NCBI GenBank assembly: GCA_037379345.1
Contig: CM074511.1
Span: forward strand, 27,100,862-27,164,861
Reading direction: 5' to 3'
Origin: Perna viridis
Taxonomy: Eukaryota
DNA: 64,000 nt
The notes below the pieces were generated by a model that saw only the letters and a list, made by a program, of their open reading frames with translations, had not been told where the DNA came from and searched no databases. The position numbers and the translations under genes were made by a program. Below are positions 1-64,000 of the stretch, in pieces; positions within the stretch are counted from its first letter, which is position 1; each line of letters starts with the position of its first letter.

Positions 1-357
1 GAATGGGGTACCCTTGCGTGTTACATGCTGGGGTTGTCAGGCTATAATACGAAAAGCCTGACCGCAAACCATAGTGGTGCACCGTGTGGGGAAAGATGCC
101 ACGTTCCTCGCACGCTAAAGAATCTTACTGTGGTAATCTTCCGGAGTAGGAACCACAGGAGGCTAAATTGTCCGACCCTACCCACCTCTCCCTATTTCCA
201 GTGGCAATCAAAATTTGTCGACCCCATTGTCCTTGTGTCCCGTCCCTTTTTCATTTTATCATCATTTCATGTTTATTTTATCATCAATTTCATGTTCATC
301 GTGTGAATATAGCTGAAATATTGCTTCTCGGACGTTAAACCCCAACAAACAAACAAA
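1..357 (+). mobile_element. SINE-like retroposon copy (cut by window edge), same family as 20879-21389
   Basis: Closely matches 21020-21389 and ends in the same GGACGTTAAACCCCAA(CAAA)n tail. Confidence 0.85.
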
Positions 358-432
358 CTCTAAAGTTTCTAGTGTAAGCTGTATACACAGACTACCAGTA
401 ACATATTTTAAAAATGCACCATATCATCATTT

Positions 433-1561
433 CTAAAATACGTTCAACTCACAAATCATATTTTTAAACTGTTTTCTGTAGGTCCATATTGACTTTCCTC
501 CATCAGCAATGACGACCAACTCCTTGGTTTGTGTGTCTAAAGTGACGCCCATCGATTTGAATACGGATATAAAGATGTTACCTTCATTGTCTGTGTCAAA
601 ACCACACTCGCCAATAACATTAATAGATTGCAACTTGTTTGAACAATTGAACTCGATTATGCTAGAGTCATTTCTAATGAGAACAAGTTCCTTTCCTTTC
701 TCGTTAAATATAAATTTTCCGTTCAACTCCCTGTTAATCGTTACTATTTTCCCGTTTAGCATTACAGTGTTTAGACCTTCATCTATACAGTTTACCTTGA
801 TTGCACCAAAGGAAAGTCCGACACCGTAGCAACTGCCAATCATATGAAATTGGTTAATAATTACAAGATTTTTATAGTTTGTTTGCATAAATTTTTAGTA
901 CGAATCGTCCGGATGTAACATAAATCAAATTATTAATATTGTCGACGGCTATTGCTTGTGGATCACTTTTAAGTACTAATTCACACTACCTTGCTCCTGT
1001 CTTTTCATAAACCATCAAGCGAGGTTTTGACTGTTCACCAAATATAATTTGTCCCATGGGAAGAATATTCAGTCATCGTATGAAAACGTTACTGTTTGTT
1101 TTTCTACTAGTAGTATGTCCGTTTTACCAAAAGCTATCCTTGATGTACATGCTTTCCACCGCTAGCGTTAATCTCTGCTGCTTCTAGTTCTCCTGCTGCA
1201 GGCGTCATTGTATTGTTATCAAGGACAGATTGCGAAAATATCAAGTTTTCGTTTTCGACAGTTGATGAACTATTTTCTTCCGTTTTTCGTATAAGTCGTA
1301 AATGAAATTTTGTCGATGACATCGAGTTCACTCTTTTTTCATTTGAATTCTAATATCAAATGTACACTTGACAGTGCATAACGACTTTACTGTTGTTGGT
1401 AAAAAAAATTCCTCTTTTTCAATCAACGAAGTCAGCTCTTTTAATGCCAGAGAATAAATCACGGGAGCGGATTTCAATTTTTGCATAGTATTTAGAGTAT
1501 CCTGTTGTGGTTAAAGATTTTTTCTCTTAACAATGAAGCTTTTCTGCTGCTTTTCGATTTC

Positions 1562-1592
<31 letters not shown>

Positions 1593-2078
1593 TATTCCTC
1601 TTCAATATGATTTGATTTTATTCTTAAATCTTCAATGTAGAGAGCAGTGTCTCTGTTTTCTGTTTTATAGTAGAGTGAAGACAAATTGTCTAACATATTT
1701 TCATTTGCTTTTCTAAATTGCCAACAAGGGTTTTTATCTTGTCCGATACTTTATGTATTATTTGCTTTTCAATGTCGTTGTTATTAAATGACAATACGAA
1801 AGGTATGTGTGGTCTTCCGTTTTGCAACGTTGGCAGCAAGGGACATCGTGGTCAATACAGAGAAATTTGAGTGTCTATTCATGGCTGGAGCAAGTGCTTC
1901 GTATCATTGATAATATTCTTGACCATGGATTATATTCATCAATTGTTATTTTCAAAACTTTATGGTACTTAAAACAAGCCACACACAACAGCTCACTACA
2001 CTGTATACATCAGTAAGCTGAATGTACCCGTGTGTTTTGTTTAAGTTGTTGGCACGGCTGACAACAGACTTGTTCCAT
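433..2078 (-). pseudogene. RING-less TRIM-like (B-box1, B-box2, coiled coil, NHL/beta-propeller-like C-terminus) pseudogene
   Basis: ATG at 2078 directly after a TTTTTAG acceptor gives MEQVCCQPCQ...AY*CIQCSELLCVACFKYHK...TCSSHE*TLKFLCIDHDVPCCQRCKTEDH. In-frame TGA at 2012-2010 and TAG at 1877-1875, then frame-broken coiled-coil fragments. C-terminal ORF 433-888 has CYGV...GFDTDNEGNIFIS propeller-like motifs. Confidence 0.8.
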
Positions 2079-3003
2079 CTAAAAACATTTTTTTATAAAA
2101 AAAAAACAAAAAGCTCAAAGGAAGATTGGTTGCACTACTACATATTCTCTTTTGTATACCAGATAGTTGTTCATCAAATAGAAACGTCATTTTGTCTTGG
2201 TTTAAAATAGAAACACGGCACTGATAATCCAATTTATTATCATAATTGCAGAAATATTATTCTATTCCATATCTTATTATCAACGTTTGTCAGGTACTAC
2301 TTGAAATGATTCCGAGGAACTGTTTGAACTATTCTTGTTACGATCAATCTTTAGTCCGACTTGTCACCTGTTCGTAGGCGTTCATTGACAAATATTCGTC
2401 AAATCGTTGAGTCTGCTTATATTAGGAAAGGAGAAGATTGTAAATGTATCGGAGCTCATTTTTTTCGAACTGTTTGTAGATAGATCATTTGTTTATTTTT
2501 CTTTGACTTATCTAACAGCTTAATCCATTCTGGGTTATCCTTTCATAATTACATTTCACTTGACGTTATTTCCTCATAGACCGAAAAAAAACCAGTCATT
2601 CCTTTATCAAAAAACCGCTTAGAAATAATTAATCAAGATAAGATTTCAAACTAAGAAATGACTTTTCCATTAGTTGTTCCGAAAATAACCACTTCAAGCA
2701 CATGTAGACTTCAAAAAGAGCAATAGTTGCGAAATTTCTTGTTTTCAGTAATATTCTTGTCGAATCGAAACTTTAATAAATATAACGACAATGAATATCG
2801 AGAATATGTCAGACAACAACCCCACCGAGATTAAACGAATATGTTGGCCCAAGGCCATTAATAAAGCCTTTAAATATTCTCCCCAATGTCCCAACATCAG
2901 AGAAAATTTAACTTTCTACTTTCTAAAATTGAAGTGGCTGGCGATGAAATAAACAATGTAATGTACCTTTTGCTTTCGTTATTAGTCACACAATAAAATT
3001 GAT

Positions 3004-3590
3004 AAGAGTAATTAAGGGAACCAAGGTTATAGCGGTAATCAAAAGAACGTAATCTCCAGGGACAAAGTCCAGACATGGAAAACAGACATGCACAACAAAG
3101 AATATAAAGTAACTAAAATCATACATACAAAGTAAGAAAAGCAAATGAGCAACTCGGACTCAACAAAAAACTGGGAGCATGGACCAGGTGCACCGGTAGG
3201 GTAAGTGTCCTCTGCTTTTCTAGAAACATCCGCCGAGTTGCTCATCAAATGTCAAGTCCGGGGTAGACGAAAGAGGGAAGGAATACTATGACACGTTGAA
3301 CAAATCGGTTTTCATGGCGCAGACAGATCCACGAGTTCATGATGACGTCCAAAAAATTTTTGTAGTGATGACTTCAACTTGTAGCAACATAACCCTGTTC
3401 CAGAAGCCTATTTGTTAGAATTATAGCGCGGTACAAAAAGTCTGCGTAGTTTTGGCAAGCCCTGGCATAACGTATGAGCTGTGATATGAACACTCCATAT
3501 CGAGGTGCTGAAGGGATTTCGTCACAGATAGAAGGAAAGTTGACAATTCTGAATGAAAAGTCATCACGTTTGTCGTAAAGATTGGTCAAT
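3004..3590 (-). mobile_element. Penelope-like (Naiad-type) retroelement 3' fragment with RT C-terminus
   Basis: Encodes YDKRDDFSFRIVNFP...YGVFISQLIRYARAC; shares the 3' end ...GGTTCCCTT(G/A)ATTACTCTT with the other copies. Confidence 0.75.
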
Positions 3591-5099
3591 AAGATACAGT
3601 ATTAACTGTGTAAGCATTTTCGATTAGTTTACTTGATAATCGATATATGTAAGTGATATGATTTTAATTAATTCATTTATGCTTTCTAAATGAACACCGG
3701 AGTTATAGTAATGCACATGCGTGATTGCAATATATGTCTGCAATGTTTGTGTTTTATATTTATTCACTTTAAGTGTGTGTGAGGGGTATGTAGTTATATG
3801 AGCGTCCTTTTTTCATCTTCATTAAAGGAGAAAACTATGTTATTATGTAAGTCCTGAATATCGAAAATAATTTGTTAAATGTTCATGAAAATTAAATTGA
3901 AAAACATAATATTCCCATTGTGCACCTACTATTACAAACTATGATTCTAAACAATTTGAAAGTCAAACAGTGCAATTCATCAAATGAGGAGTAGGGGTAT
4001 CACTTGCTCATAGTTTTTTTCTAATTTATATCTAAATATCCTCCGAATTTGTTATTGACAATCAAATATAATTGTTTTTACTCTACTAGACAGAATATGG
4101 TGAAGTTTGTCCCAAACTAATCTATATACCAGAAGTCCCATCGCCGTTGAGTATCTACCATGTATGCACACTGTCCCCAAAGTGTAATTTTGTAAAATTC
4201 GTTTCTACTGCATTTAGTCGGTCATTTGCAGTGTTCCGCATATTGCAAAACTAATTAAGTATGTCATGAGAAAAAAGCTTAAGTTCTATCTTGATGAATC
4301 ATGATTATTACATAAATTTAAACATGTTTTTGCATTTAAGTACATGTATAAACTTTACAGAAATATTATTACATGTATGTTGAGATCTGTAGCGAGATCA
4401 AAGGGAAAAATGAACAATTTCAATTTTTGTCTTGGCACAATCATGTGTTGGCCTTTGGAGATAGATATGAATAAATTTAAATACAATTTGACAAAATTGA
4501 ATTACTTGTTGTTTTTTAAAACTGTCAAAACATAAAACATTACTGTGAAGAAAACTAAATATACCTTACAATATTTTGTGAGAATGTATTAGCACCATTT
4601 AAAAAAAATTATAGTCATAGAAATCATTCGATGAATACAATACACTGCATGATCATAGATAACAGTTGGGTTTCAAGAGGTCCGGGGGTTAGAACCCCCT
4701 CCTCCTTTGTTAGAAATTTCTGTTAATTTTGTGCACAATGTTGGAAAATTTGTGCATGAAACTCACACTTTAATAACTTCAGGATCCTTCCCTGAATATA
4801 ATGTGTAAATTAAATTGCTAGATTGGATTATTAGTTGTTAAGACGTGGATCAGTCTAAGTTTAAAATATCCAATCCTTTGACTCTAGTACGAATTTTCAT
4901 ACAAATATACAGACCTTATAAACAAGAAAATATGATGACGCGAAACGGCTATGCCGTTCGGAATTGGTCGGATAGTGCTATAAAAAATTATAATTTATGA
5001 AAATGTAAGAAATAAATGGTGATTAGCATGTTTTTTTCTTTAGTTTATGTACAGTATATGAACGTCAATTTCAGTAACGTATATTGCTTTGCACTTGGT

Positions 5100-5398
5100 T
5101 AATCAATGGGCTTTGTAAGTCCCGTCCTGTTTTTATTTTCGTTATCGGGAATTTTAATGTATAATGTATTGAAAACTGAAGACCGGTTTGCATTTCATTG
5201 TTTACCCCAAAGGAGTACATTGCAAAATTATACATATATATATTTTTATATTTCTTTTATATTCAATGCTTTTCGTAACACTTTTACTATCATGTAGAAA
5301 TATAATTATTTTTGTCGAAAGTTTCCTTGCATTTGAACGGTGGATTAGAACCCATTCTCGTGAAGCCAAGGAGTCACGAGAAAAGACTTACATTCCCT
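5100..5398. repeat. degenerate interspersed repeat (second copy ~18940-19258)
   Basis: Shared GTTTCC(T/A)TGCATTTGAA...CCCATTCTC...TCACG...GACTT.CAT.CCCT end; left boundary approximate. Confidence 0.5.
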
Positions 5399-5479
5399 AC
5401 TGAAAAGAAGGTTAAACAAAATTATTTTTAGTCTATTTCAATTCTACATCAATACATGTAGTAATTGAATTATCCTTCT

Positions 5480-6607
5480 TATGACGACCAAGCTCAAGCT
5501 AGCGAACAATAAAAAAGCGCGGAGAAACTCCAATATCTAAAAACCATAGTACACAACAAACCCACAACGGACTTTGCCATTTTATTTCATATTATTTACG
5601 TATCATTGGATGATTTCGTAATAAAACTTTTGACACTTCTGTGTTTATGCACATACTTCTAATGCATTTCAAATTGCTTTATTGAAACTGATATTGAAAA
5701 CTTTTGAAATAAAATTTTGAATGCTTTCATAGACGAAAGATATTAATTTGCATACTGATATGATTAATTAACTATTTTTTGGACCCTGGTGTAGGGCCCG
5801 ATTTGTGGACTGATTTGTAAATATCTGGAAATGACATTTATAACTCAGTAAACTTTAATTGTATAAGTCAATTCAGTTACACAGAAATAGAATAATGTTT
5901 GAAATAAACAATTCTCTTTCTATACATATACAAAAATAAATTATATCCCCGTTTTGTAAAAACACACAAACAAAACATACAAATGCACAAACAAACAAAA
6001 ATATATGAAATAAAAACAAATTATGAACCCCCACTTTTAAATTTCACAGCTTTTACAGACCATTCAGGGTTGTTTAGTCACCATACCGGTAAGTACACCA
6101 CCAAATTTCCAGGGTGTGCACATGAACCGTACTCCCAAAATGGAAATTCAAAGTTGGCAAAAAAACTCACGAGGGAGACCCTTCTTCAAGGGGTCATGAA
6201 AAATTTCCTACGGGAAAGCTTTTACAGACCATTCAGGGTTGGTTAGTCACAATACCGGTTAGTTCACCACCAAATTTCCAGAGTGTGCGTATGAACTGTT
6301 CTCCAAAACATAAAATTCAAATTTGGCATAAAACGTCATGCAGCGGCCCCTCTTCAAGGTGTCATAAAAAAAAATTCAAAATTTTATTTTAAGTTTTTTT
6401 AATCTCAATTTCAATAAAACAATTTGAAATGCATCTGAAGTACGTGTATAAAAATAGTCAAAAAAGTCAAAAATTTTATTACGAAATTATCCAAATGATA
6501 CATGTGAATGCATCAGTGCGTTGTGGGTTTGTTATGTTTTATGGTTTTTTTATATTGAAGTTTTCCCGCGCTTTCTTATTGTTCGTTAGCTTGAGCTTGG
6601 TCTTATA
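5480..6607. mobile_element. non-autonomous DNA transposon with ~85-90 bp TIRs and an internal 169-bp tandem dimer
   Basis: GACCAAGCTCAAGCTA.CGAACAATAA...AAACCCACAACG at 5486-5569 is mirrored at ~6519-6602; internal units start at 6048 and 6217. Confidence 0.75.
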
Positions 6608-6676
6608 AAGCGTATTTTACAGTAATCCGAGTAGTAAATTAAAAGCGACAAATATATGTAATCATTTGAGGTTTAT

Positions 6677-6677
<1 letters not shown>

Positions 6678-6723
<46 letters not shown>
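6678..6723. repeat. (GT)n microsatellite, ~23 units
   Basis: Read directly from the sequence. Confidence 0.95.
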
Positions 6724-6728
<5 letters not shown>

Positions 6729-8089
6729 AGCATTATTATCATTTTCAACATGTTGATTCTACAACTTAATTAATACTACAATGTACTAAAAAAAAAGAAA
6801 TTTCAGCATTCCGATTTTGTATACACTTCTTTTTTTTATTTTTAAAACTAAACTGTCTTGATGATATCTCCAATTTCCAACAAATTACAGTAAAGCCTAC
6901 AAAATATATTTGTTTAGTCGATTTTGATAGCATTTATTAGATTGTAACAGTTTTATTTGCTCAACTAGAAAAAATGGGATAGGACACATGTTAGTCAAAC
7001 TTATGAAGTCTTCTCCCATGAATTACATTTTTACAATATTACACAAAGCATACTGCGAGAATATACAGTAACGACATGCAAAAGACAACAAGAAAAAAAA
7101 TTAAAAGCAATTGGGTAAATAAAATAAAAAAAAAAAAAAACGATTGATAAACAAAAACACATAGTTTGTGTGTGGACCCGACGCCTCAAAGTATTTTAAA
7201 CGACGAGGAAACGTACCGTTCTTTACCTTGCTCCGAAACCTAGTTGAAAGTTTAATTTTAAAACCCTTGTTCTGCTACATGTTAGAAAGTCAGTGTACAA
7301 CATACCCCTGTGTTGGAAGTATGCATGGATTAGGAAAATATCTCTTTTTGAAGGGATTCTGTATTAGTTTTCAATATTGTGCAAGCATGCTCGTTTAATC
7401 CATAGAGTACTAACGATTTTGTATTTAGTTTTTAATTCGTAATAGTTTACAGAATTATTTTTTTATGCTTGATTTTGTTTTGAAACAGTTTTTTTTTTTG
7501 GTGGAAAATATGATATAAAATTCAATGTTTTGTATTATACTTAAATGCACTTGTTATTTACTAAAGATATTCATATTTATAAAGTATCATAATTATGCAT
7601 GTTCATAGTAATTTGCAGATCTTGTGAAATGTGTGATATGAATGATCAAGTATCTTAATTAAAAAATTTAGTCAGCGTCTCCGACATGGACAGAGTAAGT
7701 TGAAATAAAAGAGTCATATTTAGCTCGAAAACCAAATAAAGCTTTTAAAATAACTGATAATTTCTGTTAGAAGACAAAAGTATTGAAATTTGGAATTGTC
7801 ATTTTCTGAGTAAAGACGTTGTGTACCTTGCTTAAATAAAAAGAATATTTAACCATTTAAAACATTTACAAGAAACTGATCATTTTGAGATCTAAATTGC
7901 CTTTTCAATGATATAAAAATATTTAGGCGGTAGAAATACAAACAACTAGATAATCACGGCGTTCCTATAAATAAATGTAAGTTTAAAGTAAGCTGTTAAT
8001 TTCTTCGCATTCTTTATTCCATATATTTGACTAACAATTTACAAACAAATAATAAAGTTTTAAACAGCATGCATAGCGCCACCTTTTAA

Positions 8090-8301
8090 GGAGGTAGACC
8101 AAGGGTAAAGGACATAACTCTTGCAACCATTGACACGTTTAATTGTATTCAGCATTTTACATCAATCTCATGAAAGCAAAGTGACTTGGATTGATTTCAT
8201 TCTCTTCCAAATGAAAGTTTGATAGGCTTTGGGGAAATTGAGTATTATACAAACATATCACTGATTTCAAGAGTTATGTCCCTTACTCTAGGTCTACCTC
8301 C
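8090..8301. mobile_element. ~210-bp MITE, GGAGGTAGACC TIR family (TTAA target, Kolobok-like)
   Basis: TIR GGAGGTAGACC.AGGGTAA.GGACATAACTCTTG / CAAGAGTTATGTCCCTTACTCTAGGTCTACCTCC; 5' TTAA; 4 copies in window. Confidence 0.8.
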
Positions 8302-9594
8302 TCATGTAGCCGTCAAACTAGCTCACCATTCAGACATAGGGCTACTTGTATGCATCGACTGGAATTACATGATAATAAAATTTCACGAATAACTAAACGC
8401 TCATTATCCTACCAATGTACCTGGTCTATTATAGAGTCGTTTGTATTATATCATTTCTTCTGATTTTTGATTGTTTGTTTGTTATAGGTTACGATTTTAT
8501 CACTGTCTTTTTCTTGATGTCGTAAAAAAATGCGATAAAACTTAATTTCAACTATTTCAGTGCCATCTAGCATGGACCACAAGGAAAAATAACACAAGTA
8601 CAATTTGTATCATAACATTTGACTTTATTTCTAATTATTTTGGGAATGATTTTTGAGATCACGTCCATAAAATGTTAAAACAAGCAAGTTTATGGTCATT
8701 TTTTATTTGCTACTTACAGCAAGACGCTGTGTGTTAGAAATAAATGTGAATCATCTACAACAAAATTAAGAATGTTTTATCATTTCAACAATATCATTTG
8801 TTTGTTCATTCAAATAGGTTGTAAAACACGTTACATGCTTCAGAAGGTTTTCTGACAAGAAGAGTAAAACCTGGATCATCCGACACCTCAGTACATTAGA
8901 ATCATGTATGATCTGAAACTTTTTTGTTGAACAGGATACTGATATTTTCTTCTTTCGATAAGGTGAATTTCCCCACAATTTTCTTGTCGGAAGATATGTC
9001 AGGTTTAAACTTTTCCACTGCATAACAATCACAGCCTCTTTTTAACCTTCCTTAAAGTTTAAAGGCAAAAAAAACAGTAGCGGTTTGTAAAAACTAAAAC
9101 TTACAAACCGACACTGATGTGTCAGTTTGACAAAAGTAATGTCGGGCCATCACATCATTATTCATTTATGTGAAAGTTTAAAAATTTGGTATTTGAACTA
9201 TAAAACGACAAAAAGCGTATTAAGTAAAATACAAAAATGAATATTTTTGATAGAAAAGGTTGTTTTCGAAATTGTAGTATACGTATAAGTATTGTAAATT
9301 CTAGTAGCATGATAGAAAACGGTATTCCGGAATTGATCGATTATGTTTACTTAATTAGTAGAATATATAAGTCTTAACATTAATCATGTTTTGAAAAAAA
9401 ACTTTACAATATTTCAATATTCAATATTTCTTTAAAATCAAAGATAACATTAAATCTTTATCCAAATAACAAAATAATAACAAAACAAAAACAGTATGGT
9501 TAAGCCGGAAAGAAAGTTCAGCCAATCACAGCCCTGGGAATTCGTGATTTCCCTGAGAGACACGTAGAATCTTCAGAGGATCGTCTCGGGGTAA

Positions 9595-9759
9595 TTACGG
9601 CATGCCAGTTTGCTGTTTTATCCAGTCCACGTAAGACGTAACTCTTGTGAAAACACTGGGATATCCAGGTTTGTCACAATCTTCCGTTCCCCACGATACG
9701 ATACCAGTCAGGTAATATCTCCCATTGTACTTGCAGGACATTGGACTTCCGGAGTCTCC
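9595..9759 (-). CDS. protease exon 8 (catalytic Ser, stop)
   Basis: [54 protein letters not shown]. Confidence 0.95.
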
Positions 9760-12700
9760 CTAAAATACGGAATAAACTAAATGGAAATTAAGGTATTTCT
9801 TAGCTTACTACAACTTCTTTTATTGATTTCGATATTTTTAAAATCCGTGTACAAGATCTAAATACAAAAGCGCATCAAATGAAATCTAAATAATTAAAAG
9901 GGTGTTATTGTTAACGATCAAAGTTAACTGTCAAATGATAAAAAAGATGCTGAATTCACTCACTGAGCAAGGTCCAAAGGTTCCATCTCCGAAACAGACC
10001 ATATCATTGTCCATGTTTGTCTTCCAGAACTCGCTACATCTCGTATTACTGATCACGTGACCCTGGACTTGCCGTAATGATGCCCCAGTAGTACTTTCCT
10101 CTGCAATAGTTAATGTAACACAATACGATATACATGTAATTTCCAAAAGCTTATACATGTTGGAGGCCATAACAAATCCATTCGGTGGCATAGATTAGTT
10201 CTATGGAAAGCCAGCGGAGTCAAATTCTTAATTCGTTTATAGTCAATTCGTTAATAATTGTAAAAGTATAATTTCAAAATTCGTAATTTGTAAAAATCAA
10301 TGTCTATTTGTAAATTGTTACCATGTAAAATCCTAATTTGTAATTCATAATACGGGTTTTATAGTAATTTTACAGTAAATTATCGTCTCCCGGATAAGGT
10401 TCACACTTGAGATGTTCTCCCATAGTTATTTCTTATTATTATACCTCAGTATATAAACATCAATACAAAATTTTCTACAATAAAATTGCTATTTTTCTCC
10501 TTTTTCAGTGTTTGACTATTGACCGGCAATGTCAACCGCTTTCGCGGATTTTTAGTTCCGTCACCGGATTGGACAAAAGTTTTATATTTATTCGGAACGC
10601 TCGAACTTCACCCTCTCTTAATGAAAACCCCGAAATTATCACGTCTACTCGTTTTGTCTGCTGAATCACAAAGGGCAAGGTTTGCCTCCTTAACTGACCA
10701 GGATTTGGACACAATTATTGGCCAAAGGACTCTAAAAACACAAAATCCGTTATACGCGTGTCGAAAAGGATTTTAAGTGACTATCTAATAGAAAAAGATG
10801 GGGAATTTACGTCAATTGATGATCTTCTGCTGAAGTTACATGTTATGCCAAACAAATCCATGATAACCCTTCGCTTTGGGTTGCAGAAACATTTTCTCAA
10901 AAGTAAAAATGAGGACATTATAAACAGTGATGCGTTTTCCGGTGCAAATGAAATGTTAAAGTCAGTTTTGGTCAAATTATCAAAGGAAGGTTACGGGACA
11001 GTTCGTCACAAGGACGTTATTATACGTGAGGACTTACAAAAACTGTACAATCACCAAAAGTTTTCTTGTAAAACACCAGAATCTCTACAGAAAAGGGTGT
11101 TGTTTTTTTTGTTACATTTAATTGTCATTCAATAATATTGTTAACTCTTTATTATTTTTATTTTACTCAATACTGCATACTGGCATGCTCTTCAACAAGT
11201 CTTGCACTTTAACACAGATGAAATTGAATGTTTGCGAGACAATATTCAAATATGTACATTGTTGCTGTTCTTTATCTTACAGACAATTGCTGTTGAAGGC
11301 TACTTTCTGAAAATTCAAACTTCTATGAATTACTGGTGAAAAGGTCAATGAGACAACGTTCAGGTTAAAATATTGCCAAAAGATGCATGGTTTTCTGGGT
11401 TTTGAACATTTTGAGGTGATGAGGGGAAATATCAGTGACATTGAAATAGAAAATATCGTAAAAACGTTTTTCTGGGTTATCATTTTGAGATGATCATTCA
11501 ACCATGAACAATGGTGGGATATGGAGTAAATATATTACAAGTCTAATGTTTTCGGTATAATAAAATACTTATAGACTGGGTATTCGGGAAATAGCAAGTT
11601 TGTTGTTCCCCTCGACTGTGACTATTGCCCGTGGAACAAACTTGCTATTTCTCTCATACCCAGTCAATTATATAATGTGCATAGGTCTCGTTTTCGAGTT
11701 GATTTCAAACAGCTCATTCTCAGGTAATGTTTTGTCATTTCAAGATTAACAATGAAATATAAACTCTCAGAATTTGTTTAAAGAAAGACAAAAAAACTGA
11801 ATTTAGTTGACTGCACAATGCATTTAATCAACAAATGTAGCTTTTGAACTTCGCAGTTTTCAAAAATGAACATTTTACATACTGGCTTTTTAGTATGAAT
11901 GTAGGATGCATCGTTAGATGTATACAATGTCATCCACGAATGACAATTACACTTACCTTTCGTGTCTCCCCATCCTGTTACCCAACACTGGTCAGAGTTC
12001 TCTACATCAAACAGTTCTACACTATTACTTTGTTCTCTCTTGAATCTAATGTGGTTTACCATATTCAATTTTGTCTTGAAAGCATCAGGCAAGTCTAGGC
12101 GGCTAATGTACTCATTCACTAATGTATCCCGCGGTACAGAGTTATCGTTCCTTTTGATATTGTTGGAGTTGAATTGAGGATCACCGCTCAAGGGAAGACA
12201 AATTGCTCTGACGTAATCAGAGGTCAGGTCGACTGGTTCTGCCAGCTCAATAAGAGCAATGTCATGCTTGTACTGTTTATGAATAGGAATACTTTCGTTT
12301 TCTTCTACGGCGTCTCTCTGATCGACCCTATAGTATGGATGCTATAAAAAATAGTTTGGACACTTTAAATGACATACATGTACATGTACATGCATTGAAA
12401 AAATACAGAAATTCGTAAAATAGTTCGGATTCAGTATTTAATATTTTAACGTGTGTTCTTTCACATTTAGATATTAAAACAAATATTGATTTCTGTTATG
12501 AAAATATTTTTATTAACAAAATGAATGTCTCAAAAAGTTTTTTTTTAAAGTTGAATGTTAGATACGTTTTGTAACATACACTTTCTTAAGTGCAAAAAAT
12601 AAATACGAAAATTGTCATTTATTACATTCGTTAATCGGTAAGATTTTTGGTGTCATTACATCCAAAAATTAAACGAATGATAGCAAAAATACATATCAGA

Positions 12701-15700
12701 ATTTATAACACCTTACTCTAATAATTCTCCTTATTGGTACATCCGTTCCAGTATCCCCCTCATACATAAAATGAAGTCCAACAGAAACCCGCCAACTAGA
12801 GGGGTCGTTGTACATACTACAATATAAATGAATACTTATCGTCATTGTGTGGCAATAATATGATGAAAGAAAGACCAGTTATTTGATTCGATGACATGTC
12901 GTATATTATTTTGCATAATAAAATTACTAATATTTAGTTTAAATCATTACACTGAATCTAGGGACAAATTCTTGGCTGCTTTAAGTTACTCATTTAAAAA
13001 AATCGTATCAAATTGTGGAGAACAAAACAAGGATCATAATTTTACTAATTCATTACCCCCTCAAGCAGTGTGCAGCAGTCACAACCCATCTGTCACTGAT
13101 GAGAGCTCCACCACATATGTAGACGCCAGTCAAAAACCGCAGCGCCACCTGCCATGGCCAAGCACCACGTGGTGCAGTAGATCCACCAATTATGCGTTTA
13201 GATCGATGTGGGAAAGCTGGTATACCACAAGTATCCCCTACAATAAGTTGTATGTTTATCATGAAATAAATTCTAACCTAGGTTATATACTATAGACAAC
13301 GAAAGGTTTTATTCCTTTGATATCGTAAAGGTTCAAGGTCTTTGATTAAAGGATTTTTCATTAAAAATATTACCAGGTTAATTTCTAATGGATTCCAGTC
13401 CTGAGTCATAAAGGTTTTCAGTTCTGGGATTATAAAAATTGTGGACTGCGGACGTTAATGACGTCACAGTACCAAAACATTTCATACAAAATAACCTCCA
13501 TCGGAAGTACTCGGCTATTTCCCCCACATTACAAATAACCTCGGATGCAAAAAGGATAATTGCTTCTTGAAAATTGAAGTGATATGCGTATCAAAGTAAG
13601 TGCTAAAGCATTTAGTTAGATATCACTATAGAAATGAAGAACAATTATAACGCTAACAAGAATTAAGCGCATTTTGAGCAGCTAAGAAAAAAATGATGGG
13701 AAAAAATCAACCAGTTTAAACACAATTTTAGAATCGAATCGGGCAAATTCCGGACAGATTCTTGCGTTTTTCTTTTATAAAGGCCGAGTAGTTCGATTGA
13801 AAATAAAATACATGCATATAACAATAGTTAATAAACAAACCTAAGAGAGGGATCATAACAGATCAAATTGAATTAGTAAAAAAAATGGGAATATTTTACT
13901 CAAATCACAGGGGCTTGCTCCTACTATCTAATATGCAACCTCACTAGTATAGGTTATATTCTATTGGGCTGCTTATTTGATAGTGGGAGCAAGCCCCTGT
14001 GCACATATCATATGAAGTAGCATCATATTTTATTGAAAACTCTGTGAAATGTACCTGGATTTATAATGGCATTAGGCAATTCCTTTTGTGTGGTGGTGGT
14101 TGGCGCCAATGTCGTTGTCGTCTGCATCGCTCTTAATCTCGCTACTTTAAAAGAAACGAGCCTTTATAAGCTTTGTTAATTTTATTATATGAAGATATTT
14201 TTATTTTTAATTTCTGTAAAAAAACTAAAAACTTTTTGTCATGGCTTTCGTGTAAGATAACAACGAATTTAAATAGTCCACGAAAAATAAACTTTCAAAA
14301 AGGAGCTTCTGTGCTCTTATACAGAAGCCCATGAACCAACGAAATTTCAACAAACCACGAAAGTTTATATACTAGTACACCGCATAACTTCAATTTCAAT
14401 ATTTTTTTTGGATTTGCAGGAGAAACTTAATAATTATTTCTTTTTCTTTAGACACAAATTGATAATAGTGAAGAAGGTGAAAAAGTTAGAAATCTGTCAA
14501 CAGCAGTCACTAGGCGATCCCATCCGGTCTCCTCTTTAGAAACCGTATGGTCAAAAATAATTTATAGCTCAAGTCTGGCCCCACACTATGACATGCAATA
14601 CTTAAATAAAACTTCTATCAAAATATCAACTGGACAAATGAATTAAAAGGCGAACGGATAGACAGACGAACTTTTTTAAAGCGTGGGTATAAATACGAAG
14701 GGAAAATCTGAAGCTCTCGCACTGCTTACCATAATCCGGTGGTGCACAGCAACTATCACTTGGAGAAGAGCACAAAGATATCCCCCATGAATGTACAAAT
14801 TTGAATTCACACTGTGGGTTGCATGTCCCTTGTAATAAGTTACAAAGTTCGTACTGGTAACCAACGGCATAACCTATAAAGATTGAAAAAAAAGAGTAAT
14901 TAAAAAAAAATAATCACAAGCTTTCGTAATCAAGATGACATGAGTGCTTCTTTTGGAAAATATCGGTGCACCTTGTCAAATGATTAGTTTCAGTAGTTAC
15001 TAGTGACAGAAATTATTGTGATGACTTTATTATTGCGAAAAATGCTACTGATATTAGATTGCATTTGATAAAATTGCATCCGTTTAAAAAATAAAATGAA
15101 GTTTTCAGAATGTGATATGACTTTAAGTGGCATTTACGACGTAGTTGACAAAATCTAAATAATTAATGCACAAAATAACTTCGGAGTTTGATGTAAATCC
15201 CGTCTGTTTTGGTGTTAAATTTTCTGTGTTTCGTCGTTTGGATTTAAGCTGCATATATCTTCTGTTTTTCTCGATTCTTCTTTTTTCCCAATTTTCGAGA
15301 CCCATTTTTTTCTGAATATTTTTTAAAAATCTTTTTATGTTCTAAATTGTAATCTATGACCAAGTATTGTAATCTGTTTATAGTTCTTCTTTGTCCATTG
15401 GTTTTTATATTAGAATATACTCTGAAATCCTTGCTTTGACAAAAAAATACCTAGCTTATCATACAGATGGTTGCAATATGCGATTGATTTTAGCATTTTA
15501 TACAGTTGTACTGAATAATCGGAATTACAAAAAAAATTGTATATCATCAATGGTAACGATGAATTAAACTCAATCAAATTGTATTCAAATATCCCGCCAA
15601 TTATTCGAAAACCTTCAAAAATGTAAAAATTCTTTGACACAATGTCAATAGGAACTTTATCATAAATAACTCGTTTGAAAATATAGTCAATTTGTTATTT

Positions 15701-18700
15701 CTGTCTTGAATGCGTTTCAGCTATTCTGTTATCAAGCCTTCCCTGATTTAGGAGAGATATCAGATGTATTTATGTCGTAATGATGACCTATTATCAATGC
15801 CATCACCACAGGCTTGCTAGGTTCTCACACAAAAATATTAAATTATCGATTCATTTCGATATAGCGATAACAATGTTTTTATTTTAGGTGTTTTTGATAT
15901 ATATAAATAGAATAGTGGAATAGTTTTCGCAGATATGTCAAAATGTACTGGTTCAATGAGATGATTAAGGCACAATCTTACTAATTTTAATAAATGAAGT
16001 TTTTATCATCTTAATGATGTAAAAATCATCGGCTATATTTCGCGGTAACTGCAAGACCTCCCAAACCATCAATGGTTACCTGTGTATATGTTAAGTTCAA
16101 CATTAATTATCTCTAGAATCACATTACTGAAAATCAGAGTGTGAAGATACAAGTAGCAAGAATAAATAGGCGAAAAAAAAACGCTACTTTTTCGCCCTGC
16201 TTTTCCACAGTTGAATACAGGTACAAGTAAATGGGCTTATGATTATATCCTTTCCCCAGAAACAGAGCCTTGACCAAGAAAAAAGAAACAAACATTTTCA
16301 TTATAGAATGAATGAGTTGCCTAGGTCCCACTAAAATTTTGAATATGGATCAGGTGCACAAGTAGGGCAAGCGTTAATTGAAGACACAAGTAGAATTGCC
16401 AAAATGAACGAATCAGATGCACAAAAAAGTATGACTGTAGTTTGATTTTTAAAAAAATCTTCCTTCAAATAAAAGTATAAACATTCTCTTGAATTCCAAG
16501 TAAATTTTAAGCATGCATACGTCAATCTAGATTTGAGATTCACAAATAACATTTTATCAGCTCAGCTGGGCAGTGCCAGGTATTACTAACTAAATATGCG
16601 AATATTAAATCTTAATCTACGATCGACTATCAATATCTTATAATTATTAATATTGATTAAAAATATAATTTGAATTATTTCGCTATTTTTCATATTTAGC
16701 TTACTTAAGACATACGTGTAAGAGTAATCAAGGGAACCAAGGTTATAGCGGTAATCAAAAGAATGTAATCCAGGGACAAAGACCAGACATGGAAAATAGA
16801 CATACACAACAAAGAACTTAATGCAACTAAAATCATAGATACAAAATAACAAAAGCAAATGAGCAACTCGGACTCCTCTAAAAACTGGGAGCATGAACCA
16901 GGTGCACCGGTAAGGTAAGCGTTCTCCATGCACTCCATTTTATCATCGCTGTACCCAAAGCGATTGCAAGGGATTAGATAACGACATTAATGACCAACCC
17001 ATGGTTAAACGATGATAAAATTGAGATTCCGTGATTTATTGAGATTCTACAGGACTCTATAGTTTCTTCTTTTTTAATAGACGCAGCCCATGTGTTGCTC
17101 GACATATTAGAATTTGTATTTTTCTAAGGATGCAAACTTCAAGGTTTAATATCGTGTAACTTTATTGCACTAGTAAATTCTAAAACTATACTTGTATGCT
17201 TCTAAGTATAAATTCATTGCTTTCATGGCTCTCCTTGGGTACTAATTACTGGTGTGAATAATATGTCAAGTATCTATTTTTACTCATACGTTATTTGTTT
17301 AAGCTAATTAGTATAGTATCAAAATTACTATCCCAATACTGATATTGTGAATGAAATTCCTTGCTGAAGTAATATAAGACAGGAATGCATCTTATCAATA
17401 CTCCTACAAAGATCTGAATCTCAGAATAAAACAATTCATTATCTAGTTCATTCATAGATTGACCCAATCAGAGTGATTGGCTAATGAGGGAAGAAAATAA
17501 TTTCCGGTACCAATACGATACCTAGGCTATTTCAAGTATTATATGGTTAAAGGAAAAGGTATACATGCTGGTATGTAAATATTAAAGAAACATGAACGTC
17601 ATACAATGAAGATAGAGAAGGACACTTCAGACAAAAATAAACCACTTTTTCTCTTTATATAGTTTCATAACGATAATAAATTGATAAAATTAACGTATGC
17701 AAGCTTGCATTAGAAGGAAGGTCGAAACAAGGTGATTGTGGCCTAACGCAAACATAATAAATGTTACTGAAAATAGTAAATACGCAACCTGTGAGGGCCA
17801 ATTTTTTTTAATAAGTAATCGTTTGTTTTTCATTGTAAAACATGCAATGTCGTTTCTCGTAAGATAAAAAAGACATTTAGGAAAACTTAATTGCAAACAA
17901 ATTATTTGCAAAACAGCTTTACATAATATTTCATTGCATTTTGAAAAATAAAAAATATTACCAGTCCACATTAAATTCAGACAATGTCTATAGAACAGGG
18001 GGATTAATGTTGTAGAAAATCCCATCAAACAAACCTTTTAATTTCATATACAATCTAATCAACTGAATCTCAAAAGGGGCAAAAACCGAATAACATACTA
18101 AGACGGGTTTGAGACGTGCATGAATCACCTCTCATCTGATATTTATACACATTTCTATGTAAATGTACTCGAGCCAAACAGTCTTTCTTTCTCAACAATT
18201 TTCTGAGCCGTTGAATATACCATGTAAAATTGCATTTTTTACAATTATGCATTATTAAATCATATCATGATAGATATAACGAAACGCAACCTAGTTATAT
18301 CATATAATTATTTTGATATTTTCATTCATTCATGTTTGTCGTGGGTGGATATTATTTCATTAAATATTTTCCATAATAGTTATTTCATTCATGAATTCCC
18401 AGACAAACCTTGGGAGTAAACTTTGCATGAAACACTGAAGAGATAACGTTATATTTTGTAAATGGTTTGTGTTGAAATTTTCTTTCTGTCAAACACTCCT
18501 TTTTACTTATTCAATTAATGATTTGTATGAAAGGAATTTCCATATCGACAGAAAGTCTTTTTAGTACCCCTGAGAAATTATGCTTGTTACAAATTTAAAA
18601 CGAGTTCGTTATTTTCTTTTTGCTAAATATTTTCTCTTAAATATTGGTTTCGTATGTACTAGACCAATTTCCACAACAATATGAGGTTTATTTTTTAGTA

Positions 18701-21700
18701 GAACTGGTTCAAAATAAAAGACATTAATTTTCCTTAACTTTAAGAACTAAGTTGTAATCAATCCCTCTATTTAAAAAAAAATAAAAAAACACCAAACTTG
18801 GTACTAATTTTCCGTCTCTGATTTATACGAGACGTAAAATAATCAACATAGTTATTATAGTGGATTATACTGGGTACCATTTTGTTCATTTTTCTGTGTA
18901 CACAACATCGTTCTTTTGTGTTGTATGATTTCTTCTATGGTCTTGTTTTAGTTTCAATTTTCTTTCCGGAATTTCCTATGTAGAACGTAATGAAATCCGG
19001 AGACCGATAAGCCTTTTATTATTAATGTCTGTGATATCGAAACGCTTCATTACAATGAATTTATTTTTATTTTACGTTTTTTCTTAATACTTTCACAATG
19101 TATAAATATATGTTTGTCATGTTTTATCAGAACGACGTTTTACTTTTAATACTGAACTCAATGCTCGGTAATCAAAAAAGGTTTCCATGCATTTGAATGG
19201 GCGATAACGACCCATTCTCAGGAAACCGTAGATTCACGTGACGAGACTTGCATACCCTTTTGTCATTTTGATATTGCGGGTAATGTTTTATTTATGAGCT
19301 TTCACTTCTATCATAGGTATTGCTACACTTCAGTTTGTGTGGAGGAGTTTATTTAATATTAACTGTTCGTCGATATTGGATGATATAACTTTTTTTTATT
19401 TATTTGTGCGTCTTTGTTTCTATTATATTTGTCAATTGATAAATATTAATAAGTGATTAATTCATCTGTATCATACATAATTTGTTGTAGCTTTGTATGC
19501 GATCGAATAAATCAATGAGCACTCTTTGATTACTAATGATTACTAATTCTCTTTAACTAAAAGAACAATGCGTTGAGAACCCGCACAATCCGAAGACCTA
19601 TCTAAACCAATCACTTTTTCAACTGCTTTATATCAATTTTGATGCGTTTTGAACCATTGTAAAGCAAACGCGTGTATAATCCGAAACAAAGTCCAAAAGG
19701 ATTTGACTTTCTTATTTAAGACCGACGTATGATTTTATATGCTGCAATGGTGAGAAAAAAAATTGAATTTTATTTTTGCGATTCCGAGTTAGTCGCAAGA
19801 CCACTTGACACTAATACATTGTATGAGACAGGTGTTACTTGTTAGAGGACAAGATTATAAGGTAGATGAGCCTCTTCGAAAGATCTTAAAATGGGTGTCG
19901 TCCTGTGTCTTAAGTGTTTTGGAACGACTTGTCTGCTGACCGTTGTCCATTATTTTTACACACAAGAACTACTATACAACTTTCGCTGCACTTTTGTAAT
20001 ACGATAAAGAGTGAGTAGTTCCGATTAGTCTTTGCCGAGCAAACTAGTTCCTTTCAGATTGAAATCAGACCCTCAGTGGGTCTAAGGTCATAGGTTGAAT
20101 TCATAGAAATTACCGTTACGCATGCTTTGTTCTTCATCATTATTCAAAGAATTTGTAGGTCAGTCCACAAAATATTAGAACTTAACTTGAACCACATATT
20201 ACTTTGTCAGCTTTGAAAATTATTTCAGTCTTATTCTATCTAGACCTTTTCTAAATGAATCTATTGACGACCCTGAATCAACCTTAGATTGATAATATGC
20301 AAATTGAATGCGTCAATCGTGATTACCTTAACGAATCGGAAATCCACTGCGACTCTTTCGTAAATTCATTATCGGTTTCAAATAATGATAAACTTTGCTG
20401 ATATGGGTCATTTAGGGCTATACGAGAAGTCCATTGACTTTAAACCTACGCACGCAAAGAACTTTAAAAAGCAACATGTCCCCACACATATATATATATA
20501 CCCAGGGTCCTGATAGTCTTACTTATATACTTTGAAGGTAAAGACATTATCCTTTCAAATAGTAAAATTTATTCATAACAGTGAAATGGAGGTAAATCTG
20601 CATTTCAGACATTTTTTTTAAACTCGACTGTGAATGAACATCAGTTTAAGTGAGGAAGTACAAATAAAACCAATTAGATAAACCCCATCCCAACCCTCAA
20701 CATCCAAACACAAGAGGCTCAGAAAAAGCCTGAATCGCTCACCTAGCAAACCATGCCTATTAACTAAGTAAGTAAAATTATCATGATTTGTTACAATGTT
20801 TGACAATAAAATGATGATAAAGGGCATATATTCATGAATGCTGTAATTTCAAATGAGCACCTAAGGCGCTGTAAAATGGACCCGGTCCGGGTGTCAAAAG
20901 AATAGCCCTGCAGCAGCGCTAAGCTTGTCGTAAAAGGCGACTAAATAGTGCTCAGAACCCTAGCCGGGGGCTAGGGCGCTCTGCCCACAGAGCAACTGGG
21001 TTGTGTGCCCCAGGTGGTGGAATGGGGTACCCATGGCTTGTTACATGCTTGGGTTGTCAAGCTATAATACGGAAAACCTGACCGCAAACTATAGTGGTGC
21101 ACCGTGTTGGGAAAGATGCCTCGTTCCTTGCACTTTAAAGAACCCTACTGTGGTATTCTCCCGGAGTAGGAACCATAGGACTCCGCCACAGGAAGCCAAA
21201 TTGCCCGACCCTACCCACCTCTCCCTATTGCCAGTGGCAATCAAAATTTGTCGACCCCATTGTCCTTGTGTCCCATCACTTTTTCTTTTCATCATCATTT
21301 CATGTTTATTTTATCATCAATTTCATGTTCATCTTCTGAATATAGCTGAAATATTGCTGCTCGGACGTTAAACCCCAACAAACAAACAACGCTGTAAAAT
21401 GTTGGAAGTGCCTTCAAAGTGTTTTAGAACCTCTGAAAGAAATTTGGGCAGGAATCCCCCATGCCCTGTTATTTCCCAGAGTCTGAAGGGGCATTAGCCT
21501 AGTATAAATTTGCTGAAAAATAACACACAATAAAGAAAAACCATGGCTATACAACATTTTCATCATATCTATTCAACTCAGGAGACCATTTTTACTTTAT
21601 ATACTAAATACCGTTGAAATCAAAACAAGTATAAAAATTAGCGAGAAAATGGCCGCCCAAAACAAACTTTCGTCATCACTATTAAACTTAGAACAAAATA

Positions 21701-24700
21701 TTTCGTAAAGAAACAAAAATCATTGGAATCCAATCAACTGGCTAAATGGTCACGAAATGGCCGTCTAAAACAATTTCGATACTGCCATTCAACTCAGAAT
21801 ATCATATTTGTCTGATGAATACCTTTCATTATTATGATCAGTTTGTGTAGGATATCCTAAAAACAATTATTCCAACTTTCACTAAATTTTTCGCATGGTT
21901 TTAGAGAAGAAGACTTTCAAAGCGAACAAAGACAAAAAATCTGTTTCAGGGGCCATAACACCTATATCGGGCGACGAATCAATTTGATAATTTCGGCATA
22001 GGGCCGTCTTCTGATGCTGACCAATATTACCTTCAATCAGAATTTTGCTGAATTCAACGGTTTTTGAGGTATTGGTAAAATGCCAACATGGGTCAACAGA
22101 TATTCACCATAGTTTGACACAGATAGATCTCATCATGATAAACAATTTTACTCCATGTCATAATTTGGTTAAACCTAACTGTTTTGGGGATAAATGAAAA
22201 AAAGTGCTGTCTGACGCCTATCTTCAACTACAGTAACAGCGGCCATATTTTTTTCACGGATCAAATATCTAAACGGTCATTTAGTGCAGAATACCCTCTA
22301 AAACAGCCATGCTAAGTTTTATCCAAATCCATTCAGTAGTTTCAGAAAAAAATTGATAAAAAAATTGTTAACGTCGACAACGACGACAGACGCCAAGTGA
22401 CGGCAATAGCTCACATGGCCTACGGAAAGCTGAGCATAAAAGCTAACCAATAACAGTTTATGGTAACTAAAAATAAAGGAATGAATTAAGTAGTGTAAAC
22501 ATTAGAGATATTTTGTAGTTTATTCAGAGCTTGATTACGATGGGTTCCATAATATAACGGAATAAAAAAGAAAATACAAAATGACCGATTATATAACATG
22601 TAATCGTTGTTCTGGTGTTATTCAGTGTAAACAGTTTGTCTTTCCATATTACAATGACCATTACCTTATGAACTGACTAAGGTACTTAGGAAGTTCAGAA
22701 GGAGCTTAAAACTTTCTATCAGACATAATATAAAATAATTTTATAATATACTTTTTGCCCCTGGCGAAGAACCTAAGGCCGAGAATTTGTACACATATCC
22801 TTTACATTTTTACATTTTATTTATATTTTAATTGTATGTAGTTACTTTTTAACTTTTAAACGTGGCTGTTATGGCACCTACATATGGAGTTTTCATATTA
22901 CTGCTCATACGTTTTGCCAGAGCTTGCCGGAACAACGCAGACTTTTTTGTATCGCGCTAGACGTCTTACAATAAGGCTTCTGGAACAGGGTTATCTTTCT
23001 ACAAGATTGATGTCATCACTACAGAAGATCGTCACCATGAATTAGTGGATCTTTACGGTGTAACCATCTGCACCATGAAAACTAATTTGTTCAAAGTGTC
23101 AGAAGTTTCCTTTCTTCTTTCGTCTACCCCGGACTTGACAATTGATGAGCAACTCGGCAAGTACTTCTAGAAAAGCAGAGGACGCTTAACCTACCAGTGC
23201 ACCTGGTCCATGCTCCCAGTTTTTAGTGGAGTCCGAGTTGCTCATTTACTTTTGTTAATTTATATGTGTTATTTCAGTTGCTTTATGTTCTTTGTTGTGT
23301 TTGTTGAATGTCTGGTCTTTGTCCCCAGATTACATGCTGTTGGTTTCCGCTAGAATCTTGGTTCCTTTGATTACTCTTTCACTTTTCATCATTTTTATTC
23401 ACGTTTAATTTGGGCTACTTCACAACATATATTAATACATACATATGTATATATATGTGATAAATGTGAATTTTTTAGGTGAGTAACCGGTCCTTATATT
23501 GCAATTTGACTCCAAGTATCAATATGCATTTGCTTTATTATACTTTTTTAAAATGTAGTTTCTTCTTATCATTCCCTTGGAGGAAAAGAGGAAACATACC
23601 ATATTTCATAAAATTTGACAGTGAGGCAGTCCATATAATTTCTTACAGGTCGTTATATGGGCCAATAGATATAGCGGAAAATGTATGCTTATATAATTGT
23701 GCTCTAAAATCCTAAATTATTCAAATATTGTACGCATTATATCATTGAGTTTCCCTGACAAACGACGTAACGACCTAGTGATTAACAAAGACATTTTTTA
23801 TTTTGTCAGGAAATTGCACTTCAATACCTAATCCTCGAGACCTAATCACGAATCATTCATATCAAATGAATTCATGTCGTAGTTATTTTTAAATTCTAAA
23901 CAAAGACTAAATGGTCCTTATTGTATCGAAAACGAAGTTCCTAAAATTTCGATGCACTTTATAATCACTCATCATTTTTGTAGGGGGGAAATTTCGACGC
24001 TTTACTTGTAATTTCTGCAACAACGTTGGTTTTGAACTGATGAAATACTTCTTAAGCATTAACAATTGTTTTGAGTCTTGCTTATGGCATAAGCTTTGCA
24101 TTGATTGCAATTATGTACAAATTATATAACCTCTTGTGTAAAGCAAATGACTAGTTCCCATCTAAATTATTTTATAAATTGGAATTTACAGAATGAACAC
24201 ATTAAACTGGTTAGCATATTTTAAGGTTTTTGTTAAAGAAAAAGGAAATCCTTTTAAAAATATGTTAAAGAGTTTGGATTATGTATTTTGTATGGAATAT
24301 GTAAAGGATAAATTACAATAAAAAGACATATGATGAATTGTAGTAATCAATTAAGTACTAAAATTTGTCTAAATAAAATAGCGACATTGTTACCAATGAG
24401 TCCATTTCATTTGTATCTTGGACGAGTGTTGGCAAAATTTAAGTTTAGAAACTAAAGGTACTTAGATGTGGACATATGAATAAATGTCTATTTCTTTGTT
24501 TCCTCAATGCTAAACAGATATATTATTAAATGTATTATTAAACTGGAGTCATGAACGGATTTTTTCTTGGTGTAAAGAGTGAAAAACTCGTGTCAATTCC
24601 ATAATTAGAATTTATTGCTTGTAAAGTTAGTTTCTTTTTTATTTCTAACGAAATTTTGGTAGAAGATCGTATACAAATTGTGAATAATAATGCCACATTC

Positions 24701-25779
24701 TGTTTATCATTTGGGCATTAAGTATCAGTCCCTGTAAGAATCAGGCAATAGGTGAAACATGGTATTAAAAAAAACCATCATTTTAATAGTGTAATTTGAA
24801 AATTTGCACCATCCGAAAAAAGTAAATATTTTCCATATCATGTTCGACCATTGATTTACAATTTCATTAAAATGCACTGACAATGGACATTTCAAGGACA
24901 GATAACTGTCGAAAACCTCATTTTTCTCATATTTTATCGGAAAATTCCTGAGCAAATGTAATGATGCAAAGATCAAATATTGGTCTTTTCAAATAGCACC
25001 CTAGAGTGACATTTTATTGTCAGATCGGTGGTGTTTTGACATGCATTTTTCTGCTTTTTCCTGATTCTTACAAACACGTTAATATCATCATATCAATTTA
25101 CAAGATATTTTAATGGAAAACTCTGACTCCTTGTCTTTGCAGTACATTACCTGCGAATACTAAAAAAAAACTGTCTTCGACAGCAGAAATAAATATACAA
25201 CATTTGATTACGGTGAAAAACTCACTACTTCGGTTGACAAAAATCAGAGAAATTATAATTTTTAAAAACAGTTAAACGTACATATATATGTGTTTGATCG
25301 AACATATACCATGTTAATACCTAAATAATGCTTCTGTCTAAAGAGTGACAACAGAGAGTACATGTATATACTGATAATCTGCATCGATCAAATAAGTGAT
25401 TATATATTCGTTCGATAATATTTGTAGTATCTAATTTGCTTGTACAATTAATTAATTAATGAAAGACACACCAACTTCTACATACAATTAATTATTCCCT
25501 GGCCACATAACTAGTCATATATTTGATACTGCCGTAGAGATGTCTGTTAAATGCATGAATCTTTTCTTTTCTTTTCTACGGTTTAATCAAATATTTAACC
25601 TAATTTTGTTTTTATAACGAATCAAAACGTACAACAGGTATACAAAATGTTATATGATATAAAAATATGGCTTTGAATGTAAATAAATAAGACAACTTAC
25701 CTGTAGCTTGTTCAAATGTTAGTATCATTGATGCAACCAAAATAATAACTATGTTCTCGCAGATCTGTAGAGTGTTCAT
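9595..25779 (-). CDS. Secreted chymotrypsin-like S1A serine protease with N-terminal beta-defensin-like module; 8 exons, 426 aa
   Basis: Exons 25779-25701, 14873-14730, 14144-14055, 13237-13057, 12816-12717, 12341-11957, 10100-9964, 9759-9595. All introns GT-AG, phases match, 1281 nt open. Motifs IIGG, TAAHC, DIAL, GDSGSP, SWG; the five canonical disulfide pairs are present. Confidence 0.9.
9964..10100 (-). CDS. protease exon 7
   Basis: [45 protein letters not shown]; ttgcag|...|gtgagt. Confidence 0.93.
10655..11110 (+). mobile_element. Crypton-like tyrosine-recombinase (DUF3504/KCTD1-ZMYM-related) ORF remnant inside the protease intron between exons 6 and 7
   Basis: [14 protein letters not shown] / frameshift ~10725 / [21 protein letters not shown]...LRFGLQKHF...[14 protein letters not shown]...KEGYG...HKDVI...DLQKLY...TPESLQKRV; breaks off before the expected catalytic RG.E motif. 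Confidence 0.7.
11574..11665. repeat. palindrome, 31-bp arms (3 mismatches), probable end structure of the Crypton-like element
   Basis: GACTGGGTATTCGGGAAATAGCAAGTTTGTT ... AACAAACTTGCTATTTCTCTCATACCCAGTC. Confidence 0.8.
11957..12341 (-). CDS. protease exon 6 (catalytic Asp; two large insertions)
   Basis: HPYY...[26 protein letters not shown]-(68 aa)[10 protein letters not shown]; tatag|...|gtaagt. Confidence 0.93.
12717..12816 (-). CDS. protease exon 5
   Basis: [33 protein letters not shown]; phase 2/0 fits both neighbours. Confidence 0.9.
13057..13237 (-). CDS. protease exon 4 (activation site, catalytic His)
   Basis: [14 protein letters not shown]|[16 protein letters not shown]...[18 protein letters not shown]. 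Confidence 0.95.
13906..14001. repeat. 96-bp foldback hairpin (mini-MITE-like)
   Basis: CACAGGGGCTTGCTCCTACTATC...GATAGTGGGAGCAAGCCCCTGTG, ~35-bp arms. Confidence 0.85.
14055..14144 (-). CDS. protease exon 3 (Thr-rich linker)
   Basis: [29 protein letters not shown]; 90 nt, phase 1-1. Confidence 0.8.
14730..14873 (-). CDS. protease exon 2 (six-Cys beta-defensin-like module)
   Basis: [47 protein letters not shown]; tttatag|...|gtaagc; 144 nt, phase 1-1. Confidence 0.82.
16720..16926 (-). mobile_element. Penelope-like 3' fragment
   Basis: Matches family 3' end. Confidence 0.8.
20879..21389 (+). mobile_element. TSD-bounded SINE-like retroposon (RTE-like head, Meta-like core, (CAAA)n tail)
   Basis: Perfect 12-bp TSD CGCTGTAAAATG at 20867-20878 and 21390-21401; GCTTGTCGTAAAAGGCGACTAA in the head; GCACTTTAAAGAACCC core; second copy at 1-357. 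Confidence 0.85.
21624..22440 (+). mobile_element. Helentron/HINE-like non-autonomous element
   Basis: (GAC)-type microsatellite followed by the 3' hairpin GCTCACATGGCC...GCTGAGC; repeated AAATGGCCG motifs; 5' boundary approximate. Confidence 0.5.
22873..23378 (+). mobile_element. Penelope-like 3' fragment with decayed RT C-terminus (subfamily B)
   Basis: [15 protein letters not shown] homology plus family 3' end. Confidence 0.8.
24722..25078. mobile_element. ~350-bp TTAA-flanked MITE (GTGTCAGTCCCTGTAAGAATC family)
   Basis: Ends TTAA-GTATCAGTCCCTGTAAGAATC ... GATTCTTACAAACACG-TTAA; 4 copies. Confidence 0.75.
25701..25779 (-). CDS. protease exon 1 (signal peptide)
   Basis: AAAAATG context; [27 protein letters not shown]|gtaagt, phase 1 matches exon 2; joined across a 10.8-kb intron by inference. 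Confidence 0.7.
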
Positions 25780-26399
25780 TTTTGTTTTCTGTTTAATGTC
25801 CAAATATTTAATTTTAAGCTACACAACTCTCTCTGTATTATTTATTATGCAAAATTAACAATGGAATGTAAGAATTTATAGGAAAATCAAGAATTTCACA
25901 AATGTACAGTAACCACGGCTCCTTCCTTGATTCTGACTGGTTGTTCCAAATATGGTCATGTAGAAACTTCCATTCATAAAGCAGCTTACGCCGAGCCTTG
26001 TAAATTCCTATTGTTGATGTGATCTATGTAAATTTACACAATTTCATCACTATTGAGCGATCATGTTCATTATTCCAGGTCGTTTTAAAAGATTTTCTGT
26101 CCCAGCAACTGCGGTCAATGTGTAAAATCGATGTCCATTCCAAATATACGAGCTCCACATGAATTATCTTGGTAATTGAAATAACAAGGGAAATAATAAT
26201 ATAATCTAGACTTATTATCAGCAAAGCTTTTGGGAATGTGTAGTAAGATTTGAAATAACAAGACCTACTAAGTTAACAAAATACAGTTCTCAGCATCTGT
26301 ACCAAGGTCAGTGTTCTGGTTTTTCTTAGTGATAACCACATCTGTAAGCTATATTCCAGACATTGACAATCAACAAAATCTAAAAATAATAGTTAATAG

Positions 26400-26476
26400 T
26401 TTTTTTGTTTTTTGTTTTTTTTTTTTTTGTTTGTTTTGTTTTTTGTTTTTTGTTTTTTTGTTTTTTGTTTTTTTTG
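26400..26476. repeat. T-rich (TTTTTG)n-like low-complexity tract
   Basis: Read directly from the sequence. Confidence 0.8.
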
Positions 26477-26957
26477 TCGTTATGATGTCGTTTACATTCC
26501 ATAACAAATAAAAAATCTCTTTCTAGTTGACTGAATATATATGTTAACAACTCTTCATTTAAATAATAATTTCGTATTGCTTTGAATCTGAGAAAACATT
26601 TCCTGTAAATGTACTACATGTAATATTACCAATCTTATAAAATAAAAAAATTCAAAAGGAAACATTTGTTGTTTTTTTTTTCAAAAAATAATTCTCTTTA
26701 GCTTTACGTTCTAAGGAAAATGAGATTAAACAGATATTGGCAACTTCCATTTCTAACAAAACCCTTGAAATAATCCAATGAGCATGCAAACTTAATCGGC
26801 TTACATTGCAGCTTCCGTGATGTCATTACATGTTCGTCAAGTGCTGTCCCAAAAAATGTGTAAAAAGTGAAAAGGGAATGTCGACAAATGTCGATCTCAA
26901 ATTTAAAGTTTAATTGTTAAAAAGGAACATAGTTTACAAAATAAACATCCTGTTTCC

Positions 26958-27113
26958 GAGTCCGAGTTGTTACTTTACTTGTGTTTCCTTATATGTACTA
27001 TTTTGGTTATTTTGTGTTCTTTGCTGTGTATGTCTGTTTTCCACGTCCTGGCTTTGCCCCTGGATTACATTTCTTTGATATCTTTTAGAATCTTGGTTCC
27101 CTTGATTACTCTT
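26958..27113 (+). mobile_element. Penelope-like 3' fragment (subfamily B)
   Basis: Family 3' end ...AGAATCTTGGTTCCCTTGATTACTCTT. Confidence 0.75.
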
Positions 27114-28280
27114 TTAAACTAAACATTAACTTCGTCTTTACCATCTGAACTTCCGGCTGGTAATAGTTGATACTGTAGTATGCCTTTAATTCAGACCAGT
27201 ATATTACAAATTACAAAATAAAACTCACAAAACAAAACAAAAAAACAAAAACAGATGAACAAGACCTATATCATTTCATTATTTGTTTATATAATTATTT
27301 AAACTAAACCTGGATAATATTGAGGTAATGTGCTCATTTCCTGCATAAGTATTACTACAGAGTTGATGTTATGTTAGATTTGACTGAATGTAATACATGT
27401 ATTTCTTTGAAATAAGATATTAATGATTGTGATTGTTAACGTATCATTTTATGAAAATCATTTCACACACCCACAGTAACATCTCAATTACCCGTGTCTC
27501 ATTAGTTTAGAGATATATGATATCACCTTAATTATAGATTAGAGTAAATGGATACATTTATCACATCACGAAAGACACAGATCGCAAAGATTCAACGAAT
27601 TCGCGTTTTCGTAACATTTCATTCGTTCGCATAATATTTCTCGATATTTTTAACTGCTTACAATTATCTATTTTTTTTATTAAATCGGTTTTGTAACGGT
27701 GTGTGCGTGCTTATGGAATAGTAATAAATGTTTGTTTTAATTTAAGATATTAAAATAACCTTCAATTTGAAAGTTATATATTCATGTAACTTGTTTAAAT
27801 GGTGTTCTCCGGATACCTTTCACATATCTCCTGTTTTAAACATCACCAATGATTAAATATGTTAAAAATTTTCATGTATTGCCTCTATACAGTTTTTAAT
27901 TGTTTTCAATAAAACGTCTGTTCAATGTAACAAAAAATCGATCAATATATTCACAACTGTCCAGAAGTGTGCAGCCATTGTTTTTTCAATAAAAAGAAAA
28001 ACAAACAAAAAACTGTAGTGAACTCCTAACTTGTATGTAGTTTCTTAATCTATTCCCTTTTATAATTACTACTTTGTTATATATTCAGATGCGCCCTTTT
28101 GCGTTGTATCATTTCACCCTTTTGTTTGTAAACTGCTTAAACAATTTACCTTGCATTTTTTTTTATGATAAGTAGACATAAAAATACAAATTTGCTGCAC
28201 TTTTTTACAAACATTATCTAACAAATAACGTGGTCGAAGGTTCTGACCAAGGTAAATATGCACTTATAATACGTTTCTGA

Positions 28281-28534
28281 AAGAGTAATCAAGGGAACCA
28301 AAGTTATAGCGGTAATCAAAAGAATGTAATCCATGGACAAAGACTAGACATGGAAAACAGATATACACAACAAAGAATAAAATCATACATACAAAGTAAC
28401 AAAAACTAAAACCTGCGAGCATGGACCAGGCGCACCGGCAGGGTAAGCGTCTTCTTCCCTTCTAGAAATACCCGCCGTGTTGCTCACAAAATGTCAAGTC
28501 AGGAGCAGTCGAAAGAGGAAACGAAAACTATGAC
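28281..28534 (-). mobile_element. Penelope-like 3' fragment
   Basis: Family 3' end with internal deletions. Confidence 0.8.
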
Positions 28535-29313
28535 TAAAGTTTTATCATCTATATTTCTACACAACATAAATAAGTAAGACACTTACTGTTATGGACAATA
28601 ATCTCACTAAAACCTCTTCATACTTGTCCCAAAATCATCGGGATCAATTTGCTAAAAAAACATAGATGCACATATTATCGTTCATAATATGTAACCAAGA
28701 TATTTCAAAAACGATGTCACTCGACGCACAATACTCACACGTTCAAGTTGAACCAAGTATATGGAGACATTCTGCATAACATTTGGTTGCCTTTATGGTT
28801 TTTATTACAAAAACAAAACCAACACAAAACAACTCCGTATATTTATTAAATACACAGTAAGTCATATTAATAAAGATCAAAGATAGTGAATTGTTAGATG
28901 ATTTATATCTTGGATCGTTTAAGTCGCTAAATGACTGCATTTATTACTTGTTTTAATCATTTAGACATTCTGTTTTATCTGATTTGTTTTCATTCAAAAG
29001 CTTAATATGAAAATTAAAAATTAATTTGTATTTGTATGACACAAGTTCTTACGATATACAGTGATTGACGCAATGAATGTTAAGATCATACAATGTTATT
29101 CTGGTGACTTGGTTAATTTCCCTGAAAGCTACGAGGAACAAACAGACACATATTTTAATTTCAAACGTCATTATACAATCTGCTACAACAGTGAACCTGT
29201 CTAAACCAACCTCTTTTAGTCTTCAAATTTGGTTCAGTTTAGGCAGACGTCGAGTTTACAAAGTATCAATGTAAATTTAAAATGATACAAAAAGTTTGGG
29301 AAGTGCCTGGTTT

Positions 29314-29517
29314 GACGCTTACCCTACCGGTGCATCTGGTCCATGCTCCCAGTTTTTAGTGGAGTCCGAGTTGCTCATTTGCTTTTCTTACTTTGTATGT
29401 ATGATTTTAGTTATTATATGTTCTTTGTTGTGTATATCTGTTTCCCATGTCTGGTCTTTGTCCCTGGATTACATTCTTTTGATTACCGCTATAACATTGG
29501 TTCCCTTGATTACTCTT
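29314..29517 (+). mobile_element. Penelope-like 3' fragment, apparently inserted in a CAGTG-type MITE (~29189-29555)
   Basis: Family 3' end; flanks resemble the 55643-55823 MITE. Confidence 0.8.
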
Positions 29518-30264
29518 TGATAGATGTACGGTGAAGACAGGTTTTTTTCTCTACTACTACATGTACTATTAGGAAGTTACCGACCTTGACTACCTTTCAC
29601 GTTTCGCATCGGCGGCCCTGGAACAAATTACATTTGTAGCATTTTTAATATTGTTGGTGATGTTGACTGATATACATGTACAAAACAAAGTAAAGAAACC
29701 TCAAACCCAACCTGTCTCAGGCGTTTGTGGTAAATTGCTATTTTGTGTAGAATATGATATCAATAATCATATTTCTAATATTGAACAGAATACATATTGC
29801 TTCCTCTTAAGTGAAGTGACGATATGTTTAATTGAAATCTCAATTTTTACGTCTGCAAAAAGGAATATTTTTACCTGAAAGATAAATTTATGAACAAGCA
29901 TTAAAGAAAAATAACAATGCATATACTGTAAAAAAAAGAGCATTTCTTAATCATTCTTCATTGGAGATCGCTATTACGCAGCTGATGCTTTTTATAACAT
30001 TTCATACTATCATCGACACATCATGTTAAAAATAAAAATTCTTTGGAGCTGTAGCAATTATTAACTAACATTATAAAAAGAACATTAAGTGTAGGACATG
30101 TTAGCCCGTAAAGGGACACTTTGTTACATTAAAATTATGTTTATTCCTTCACATAACACTGCGGACATCGCATATATATTTTACATCTTATAAGAAAATA
30201 AAATTGTCATAATAATAAAACATGATATGAAACGTTCTACCAGAAAAAACATAAATATAGTGAA

Positions 30265-30615
30265 GTGTCAGTCCTTGTAAGAATCAGGCAGTAGACGAAA
30301 CATCGTATGAAAAACTTCATCATTGTAATAGTGTAATTGACTATTTGCACCATCAGAATCAAGGAAAACAAACAAGATTTTCCATTTCATGCCGGACGAT
30401 TGAGTTACAATTTCATTCATATTGATAACTCTGTCAAAAACCTTATTTTCAAAGATTCTATCGAAATATTCCTAAGTAAATCCAATGATACAGAGATCAA
30501 ATAATGGTCTTTTTAAATAGAGGAAACATCCTTGTGCGATATTTTATTGTCAGGTCAGTTGGATTTTGACATGCATGTTTCTTATTTTCCCATTTAGCCT
30601 GAGTCTTACAAACAC
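30265..30615. mobile_element. GTGTCAGTCC..GTAAGAATC MITE copy
   Basis: Aligns with 24722-25078. Confidence 0.75.
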
Positions 30616-33018
30616 TTGTTTGATTAGGTGGTCATATTACTGACTCTTTCGAGCTGAAAAACACAAAACAAAAGGTATCACAAAAACACTCAATTACGCC
30701 TCCACAGTTTACTTTGTACTAGTGTATACAGTTTACTAAAATTTATTTTATTATTGCTTTTCTGTATGCTTTGTTTTGTAAGCGTTTGTAATTTCTAAAA
30801 TGATTGTACAGATGATAGCTCCTTTCAAAATTCTGCTACATGTATGAGTATTTGTTAAACAAATTATCGTGATGAAGTCGTTAAATATACTAAATAGTAA
30901 AATAAACAATACTTATTTCAATTTGTTTAACCTAATTGAGATGAGCGTTTTAGAATCCTTGTTTTTTCATTTCATTTTTTCCCAGTGACGCTTTCACAAT
31001 CATGAAAGATGAAATATTATTGTATTACAAAAGTCATGTACATAGACAGTAGAATTGCGCATTTATAGATCCTAGGTGCAGTGGTGAGTAAGTGGAACAG
31101 TAATTCCTATTTTAGTTAGTTAGGTAGTATATATATATATCATATCGAAACTGTTCATTTTCTCCAGTAACTCTATTTGAATTTAATTTTTAAAAATACA
31201 TTCTAGTGCATTACGATATAAATATATTTTTTTACAAATGACAGTCCAGACATTCTACGAATTCTATGAGAGTGGAATGCAATATTAGCTGATTTTAGAA
31301 GTATTTATATTTATTGGTGAACGATTTCATGAATTCTAAAGACTACTTCCTGAGAGACCGAACCGTTCTTGATCACCTTGGTTTGTTGAGTATACATTGA
31401 TTGAATTTCAGCTATCTGTGTGTTGCTTGTTATTTGTTTTTTATTCTCATTGTTTCATAAGTTTATTCCTTTGCTTTTAAATTCGGATTTCACTATTTAC
31501 GTTAGTCACAATTGATTTCATGACTATCAATTATTAATTTCAATTTAAAACAGTACTTATGTCTGTATACACACAATTTAAAACGGGAGGACGACCTTCT
31601 AGTATTTGTAATTTAGATCTTTTGAAGCCTGAGTTAATTTCTGTATAGCATCATTAAGGGACACTGCTAGAAAATTGAAGCTCTTGTTTTGTTCGGTTGT
31701 TCATGGATAACGAATCTAAAAATGTTTAGTCATGTTCTATCATTGAAGACTTTAGGAGAGAAAAATAACTTTAAATTATATAACGTTAGACGTGTGTTTT
31801 ATTATAAATTCCATTATTCCAAGTAGCATTGCAAATTTATTGCTGAACGTAAAGAAGCTTTTTTGTTATACAAGAAAATTTAACAATGTTAATCTGCTAA
31901 CCACAATTGTTTTTTTTTTTCTTTTTATCAATTCATATCAGCAATAGATTATTTCAGAAAAAAAAGGAGGATATCCTTGACCAATTCGTATAAACCTATT
32001 TTTTTTCAGCGATAGAAAACCAACCACAAGGAAGTTTTTATCTGAAATGTGTAATTAATTTCGTAGAGAGGAAGAAATTATGACATAATTAGGATTATAA
32101 CCTTGATCTTAATCCATAAGATAAAGGTTATAACCTTAATTGTGCCAATAATCAACGACCGACAACATGTAACGTCAAATGTAATTGATCGAACCTTCGA
32201 CAAAACATATTTTTTCTTCCGCATCATATTTATTAGGACCACATTACCGCGGGTGTCTCATTGTGATAACAAAATCTATGTGTAGCACAGACTAATTTGA
32301 CATGATCCTCCAATAGTTTAAGCAATTTCTAGTAGAGTTTTTTTTACTAATATGAACGTCCAGAACTATTACGAATTTAATTGTATGTGAAACTTCAATT
32401 CACGTATCTTAAGAGCAGCTCTGCCTTAAAACCAGATACTTATGATTAATGATTCGTGCTTTTCTTAATCCCTAATTTGTTTTGATTGGAAATCCATCAA
32501 TAGACCTCATAGAAACTGTATTCAAAAATAAAAGTGCAAATGAAAGCTTCCCATTGGAGATATTAAGACAAAATTTTGAAAAGTACAGGAAAATTTTAAC
32601 ACAATAACTAAACAAAACATATTTCACAATGTTTAACAGATCCCATGAATATGCAAAGTTGTTTTGAGGATGTAATAAATATTTTGAACAGTTTCATAGA
32701 TTATTTTGGGATATGATGAATCACCCCTCTGCTTGTTTTTAAGACAAAATCATACTTCATTGGTGTCTTATTTTTTTCAGTTGTTGAGTCTGAGAAGATC
32801 ACGGCTATTCTAATGGTATTTCAAGTTAAAGACCAGTGAGTGACTAACACTTTTGGAGACAGGACTATTTTCTTTAAAAAAAAACATCTTGACGCTTACT
32901 TTCCCTGTATGGTTAATTAGTTACCCAAGTTTTTCTCTTACATACATCACACAATTTAAAAGGCATTTTGTACATGTAAAGCATGAAGACGGGTTCTTCC
33001 ACAAGCATCATTATTTAT

Positions 33019-33560
33019 GGAGGTAGACCTAAGGTATGGGACACAACTAAAATCATTAGCCATGGAATGTTTGTATTCAGACTCTTTATATCAATCTCAT
33101 GTAAGCATCAAAGAACGTGGATTGATTTCATTCTGTTTAAAATGGAAGCTTGAAAGGCTTTGGTGAAATTGAATATGATACAAATATATCACTGATTTCA
33201 AGAGTTACAGTCCTTGAATCGATCCGCGCAACGATTTGATGTATCGATGACAGTTGACTGATCTGATCGCAGTTTTGTTATTTAAAATGACGTAAGATCT
33301 GTTTGAAATAAAAGAAATGTAAAATAAAAGTTTAAATTGATGTTTAAATCTATTACATTATGTACATATTTGTAAAATTGACAAAGAGAACAACAAAAAC
33401 CGGAAAATACAGTGACCGTTCTGTGCGATCACCGGTATAATGGATTGGTTTGACGGATCGATGACTGACTGGTAACTGATCGGTGATCGATGACCGATCG
33501 CAATTTTTGATGCACTGATCGGCTCAGGGACTGTTTGTCCCTTACCCTAGGTCTACCTCC
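33019..33560. mobile_element. GGAGGTAGACC MITE interrupted by a nested element
   Basis: Both TIRs present; right TIR split at GAGTTA|. Confidence 0.8.
33208..33533. mobile_element. nested 326-bp CAGT-terminal MITE (Tc1/mariner-like), GATC-rich
   Basis: CAGTCCTTGAATCGATC ... GATCGGCTCAGGGACTG inserted at the TA of the host TIR. Confidence 0.75.
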
Positions 33561-33569
33561 TTACGGAGT

Positions 33570-33860
33570 GTAATACATAACTTAATGTATTATCTTTATA
33601 CACGATAATTTATTCCGACATTAGTTACTTTCCTTATAATTTAATATTTTGGCAAAACCCATGATAAATTCATACTAATTTATTCAAATACACACATTTT
33701 TCGTCAGACAGGATAATTTCATTGGTAAAAGTAGTCCGGTTAAAAGGGGGCATGGTTTAAAGTTCATGACCTTGTTTATTGATCATGTAATAGGAAAATT
33801 TTGATAAAATGAAAACAACGACATCTATTTTTAACAATACAATTAGTAGTATTAAATTAT
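33570..33860 (+). repeat. interspersed repeat shared with ~60070-60350
   Basis: TCAGACAGGAT..TTCATTGGTAAAAGTA...AAAGGGG.C.TGGTTTAAAGTT in both. Confidence 0.65.
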
Positions 33861-33947
33861 GTGATGCAATGGTTATGTGGTATTTAAGTATTGTCTTTGT
33901 TTCATTGTATAAGTTAATTCTTAAAAATAGCTTTCTAATTATTATAA

Positions 33948-34130
33948 AGGAGTGATTAATGGAACCAAGATTCTATCGGAAATAAAAAAAAATGCAATCC
34001 AAGACAAAGACCAGACATGGAAAACAGGCACACACAACAAAAAAACACGAGATAACAAACACGTACGTACAAAGAGATAAAAGTAAATGAGCAACTCGGT
34101 CTCCACTAAAAACTAGGAACATGGACCAGA
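33948..34130 (-). mobile_element. Penelope-like 3' fragment (subfamily B, decayed)
   Basis: GGAACCAAGATTCTA...ATGAGCAACTCGG. Confidence 0.7.
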
Positions 34131-36104
34131 TCCGTCCGAAGTGTACCTACCGTTGTGTTGAATTGAGCCCTAGTGTAAAAATCTAAGATGCATTTTATTT
34201 CGAATGAAATATTAATGACAACCAACATTTAATTCACCGCAATACCTAATTTACTTATAAAAGATGTACCATTTTTAATTTAAGCTAAAATGTCAAGTCT
34301 TAACAAACATAAAATTTGATAAACTGTTTTCTATTTTCGTTGTCAAAAATGAAATTATTTTTTCCATGTGTATGAAGGGATTATTTCTTTTTTTTTACAG
34401 TTTTGAATAAATGACACAAGCTATTTTCGTGTGATTCATTTAATACATAATTGGCGAATTAGATTCATTCATGAAAAAGCATGATTTTGATAGAGAAACT
34501 AGAGAAGCGATATATTTAATGAAAGAACCTTATAGTAATTCCATAATATGTGCTCAATGTTACTTTACTCTAGGCAATGAAGTTATCAAGTTTGAAACCT
34601 TACTGCAGTGCTTTGCTTATTCATTACAGCTATCTAACATAAACGTAGTTGAAACTACTAATAGGCATAGAACGGTGATTTAAATTTCATCATCATGACG
34701 GTTTGCGCTCTCTTTGCCATTATCGTTTTATTTTGTTGGAGAACATTAACTGGGTATACAATATGTGTAAGGTTAAAACTTCCGATTATATCATGTATTT
34801 GGGGGTGGGAATAGCGTATGTGAGATGAAGATTAGAAGGGGAGAATTGGGGAAATTGTTAAAAAAAATTGTATGTACAAATAAATTATATTCAATTTCAT
34901 TTAAAATGACAGTTTGAATGTTAAATATTTTGTTCGATATAAAATTTAAGCTGGTAATGTAAGAATATAATAAAGAGAAAGGGGGTTCTATGATGAACGA
35001 GGAATACTCTAGGAAATTGGGATGAAAAAATGCGAAATGGGGAATGCGTGTATGATATATAGTGTATATAGGAAGTTTATACCATTGAAGGGTTGTATTT
35101 TTACTGCTGTAAAAATAAATTTGTTCCAGCTTTTAAGAATGTTATTTGCAAATTTGAATAACGAACTTCACATATCCTTGATCTGTTTATAGCTTATTGC
35201 TGATTGGCATTAGATAAAGTAGCTTCTAAAATTATTATGATCTGATCAGCATATCTAATACTAAAATAGATCGATCAAAGAATCGACCACTTCACTAAAA
35301 ATAAATAAGGGTTGGGTCCTCTTGTAATGTGGTTAAATTCCCCTTGAGGTTATGCTGTCTTATTTCTTAATTGGTAGTTTTATCAATCAATAATCTATTA
35401 AATACCACAAAATATTTTACAATCCATAAAAATCATATTAGTCACCCATTATATATTTATTGAGATGCTCTAAAAATAAGAAATATTTTCCATGCAAATA
35501 ATTTATATAATGATTTAAAGCAAAACAGGTGTCAAAAATGTGTGGTTATTAGCTGTATGCTTTACTTGTGCATTCTTCATTATGACCTTTTCTTATTTTT
35601 CTATCAAGAATGATTAAGTTAAAAAGGTAATACAAGTACAAAAAGTTCAGTGCTATTCTGTCACAAAATATGTATTTATATATGTTGTTGATTTACATAT
35701 TTCAAATGAAATATACATTGACTTTAATAATAAAAAAACACATCCATGCATACATAGTTTTTTTTTTTAAATCATTTAAACATTTAAAATGGGCTTTTCG
35801 TTTGTTTCTTTTTTTTTTCTGTAGTTCTGTACCAGACTTTGCCTTCATGAGATCAAATAGATGCTTCCTAATTTATACAAGAATATTGTGAGCATTGTGC
35901 TGCCCCTATATGGTAATTAGTCGATTAAGAAATACATTAGCTTATTTTTTTAATATAAAGTAAAGCTACACCGCATTTTAATTTACAATATAAGAAGTAA
36001 AGCTATAAGTCCATTTTTTTTTTGGTATTATTTTTGTTCTTTTGGTTAAGGCAACAAACCACTAATTCAGATTCCCATTACTCTCTATGTTAATTTGTGT
36101 TCAT

Positions 36105-36680
36105 TTTCGGAGGATACTCAGATGCGATGTATGAAATCCCCGAAACTACCCCAAAGAGCTTGAGATAAAGGATACTACAGACATTGTGAAGTCAGCCTCA
36201 TAACTTGACCTATACTTAATGTAGCTCGGTGGTAAAAGAAAACAATTGACCAAACTATACGACAAACTTTTTTTACGATGACTTTTCATTCCGTATTGTC
36301 AATTTTCCTTTTATCTGTGGCAACTTCCCTTTAGCACCTGCGTATGGAGTTGATATATCACAACTCATAAGCTGTAGCAGAGCTTGCCGTAACTATGCTG
36401 ACTTTTTGTATCGTGCTAGACTCCTTACAATTTGGCTTCTGGAACAGGGTTATGTAGCTACAAGATTGAAATCATCACTACAAAAGTTTTATGAAGTCGT
36501 CATGCATCGTAATGGTGTATCCATCTACACCATGAAATCTAATTTGTTCAACATGTCAATTTTTTCTTTTCCTTTTTAACTACTTTAATAGATTGTATTC
36601 TTTGTTGTGTTTGTCTGTTTTCATGTCTGGTCTTTGTCTTTTTGATTTCCGCCAGAATCTTAGGTCCTTTGATTACTCTT
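36105..36680 (+). mobile_element. Penelope-like fragment reaching furthest into RT
   Basis: YPKELEIKDTTDIVKSAS*LDLYL...YDK..DDFSFRIVNFPFICGNFPLAPAYGV; the 3' stem region is deleted. Confidence 0.8.
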
Positions 36681-37316
36681 GTTATTGTAGGTTTAGTTAT
36701 AATAATAATATCTTTATTACTTGAATAAAATGTTCTTAAATTATTCTTCAGGGGTTGTTTAACAGAAAATTGTTCTGAATTACATTGATGATGTCTTTCA
36801 TAAACGAAGTCATGCTTTCATATCTTATAACGAATTCGATGTTACAGTTGTATAAAGAACACTTGATTTCGAACATCCAAGCTAGGTAAACCACGATTTC
36901 TCACCGTTAGTTCTATAGGACTTGCTTCGTCATTAAATATACTAAAGTGGCAACATAAAACTTATTAGTTCTCGCTAATGAAAAACCTGTAAAACCGTCA
37001 AAAAAAAATAAGACAATGTGTCAAAATTAATCAAACGAAATCGAAAACTACTCCAAACATGCAATAAATAGCTCGGGTTACTCTGAACTAGTTTATGGAA
37101 ACGGACATATGTGTTGGGGTTTTTTTATTTGTTCTTGACGCTGGGTCGTACAATTCAGATATTGTTACCTAAATATAAGAAATAGTATAATGTAAAGATT
37201 AAATGTTGATTAAGTAAGACGGCTGAAAGAGGGCTTCAGAAATAATGATATATTCACATCGTGAATATAATCGATCGAACTTATAAGTAAAACTAGAATA
37301 CATATTGGATTTTTAA

Positions 37317-37680
37317 GTGTCAGTTTCTGTAAGAATCAGGCAGTGGGTAAAACATGTTATAAAAAAATCCACCATGTTGAAAGTTTAATTTGGCTATATG
37401 CATCATCAGAATCAAAGAAAAAAGACAAGGCATTCCATATTTCTTTGGTAAATTGGATTATATTCTCATTGAAATGCACTGAAAATGAACATTTCAAGGA
37501 CATATAATAAAAAAAATCTCATTTTTCTAACATTCCGTTGAAAAATTTCTTAGCAAATCCAATGATGCAGAGATCGAATAATGGTCATTTCAAATGCAGA
37601 AAGCATCTTTTGGAAAAATTATAACGTCAGATTGCTTGGTTTTTGACATGCATATATGTTTCTGATTTTCCCATGGACTT
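37317..37680. mobile_element. GTGTCAG..GTAAGAATC MITE copy
   Basis: 5' TTAA; aligns with 24722-25078; right end decayed. Confidence 0.7.
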
Positions 37681-38557
37681 TTCACATAGTATTCGAAATA
37701 ACAGATAGCCAACAGATGTGAACGACACTTTTCATAATTCTCAGAATCGTACATCTTTGATGTCACCTTGATTATAGATGATTTACAGACATTGTTGTTG
37801 CCATGAAGCATGAAATATTGAATATACTGAAAAGTTGATTAAAACACTGAAGAGTTCGAACGAGAAGTGATGAAAGGAGATTGATAATTGTGTCATATAC
37901 GACAATCCCTATTTGTCTAGACAAAAATCTTTTGATGGTCAACAACCTGAAAACTAAATAGAATGTACGAGAACATTTTAATATACACCTCTCAAAAGCA
38001 GGAGCATTGTCCGATACTTTTTTCACGTATAGAACCAAATAAAACAGGCAATGAGATTTGGACATTTCGTGATATCACACTACCAAAACGGCGTAAACAG
38101 CAATACTGGTTGTTAACTTTTAAAGTTTCTACATTTTGTATTTTTCATAATACATTGTAAATAATTGTAGCTTTATTAATGTTTATTTGTACAATTGAAT
38201 AGATCAACACGTGCGTAATAGCATTCAGGGGGGTATATGAAAAAAAGTTGAAGTTTGGAAAAAACGAAAGTTCACTAAACTACTAGTATAAAAAAATTGG
38301 ATGTACCTGTACTTTTACAAATAAAGAACGATATGTAAAATGAATAGGAACATTCTCACATTATAATTAATTTCAGAAATATTATGATTCTAACACAAAA
38401 TTTATTTTTGTGCTTAGATGGATGCCAATACCAGTTTATTTTTTTAGGTTTTTTAGTTTATAAAGTTTTTTACATTTTTTTCTTTTTCTTTTTCTTTCTT
38501 TTTTTTTAGTTTATAAAGCACTTCACAATTTAACACCTACATATAAGAATATATTTA

Positions 38558-38820
38558 AAGAGTAATCAAGGGAACCAAGGTTATAGCGGTAGTCAAAAGA
38601 ATGTAATCCAGGGACAAAGACCAGACATGGAAAACAGACATACACAACAAAGAACATAAAGTAACTAAAATCATACATACAAAGTAACAAAAGTAAATGA
38701 GCAACTCGGACTCCACTAAAAACTGGGAGCATGGACCAGGTGCAACGGTAGGGTAAGCGTCCTCTGCTTTTCTAGAAACACCCGCCGAGTTGCTCATAAA
38801 AAGTCAAGTCCGGGGTAGAC
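38558..38820 (-). mobile_element. Penelope-like 3' fragment (well conserved)
   Basis: Closely matches 63316-63578; perfect 13-bp inverted repeat 38697-38709 / 38785-38797. Confidence 0.85.
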
Positions 38821-39827
38821 AAGCAAGTATATGAAATAAACTCTAGAAGAAGTAGACAGGGTGTTAATAACTTGTTATATACTCCACGATCTCGTATTGA
38901 ATATTATAAACGTTCGCTAACATCGTCTGGTATCAGTCGATGGAACAATTTACCTGAAAAGTCAGACATTGTAATACATTAGCGTCTTTTAAAAAATCTT
39001 ACTTATTGATGTCTGTTTATATGATTATATGAAAACCAATGATATTGTTGTTTTATTGTATTTGTATGATGTATATATATGTTTTACAATACAGAACCAC
39101 TGTATGAAATTGTATAAGGTACAATGTACTGTGTTTATCCTTTTTAAACAAAGTCTATTATTAATATTTTTATTAAGTATCCACCTCTTACGTGTATTCT
39201 TGTATCATTTACCGACATTTAAACATGCAATATTTTTAAAAAAAACTTTCTCATGTGAGCATCTAACTATTCGACTCTACGACTTTACATTATTTAATCA
39301 AAAGTTAAAAAAAAATCATATGAAATACAACTTCGCTAAATAAAATGTCACGGTTTATGTCGGCTCTCTGATAAGACATAATTTAAAATTATAATTAAAC
39401 ATTTATAAATGGATTTTTATAATTTGAATATGCATTTTATATGACATCCATAATAGTCACGTATAAATCAAAAGCAAAAGTTTAAGTCTTTTCCTCTCGA
39501 CGAAAGTTACCCACGAGGAAATTAAATGACTTTGTATAATATTCTATTTGCCAACTTTTTGTCCAGTGTTCCCTGTACCTAGTAATGCAGACAATTCGTG
39601 TAAATACAAAGTTGCTTGAAGCGATTCACACGTTCATTATAGTGCAGTACAAAACAAATCACGTGATTAAAATTGCACAACCCAAAAATGTTACTCTGAT
39701 ATAAAGATATTTAAGTACAGAATGTATTAAGAATCAAGCAGGGTGTACAGTAACATTGAAACCTTGTACAAATTTAAACGTGTATTTCTAAAGTACAATT
39801 ATATTTCTTATCGATCTCCTTTACGCA

Positions 39828-40057
39828 CGGCGGGTGTTTCTAGAAAAGCAGATGACACTTAACATACCAGTGCATCTGATCTATGCGCCCAGTATTTAGT
39901 GGATTCCGAGCAGCTCACTTACTTTTGTTGCTTTGTACGTATATATCATTGTGGTTATTTTATGTTCTTTGTTGTGTGTGTCTGTTTTACATGTCTGGTC
40001 TATGTCCCTGTATTAAATTCTTTTCATTTCCGCTAGAATCTTAGTTCCCTTGATTAT
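39828..40057 (+). mobile_element. Penelope-like 3' fragment (subfamily B)
   Basis: CGGCGGGTGTTTCTAGAAAAGCAGA...AGAATCTTAGTTCCCTTGATTA. Confidence 0.75.
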
Positions 40058-43000
40058 TTTTATACCCGCTTCTTGGTTCACTTCGCTAGCTTATAGGCTC
40101 TGCTGCACAGGATGTGATAGGTTTCTGAAGGCATGAGCACTAATCACTTATAATCCGAGAAGTCATTTACTATTTAATGTAATACTAATTTGCAAAAAGA
40201 AGCCTGGCCCAAGTACTGAGGGTAGCAGAGAAGCACAAACTATTGCATACATCCGCTTTCAATCGCAAGATATTTTTCCTACACAACAAATCATAAACTG
40301 CATTTTTAACACACTCTCTCAGCACTATGCCAACATTATTCAGTTTTTAATGTTTTGACATCAGTTTTCATGTAAAAATTTTAAAAATCTACTTAAAATA
40401 TTTTGCATGTAGGTGAATTATCACCTGCAAGATTCTTACATAGACATACCGTAACCGAGCCGGTATAATTTTTTGCTTTATAACTTACATTGTATTACGT
40501 TACTTAAATGTTTTAGTTACTGCTTGTATCTGCCATGCAAAAGCATGATGCCCACCATGGAAACTTTAAATAAAGCATATTGTGGTTTGATATGTATCAT
40601 TTTTTTTGAAAATGTATTTTATGTAACTTGATTAACAATGGCAATAATTTTATAAAACATTTGTTTTATAAGATGAATTTATATCACTAAAGAAAACGAT
40701 GCATTCAAGTATAAGTTCAGTTGTAGTTCACGCAGGAAGCGATAAGTCCTTTTTGTCAACATTTTGATTGAGTTCTGAAAATGATTCAAAAGATTCAAAA
40801 CTCATAAAAAAAAAATAAAGTAAGCTGGGAAGGTGAAAAAAAAGTATTGACAATTCATCCTTTCTACAATACAAATAAAGGGTTTCGAATAACGTAAAGC
40901 TTTAGTCCTCCACTTCATAATATCGTCTCCTGGTTATCCTTTCAGTTATGAGCAACGTCAAAAACAGGAAGCAGGTAACTAGTTTAAAGGTGTCCTCGCC
41001 GACCCCGCTCTCAAAAGATTGCTGAAAAAGTGACTATTTTGGACAAATTTCAAATGTTTTATTTAGAAAATGTGGTTGCAGAATAAAACAATACATGAAT
41101 ATTACCGGAAATGTCAATATATTTATTTGTACTCGGCTCGAAAGAGTCAGATTAGCACGGGGATCCGACTGCTCCAAAAGCTCTTCAAATTTTGATATAC
41201 ATGTATTATATATTTACACGGCGAACTATAGTAAAAAAATTCAGATTTTATATTTGAATTTCCAGTAGAATTTAGTTGATCTGTTATGCGTAACTCCAGC
41301 ACTTTCCTTTCCTTAAATAATAAAAATAGTGTCTATCGAGATATGAATGTGAGGTTGTGGGGAATGTTGACGAAATTTCTCTACTGATAACCACTTGTTT
41401 TCTTTATTTGCATGATTTTTATATTAGTCTGTACTTAAATATTATGTAACCAGATTAACAATTCATAAATTTACAAATTGTTTGTTTTATAAGCAGATTT
41501 CAAAATCACTAAACGAAAGCCATATTTAATCGAAAGATCAAAAGTAGATTTGTCTTATGGATTCATATTTGGACAACTATAAAACTAGTATCTATATTGT
41601 TCATTATAACAGTAAGACATTTTCGCTTGAATTTTATGATTATTTTATATTTGTAACATAATTGACGCTCGCATTCTGATTTTGTTCTAATTATTTTATC
41701 TAGACGAAGTGTAAAAGTCTAAATCTGACATTTTATTATCTTAAACGATTATTTGACAAGATAAATTGTCTTCCTTGAAATGCAAGTCTGTATTTTACTC
41801 AGTATTTGTAGGGGTTTCTCGTTTGTCTTTCCGTGTATACATTAATGTTCTTTTGGGTGGTTGGATTAGTTCTTCGTCTGAGGTAATTTTGATGTTCCTA
41901 GCGGCATAGATTTTCCTTGACTGTACCTCCGATTGACATTAATTTCAACATGATATTAAGTAGAAGCTGTCTAACTTTAAAGTAACATTACTACATTGGA
42001 AAAAAGAACGTCATTGATATTAAAAGGGTACCAATCATTGGATCAATTAAGTTCCTTTCAACTCGGTCTTTTTATACATCACATTGAGACTACTCATAGT
42101 TGATTGACAAGCGGAGTTCCTTTCACTTTTTAAAAATAATGCAGTACTCAAATTAAGTTATTTTTTATTACCGATCATTCAAATACATCAATCATAAGAT
42201 TCATATCATAAAAAGCATTCAAAAGAGGTTTTTGATAAATAATTTTGATGGATAAAGATATCATTGATATGTTCTTCTTGAAAGGTACACGTTTTAGGTA
42301 AAATAAAGTTTTATTATCAATTTTCACTGACAAAATGTTAATTCAATAAGCATACAAATAAGAGATGGACTTATTGATAAATTAAAACTAATTAAATACA
42401 AAGACTAATCATACATTTGGTGACAATGTTTACATTTGTCGATTAAATTCCTCCAAAATACTCGACTCCCCGACAAGACTTTATACACCTACTCCTATGT
42501 ATATTTGTACTGACAATAGTAAACACATTAGCCAAGCTTAGACCATGTTTCGCTAGATTAAGCCTCTATTTATTGGTGTAAACAGATGTGCTTGCTCATA
42601 ATTTTGTGGTAAATTAAGCTCTTTCCATTTTGCTGTATTAAAACTAAAGTTGTGTCTCCCACTTGTCAGATTCTGTTCGTCGGTACACCTGAAAAGGTAA
42701 GGTCATATATGTAAGTTTTTTTTTCATTTCATCTACATGGTCTATCGTGAGCTAGAAGAAGAGCTATATGGTATATGCAGCAGTATGTGTATGATTATAT
42801 ACCTAACCGGTTATGTTTGCTTTGTAGCAATCTACTGCTGAAATTTGTTTCAGAGATTTTTATACTCTCTTGGGACAAAATAACTATTTTTAAAAGAACT
42901 CTTCAGAAATATGTTGCAAAAAGAGGCACACTGCATGTAAACTGTTGGCACTGTTTCAAATACTCTTGTTGAGCTGAATTATCAAAAAAAAAATGTTGCG

Positions 43001-44947
43001 GAGAACATGAATAAGATTTTAGTAAGTACACCAAGGGAAAGATTTTGAATCACAAAATTTATGGAAAAGTTTACTATACTGTATTTATAAAGACTCTTCG
43101 CCGATTTATTTTTTTTATTGCTCTGGTTTTTAAATCAATATGAACATATTTCGAAGCTACCTTTTAAAACAACCCGTTAGCGTAATCCAGTGCCTTTCTA
43201 TCACTTATCTTATCAAAAAACGTTACAATGTAAACTGTGATTGTCCAAAAAAAGGTACTAACACATGTAGGTCTTACATTTTCCCGTTTTAAATTTAATT
43301 GAAACTGTTCCAGAAAATATGAATAAATATAACAGGCAAACGCATAGAAATTCTTTAAAAACAAATACAGATAACACATGCGTAGGAAAAATACCTTTGG
43401 AAGACACGGAACCGAAATAAGTATGCCGGATAAAAACTTTCTACACCGTGACCCATTCGTACTGAAAGTGTTGTGAGGTTTGTGCTGTGTTCTTTATAAA
43501 CAAGAGACGGAAGAAAACTAACTTTCCACTTTCAATATATTTTAACTTTGACTATTTGACAAGCTTTAATTTCTCCATACTCTGATACTTTTAAGAGTTA
43601 ACGAAGTCGTCTATAATAGATCATACACAATGCACCCACATTGTCAAATTCGCGTATTTTCATTCGGAGCATGATTTTTGTTTGTTTAAATTTGCCTGAT
43701 GCTTACAGATGCTACATATTTAGCACTTAACTCAAAGTGCATTTAAATGTGGTTTTATAGACTTCCGAGTCTTCTGGATGAGGCAGGTTTTTTTTGTTTA
43801 TTAACGGTCAGTTTAAACCGGGCTCGTTATATTTGTAAAAACTTTGACGTACCGGCCGCGACACTCTTAGAACAGAAAGGCAGTATTCGCCCTTTGATTT
43901 TCTGAAAATATTGCAATAATGCACGATGTCAATATCGATTTAAAAACGATTACGATGAAAACAACTGAAACCAAATACGTTGTAACCACATAGTGAGGAC
44001 AAAGATACCAGCAGTTCATTAGCATTAATGTAAAAAATGACCAGAAAATGAAAAAAAAATATTTTCACAGTTTGGACGCAGCTACCATAATTATTATTAT
44101 ACAGTCACTTAAAACGAAATTGCAATATACTTATCATTCTATTTTCATTTCCTTGGTGCGTTCACTCAAAACGAATAATATTTTGAGAAATTTCAATACC
44201 GTTCCCATAAAGTTAATATCAATAATAAGAGAATCTATTATGTATGCAATATATGTGTGATATATATATTTTCTGCCTGCTTTACCCTATTGTGTGATAA
44301 TTCAAAACTAAATGAAGTGAAAGTTTGTTCTTTCATGACCATTCCTAGTGCATTATATAAAGAAGAAGTAACTATGAGTGGTGATTGAATTCCCATTTTA
44401 CCCTTTCTTACGGATAAATAATCAAAGGATTTGGATTTTTAGCACTTACACAGTGAATCATGGGGCGGCTATGAAACTTCGGGTTATTTTTATTTTAGGT
44501 TAAAATATAACATTTCTTTTCAATTTTGAAGGTAAAATATTGAACAATACTTTACTATAATCAATGTAATACGAATCCGTGATTATCAAAATGTGTATTT
44601 TTCCGATTTAACAATTTATTCAGAGGCCCCTAAGGGTGGGGGAGTTTAAATTTTTGACTTTTAAATCAATTCTTACCTATTTATTAATACAAAATTATAG
44701 TCAATTATTTCTTATCTTGAAACCCTATCAGTTCTGTTATAATATTGACATTTAAGACCTATATGAACATCCTTCAGCGCTGACAGACACTTATTGAACC
44801 CCAACTTTCCTTAATTAAACAACACATTTCTTTAAATTTTTGTTACAATTTAAACTCAAGTGCTAGTTACTTAGATTGACATAGACAGTTGAAACCAAAC
44901 ATTTAAAATTAAACAAAATGAGCTGAAAAGTTTAAATCAGTCGTAAA

Positions 44948-45379
44948 ATGACTACTGGAATGCCGGATAATTTTACGGTTGCTGTGGCAGCTTCGAAATT
45001 TAGAAGACTGTCGAGCACAAGTGTAAGGGATTCACACTGGCGCACCTCTTTAATATCAAAAACTTTTAATTGTAATAGAAAAAGTGCCGGGGATGCTACG
45101 GATATCGTACGAAATTCTAAACAAGTTGTTCTGGAAAATGAAGGTGTCGTTGGATTTAAACGGTTTCGAGCTGCGGTTCAGGCAACAATGTTACTTTCTA
45201 ACCGGCGTATTTCAGATCCTTCGGTTCCATCCGGTCACTCCATGGCCGATGTTTTGAAGAGAAGAGGGACTATCCAGGCAGTCAATATGCTCCAAGGGAA
45301 ACGGAGGAGTGGTGGGGACTTCGTTGTCAAAGATCAACGTTTGGTAAATGCAATTCACCGAGCTGCGGACGAAAGGAAG
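44948..45379 (+). CDS. CNBD2-like exon 1
   Basis: 144 codons, in-frame upstream stop, AAG|gtaaga donor. Confidence 0.8.
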
Positions 45380-48300
45380 GTAAGACTTTCCTATACAGAT
45401 TATTGGTTTAGTAATTTACATTCTCCCAAGCCAGGGTTGTGAGTCAACTCAAAGATGGGGGTATTTGAAGAGTTTTTATTTTACTCTTTGGTTTATTTCA
45501 CATCATGAATAAAAATAACTGAAGTCCCTTGATGTGGCGATTTGTTAGAAGTTTTTTTTTTTTTTTTTTTTTTGAATTTGTGGATCCAAAATTGCTAGAC
45601 ATTTCTGTTAAAATTGAATGAATTTCTACAATGAATACAAGCAGAAAAATTCAAAGCATATTCAAATTAAAGTGTATCTAAGTTTTTATCAGTGTAATAC
45701 TCAAAGGGAATGTGGATAAAATTGATTCATTTGATTGGTTAATTAAGGTTGACTTAATTGTCTCACTTTTCCTCCATTTTAGTACTAACATTTTCAAACA
45801 TATCAAGTTTTGTTAAGGAGGAAGACCTAGGGTAAGGGAAACAACTCTTAAAAATCACTGGAACGTTTGTATTCAACATTTTACATCAATCTTATGTAAG
45901 CATCTAATTAACTTGGATTCATTTTATTCTGCTTCAAATGAAAGCTTTTGAGGCTTAGGTGAAATTGTGTATGATGCAAACATATCATTGATTTTATGAG
46001 ATGTCTACATCCTTAAGCAAAATCAAAACATTATTGTGTCTTAATTTTGAAAAATTGTCATCGTTCTATTACCGTGGTTTTTTTATTACTTTTGTGTCGG
46101 GGCCCTTCAGAGCAAACATAAAGATGCGTTTACATTTGTTAAAGACCTTTTGGTCATCTCTGAAAGTATTTAAGTGTAAGTGTTTGTAAGAATCGGAAAA
46201 AATCGGAAAAAATCAGAAACATGCATGTCAAAAACCCTCCGACCTGACAATGTAATATCACTCAAGGATACTTTCTCTATTTGAAAAGACCATTATTTGA
46301 TGTCTCCATCACTGGCTTTGCGCAGAAACTGTTCAATAGAATTTTAGTAAAAATGAGGTTCATTTTCAGTGCATTTCAATGAAGTTGTAACTCAAATGAT
46401 ATGGAAAATCTTGTCTGTTTCCCTTGATTCTGATGCAAATAGTCAAATTACACTATCAAAATGATGTTTTTTTTTTTCAAACCATGTATCACCTACTGCC
46501 TGATTCTTACAGGGACTGACACTTAATATTTTGTGATAAGGTAATTCGCATTCGCTGATGTATTTGTTGCGTTTCGTCATATCCGTAAACCCGGTGATTT
46601 TTTTCTGAAACAAGCACATCGCATTATCCTTTTTATAATGTGTCTTATATATGCCACGTGTAGGCGCTTAGGTGAGTACTATCTAGTTATTACTACGAAT
46701 ATTCAATTTGACTAACAATAGGATATCAGCTTAAATAGAATGAACAATTACAATACAATACAACAAGTAAAAGTATGCCGATATAACAAATACCCGTCTA
46801 ATATCGGTGAAGTATGCCGATATAACAAATACCCGTCTAATATCGGTGAAGTATGCCGATATAACAAATACCCGTCTAATATCGGTGCTGGTACTGTTCT
46901 GACCAGTCGTATAATGGAAATCCGTATTGAGACTATTTACTTTGATAAAACGAACTAGGCAAAGTTGGAAATTGGACTGGTAGCCAATAAAGGTATATAA
47001 GCATAAATTAGTATATTCTTTATACTGACCGAGTAACTGGTCCCTGGTTCGCAAAGATACTACAGTTGTAAAGTCCCTTTGTAATGCTTCTGTCGGATGT
47101 TGAACCCTGGGCCCTCTGAACATCTTTTGTATCAAAAAATAAATCTCTTTTATCTGTCACTAATGTGTAAATAAGCATGGTCTAAAAAATAATAATTTTT
47201 AATAATTTGAAGAAATATTATTTTGGTTAGGTAAATGTGTTCTAGATTTTTTACAAATCACGCACGTATATAGGTTGCTGCTTTTTAAAGTTTATTTTAC
47301 ACCAGCTGAAAATGTGGTTTGAATAAACAAACATTACCGATCATCCACAAGACCGGTACACGACCATTTTAATTTTTTGAAGGGATTTAAGTAATTAACT
47401 TGTCAACGGTCAACACATTACAAGCAAGTGCTTTTACAGTTAACAAAATGATAAATCCAAATGAAAATATTTATTGAATTCTGTGTTTTGTCGTTGCCAA
47501 ATGTAAAAATCACAGTTACGCGGATTAAATTTAAATCTAGGCTAATTGTTAACTACTTATCTCAAGCAATAGCCTGTCAGAACAGACCTTTGAAAACAGA
47601 CTATAACCGTTGGCGGGTCCAGTGGGTTCCATAAGCTGGATTTCTCCTTTATATGTAAAACAAATTCTATTCATATTATTCGAGCAATATTGATAAAAAA
47701 TTAGCATGGATCCCCCTCTTTTAATAAATTTTTGGATTCGTCCCGGATAGCCCCAGAGGAACGAGTTTTTCATTGTATTTTTTCCTGGTAATTCAAATGT
47801 AACTGAAAAAGTGGTCAGTGTGGCACCAAAACTAAGCTGTGCATATATCTACAGAAACCTAGCGTGTCGTACGCTTGCACCTCATCATTACATGTGTATA
47901 CAAACATTGCCTTGGTGTTGAATCCTTCCCCTTGAGTGCGGATTTAGTGTCTTCCTTCCCCGAACGGAATTCGAATTAGAAGTGATTGTTTAACTCCGCA
48001 AAGCATACATGAGATAGCTGATTTCTACGCTTTGGTGACATAATTGTCAAGATTGGTGACATGACTTGCTCTGGGGTATTTGTATTGTCAGCTAGCACAA
48101 ACCCGGGTGTTGGTGTTCGTTTTAATGGTCAGCTCGTTCTCTTTTTTTAAATACATACATACCCAAAATGGACATTAACCTAAAATCAATCAATCAATTA
48201 ATCAGATATCAAGTCCCTTCGATCTTTGTTGTATTTCGTTGACTGTTTGTATTAAGTATCACTCCAGCTAAGGATCATGCAAAATGTGATTCATGGGTAA

Positions 48301-51300
48301 AAAGCCGACATATTTTTATTTTTTATATTTTGTTTGAATTGCAGAGTAAAAAGAAAATAACATTCTGTTTTTCATATAACCTGTGTTCTTAGGAGATAAA
48401 CATTATATAGAATGCAGTGTAGATTTTATAATTAAAGGAGATAACTGTAAATGGCACTCAAATTCAATAGAATCTACTGGATTTTCAATGTTGATTATCT
48501 CCTACGAGCAGGCAGATTTGAATGAATAATTACACATTTCATAGTATAGACCCATAAAACAACTTAATAACAAAAATAAAAATATGTAGCCTTTTTGGGG
48601 TGTATCACATTTTTCAGATTTTGCATGATTCTTACAAAGACAGCTACTTAAATATACTTAGAGCGAAGTTAGAAAATCTCCTGAATACTCTTGTTGATAT
48701 ATCAATATTTTGATAAGTAGAGAAGTTTGTTCAATCGTGTTAATAATAAAAGAAAACAGCGAGAGGATTATACACTTTGCTTTACCTACAAAAATAGTGG
48801 TTGGAGTTAACTTATTTTAATTTCAAAATGTTTGGCTGATTTAATTAATTATGTCCGATTTGGGAAAATTTGTTCACTAAGTAAACATCTTTCGCAGGTT
48901 TCTTTTGGAAGATTTAAACTTTAGATTAAGTTATTAAGTTACGTCAATGGTAAGTGGAATCTTCAAGAGTATAGGAGCGATAATAAAGGGAAGGTAGTAC
49001 AGGGTGACAGTTGGAAAACTTAGAACGTGTATGGTGACAAATAAACATACGGATTTCGTATAGAAAATATTAAACGATTTTCAAGTGTTGTTATTATTCT
49101 TCGTGCTTTCACTAATAGCCTGTTGAACTAATACATGTTTGCTGTCGAGATATGATAGTCCTGTAACCTAAGAGTTTGTAGTTATGTGAAGTTTTGAGCA
49201 TCTTAACGAAATCCAAATAAAAAACGTCGACCAACTACGAAGCATTTTTGTTATAAATAGGTTTCATTGATCAAAATATCTACTTGAGGTTTCATAACTT
49301 TTTTCGGACTAAGCACCCCCATCCCTTTTTGCCTTTTGATTCTAGTGTATCACTTTGTGTCTTTATCTGGTCCTCTTATGTTGGGTTCAACTTCAGCTTT
49401 TGTGCTACATGTACATTTTATATTGTAGTTTAGTAAGTGTCTTTTGGGTGTTTGGTATATAAACTTTAAGCTAGAGGGCTTAGTGTTCTTATATTTTATT
49501 TCTACTAGATTCGGTGTATATGAAGAATGTAAAAGTCGTCTATACGTTACCGTTCTGGAGTGTTTGTTTTTAAATATAATAATTTGCAGCTCGGTCGTTG
49601 CCCTTTGAACATTTCTGGATTTTTATCAAAATTTTTTTTCTAATATTTCATTCATTAAGCGTTAAAAAATGTGATTTTCTTTTTTTCAGAAAAGGCTACT
49701 TAGGAAATTTCGGGTCATCGCAAAGTCGATTGGATACATGATACATCTATCTCAGAGAGTGAGAATGGACAAGTAAGTTGAAAATCTATATGCATCTACA
49801 ACTCCAGAAATGAATCGGGTAAAATCAATGAAAAGACTGAGATATACAAAAGTTTACCACATGATTGCACAGACTGATGCGGTGAACGGACAATAACTTT
49901 ATGGATTAAGGTGAATTGTGCACGAAAATGTCGAAGTTTTCAGCCATTTCGTTTACATTTATTATAGTTTAGACAGTCAAATATTTTCTCTAAAATACAC
50001 GTACTTGTAAAACAGATGTATCGTTTTAATATCATATATCAGTGGAGGATCCGAGAAGGGACCCAATATTTGTCAGACAATTTTGTTAATTTTGTACCAA
50101 ATTTACGCATAAATGAGGAAATTGTCGTCCACAAACCCCCCTTTTATAAATTTCCTAATCAGGCCCAGCCATACATGTATACCTGAATCTTATAATGGTG
50201 TATAAAAGTTACGTACACAGAAATCGTGATTTTCGGATTGTAGATTTGTCTCGCTTTTCCTATTTGATTGACAGTAACATAAGAATGATTCCATAATCGT
50301 CAATTCCAACTCAGTATTACAATTATAGTTGTCAAATAATTGAAGATATTTATCAACTTAAATAAACGAAGTCAATTCGTATATGGAACAATTAAAGTAC
50401 TATCGGTCGAGGTGAAAGTTGAAACGAGGCCAATTCGTATAAGGAACAAGTAGAGTATGGATTGAGGGCAAAGTTTGGAGTTGGCATAGAGTACATGATG
50501 AATCACTCAGATTATATATACGCTGTATTGGGGATGAAAAGTTTAAGTATAGTTATACAACGCAAACATTTTGCTGAATTATGAGGATGTTGTACCATAA
50601 ATTCATTTTTATAAAACAAAAACAAAACAAAAACAACACAAAAACAAAAACGCACACACACACACATATACACAAAACAGATTAATTGATCAACACTCAA
50701 TCTTTTTGTTTTTTACTTTTAGATTAGACAAACTATCTCACTTTTCTTAGGTTTGCAAGTTATTTACGTCTAATTAACTTTGATTTAAATTCCAGTGAAG
50801 ATTCAAATGTGGCCTTCCGAGCTGAGATGAACAGATTGAGTGAAATCCTATCTTTGAATGACAGTGGGCAGGTTCCCCTAATTAATAGAATAGATACCTC
50901 ATACTACAAAGCAAACACACAGGTATACTGACTGAATATGTTTTCTTACATGTATAGTGTAAATGTAAAAAAAAATGTAACTGGTATGGTGAATGATTAC
51001 AGATGTTGTAACATAATCCAGGGATAACAAGTAAACGAAGAAAATGGACACGCATAACGAATATAATGAAACAAACACATACATGCAGAAAACCAAAACA
51101 CCTGAAAACATCCTCTGCTTTCTAGATACACCAGCGAGTTGCTCATAAAATGTCACACCCGGTGTTTCCAGTTGTAACACAAATTACCTAGTATTCTAAT
51201 TTGTCATCACGTAATATTGTACATGACAATATTTCAAAAAAAAATTAATTGCTTTATATTAAAGTTTTCTTGTATAATTTATCAAAAATTGAGAGCAAAT

Positions 51301-54300
51301 ATTACGTTACTATAACTCTTTCCTGCAACATAAATTTTTGGACTTAAATATTCTTTAAGTGGTTCTTCGAAAGTAAATCACTGTGTTAAAATAATAATGA
51401 AGTGCTTGTTATACCCATTAAATACAATTTGAGCGCACTTAGTTGTTAATAAATTGAGTGCTTAGAGCTCCTTTTGTGATGATGTTTTAATGCGCAGCAA
51501 TTTGCTTCCGTCGTTAGAAATAATATGAGAAGAATTGATTGAAAGTTTAAAAATAACAAATCGATTGGAAGTTGAATAAAAATACAGCTTAGGCATCCAT
51601 GTTATCCCAGGTTGTTAAAGGAACTATTGTAAGCAATTAATTCTAGAGACATCATTGGAACGTTCGTTTTCACCATTTTACATTAATCACATGTAAGCAT
51701 CAGATTAACTTGGACTGATTTCATTCTGATTCAAACGAAAGCTTGAAAGGCTTTGGTGAAATTGACTATGATACAAATATATCACTGATTTCAAAAGTTA
51801 TGTCCCTTACTCTGGGTCTACCTCCTTAAGATATTGTTTTCCTAGACACGTCACATTGACATATTTATCTTTGTATCTATAACGAATCCCTTTAGTCAGA
51901 CGAACTTTGTTATTTGTTTATGCAAGTCTTGTTCTTTGCTTTATTTCTAAACCTTTCAATCTACCAAAGTATGGGGTAAAAAGAACCACTTTGCCCGTCC
52001 GTGCGTTCGTCTATCTTTGTGTTTGCCTGCTCCAACATTCAGTGGTACAATGTATCTCAAGAAACTGCATGTATAAAGATATGCATGAATCTCAAGATAG
52101 TTATTGTAACGTGCTTAAGATTGGATATATTCAAACTTCATTGAGGTTCTTCATGCTTTAAAGCTTGTATGCTCAACTCCTCCTAAACAGTTTAACGGAA
52201 TTTCATGAAATTTATATGGCTGGACATCAAATGTAGAGAGATAATTTTTAGCATACTAATATGCATTTAATAGGGGGAATATTACCCAGCGAACTGGGCC
52301 GATATTTTTCAATGCTTACCATTAACTTATTACTTTAGATGAGAATGTCGCATGAAGGAAAACGGATACTTTCGAAGCAATCGCGTGACAGAACAGAGAA
52401 GGAGATTCAATACGTAAGTTTTATATACAGTAAAGCCTCAACTGAACCCTTATTAACCCGAATACCTTTAGTAGTTGTCCAAGAGCTCTACTAAATACCA
52501 GCCTTGACAGACGAATATCTAGTTCTACAGAAGTTCGCGTCAGACAAGTTTCATTTTACAGATAATTTACCCTCTTTATTTTGACGTACTATGTGATATG
52601 GATACCACGATTGAATTAAGGGGAAATCTAGAGAAATGGAAAAATAAATTATCAATCAACTTATTTGTCATCGTCTTTGATGTCTGGTCACCTAGAAGTG
52701 TTCTAAATAATGAGACGCTACTCAAATTTTAAGTGCATACTTTATTTCGAACAAAAGTACATGGTATTTCACAATTTTACAATTTCACAATATCAATATG
52801 AATAATGTATCAAAATAGTTTACAAATATGTATCGATGATTAATTACTTTAATATCTGACAAAAGTCATTGCTTATCAGTAATATAAATTTTGAAAATTA
52901 CGAACAACGCTGTTGATTTCATGACGTTCCCATGACGTTGGCGGTGCAAAAACACGGCGTCTTATCGCACTAATTATTTTGTATTCAAGCGGTCAGTTAT
53001 ACCCACCGGTAAAATTTGTAAATTGATAGTGATAGAAATTATGAATATGTTTGCAAAACATAACAATGAACATATGATAGACTTGTTTTGTCAATGACCG
53101 CAAAATGGATTTTTAATAACCAAAGTTGATAGTTGATTAGACGATAAATCAACACATTTGCATAAAATTTCAAGATTACAAAAAGAGCATCATTTTAGAA
53201 ATCCGTAACCATTCATCAACCGCACGCCCTAAAACAATCAATCATGATTAAAATCAATTGAATTTTCTGTCAGTTTTTTTTCTTTGTAGGCCACCATTGC
53301 TCTGCGCAATGTGAAGACCATCGCTGATTATCCTCTACATATTCAACAGCAATTAGCCAAATATGGTTTCTTTGAAAGGTTGGATTATAAATAGAATTTA
53401 ATTTCTTTGTTGTTTATACATACATGTATTTTAAAACGCCTACCGCATAAGCAATTAATTTGATAGAGATTTGTTTTATCTTGGTATTATTAATGAAGAA
53501 CGAATTGAGAGAAGTACATGCATGACACTGTTAAACATATAGTGGAACTGTTGTGATTGAATGTACTGTAAAAATGCAGTAGTTGACCTGGCGCGACATC
53601 ACCGTGAAAAAAAAATCATGACGCGCATAACACAACCTCATAATGACCTATAAAACTGTGAGATCGTGGTGAGTTCCTCTTGATTGTTGTGTGAGGAGGC
53701 CTTATCAAGTTTGGTGAATTTAAAAGTACCTCATCACAAATGACGTACTGGTCGTCAGTTAAACTGGATAATAGGAATTCTATTTGATATTATGCAGATA
53801 TTTTGCAGAATTATTATAATCACATTCTCTTGTTCCCTTTGATGTAATATGTATATTTTTTTGTCGACACTTTGTTTTGAATTACAGCCATTGTTTAAAT
53901 AAAAAAAACTTTTAAAACTAAAATCGAACGTTTAAACATACACAAAACATGGAACCCTTGAAAATCCAACATACTGTTGGTTGTCCAAAAATGTATTCAT
54001 TTGCTTTGCTTCAATACTTGCCAATCTCAATGACTTCATCATATTTGAACAAAGGAATAAAAAAGGGACAGATTCGGTGAACCGCAACAATCGTAAAAAT
54101 CGTAAAACCTCTATAAAATAAATACTTACAGGGATCATCAAAAGGTGTTCAATAAGTGTAAAAACACACAAGTAAGCTCTGAAAGGCCCAGAAAACAAAA
54201 GTAATACAATCCATGGTAACAGAACGGTGACACTCCTTCAAAATAAACTAAAACGTCAAATAACGACACGAAGACACATTAATGACCACCATTGACATTA

Positions 54301-57300
54301 GGGCCGACGGTAGCATTTTGTCACATATGCTTTTTTTTTCATTTCAGTTATGAACCAAAGCGAATAGTTGTGAAGGAGGGGCGACCATCTGAGAATTACT
54401 ACATACTCATATATGGTCAAGGTAACTCAAATAGAAATATGTCTTTCTAAAGAGTTTGCTTCTTAACTAGTACCATTGATTTGTTTATTAATTTTTATTG
54501 CAAAATTAATCATAGCAATTCTTTAAGGATAGAAATCAATAACAGAGTTACATGTACTTCTTTATGTGAATGGTTATATATTTTCATGGATAATCTGTTT
54601 AATCAGAATAGATACCATGAAGCTGTGTTAACGTTTTTATGTAACACCAGACTAATTTACTGTATTCAGCCATGGATTATTCCAGTTCAGATCATCTCTA
54701 ACTTTCGATAAATCTGTCTCCTGAACCTTAGACTAAATTTTGTATCTTCTGACAGTTAAAAAAAGCGTGTGGTCAGATTCCATTTCCTACTTAGCTAACT
54801 CATTAAATATTACTTTAAGTTGTATATTTTAGAATTGTTTGAAAATCTGCTTTTATTTCCTAGAAAAAAATGATTTGATAGTGTTTTAGTACATTGTAGT
54901 ACCTCACCCCTGATTAGAGCAGATCTGTTGCTGATAAATTCATCTAAAAGCAATAATTCGAAATAAAGAAAGTATGGCTATTTAGAAATGATACTGTGCC
55001 AAGTAAAATGGAACGTTTTAGAGTAAAAAAAAACGATGTACGAGTCATAATATTTCTTTTCATATTTATCATATTGTATAAATGAATCCTGGTTTTGTTT
55101 TTATTAGTCATTTCCAAATGACATCACCCTCGAACAATCCTATTTTTACTATTTCAACATGAGAAGTCAATGCACTCACACAGTTCAGTAATATACAGCA
55201 CTCCAACAGTTTTTATTGTCTTTTTCTGCAAATATGGTTTAATTATCTATTTCATATATTATAAAATTCTTTTTTAAGTAATGTTTGCCAAAATGGATGC
55301 TGGGAACATGGCAAAACGTTTAGGATCACTTTATAGAGGGTACTACTTTGGAGTAAGTATGTAAGTCAGTTTCTTTAATTCCCCTTAACGAGTAAGTCTC
55401 ATTTATAAACTTTACGTAAATGTATGTACTGCAGAACATTTTCATATGAGAAAAGGTTCAATAGTAGCCAGAAAAACGAAAAAATATATTTCAATCCTCA
55501 AAGGATAATCAATTGCACGGAAATGTCAGATCGACATACAGACAAATTAACTGACTTCAATAAGTTAAAGAAAAGACGCTCGTAAATCGGTTCTTCGCAA
55601 ATTAGAGCATCGACATAAACACGCATTTTATCTACATGAATACAGTGAAACATGACTAAACCGAACCTTGTTTGCATTGAAACATGTGTTCAGTTAGACA
55701 GGTGTTCGATCGGATTACACAGGTCATAAATGCATTAGAACTGAAATAAAGGGGACTTCAAAGGATGTCTGGTTTAGACAGGTTTCTTGTCAATTATGGA
55801 TTCGGTTTGAACATTTTTCTCTGTACTGTGAATATTCTGTTTACCTATGAACAAACGGGGTCAACTCTTTAGTTGTACTGTTTCACTTTTAGGACAGGTA
55901 TATGTAAGAGTCCTATTATATGTTTATTCACATGTATTTACTCTACGTTTCCAAAATATTTCAATTTACTAAGCAACAACTTACTAGTTACTGAATTGTA
56001 TTTTGCCCTTTATACAATCTACAAACTGCACTGACTTATTTTTAAAATTTAAATAAAGGTTTGGTTCAATTGAAGTAACACATATTTGTTCCATCTCAAA
56101 CATTCTGATGAGTATGAAGGAATGTCAATATGAGCAAATGTCTTTACTTTGAACTTGAGTTATGAATCACGTACAACTTCATCATTGTCAATAAATTGTT
56201 ATTGTCATTAAGTATTTACTTAATCGATTCAGCAATTCAATTACAGGAATTAGGCATCTACAACGGAACTCCTCGACAGTCTTCAATCATAACCGAGGAA
56301 TATACGGAACTTTTACGTGTCTCTGACGTGGTAGGTTTGGCTCTTTCAATAAGTAGTTTTAATTACACTGTTGCGCATGTTTCCATTTGGGTCAATGATT
56401 GACAGGAAGTTGCATCATCAAGGGTATCAGAATACTAAACGGAAAGGGTGGTTTATTTATTTTATCTTTTTCTTCTAAATTTATACATTTTCCTTTGATA
56501 TAGAGAGTATTAGTTCGAGAACATTAAAATATCGTTTTTCATCGTCGATGTTGTTGAGTCAATCCTTCTCAGAAATTTATCTTATAGTACGTTTGAAATG
56601 AATGAAATAATGAAATTGATTGTAAAGTTCTTACTTAAACTGTTTCTAAGACATTATGACAAGTATTGTACTTCGAGTTGATTGTCTGACTGTGTGTACC
56701 TTTAATTGCCTAAGTCGCTTTGTCTGGTTGGTATTTACCAATTCTTCACGTTGCATTACATACTTTCACCTTGAAAATCGTTATAATCTTACTAGATATA
56801 AGATATCAACAGTATGATGAGTATATTGTTTCAAGACTTAATCATTAAAGTTTATAATTCTAGGATTTCAAACGAATATTTATGGGAGGCGACATTTCCA
56901 GGGATCCTGAAAACGATGGCTTCCTTACGTAAGGCTAAAGCTTAAAGCGATATATATTACTTAATCTTTTAAATCTTTTAAGATGATTTGGTTAAATACA
57001 ACATTGGCTTACAATACGACAAACGTTATGTAAAACTTCAAAAATCAAGTATCAATCTTTAAAGGAAAGAAGAAAAAAAGAACTGCACATTCTACTGAAT
57101 AAACTGCAAGTGCTACGGCTTCTGCAAGAGTAAACAAGGGAACCAATGTTATAGCGGTAATCAAAGAGTAATGAAAAGAACCAAGGTTACAGCAGTAATC
57201 AAAAGAGTAATCAAGGGAACCAAGGTTATAGCGGTAATCAAAAGAATGTTATCCAGGAACAAAGACCAGACATGGAAAACAGACACAACAAAGAACATAA

Positions 57301-60300
57301 AGTAACGAAAATAATACATACATGGTAACAAAAGCAAATGAGCAACTTAGACTTCAATAAAAACTGGGAGCATGTAACACATGCGTCAAACAAGCACATT
57401 TACACGGTTATCGTTGAATGTCCTTTGGTTGATTTAAGTTTGATTTTAGTATTCATGCTTTTTAATAATTCAGAGCAAATGTTGAGATTTTACTGCTATT
57501 TTAACCTTCGTATCCATCAGAGAAAGCAATGTTGTCAATAGTTTTTTTTACTTATAAAATGATTATTATCATAATGATATTTAATTCTAAGACACTATGC
57601 CCCATATGAACCCATATCTACTCATCTGATTTAAAGTTACTCTCCCTGTTTAAACGGAAGGCATTAATTTTATCAAATAAAAGTTTTCTGTTTAACAGGA
57701 ATGTAATATACCTCAAAGGTTGGCCACTGAAAGTTCTTACAGGGAACAGAAAAGCAATTATGACAAGCTATTACCAGTAAGTTAAACTTTATTGTTTCGT
57801 TTATTTTCTTTCGATTACTAACATTTCCGTATCTGGACCAATTTCTTCCGCAGGCTTAATAACCACTTCTTTTACTTATTGACTGATTTTAAGTCCACAA
57901 AAGAGTAAGATCTGTTATCTTTGCTCTTAACTCACAGAGCAGTATTCGTTAATTCATAGCAGTGCACTATAAAAGTATGGTTCTGTTAAACTTATAAACC
58001 AAGATTTTCCCTCAAAACCTCCCTCAGTTCAAACTTAGATATATCAGACAATTTAAAAAAAAAGGAATTTAAAGAAATATCCAATTTAGAAATATTTTAT
58101 GACTGACATCCAGACTTTAGCTAGCTAATAATCAAGCGGAGCGAGACGTAGAAAATTAGGAAATGGTTACTTGTTACTGATTGGTTGGTTCTCTTTGAGT
58201 AAATCAGATTATGTTGTATAATCTGGCTTGGTACTATGAAGTCAGTAACATTGACTGATCCGCACTCCACGATTCAAATAATCCCCACACAAAATGACGT
58301 TTTGAATACGAATCAATTATTTAAAATATTTGGAGTGTCATTCATTACAAATTAAATTATAAGAAATGTAATATATATTTTAACACCATATAGACAAAAA
58401 TTGATATAAGGTTATAGATTTGTGGGTATATTTGTATCGAATCAAAAAGTATATTGATATTAGATTTAGCTTTGGAGAGTTATTTTATGAGGCTTTTACA
58501 AGAAATGTCATACCGGGTAGTCGCTATATTGTGGCAATAGCTAACAATACTACATGGATAAAACCCTCCGTACCATAATATTTGTAATTTACAGTATATC
58601 TTTTTTTTTTGTGTGTTTGTTTGTTTGTTTGTTTGTTTTTTGTTTCAAATTCCCTTTGTTTTATTGTTTACTTCTTATTTTGAAGTGTTTTGCACAAAGT
58701 CAATATGGGAATATACTGCAAACTTACATTAGGCTGCTTGTTTAGTAAATATCAATGATTCGTCCGTAATTGTGGTACTTATAGATTTTGCTATCATTTT
58801 TTTTACAGAAGAAAGTCAATTCTAACCAGGGATAGTAATTTGTCAGAGTGGATTTATATTGTTAAATCAGTAAGTTTTTAGTGCAATTAAAGAAAACCGT
58901 CATTGCAATCATCACTGGAAATTATTCAATGCGAAAGTAGAAAGTTAGGGAGCTTTAAAATTATAACCAAAATTCTTTACATTCACATTATTATACATTG
59001 TAATTGATTTCAAGGAACTCTGATTTCAAAAGCTGCATATTATAGAACATAACTAGCTTGTTGAATGAATTTAAAAACAGAGAGGTCATCAATATTCAGA
59101 ATAATTTAAAGTTGTTCATTTGATTCCAATTTACATACTGTACTTTGATAAGCTATATGTATTTTGTTTCTTGAATCTGTCTCGGATATATCGCCATTTT
59201 GCCATACATATTTTAGTATATCACTGATATATCGCCATTTTGCCATACGCCTTTGAGTATACCACTGATATATCGCCATTTTGCCATACGCCTTTGAGTA
59301 TACCACTGATATATCGTTTTAAGGTTTATTAATTCTATGAGTCTTGTTTTTCATAAGGGTTCAATACGTGTTATGAAGAAATTGGTAAAGACAAAAGCAA
59401 ATACAAGCAAACGGAATGGTCTATACAAGAAACTTGCTAATTGTGATGGCTATAAAGCTTTCCAATCTGCCGAGGAGGAATACCAGAGATTTATACTTTA
59501 CAATAATATCGAAACACCTCCACCTTTGACAAGATATGGTGACGATGAAAGCATCATAAGTTTAAACAGAGAAGAATCATCTCTTACTTTACCTCTGATG
59601 CTGAAGTTGCAACGTGCTTGTCGTCCTAGGACTGCTTTTACTGACGTCACTGATGTGTCATCGAATAGGTCATGGCGTCGAATGTCTATGTCATGGTCCA
59701 GCGGTTATGAGCGAACTAATAGAAAACAGGTAAAAATACCCTAATGATTTGGACTTTTTTATTTTCAACGAAATCATTTGTTCCTAATGTGTTAATAGAA
59801 GTCCAAGCTTTTACTTTGTGTATCGATAAACAATAATTCTGTTAATAAACGATTTCAACAGTTTGTCACTAAAAGAAGACCGTAAAAATTCCCTAATGTT
59901 TGGCAAAGGTACATCATGTAATTAATATTTACACATTATATGTTAGCAACTGATATCAACAATCTACTTAAGGAATATAACTAATATCTGAATATATCAT
60001 CTTGTATAAAGAACTTTGGTTCGACTTACACAGTATAAACCACTTCGCAGTGTATGTAATGGGTAAATCGAACCCAGTTCTTTATACAAGATAATATTTT
60101 CAGATATTAGTTGCATCATTATGATTTAATATTATGGCAAAAACTATGACAAAGTCATATTAATAAATTCCAATATAAACGCCTTTTTTCAGACAGGATT
60201 AATTCATTGGTAAAAGTAACCCAGTTCAAAAGGGGCGTGGTTTAAAGTTTAAAGCGGTCTTATTGATCAAGTAATAGGAAAAATGTGTATCTAAGATAAA

Positions 60301-62516
60301 ATAAAAAGGACGGTATCTTTTCTAACAGTAAAAAATGGTCATATTGAATTATATAGAAAAAAAGATACCTAACAGACCTATATTGGTAATATACTTTTTT
60401 ACGCCTTAATTCTTTCTACAATATGCGATGACTATTGTGACCATCATGGCACTACAATGGCGGGGTTATGATAGAAGACACTAAACGCTAAAGCTAATTA
60501 TGAAATAAACATTATACAATATATAACCTTAATGTTTTTTTTTTAGATTTCGAGTTTCTGTCCGTCATCTATACAATCCCCACGAACACAAGTCTCGTCA
60601 TCACTGTCTTCACACGAAAACCAGGAAAATCGACAATCAGGTAGAGATAGATGTTTCGAACTTTATGTTTGAATCCTTAATAATTGTGCTTTAATGCAGT
60701 TAGACATTTTAAACTTATCATTGCTTTTCTAAGACTTTATAAATACATTAATAACGCTTTGTCGTCTACGAAACCGTTGTATAGAAGTTTGTTTACATTT
60801 GTTTAAAGGTCAAGTTGAGATAACCCGTCTTCTTTTGTGCTCCTGAAACAACTAAACTGTACTTTTAAAGATAATTTCGATCCCAAACAGTTTATCGTTC
60901 GTATTGGTAGATTACAAAAAAATGTAAAGAAAAAAAATGTGTGTGTGTTTGTGTGTGTTAAATTTTAACACCACAAAACTGTATAGTTATGTACATGCTA
61001 CTTTCAGTTTGCTATCATGGGGAGGGTCTTTTTTTTTAGAAAAAAAAATATGATAACTTACATGTAATCGAGAATTTAGCATTAAAATTAAGACACAAAA
61101 GTAGCATTAGGTTATTTTTACTTCTCCTTATTTTCATGAAATATGCTGTAGTATAGAAAGAAACTTTATACTATTGACTTATTTTCATGAAATATACTGT
61201 TGCATAGACACTTTTTTTAATGAATTAAAAACATGATAGGGAGACATTTTCCCAAATAATATGAAATGAAATGGGCTCTACTTATATATTATCAAGTTAA
61301 TGGTGACCAGATTTTTTTAAAAGTCTGAAAAATCATTTGATTGATTTGATATATTAAGTAGTACTCCATCTAAGAATCATGCAAATGTAATTCACGGTTG
61401 GAAAGCCTACATGTTTTTATTTTTGATATTTTGTTTAAATTGTTATGATAAACAGAAATTGACATGTGGTTTTTCATATAACCCGTGCTCTTAGAAGATA
61501 AAAATTATATAGAATGTACTGTGGAATTCATACCTAAGCGAGATAACTCTGTAAATGACAGTAAAATGCAATAGAAACTGTTGTATTTTCAATGTGAATT
61601 AAAAGAGCAGACAGATTGGAATGAATAATTATATATTTCATCATATATATATATCTATAAAGCAACTTACTTACAAAATAAAAATATGTAGCCTTTTTTG
61701 AGGTGTATCACATTTTGCAGAATTTGCATGATTCTTACAAAGACTGCTACTTAAGTACAACCTTTGAACAAATTTTCGTCTGAGAATTTCAGAAAAAGTC
61801 AAATCGAAGACGTCTGTTTTTTAAAGAGTATATGTTTGAGTTCTGCAAGTACGAGAGTTTTCAAATATGAAAATCCTGAGCAGGATTGTTACAGAAATTT
61901 GCATTCATCTTCAATATAATCTTATAATTATATTTGTATCACGTTTACGAAAATGCAATCCTCAAGAAAAAAAACCAGCAGTGATCTTAGATATGCTTTC
62001 TTTGATTGACACAACAGAAAAATGCCAATGAGAATTATTTTAGATCCATTAAAATCTTGTAATTTTAAAATTACCTTAATTTGCGCACCTGTAAGTCTTA
62101 GACGGTTAGTTCCAGGTGTTATAATATATATATATTTATATGACAATCCCATTCTTTAAATTCCTGGGTTTTCCTTAGAAAATTTGCTATAGTGTTCTAA
62201 TAACGTTTGACGCCAATCATATATAAATATTGTAGGAGTGATTAGGCTAATTAAAAAATGATATATACTTATTTTGATTGTAGGTTGGCATCTGATATGA
62301 GTATTTTAAGATTTGTCAGATAAAACTTTTAATGATGAGGTGATACGTATATGATACGTTTTTAAGTAACAAGAATTTAAAGTAATTTGGCAATAATTTT
62401 AGCTATTTTGACCATCTTGTTTTTGTTTCGTATATATTTCACCTACAGCTGCTCCGAAAAAAGATGAAGGACGCAGAACTATATTTGACGATTGGGATGC
62501 GGCTACAAAGTTCAAG
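44948..62516 (+). CDS. CNBD2: Cyclic nucleotide-binding domain-containing protein 2-like, first 14 coding exons (3' end beyond window)
   Basis: Exons 44948-45379, 49690-49772, 50796-50922, 52339-52413, 53290-53378, 54348-54421, 55279-55352, 56247-56330, 56864-56928, 57699-57776, 58809-58869, 59358-59729, 60547-60640, 62449-62516; phases concordant. CNB motifs RIVVKEG..SENYYILIYG, YFGELGIYNGTPRQSS; second domain starts RDSNLSEWIYIVKSG. Symbol from recalled family similarity; could be a paralog. Confidence 0.8.
45817..46012. mobile_element. GGAGG..AGACC MITE with TTAA on both sides
   Basis: TTAA at 45813-16 and 46013-16; body matches 8090-8301. Confidence 0.8.
46180..46522. mobile_element. GTGTCAGTCCCTGTAAGAATC MITE copy (inverted orientation)
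   Basis: Reverse complement aligns with 24722-25078; TTAA at 46523-26. Confidence 0.78.
46771..46887. repeat. minisatellite, 3 x 39 bp
   Basis: AAGTATGCCGATATAACAAATACCCGTCTAATATCGGTG x3. Confidence 0.95.
48256..48647. mobile_element. ~390-bp TTAA-flanked MITE (GTAG..GTAAGAATCATGCAAA family)
   Basis: TTAA on both sides; second copy at 61358-61750. Confidence 0.8.
49690..49772 (+). CDS. CNBD2-like exon 2
   Basis: KRLLRKFRVIAKSIGYMIHLSQRVRMD; ttttcag|...|gtaagt. Confidence 0.85.
50796..50922 (+). CDS. CNBD2-like exon 3
   Basis: EDSNVAFRAEMNRL...IDTSYYKANTQ; phase 2/0. Confidence 0.75.
51008..51163 (-). mobile_element. decayed Penelope-like 3' fragment
   Basis: TAATCCAGGGA...TCCTCTGCTTTCTAGATACACCAGCGAGTTGCTCAT. 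Confidence 0.6.
51652..51825. mobile_element. GGAGGTAGACC MITE, left end missing
   Basis: Right TIR followed by TTAA. Confidence 0.75.
52339..52413 (+). CDS. CNBD2-like exon 4
   Basis: MRMSHEGKRILSKQSRDRTEKEIQY. Confidence 0.88.
53290..53378 (+). CDS. CNBD2-like exon 5
   Basis: ATIALRNVKTIADYPLHIQQQLAKYGFFE. Confidence 0.88.
54348..54421 (+). CDS. CNBD2-like exon 6
   Basis: YEPKRIVVKEGRPSENYYILIYGQ. Confidence 0.9.
55279..55352 (+). CDS. CNBD2-like exon 7
   Basis: MFAKMDAGNMAKRLGSLYRGYYFG. Confidence 0.88.
55643..55823. mobile_element. TA-flanked CAGTGAAAC MITE (Tc1/mariner/pogo-like)
   Basis: TA-CAGTGAAACATG..AAACCGAA ... TTCGGTTT..CATTTTTCTCTG-TA. Confidence 0.65.
56247..56330 (+). CDS. 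CNBD2-like exon 8 (phosphate-binding cassette)
   Basis: ELGIYNGTPRQSSIITEEYTELLRVSDV. Confidence 0.9.
56864..56928 (+). CDS. CNBD2-like exon 9
   Basis: DFKRIFMGGDISRDPENDGFL. Confidence 0.88.
57126..57374 (-). mobile_element. Penelope-like 3' fragment with triplicated 38-39-bp terminus
   Basis: AAGAGTAA..AAGGGAACCAAGGTTATAGCGGTAATCA units start at 57126, 57164 and 57203. Confidence 0.85.
57699..57776 (+). CDS. CNBD2-like exon 10
   Basis: NVIYLKGWPLKVLTGNRKAIMTSYY. Confidence 0.88.
58809..58869 (+). CDS. CNBD2-like exon 11
   Basis: RKSILTRDSNLSEWIYIVKS. Confidence 0.88.
59185..59316. repeat. minisatellite, ~3.2 x 41 bp
   Basis: GATATATCGCCATTTTGCCATACGCCTTTGAGTATACCACT; units at 59185, 59226, 59267, 59308. 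Confidence 0.95.
59358..59729 (+). CDS. CNBD2-like exon 12
   Basis: GSIRVMKKL...RTNRKQ; 372 nt, phase 0/0. Confidence 0.85.
59979..60112. repeat. long inverted repeat (~50-bp arms)
   Basis: AACTAATATCTGAA.AT..TCTTGTATAAAGAACT..GGTTCGA.TTAC and its reverse complement. Confidence 0.85.
60547..60640 (+). CDS. CNBD2-like exon 13
   Basis: ISSFCPSSIQSPRTQVSSSLSSHENQENRQS; strong acceptor. Confidence 0.75.
61358..61750. mobile_element. ~390-bp TTAA-flanked MITE copy
   Basis: TTAA on both sides; aligns with 48256-48647. Confidence 0.8.
62449..62516 (+). CDS. CNBD2-like exon 14
   Basis: APKKDEGRRTIFDDWDAATKFK; phase 1/0. Confidence 0.75.
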
Positions 62517-62978
62517 GTATTTCATTCATAATGAGTATTCAAGAATGTGTGCTTTCGTTTAAGTAACAGTCCACATAAAATTCAGACACAACCAATGGTA
62601 AATTGATTCATGGTCAAGAAAAATCACCAAACTTTTTAGAAAATCATACATTTATCTCCCACTAAAATCAACCATATCAAGCCAAATAAAGGACGATAAC
62701 TCAAAGTGCAAATTCCGTGTACTTTTATCTAAGCGCAACACCCAAATGAAAAATCAAGACTGATTAATATGTGATCTGTAACTGATTCTGAGTAACAAAT
62801 AAAATAAATTTAGTGGGTTCTTAACATGCATGAATCACCTCCTATCTGATCTTTAGAAAGACTGATACTTAAGTTGAAAAATGTCCCAGCAAAACGTTTC
62901 TTAAAATGTTGTAGTATGAACTGGAATCAGCAAAAATGAATTAAATAAAGGGAAATAACAAAAATAATGAACTGATAA

Positions 62979-63230
62979 AAGAATAATTAAAGGAACCAAG
63001 GTTATAGTGGTAATCAAAAGAATGTAATCCAGGGACAAAGACCAGACATGGACAACAGACATACACAACAAAGAACATGAAGTAAATAAAATCATACATA
63101 CAAAGTAACAAAAGTAAATAAGCAACTCGGACTCCATTAAAAAAACTGGGAGCATAGACCAGGAGCACTGGTAGGGTAAGCGTCCTCTGCTTTTCTAGAA
63201 ATACCCGCCGAGTTGCTCATAAAAAGTCAA
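62979..63230 (-). mobile_element. Penelope-like 3' fragment
   Basis: Family 3' end; same orientation as the next copy, 85 bp away. Confidence 0.82.
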
Positions 63231-63315
63231 TCTAGGCAATAGACAAAAGGAATAGTCTAAAAGGAAAGTCAATAGAATAAGTGGCATTATCAGGGTAAAA
63301 AGACGGAAAGTTGGA

Positions 63316-63875
63316 AAGAGTAATCAAGTGAACCAAGGTTATAGCGGTAATCAAAAGAATGTAATCCAGGGACAAAGACCAGACATGGAAAACAGACATA
63401 CACAACAAAGAACATAAAGTAACTAAAATCATACATACAAAGTAACAAAAGCAAATGAGCAACTCGGACTCCACTAAAAACTGGGAACATGAACCAGGTG
63501 CACCGGTAGGGTAAGCGTCCTCTGCTTTTCTAGAAACACCCGCCGAGTTGCTTATAAAAAGTCGAGTCCGCGGTAGACAAACGAGGAGAGGAAAACTATG
63601 ACCCGTTGAATAAATCAGTTTTCATGGTGCTGATGGATACACCATAACGATCCACGAGTTCATGATGGCGACCATAAAACTTTTGCAGTGATGACTTCAA
63701 TCTTGTAACAACATAACCCTGTTCCAGAAGCTTATTTGTTAGAGTTAAAAAGTCTGCGTAGTTTCGGCAAGCTTTGGCATAACGTATGAGTTGTGATATG
63801 AACACTCCATACGCAGGATCCGAAGGGATGTTGCCACAGATGAAAGGAAAGTTGACAATTCTGAATGAAAAGTCA
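63316..63875 (-). mobile_element. Penelope-like (Naiad-type) fragment with RT C-terminus and stop
   Basis: DFSFRIVNFPFICGNIPSDPAYGVFISQLIRYAKAC...KFYGRHHELVDRYGVSISTMKTDLFNGS*; no endonuclease follows RT. Confidence 0.82.
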
Positions 63876-64000
63876 ACCATTGCAATGGTCCTGACTTGGT
63901 AGAGTAATTTTAAAATGACAGGTGATTTAAACCAGGTTTATCGCGCACTTAACCTCCCGCTTCCATTACGGTTCACCATTTTCTGTATTTTGACACAAAT

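Follow-up and report, generated by a model that had tools for sequence, protein, structure and literature searches.

S1 proteases are normally activated by one cut before Ile16, and their two barrels stay a single chain or are linked by disulfides; the canonical chymotrypsin bridges are 1-122, 42-58, 136-201, 168-182 and 191-220. In trypsin, the nick at Arg122 falls within the inter-barrel segment, and the basic insert of human PRSS35 lies outside the 122-136 loop, between His57 and Asp102. Proinsulin contains a spacer with basic ends, the C-peptide, which is removed by a convertase and a carboxypeptidase. For human cationic trypsin(ogen), PMC5487703 describes the Arg122 nick as regulatory and places it within the catalytic domain. 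Furin cleaves the secreted S1-type protein PRSS35 internally and more than once, the sites including a 'PC cleavage site enriched region', which yields separate fragments (PMC10024721 and PMC10468140); PRSS35 is without the Ile16-Asp194 switch, and Thr mostly stands in place of its catalytic Ser (PMC13194640). In complement factor I, an RRKR linker outside the protease domain is removed by a convertase and a carboxypeptidase, and the same source gives the furin consensus as R-x-[KR]-R (PMC9296861). The dibasic pro-sites of bivalve big defensins are presumed targets of a furin-like enzyme (PMC7203481). We regard PRSS35 and the trypsin Arg122 nick as the nearest precedents for the locus described here.

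The window analysed, a 64,000-nucleotide stretch of the AT-rich, 723 Mb genome of Perna viridis, carries on its minus strand a gene whose sequence marks the product as a molluscan protease of family S1A, its triad intact and its proteolytic activity predicted. It shares with S1A (PF00089) the triad motifs, activation at Ile16, the nine-cysteine pattern and the fold, and differs in a 70-residue Cys122-Cys136 loop, a furin-type activation site and an extended 90s loop. With PRSS35 it has internal sites of convertase type in common, whereas the mussel enzyme appears catalytically intact. The trypsin Arg122 cut is a single autolytic nick with neither insert nor released peptide; the mussel sites, in contrast, are of the convertase type and the pocket does not look trypsin-like. 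A spacer bounded by basic residues recalls the C-peptide and factor I, and that of the mussel protein is conserved in length and variable in sequence. The C-peptide and factor I chains stay disulfide-linked, whereas the mussel cut would fall inside the catalytic domain and, with canonical pairing, be bridged by no disulfide.

The gene model has eight exons, the first of them a candidate, all on the minus strand. The candidate first coding exon (25701..25779) would encode the signal peptide from an ATG at 25779 and has a phase-1 GTAAGT donor; it was found by a weak tblastn match to the N-terminus of the Mytilus californianus protein (E 15). Joined to the other exons, it gives an open frame of 426 residues with a hydrophobic core, and the homologues have hydrophobic N-termini as well. 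A six-cysteine domain exon follows at 14730..14873 (tblastn; RNA joint 14144-14730), then a Thr-rich linker exon at 14055..14144, supported by tblastn and by RNA joints at both ends. The exon at 13057..13237 (RNA, tblastn and translation) holds Cys1, the activation site RSKR-IIGG (13182-13205) and His57 (13068-13070), and an N-terminal barrel exon lies at 12717..12816 (RNA joints, tblastn). Exon D (11957..12341) encodes the extended 90s loop, Asp102 (12261-12263), Cys122 (12198-12200), the insert and Cys136 (11985-11987). Its successor, at 9964..10100 (RNA joints), ends in the S1 pocket residues Gly189-Pro190-Cys191, and the last exon, at 9595..9759 (RNA joints, translation), contains Asp194-Ser195 (9751-9756), Gly216, Ser226 and the stop codon. 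Searches of the species' own genome gave at least one match each for exon D and the six-cysteine exon, and no second locus was listed.

The RNA evidence over 9300-17300 came from three contig sets and from one run of raw reads (X21). We took the contig sets X18, X1 and X7 to be RNA, and their mRNA origin is indicated by the fact that their joints are spliced. CT..AC joints were found at 9758/9963, 10100/11957, 12341/12717, 12816/13057, 13236/14054 and 14144/14730. A single spliced contig (X18, record 9) consists of 9539-9758, 9963-10100 and 11957-12313 and includes the whole insert; record 4 of X1 joins 10100 to 11957-12217, record 15 of X7 covers 11957-12341, and the 10100-11957 joint is crossed by two raw X21 reads. 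No joint fell inside 11957-12341 among those listed, a set that leaves out eight weaker ones. The retention-versus-splicing check proposed in the first-pass annotation for 11988-12191 thus turned out in favor of retention, the segment being kept unbroken in spliced contigs of three studies: the 68-residue insert is exonic and not an intron. An intron or assembly artefact is thereby ruled out as the main form and we give this reading practically no chance, despite an intermediate GC content of the segment (0.39, as compared to 0.45 in the remaining exon and 0.24-0.33 in the flanking introns) and eight in-frame GT..AG pairs at least 40 bases apart inside exon D, since the segment is also encoded by orthologues in three further orders, some of them annotated proteins at NCBI. 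The contigs, which drop rare variants, leave room for a minor isoform from which the segment is spliced.

Other features of the window were recorded in passing. The intron after exon D contains, at 10698-11132 on the plus strand, an open stretch of 145 codons with polymorphic contig coverage and no Pfam match, which resembles a decayed fragment of a tyrosine-recombinase transposon. A repeat at 16716-16930 was very abundant in RNA-type runs, with thousands of reads having loose ends; similar sequence occurs near 23150-23400 and 63235-63621, and the repeat is likely a SINE-like element. Open stretches of 144-168 codons and again no Pfam match, at 44936-45439 (+), 59310-59741 (+) and 436-894 (-), may be exons of neighbouring genes.

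Searches of 90% clusters together with a profile search yielded 24 homologues, an incomplete sample because multi-domain proteases crowded the profile search (two further Haliotis sequences, P0214 and P0216, were left out). The family comprises mussels, scallops, Tegillarca, oysters, Sinanodonta, Haliotis, Pomacea, Bradybaena and further records, with a layout of six-cysteine domain, Thr-rich linker, activation site and S1 domain. The Tegillarca record P0005 is without the segment holding Cys1 and the activation site, probably a gap in the gene model. The closest named protein, from Mytilus californianus, is 65% identical over exon D and 83% over the core. No description of the family was found in the literature by accession, motif or topic, among titles and abstract starts with few subscription journals covered, and this combination of a six-cysteine domain with a furin-activated protease seems to be undescribed beyond automatic names.

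All 14 family sequences checked contain Pfam Trypsin (PF00089). In the window protein, the triad His57/Asp102/Ser195 is present in the motifs TAAHC, DIAL and GDSG, as are Ile16 (IIGG) and Asp194 (GDSG); the exon model has cysteines at residues 108 and 246, and a Cys1-Cys122 bond to the pro-chain may be expected from the sequence. An AlphaFold model of the homologue P0002, built on a 25-row alignment, showed a normal two-barrel S1 fold, matching tryptase, plasmin and kallikrein at E of about 1e-24 with a target TM of 0.83-0.90 in the top rows; the two PDB alignments looked at, both to plasma kallikrein, are interrupted near the insert. Furin-type R-x-[KR]-R activation sites were present in 21 of the 21 homologues with the region intact, three family records lacking it being left out of this count, versus 0 of 212 other S1 domains. 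With an activation site of this type throughout the family, the protein very likely meets a furin-type convertase. The species' own genome gave 23 P-domain matches, the best of which to furin had an E of 3e-26.

The pocket residues Gly189/Gly216/Ser226, found in 23 of the 24 homologues, point to a specificity that is not trypsin-like, which makes autolysis after Arg at the basic sites unlikely; this origin of the cuts was rejected on the same residues. Each of the 21 complete catalytic domains contains nine cysteines, all of them outside the loop. No canonical cysteine pair spans the loop, so that a cut there would leave the barrels joined non-covalently, and a disulfide bridging the cut is not expected. 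The 90s loop before Asp102 (12264-12341, -) holds another insert, some 15 residues long: the distance from His57 to Asp102 in family members is 56-68, a single regex misfire excepted, compared with a background median of 49. This insert carries an N-glycosylation sequon with an Asn that never varies in the family alignment, and it is reminiscent of a kallikrein loop.

The six-cysteine exon was 83-88% identical to homologues in tblastn. Its domain, with the spacing C-x6-C-x3-C-x12-C-x6-CC (beta-defensin/clip-like) and a conserved core H-x-W-x-[ILV]-x-[LF]-C, had no match in Pfam, including CLIP/CLIP_1 and defensin. Beta-defensins occupied at least 13 of 19 Foldseek rows obtained with a model of the domain, at a weak best E of 0.68, and were also its fold neighbours, with Z up to 3.3, below the confidence level of the tool; clip domains were its Atlas feature neighbours at 0.80-0.83, likewise below confidence level. 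Arthropod clip-domain proteases are built alike, with six cysteines in an N-terminal domain that ends in CC, then a linker and the S1 domain, whereas the mussel protease has furin-type activation and no Pfam CLIP match. The domain is possibly part of a molluscan counterpart of the clip-domain proteases.

The insert itself (11988..12191, -) lies in the Cys122-Cys136 inter-barrel loop and translates without a stop into 68 residues bounded by ICLP and CWVTGWG, just as the first-pass annotation had described it. KR occupies insert positions 13-14 and RFKR positions 49-52. Site 1 (12150..12155) is the dibasic KR, identified by loop comparison and a P4 check, and site 2 (12036..12047) is RFKR. Between them lies a spacer of 36 residues and 4,247 Da (12042..12149), which we predict to be released, and behind site 2 a conserved 16-residue tail leads to Cys136 (11988..12035), a putative new N-terminus of the Ser-barrel chain. 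This tail is 93-100% identical among mussel-type sequences. The background was a set of 195 Cys122-Cys136 loops taken from 97 other S1 proteins and located by regex with a length limit of 150 residues; their median length was 13 and their maximum 23, LP included, compared with 70 here; without LP the median equals the roughly 11 residues that had been quoted for chymotrypsin. R-x-[KR]-R occurred in none of these 195 loops. When the loop of the window was shuffled, the furin motif arose in 2.8% and the two-site layout in 0.035% of shuffles, with a layout window defined post hoc, after the data had been seen. The two sites, both put forward as convertase sites, are of unequal quality: site 2 fits the furin consensus R-x-[KR]-R, while site 1 (NNIKR) has no Arg at P4, nor has any of the 11 sequences checked there, all being plain dibasic. 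Site 1 would therefore need another convertase or be poorly cut.

Conservation was assessed in a clade made up of the window protein and nine homologues from mussels, scallops, ark shell and oysters, with a support of 89/90, below the starred level of the tool. At loop position 15-20, all 10 representatives have a dibasic pair, KR in nine and KK in Tegillarca; the oyster KR has Pro at P2'. Site 2 is kept as R-x-[KR]-R in 8 of the 10, rows that amount to only three independent lineages (mussels, scallops and Tegillarca), 33-40 residues after site 1 and always with Asp, Glu or Gln at P1'. Shuffling of the individual loops gave the furin motif in 1-15% and the two-site layout in 0.01-0.4% of cases, the rows being related and the layout window post hoc. 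The spacer between the sites is 33-40 residues long; its identity is 32-49% among mussel types and 71% between two scallops and falls to 13-29% between orders, where the core has 56-60%. The net charge of the spacer ranges from -9 to +4, it contains no cysteine, and mussels, scallops and Tegillarca have in common a short E-(G)-Y/F motif. The conservation of KR and RFKR in orthologues, which the first-pass annotation had wanted to see, thus held for the basic sites across three bivalve orders, the segment between them having diverged.

Within Mytilus, P2 of site 2 swaps between Arg and Lys with the consensus preserved, and five Mytilus species have a third furin site 13 residues beyond site 2 (P0001, P0198-P0202), which would free an extra peptide of 11 residues. 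The oysters (P0004, P0006) keep both loop flanks and one KR, and the middle segment is absent, so that by comparison of the sequences their gene looks much like the product of an excision written into the gene. In the P0002 model, residues 271-299 and 301-321, both sites included, have pLDDT below 50, and order returns in the conserved tail that leads to Cys136 (block pLDDT 71-85). This would predict that sites 1 and 2 are exposed in a flexible loop, a shallow alignment being another possible cause of low pLDDT. A complex prediction of the spacer with the P0002 barrel halves scored 0.02, with the alignment unused and the controls unfolded, and is evidence neither way.

We think it likely that site 2 is cut. 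Full excision of the spacer, with both sites cut, is also slightly favored in our estimate, with less assurance than a single nick because of the missing P4 Arg at site 1, the KK of Tegillarca and the Pro at P2' in oysters. In the explanation we prefer, to which we nevertheless give just short of an even chance, the insert would be a disposable, convertase-cut spacer resembling a C-peptide, and the enzyme would stay active after its loss. The zymogen would enter the secretory pathway, where a furin-like enzyme would cleave RSKR-IIGG and also, during that passage, the exposed RFKR; KR would be left to a dibasic-specific convertase, a carboxypeptidase would trim the basic residues and the spacer would be dropped. 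The product would consist of a pro-chain (about 10 kDa) disulfide-linked to the His/Asp barrel (about 16 kDa) and, non-covalently attached, a Ser-barrel chain (about 14 kDa), masses that assume signal cleavage after residue 26. Such a three-chain form would resemble the oyster orthologue, whose gene is already without the spacer; we infer its activity from the oyster sequences and from the behaviour of nicked proteases. An excisable segment of C-peptide type, as the first-pass annotation had suggested, is a fair reading, the segment being retained in RNA and its sites conserved; the purposes proposed there for it are weaker.

Loops outside the clade bear on how much weight the insert as such can carry. 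In 15 family members outside it they measure 15-80 residues, and 14 of the 15 have no furin motif, the exception being P0015 with RRRR. All four loops of 67-80 residues (Bradybaena P0024 and three other records) are without one, a pattern not visible to the first-pass annotation, which had the one sequence before it. The loop position apparently expands freely and tolerates large inserts without sites, and together with the barely conserved sequence of the spacer and with oysters that manage without it, this is consistent with an expansion hot-spot whose insert stays attached or is cut to no consequence, the motifs being inherited leftovers. We consider this fairly unlikely, since sites and spacing persist over three orders despite the turnover of the residues between them, the R/K exchange in Mytilus keeps the consensus and Mytilus even has a third complete furin site; moreover, an exposed R-x-K-R on a furin-activated protein would be expected to be cut. 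For a second activation or inhibition step, proposed in the first-pass annotation, we found no direct support. In a fuller version of such a step, furin would release Ile16 early in the secretory pathway, and the spacer would maintain latency or hide an exosite until a later, granule-specific convertase completed its excision. The two site types, furin consensus and plain dibasic, could be cut in order; the furin activation site found throughout the family implies an intracellularly activated enzyme that may need a brake, and the spacer is conserved in length. Its sequence and charge, however, are not conserved, it is unstructured in the monomer model, and oysters as well as most other members share the activation site without having such a spacer, so that we judge a latency function quite unlikely. 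A wider formulation, possible but doubtful to us, holds that the intact protease of mussels, scallops and ark shell matures in a prohormone-like manner: furin would free Ile16, and ordered excision of the C-peptide would be a second switch, acting on activity, exosite exposure or lifetime, with the barrels covalently uncoupled.

Lifetime could also be limited by the cut itself, which would leave the His/Asp and Ser barrels without a disulfide and thereby expose the enzyme to separation or degradation. The loop is indeed spanned by no expected cysteine pair of the canonical pattern, and human trypsinogen, once nicked at Arg122 and Leu81, undergoes degradation (PMC5487703). A site 2 cut along with the activation site would, however, destroy the enzyme at birth; one site would suffice for such a timer, yet two spaced sites were retained, and the strong conservation and modelled order of the tail after site 2 fit a stable new chain end. 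An off-switch of this kind is very unlikely in our view. Least probable among the proposed functions is that of a released peptide with signalling or antimicrobial activity, secreted alongside the protease, to which we grant only a slim chance. Convertase sites on both flanks are what a prohormone product would have, identities within mussel types and between the two scallops reach appreciable values, and the E-(G)-Y/F motif recurs. Against this stand the low identity between orders, the wide range of charge, the lack of cysteine and the absence of the spacer in oysters, which made the first-pass suggestion of a bioactive peptide doubtful. An RFamide precursor in particular was rejected: none of the 9 sequences with site 2 has the amidation Gly at P3, before the basic pair, and the terminal RF can therefore not become RFamide. 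Four scallop motifs were absent from the text tables of six supplementary files of a study of scallop ganglion neuropeptides, which may hold annotated neuropeptides only (PMC5996578), and the one supplementary file of PMC8398477 likewise had none of the four motifs looked for there.

The disposable spacer thus remains the preferred explanation, and the family supplies natural controls for it: two-site members (most mussel types, scallops and the ark shell), three-site members (Mytilus), members without a spacer (oysters) and long loops free of sites (a land snail and other records). If true, it would mean a new maturation route in a much-studied enzyme family and a natural split protease.

What the first reader, a model, noticed from the sequence alone, without database searches (positions are those of the whole stretch)
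14730..14873. Beta-defensin-like domain fused to a secreted serine protease (candidate molluscan analogue of clip-domain proteases)
Seen: the first exon after the signal peptide encodes C-x6-C-x3-C-x12-C-x6-CC with a G-T-C at the second Cys. It is a symmetric phase 1-1 exon followed by a Thr-rich stalk and an intact S1A domain. The supplied ORF track misses it because it reads a different frame. Known: vertebrate beta-defensins are about C-x6-C-x3/4-C-x9-C-x6-CC, big-defensin C-terminal domains are about C-x6-C-x3-C-x13-C-x4-CC, and arthropod clip domains share the 1-5/2-4/3-6 disulfide topology but have longer spacing. Inference: an exon-shuffled defensin fold serves as the regulatory or recognition head of a protease. 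It is net acidic, so it is more likely a binding module than a cationic antimicrobial. I do not recall this architecture being described, but I cannot search to confirm.
Basis: partly seen in the sequence, partly recalled or inferred. Interest (0 to 1): 0.82.

Follow-up and report, generated by a model that had tools for sequence, protein, structure and literature searches.

The report
Six-cysteine head on mussel protease
A real, expressed mussel gene for a secreted serine protease starts with a small, conserved six-cysteine module that no database names; it sits where arthropod proteases carry their clip domain and has a defensin-like cysteine pattern, but its fold and origin remain unproven.

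Summary
Window 14873-14730 (minus strand) is a 144-nt phase 1-1 exon encoding C-x6-C-x3-C-x12-C-x6-CC. Spliced transcript contigs from four runs in four studies join it to the signal-peptide exon 11 kb upstream, to a Thr-rich exon and to six S1A protease exons.

The same signal-module-stalk-protease architecture, with the module as its own phase 1-1 exon, occurs in single-copy orthologues of Mytilidae and Pectinidae. All six Cys and an ELC..L.G.C...C..KFVH.W.I.LC......CC.P core are invariant. dN/dS is 0.02-0.07. All these proteins carry generic automatic names and only a Trypsin Pfam domain.

The fold claim is not settled:
- No Pfam defensin or CLIP model matches.
- AlphaFold gave pLDDT 65 and 52, and structure searches found nothing.
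- The only PDB sequence hit is beta-defensin 106, at a non-significant E of 4.4.
- Language-model look-alikes are arthropod clip domains (0.80-0.83, lead level only).

Cys spacing fits defensins in all four gaps and group-1 clip domains in all but C2-C3.

A conserved R-x-K-R|IIGG site and a linker Cys suggest convertase activation with the module left disulfide-tethered. I read it as an orphan, clip-analogous head: a new variant of a known design. The scan had not noted it before on other DNA.

The parts
25701..25779 (-). Exon 1, coding part: ATG at 25779 and a signal peptide ([27 protein letters not shown]). It ends in phase 1 before gtaagt.
   Evidence: Sequence. The loose end of RNA contig X1 matches 25703-25732 exactly. 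Orthologues start with comparable signal peptides. The ATG itself is not covered by the listed contig.
14730..14873 (-). Exon 2: the six-cysteine module (C-x6-C-x3-C-x12-C-x6-CC). It is 144 nt, phase 1-1, and is the finding itself.
   Evidence: joints on both sides; same exon limits in 5 other genomes; conservation; purifying selection, charge -3.
14055..14144 (-). Exon 3: Thr-rich linker (..[30 protein letters not shown]), 90 nt, phase 1-1. It is probably an O-glycosylated stalk.
   Evidence: In scallops the equivalent Thr/Pro-rich stretch is about 130 residues and gives a weak, sub-threshold Mucin Pfam match.
13057..13237 (-). Exon 4: linker Cys (DTCGIP), activation site HRSKR|IIGG, and the catalytic His (TAAHC).
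   Evidence: Trypsin E 6.5e-16; C, R-x-K-R, IIGG invariant.
12717..12816 (-). Exon 5: protease domain (..[28 protein letters not shown]).
11957..12341 (-). Exon 6: catalytic Asp (HDIAL), the Cys122-equivalent (ICLP), and a 65-80-residue charged insert with basic sites (RFKRE).
9964..10100 (-). Exon 7: protease domain up to ..GTFGPCS.
9595..9759 (-). Exon 8: GDSGSP (catalytic Ser) to the stop codon. The 3' UTR runs on to at least 9100.
   Evidence: Trypsin E 1.1e-13; contig X1 covers 9100-9758.

Best explanation
The exon encodes the N-terminal head of a secreted, multi-domain S1A serine protease of about 426 residues. The gene is single-copy and conserved in mussels (Mytilidae) and scallops (Pectinidae).

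The head is a lineage-restricted, unannotated six-cysteine disulfide-knot module. Its cysteine framework is the one shared by beta-defensins, big defensins and clip domains. It occupies the position that clip domains hold in arthropod proteases.

Proposed mechanism:
1. The signal peptide is removed.
2. A furin-type convertase, or another Arg-specific protease, cuts at the conserved R-x-K-R|IIGG site.
3. The head and its O-glycosylated Thr-rich stalk stay bound to the catalytic chain through the conserved linker Cys (CG.P), paired with the Cys122-equivalent (ICLP).
4. The acidic head then acts as a tethered binding or regulatory module, not as a free cationic antimicrobial peptide.
5. The enzyme has a non-tryptic S1 pocket (G189, G216, S226 by motif position), so it should not activate itself.

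Shown here: exon structure, splicing, transcription, conservation, purifying selection, and conserved cleavage and tether motifs. Inferred: disulfide pairing, fold, convertase cleavage, binding role. Whether the module descends from a defensin, from a clip domain or from neither is unresolved.
For: - Splicing and transcription: (four runs, four studies).
- Orthologues with the same architecture: Mytilus spp., another mytilid, Ylistrum, Mizuhopecten, Pecten and Argopecten.
- The module is its own phase 1-1 exon in five other genomes.
- Nineteen invariant positions, including all six Cys.
- dN/dS of 0.02-0.07.
- Single copy in the 723-Mb genome and in the window.
- Invariant C-G-x-P, R-x-K-R, IIGG, H, D, S and ICLP.
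- Trypsin Pfam hits on exons 4, 6, 7 and 8.
- The nearest named clusters in language-model feature space are arthropod CLIP and CLIP_1 domains, for both the mussel and the scallop module (0.80-0.83).
- No canonical CLIP or CLIP_1 domain clearly over cut-off was found elsewhere in this genome, so the position may be otherwise unfilled.
Against: - No significant similarity to any named domain: Pfam is empty for the mussel module and the PDB sequence search gave only E 4.4.
- The language-model scores are below the tool's own 0.9 reliability line.
- AlphaFold models are of low confidence, so even the presence of a compact fold rests on Cys conservation alone.
- The catalytic domain is closest to kallikrein, chymotrypsin and tryptase, not to clip proteases.
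- A furin-type site implies constitutive activation, unlike regulated clip cascades.
- No functional, tissue or binding data exist.
Confidence: 0.6

Rival explanations
1. One reading: the module is a true trans-defensin (beta-defensin or big-defensin fold, Cys1-5/2-4/3-6), captured by exon shuffling from a defensin gene.
For:
- A phase-1 intron lies just before the Cys domain, as reported for big and beta-defensins (PMC7203481).
- Both AlphaFold runs predict only strands and coil, with no helix.
- The sole PDB sequence hit is beta-defensin 106, with all six Cys aligned (E 4.4).
- Bivalves own big defensins (PMC7203481), and big-defensin charge can be anionic (same paper).
Against: - PF00711 and PF14862 do not see the exon, even at E of 10 or less.
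- hhalign against the genome's own defensin-like exon gives a probability of 1.5%.
- No stand-alone short relative was found.
- The exon is internal, whereas, as far as I know, the Cys domain of big and beta-defensin genes lies in the last exon.
- Phase 1-1 exons are the commonest kind for extracellular modules, so intron phase is weak evidence.
- The PDB hit is not significant and reflects the very pattern under test.
Confidence: 0.25
2. The module is a divergent but homologous clip domain. The gene would then be a true molluscan clip-domain protease.
For: - Same position and architecture: signal, 6-Cys with adjacent Cys5-Cys6, linker with tether Cys, then S1A.
- The Cys1-Cys2 gap of 6 (range 2-10) and the Cys3-Cys4 gap of 12 (group 1: 8-17) fit PMC4676143.
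- 'CC-x-P' follows, as in clip domains (from my own knowledge).
- The nearest language-model clusters are CLIP and CLIP_1, for two orthologues that are 50% identical to each other.
Against: - PF12032 and PF18322 give no hit.
- The Cys2-Cys3 gap is 3, not the constant 5.
- Cys1 to Cys6 spans 33 residues, against 37-55 for clip domains (PMC4676143, PMC7005593).
- No helix is predicted.
- The catalytic domain is not nearest to clip proteases.
- The activation site is furin-type.
Confidence: 0.2
3. The module is an unrelated small disulfide-rich fold that converged on the C...CC framework. It would be either a new fold or merely a structured activation-peptide cap with no binding role.
For: No significant match was found by any sequence, profile or structure method used. 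The family is narrow, limited to two bivalve orders.
Against: Strong purifying selection, with an invariant surface-type motif KFVH.W.I, argues for a specific interaction. The framework and position coincide with known families on several counts.
Confidence: 0.2

Closest known systems
Arthropod clip-domain serine proteases (Pfam CLIP PF12032, CLIP_1 PF18322)
   Same: A secreted zymogen whose N-terminal 6-Cys module has Cys5 and Cys6 adjacent. It has a linker with a tethering Cys and a C-terminal S1A domain. The Cys1-Cys2 and Cys3-Cys4 gaps fall within the clip (group 1) ranges. It is the nearest neighbour in language-model feature space.
   Different: There is no HMM match. The Cys2-Cys3 gap is 3 instead of 5, and the module is shorter (33 residues from Cys1 to Cys6). 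No helix is predicted. The activation site is R-x-K-R (convertase type). The catalytic domain is closest to kallikrein and chymotrypsin. The family is confined to mussels and scallops.
Big defensins and beta-defensins (trans-defensins; PF14862, PF00711)
   Same: The cysteine framework C-x6-C-x3-C-x(9-14)-C-x(4-6)-CC. A Gly lies two residues before Cys2. A phase-1 intron lies just upstream of the Cys domain. The predicted structure is all-beta.
   Different: There is no HMM match. The module is acidic (-3). It is an internal exon of a 426-residue protease rather than the terminal exon of a small peptide gene. No antimicrobial role is expected.
[quoted passage not shown] 2007, cited in PMC6920836)
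   Same: A bivalve protease reported to have an N-terminal clip-like domain and an S1A domain.
   Different: The paper is not in the library, so I could not check whether it is the same gene or module.
Two-chain S1A proteases with a disulfide-tethered light chain (chymotrypsin, plasma kallikrein, factor XI)
   Same: A linker Cys paired with Cys122, an IIGG new N-terminus after cleavage, and the best catalytic-domain similarity (E 1e-42).
   Different: Their N-terminal regions are unrelated (apple domains, or a short propeptide).

Membership tests
S1A serine protease (Trypsin, PF00089) | HMM match, His/Asp/Ser triad, IIGG N-terminus, conserved disulfides | tested here: met
   Exons 4, 6, 7 and 8 hit PF00089. 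Orthologue P0001 scores 193.7 bits. TAAHC, DIAL and GDSGSP are invariant.
Beta-defensin / big defensin | Six Cys spaced about C-x6-C-x3/4-C-x9-14-C-x4-6-CC | tested here: met
   The gaps are 6, 3, 12, 6. They are identical in all seven orthologue sequences.
Beta-defensin / big defensin | Match to family profiles (PF00711, PF14862) | tested here: not met
   No hit at E of 10 or less for any of 7 members. Genome-wide PF00711 and PF14862 scans do not list this exon.
Beta-defensin / big defensin | Three antiparallel strands with Cys1-5, 2-4, 3-6 pairing | tested here: inconclusive
   AlphaFold gave pLDDT 65.5 (three strands of 3 or more residues, plus two short bridges) and 51.9. Foldseek and VIA gave no meaningful match.
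Beta-defensin / big defensin | Phase-1 intron directly upstream of the Cys-domain exon | tested here: met
   The criterion is from PMC7203481. It is weak, because phase 1 is common for extracellular modules.
Beta-defensin / big defensin | Small secreted peptide, usually cationic | tested here: not met
   The module is part of a protease of about 426 residues and has a net charge of -3.
Clip domain (PF12032 / PF18322) | Six Cys with Cys5 and Cys6 adjacent, N-terminal to an S1A domain via a linker with a tether Cys | tested here: met
   The criterion is from PMC4676143.
Clip domain (PF12032 / PF18322) | Cys2-Cys3 gap of five residues; domain length 37-55 residues | tested here: not met
   The gap is 3, and Cys1 to Cys6 spans 33 residues. 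The ranges are from PMC4676143 and PMC7005593.
Clip domain (PF12032 / PF18322) | Cys3-Cys4 gap of 8-17 (group 1) or 22-26 (group 2) | tested here: met
   The gap is 12. The range is from PMC4676143.
Clip domain (PF12032 / PF18322) | Match to family profiles | tested here: not met
   No hit. Genome scans with PF12032 and PF18322 do not list the exon. There is only a lead-level feature similarity of 0.80-0.83.
Clip domain (PF12032 / PF18322) | Zymogen activated within an extracellular protease cascade | not testable with these tools
   The site is R-x-K-R|IIGG. By established knowledge of proprotein convertases, this points to furin-type cleavage.
Kazal (PF21288 Kazal_C6) | Profile match over the whole domain above cut-off | tested here: not met
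   Only three of the four scallop members hit, at 15-21 bits against a cut-off of 27. The match covers only profile positions 26-49. The mussel members give nothing.

The most novel reading that the evidence does not exclude
The module is a genuine trans-defensin (big-defensin-type) domain that was recruited as the tethered head of a protease in an ancestor of mussels and scallops. That would make it an independent molluscan counterpart of the arthropod clip domain, or a surviving link between defensins and clip domains.
Probability: 0.22. Interest if true: 0.7.

Novelty: new variant of a known kind. Interest (0 to 1): 0.42.

Why it matters
Clip-domain proteases drive clotting, melanisation and Toll activation in arthropods. 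As far as I know, they are generally regarded as largely arthropod-specific, and in this mussel genome I found no clear canonical clip domain.

A conserved, defensin-patterned, tethered head on a bivalve protease would show that molluscs use the same design: a small disulfide knot steering an S1A enzyme. If the fold proves defensin-like, it would bear on the old suggestion that clip domains and big defensins are related.

In practical terms, it defines an unannotated domain family. Seven or more RefSeq proteins currently carry misleading names such as 'plasma kallikrein-like' or 'neurotrypsin-like'.

Tried and rejected
- Pfam scans of the exon and of all seven module sequences gave nothing. 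The only exception was a partial, sub-threshold Kazal_C6 match in three of the four scallop sequences. I rejected it because the framework does not fit and the mussels do not hit.
- P0003, the third hit of the 1.84-billion-protein search, is a bacterial InlB-B-repeat protein that matches only a C..FV..W motif repeatedly. It is spurious.
- PDB sequence searches, by single sequence and by profile, gave only beta-defensin 106 at E 4.4 and 6.3, which is not significant.
- AlphaFold without an alignment gave pLDDT 65.5. With the 7-sequence alignment it fell to 51.9.
- Foldseek against PDB and VIA-align wide found no meaningful match; the best Z was 2.2.
- A search for stand-alone short relatives with the module alignment returned no candidates.
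- Paralogue searches in the window's own genome, by sequence and by profile, found only the exon itself. The next hit (20.8 bits) lacks the Cys pattern.
- hhalign against the genome's own PF00711-positive exon gave a probability of 1.5%.
- Literature searches by accession numbers and by clip/defensin/bivalve terms found no paper on this protein.
Whole-protein analyses used database orthologues (P0001 and others) instead.

Full report
**The observation**

On the minus strand, window 14873-14730 is flanked by an AG acceptor and a GTAAG donor. Read in phase 1, it encodes [47 protein letters not shown], which is C-x6-C-x3-C-x12-C-x6-CC with G-T-C at the second Cys. The window contains no N.

**Gene model and transcription**

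Stop-to-stop frames on the minus strand show S1A protease pieces downstream. Pfam Trypsin matches exons 4, 6, 7 and 8.

A run search returned 17 probable RNA runs that hold 5-21% of the sampled words of 9500-14950; the best of them (about 20%) hold roughly the exon share.

- All of them show intron-less joints with GT..AG on the gene strand: 14730>14144, 14055>13237, 13057>12816, 12717>12341, 11957>10100 and 9964>9759.
- One 2231-nt contig carries every joint.
- That contig runs on beyond 14873-14875 with 46 loose letters, the first 30 of which, as printed, match window 25703-25732 exactly. That is the end of the signal-peptide exon...caagctacag|gtaagt.

Phase arithmetic over the eight exons is consistent and gives about 426 codons. 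I did not build the joined protein for any search. Whole-protein work used database orthologues.

**Relatives**

An exhaustive HMMER search of 1.84 billion representative proteins with the 47-residue exon product found three hits.

- A 439-residue Mytilus californianus protein (83% identical in the module).
- A 508-residue Ylistrum balloti protein (55% identical).
- A bacterial repeat protein, which is spurious.

Word-index searches and cluster look-ups added four more Mytilus species, another mytilid, Mizuhopecten, Pecten maximus and Argopecten. All carry automatic names (plasma kallikrein-like, chymotrypsinogen B-like, neurotrypsin-like, stubble-like) and only PF00089.

The full-length alignment shows one architecture throughout:

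- a signal peptide;
- the module;
- a Thr/Pro-rich stalk of very variable length (about 20 residues in Mytilus, about 130 in scallops);
- an invariant C-G-x-P;
- an invariant R-x-K-R followed by IIGG;

In five other genomes the module is again its own exon with phase 1-1 boundaries. The module alignment has 19 invariant positions, ELC..L.G.C...C..KFVH.W.I.LC......CC.P. Synonymous sites are saturated between the window and Mytilus while dN is 0.10. Unsaturated pairs give dN/dS of 0.02-0.07. The exon is single-copy in the 723-Mb genome, both by sequence and by profile. The protease is single-copy in the window.

**What the module is**

No method gave a significant assignment.

- Pfam is empty for the mussel sequences. 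It gives only a partial, sub-threshold Kazal_C6 match for three of the four scallop sequences, which I reject.
- The PDB sequence search returns only human beta-defensin 106, with all six Cys aligned, but at E 4.4 (6.3 with the profile).
- AlphaFold gave pLDDT 65.5 without an alignment, with strands at 7-10, 22-26 and 31-35 and no helix. With the shallow 7-sequence alignment it gave 51.9.
- Foldseek and VIA-align found nothing.
- The ESM Atlas feature search puts arthropod CLIP and CLIP_1 clusters first among named clusters, for both the mussel and the scallop module (0.80-0.83). The tool itself calls this lead level only.
- A search for stand-alone short relatives found none.
- Scans of the window's own genome with PF12032, PF18322, PF14862 and PF00711 never list this exon. 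They find no clip domain clearly over cut-off.
- PF00711 does pick up a different phase 1-1 exon on contig C7 with C-x6-C-x3-C-x9-C-x5-CC. That exon is not detectably related to the module.

**Comparison with the known families**

Published clip-domain rules are as follows (PMC4676143, PMC7005593):

| Feature | Clip domains | This module |
|---|---|---|
| Cys5 and Cys6 | adjacent | adjacent |
| Cys1-Cys2 gap | 2-10 | 6 |
| Cys2-Cys3 gap | constant 5 | 3 |
| Cys3-Cys4 gap | 8-17 (group 1) or 22-26 (group 2) | 12 |
| Length | 37-55 residues | 33 (Cys1 to Cys6) |

The module meets the first, second and fourth rules and fails the third and fifth.

Against the defensin framework, all four gaps fit. 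The phase-1 intron before the Cys domain matches the hallmark reported for big and beta-defensin genes (PMC7203481). However, the module is acidic (-3), lies in an internal exon, and is invisible to the defensin profiles.

I found no paper in the library to cite for it.

**Mechanism**

By position relative to GDSGSP and SWG, the S1 pocket residues are G189, G216 and S226. This is an inference from standard chymotrypsin numbering. It makes the enzyme non-tryptic, so it should not cut its own R|I bond.

The invariant R-x-K-R fits the proprotein-convertase consensus (established knowledge). I therefore expect activation in the secretory pathway, or by a trypsin-like partner. The head and stalk would remain disulfide-tethered through the linker Cys. 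The strongly conserved, acidic head is most plausibly a binding or regulatory module, analogous to a clip domain. None of this was tested experimentally.

**Verdict**

- The gene is real, expressed and conserved, and its head domain is an unannotated family restricted, as far as the databases show, to mussels and scallops.
- The design (disulfide knot, linker, S1A domain) is the known clip-protease design, so I rate it a new variant of a known kind.
- Whether the fold is defensin-like, clip-like or new is open, and needs a structure or disulfide map.
- The catalytic domain's closest solved relatives are plasma kallikrein, chymotrypsin and tryptase.
- No literature on these proteins was found.
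- The scan had not recorded this module elsewhere.

Noticed in passing
window 11988-12191 (exon 6, minus strand): A charged insert of 65-80 residues between the two barrels of the protease domain, with basic motifs (RFKRE here; R-x-R-R in Mytilus and scallops). It is conserved in position across mussels and scallops and may be a second convertase site.
   Followed up: partly
L016:1502-1615 and L019:1499-1611 (own genome, contig C7, 41.868 and 41.881 Mb): A phase 1-1 exon encoding C-x6-C-x3-C-x9-C-x5-CC (GGTC at Cys2) scores 24.7 bits on PF00711. A related terminal exon lies 13 kb further on. Together they may be a multi-exon gene with beta-defensin-like modules. It is not detectably related to the protease head (hhalign probability 1.5%).
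   Followed up: partly
window 10480-11660 (intron 6) and 13430-14025 (intron 3): High-depth RNA contigs at 90-95% identity, with many loose ends clustered at 13964-14002. These are transcribed dispersed repeats inside the introns, not exons of this gene.
   Followed up: no
own genome G000, whole: Six-frame scans found no CLIP_1 (PF18322) hit over cut-off. For CLIP (PF12032) there was only one partial hit, at 20.2 bits against a cut-off of 20 (E 0.55). No big-defensin (PF14862) hit appeared at E of 1 or less. The scan is exon-by-exon and coarse, so this is a hint, not proof of absence.
   Followed up: partly
window 14874-25700: Intron 1 is about 10.8 kb long and separates the signal-peptide exon from the module exon. 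Mytilus and scallop orthologues also have long first introns: the module exon lies 7-12 kb into the gene in L005-L009.
   Followed up: no
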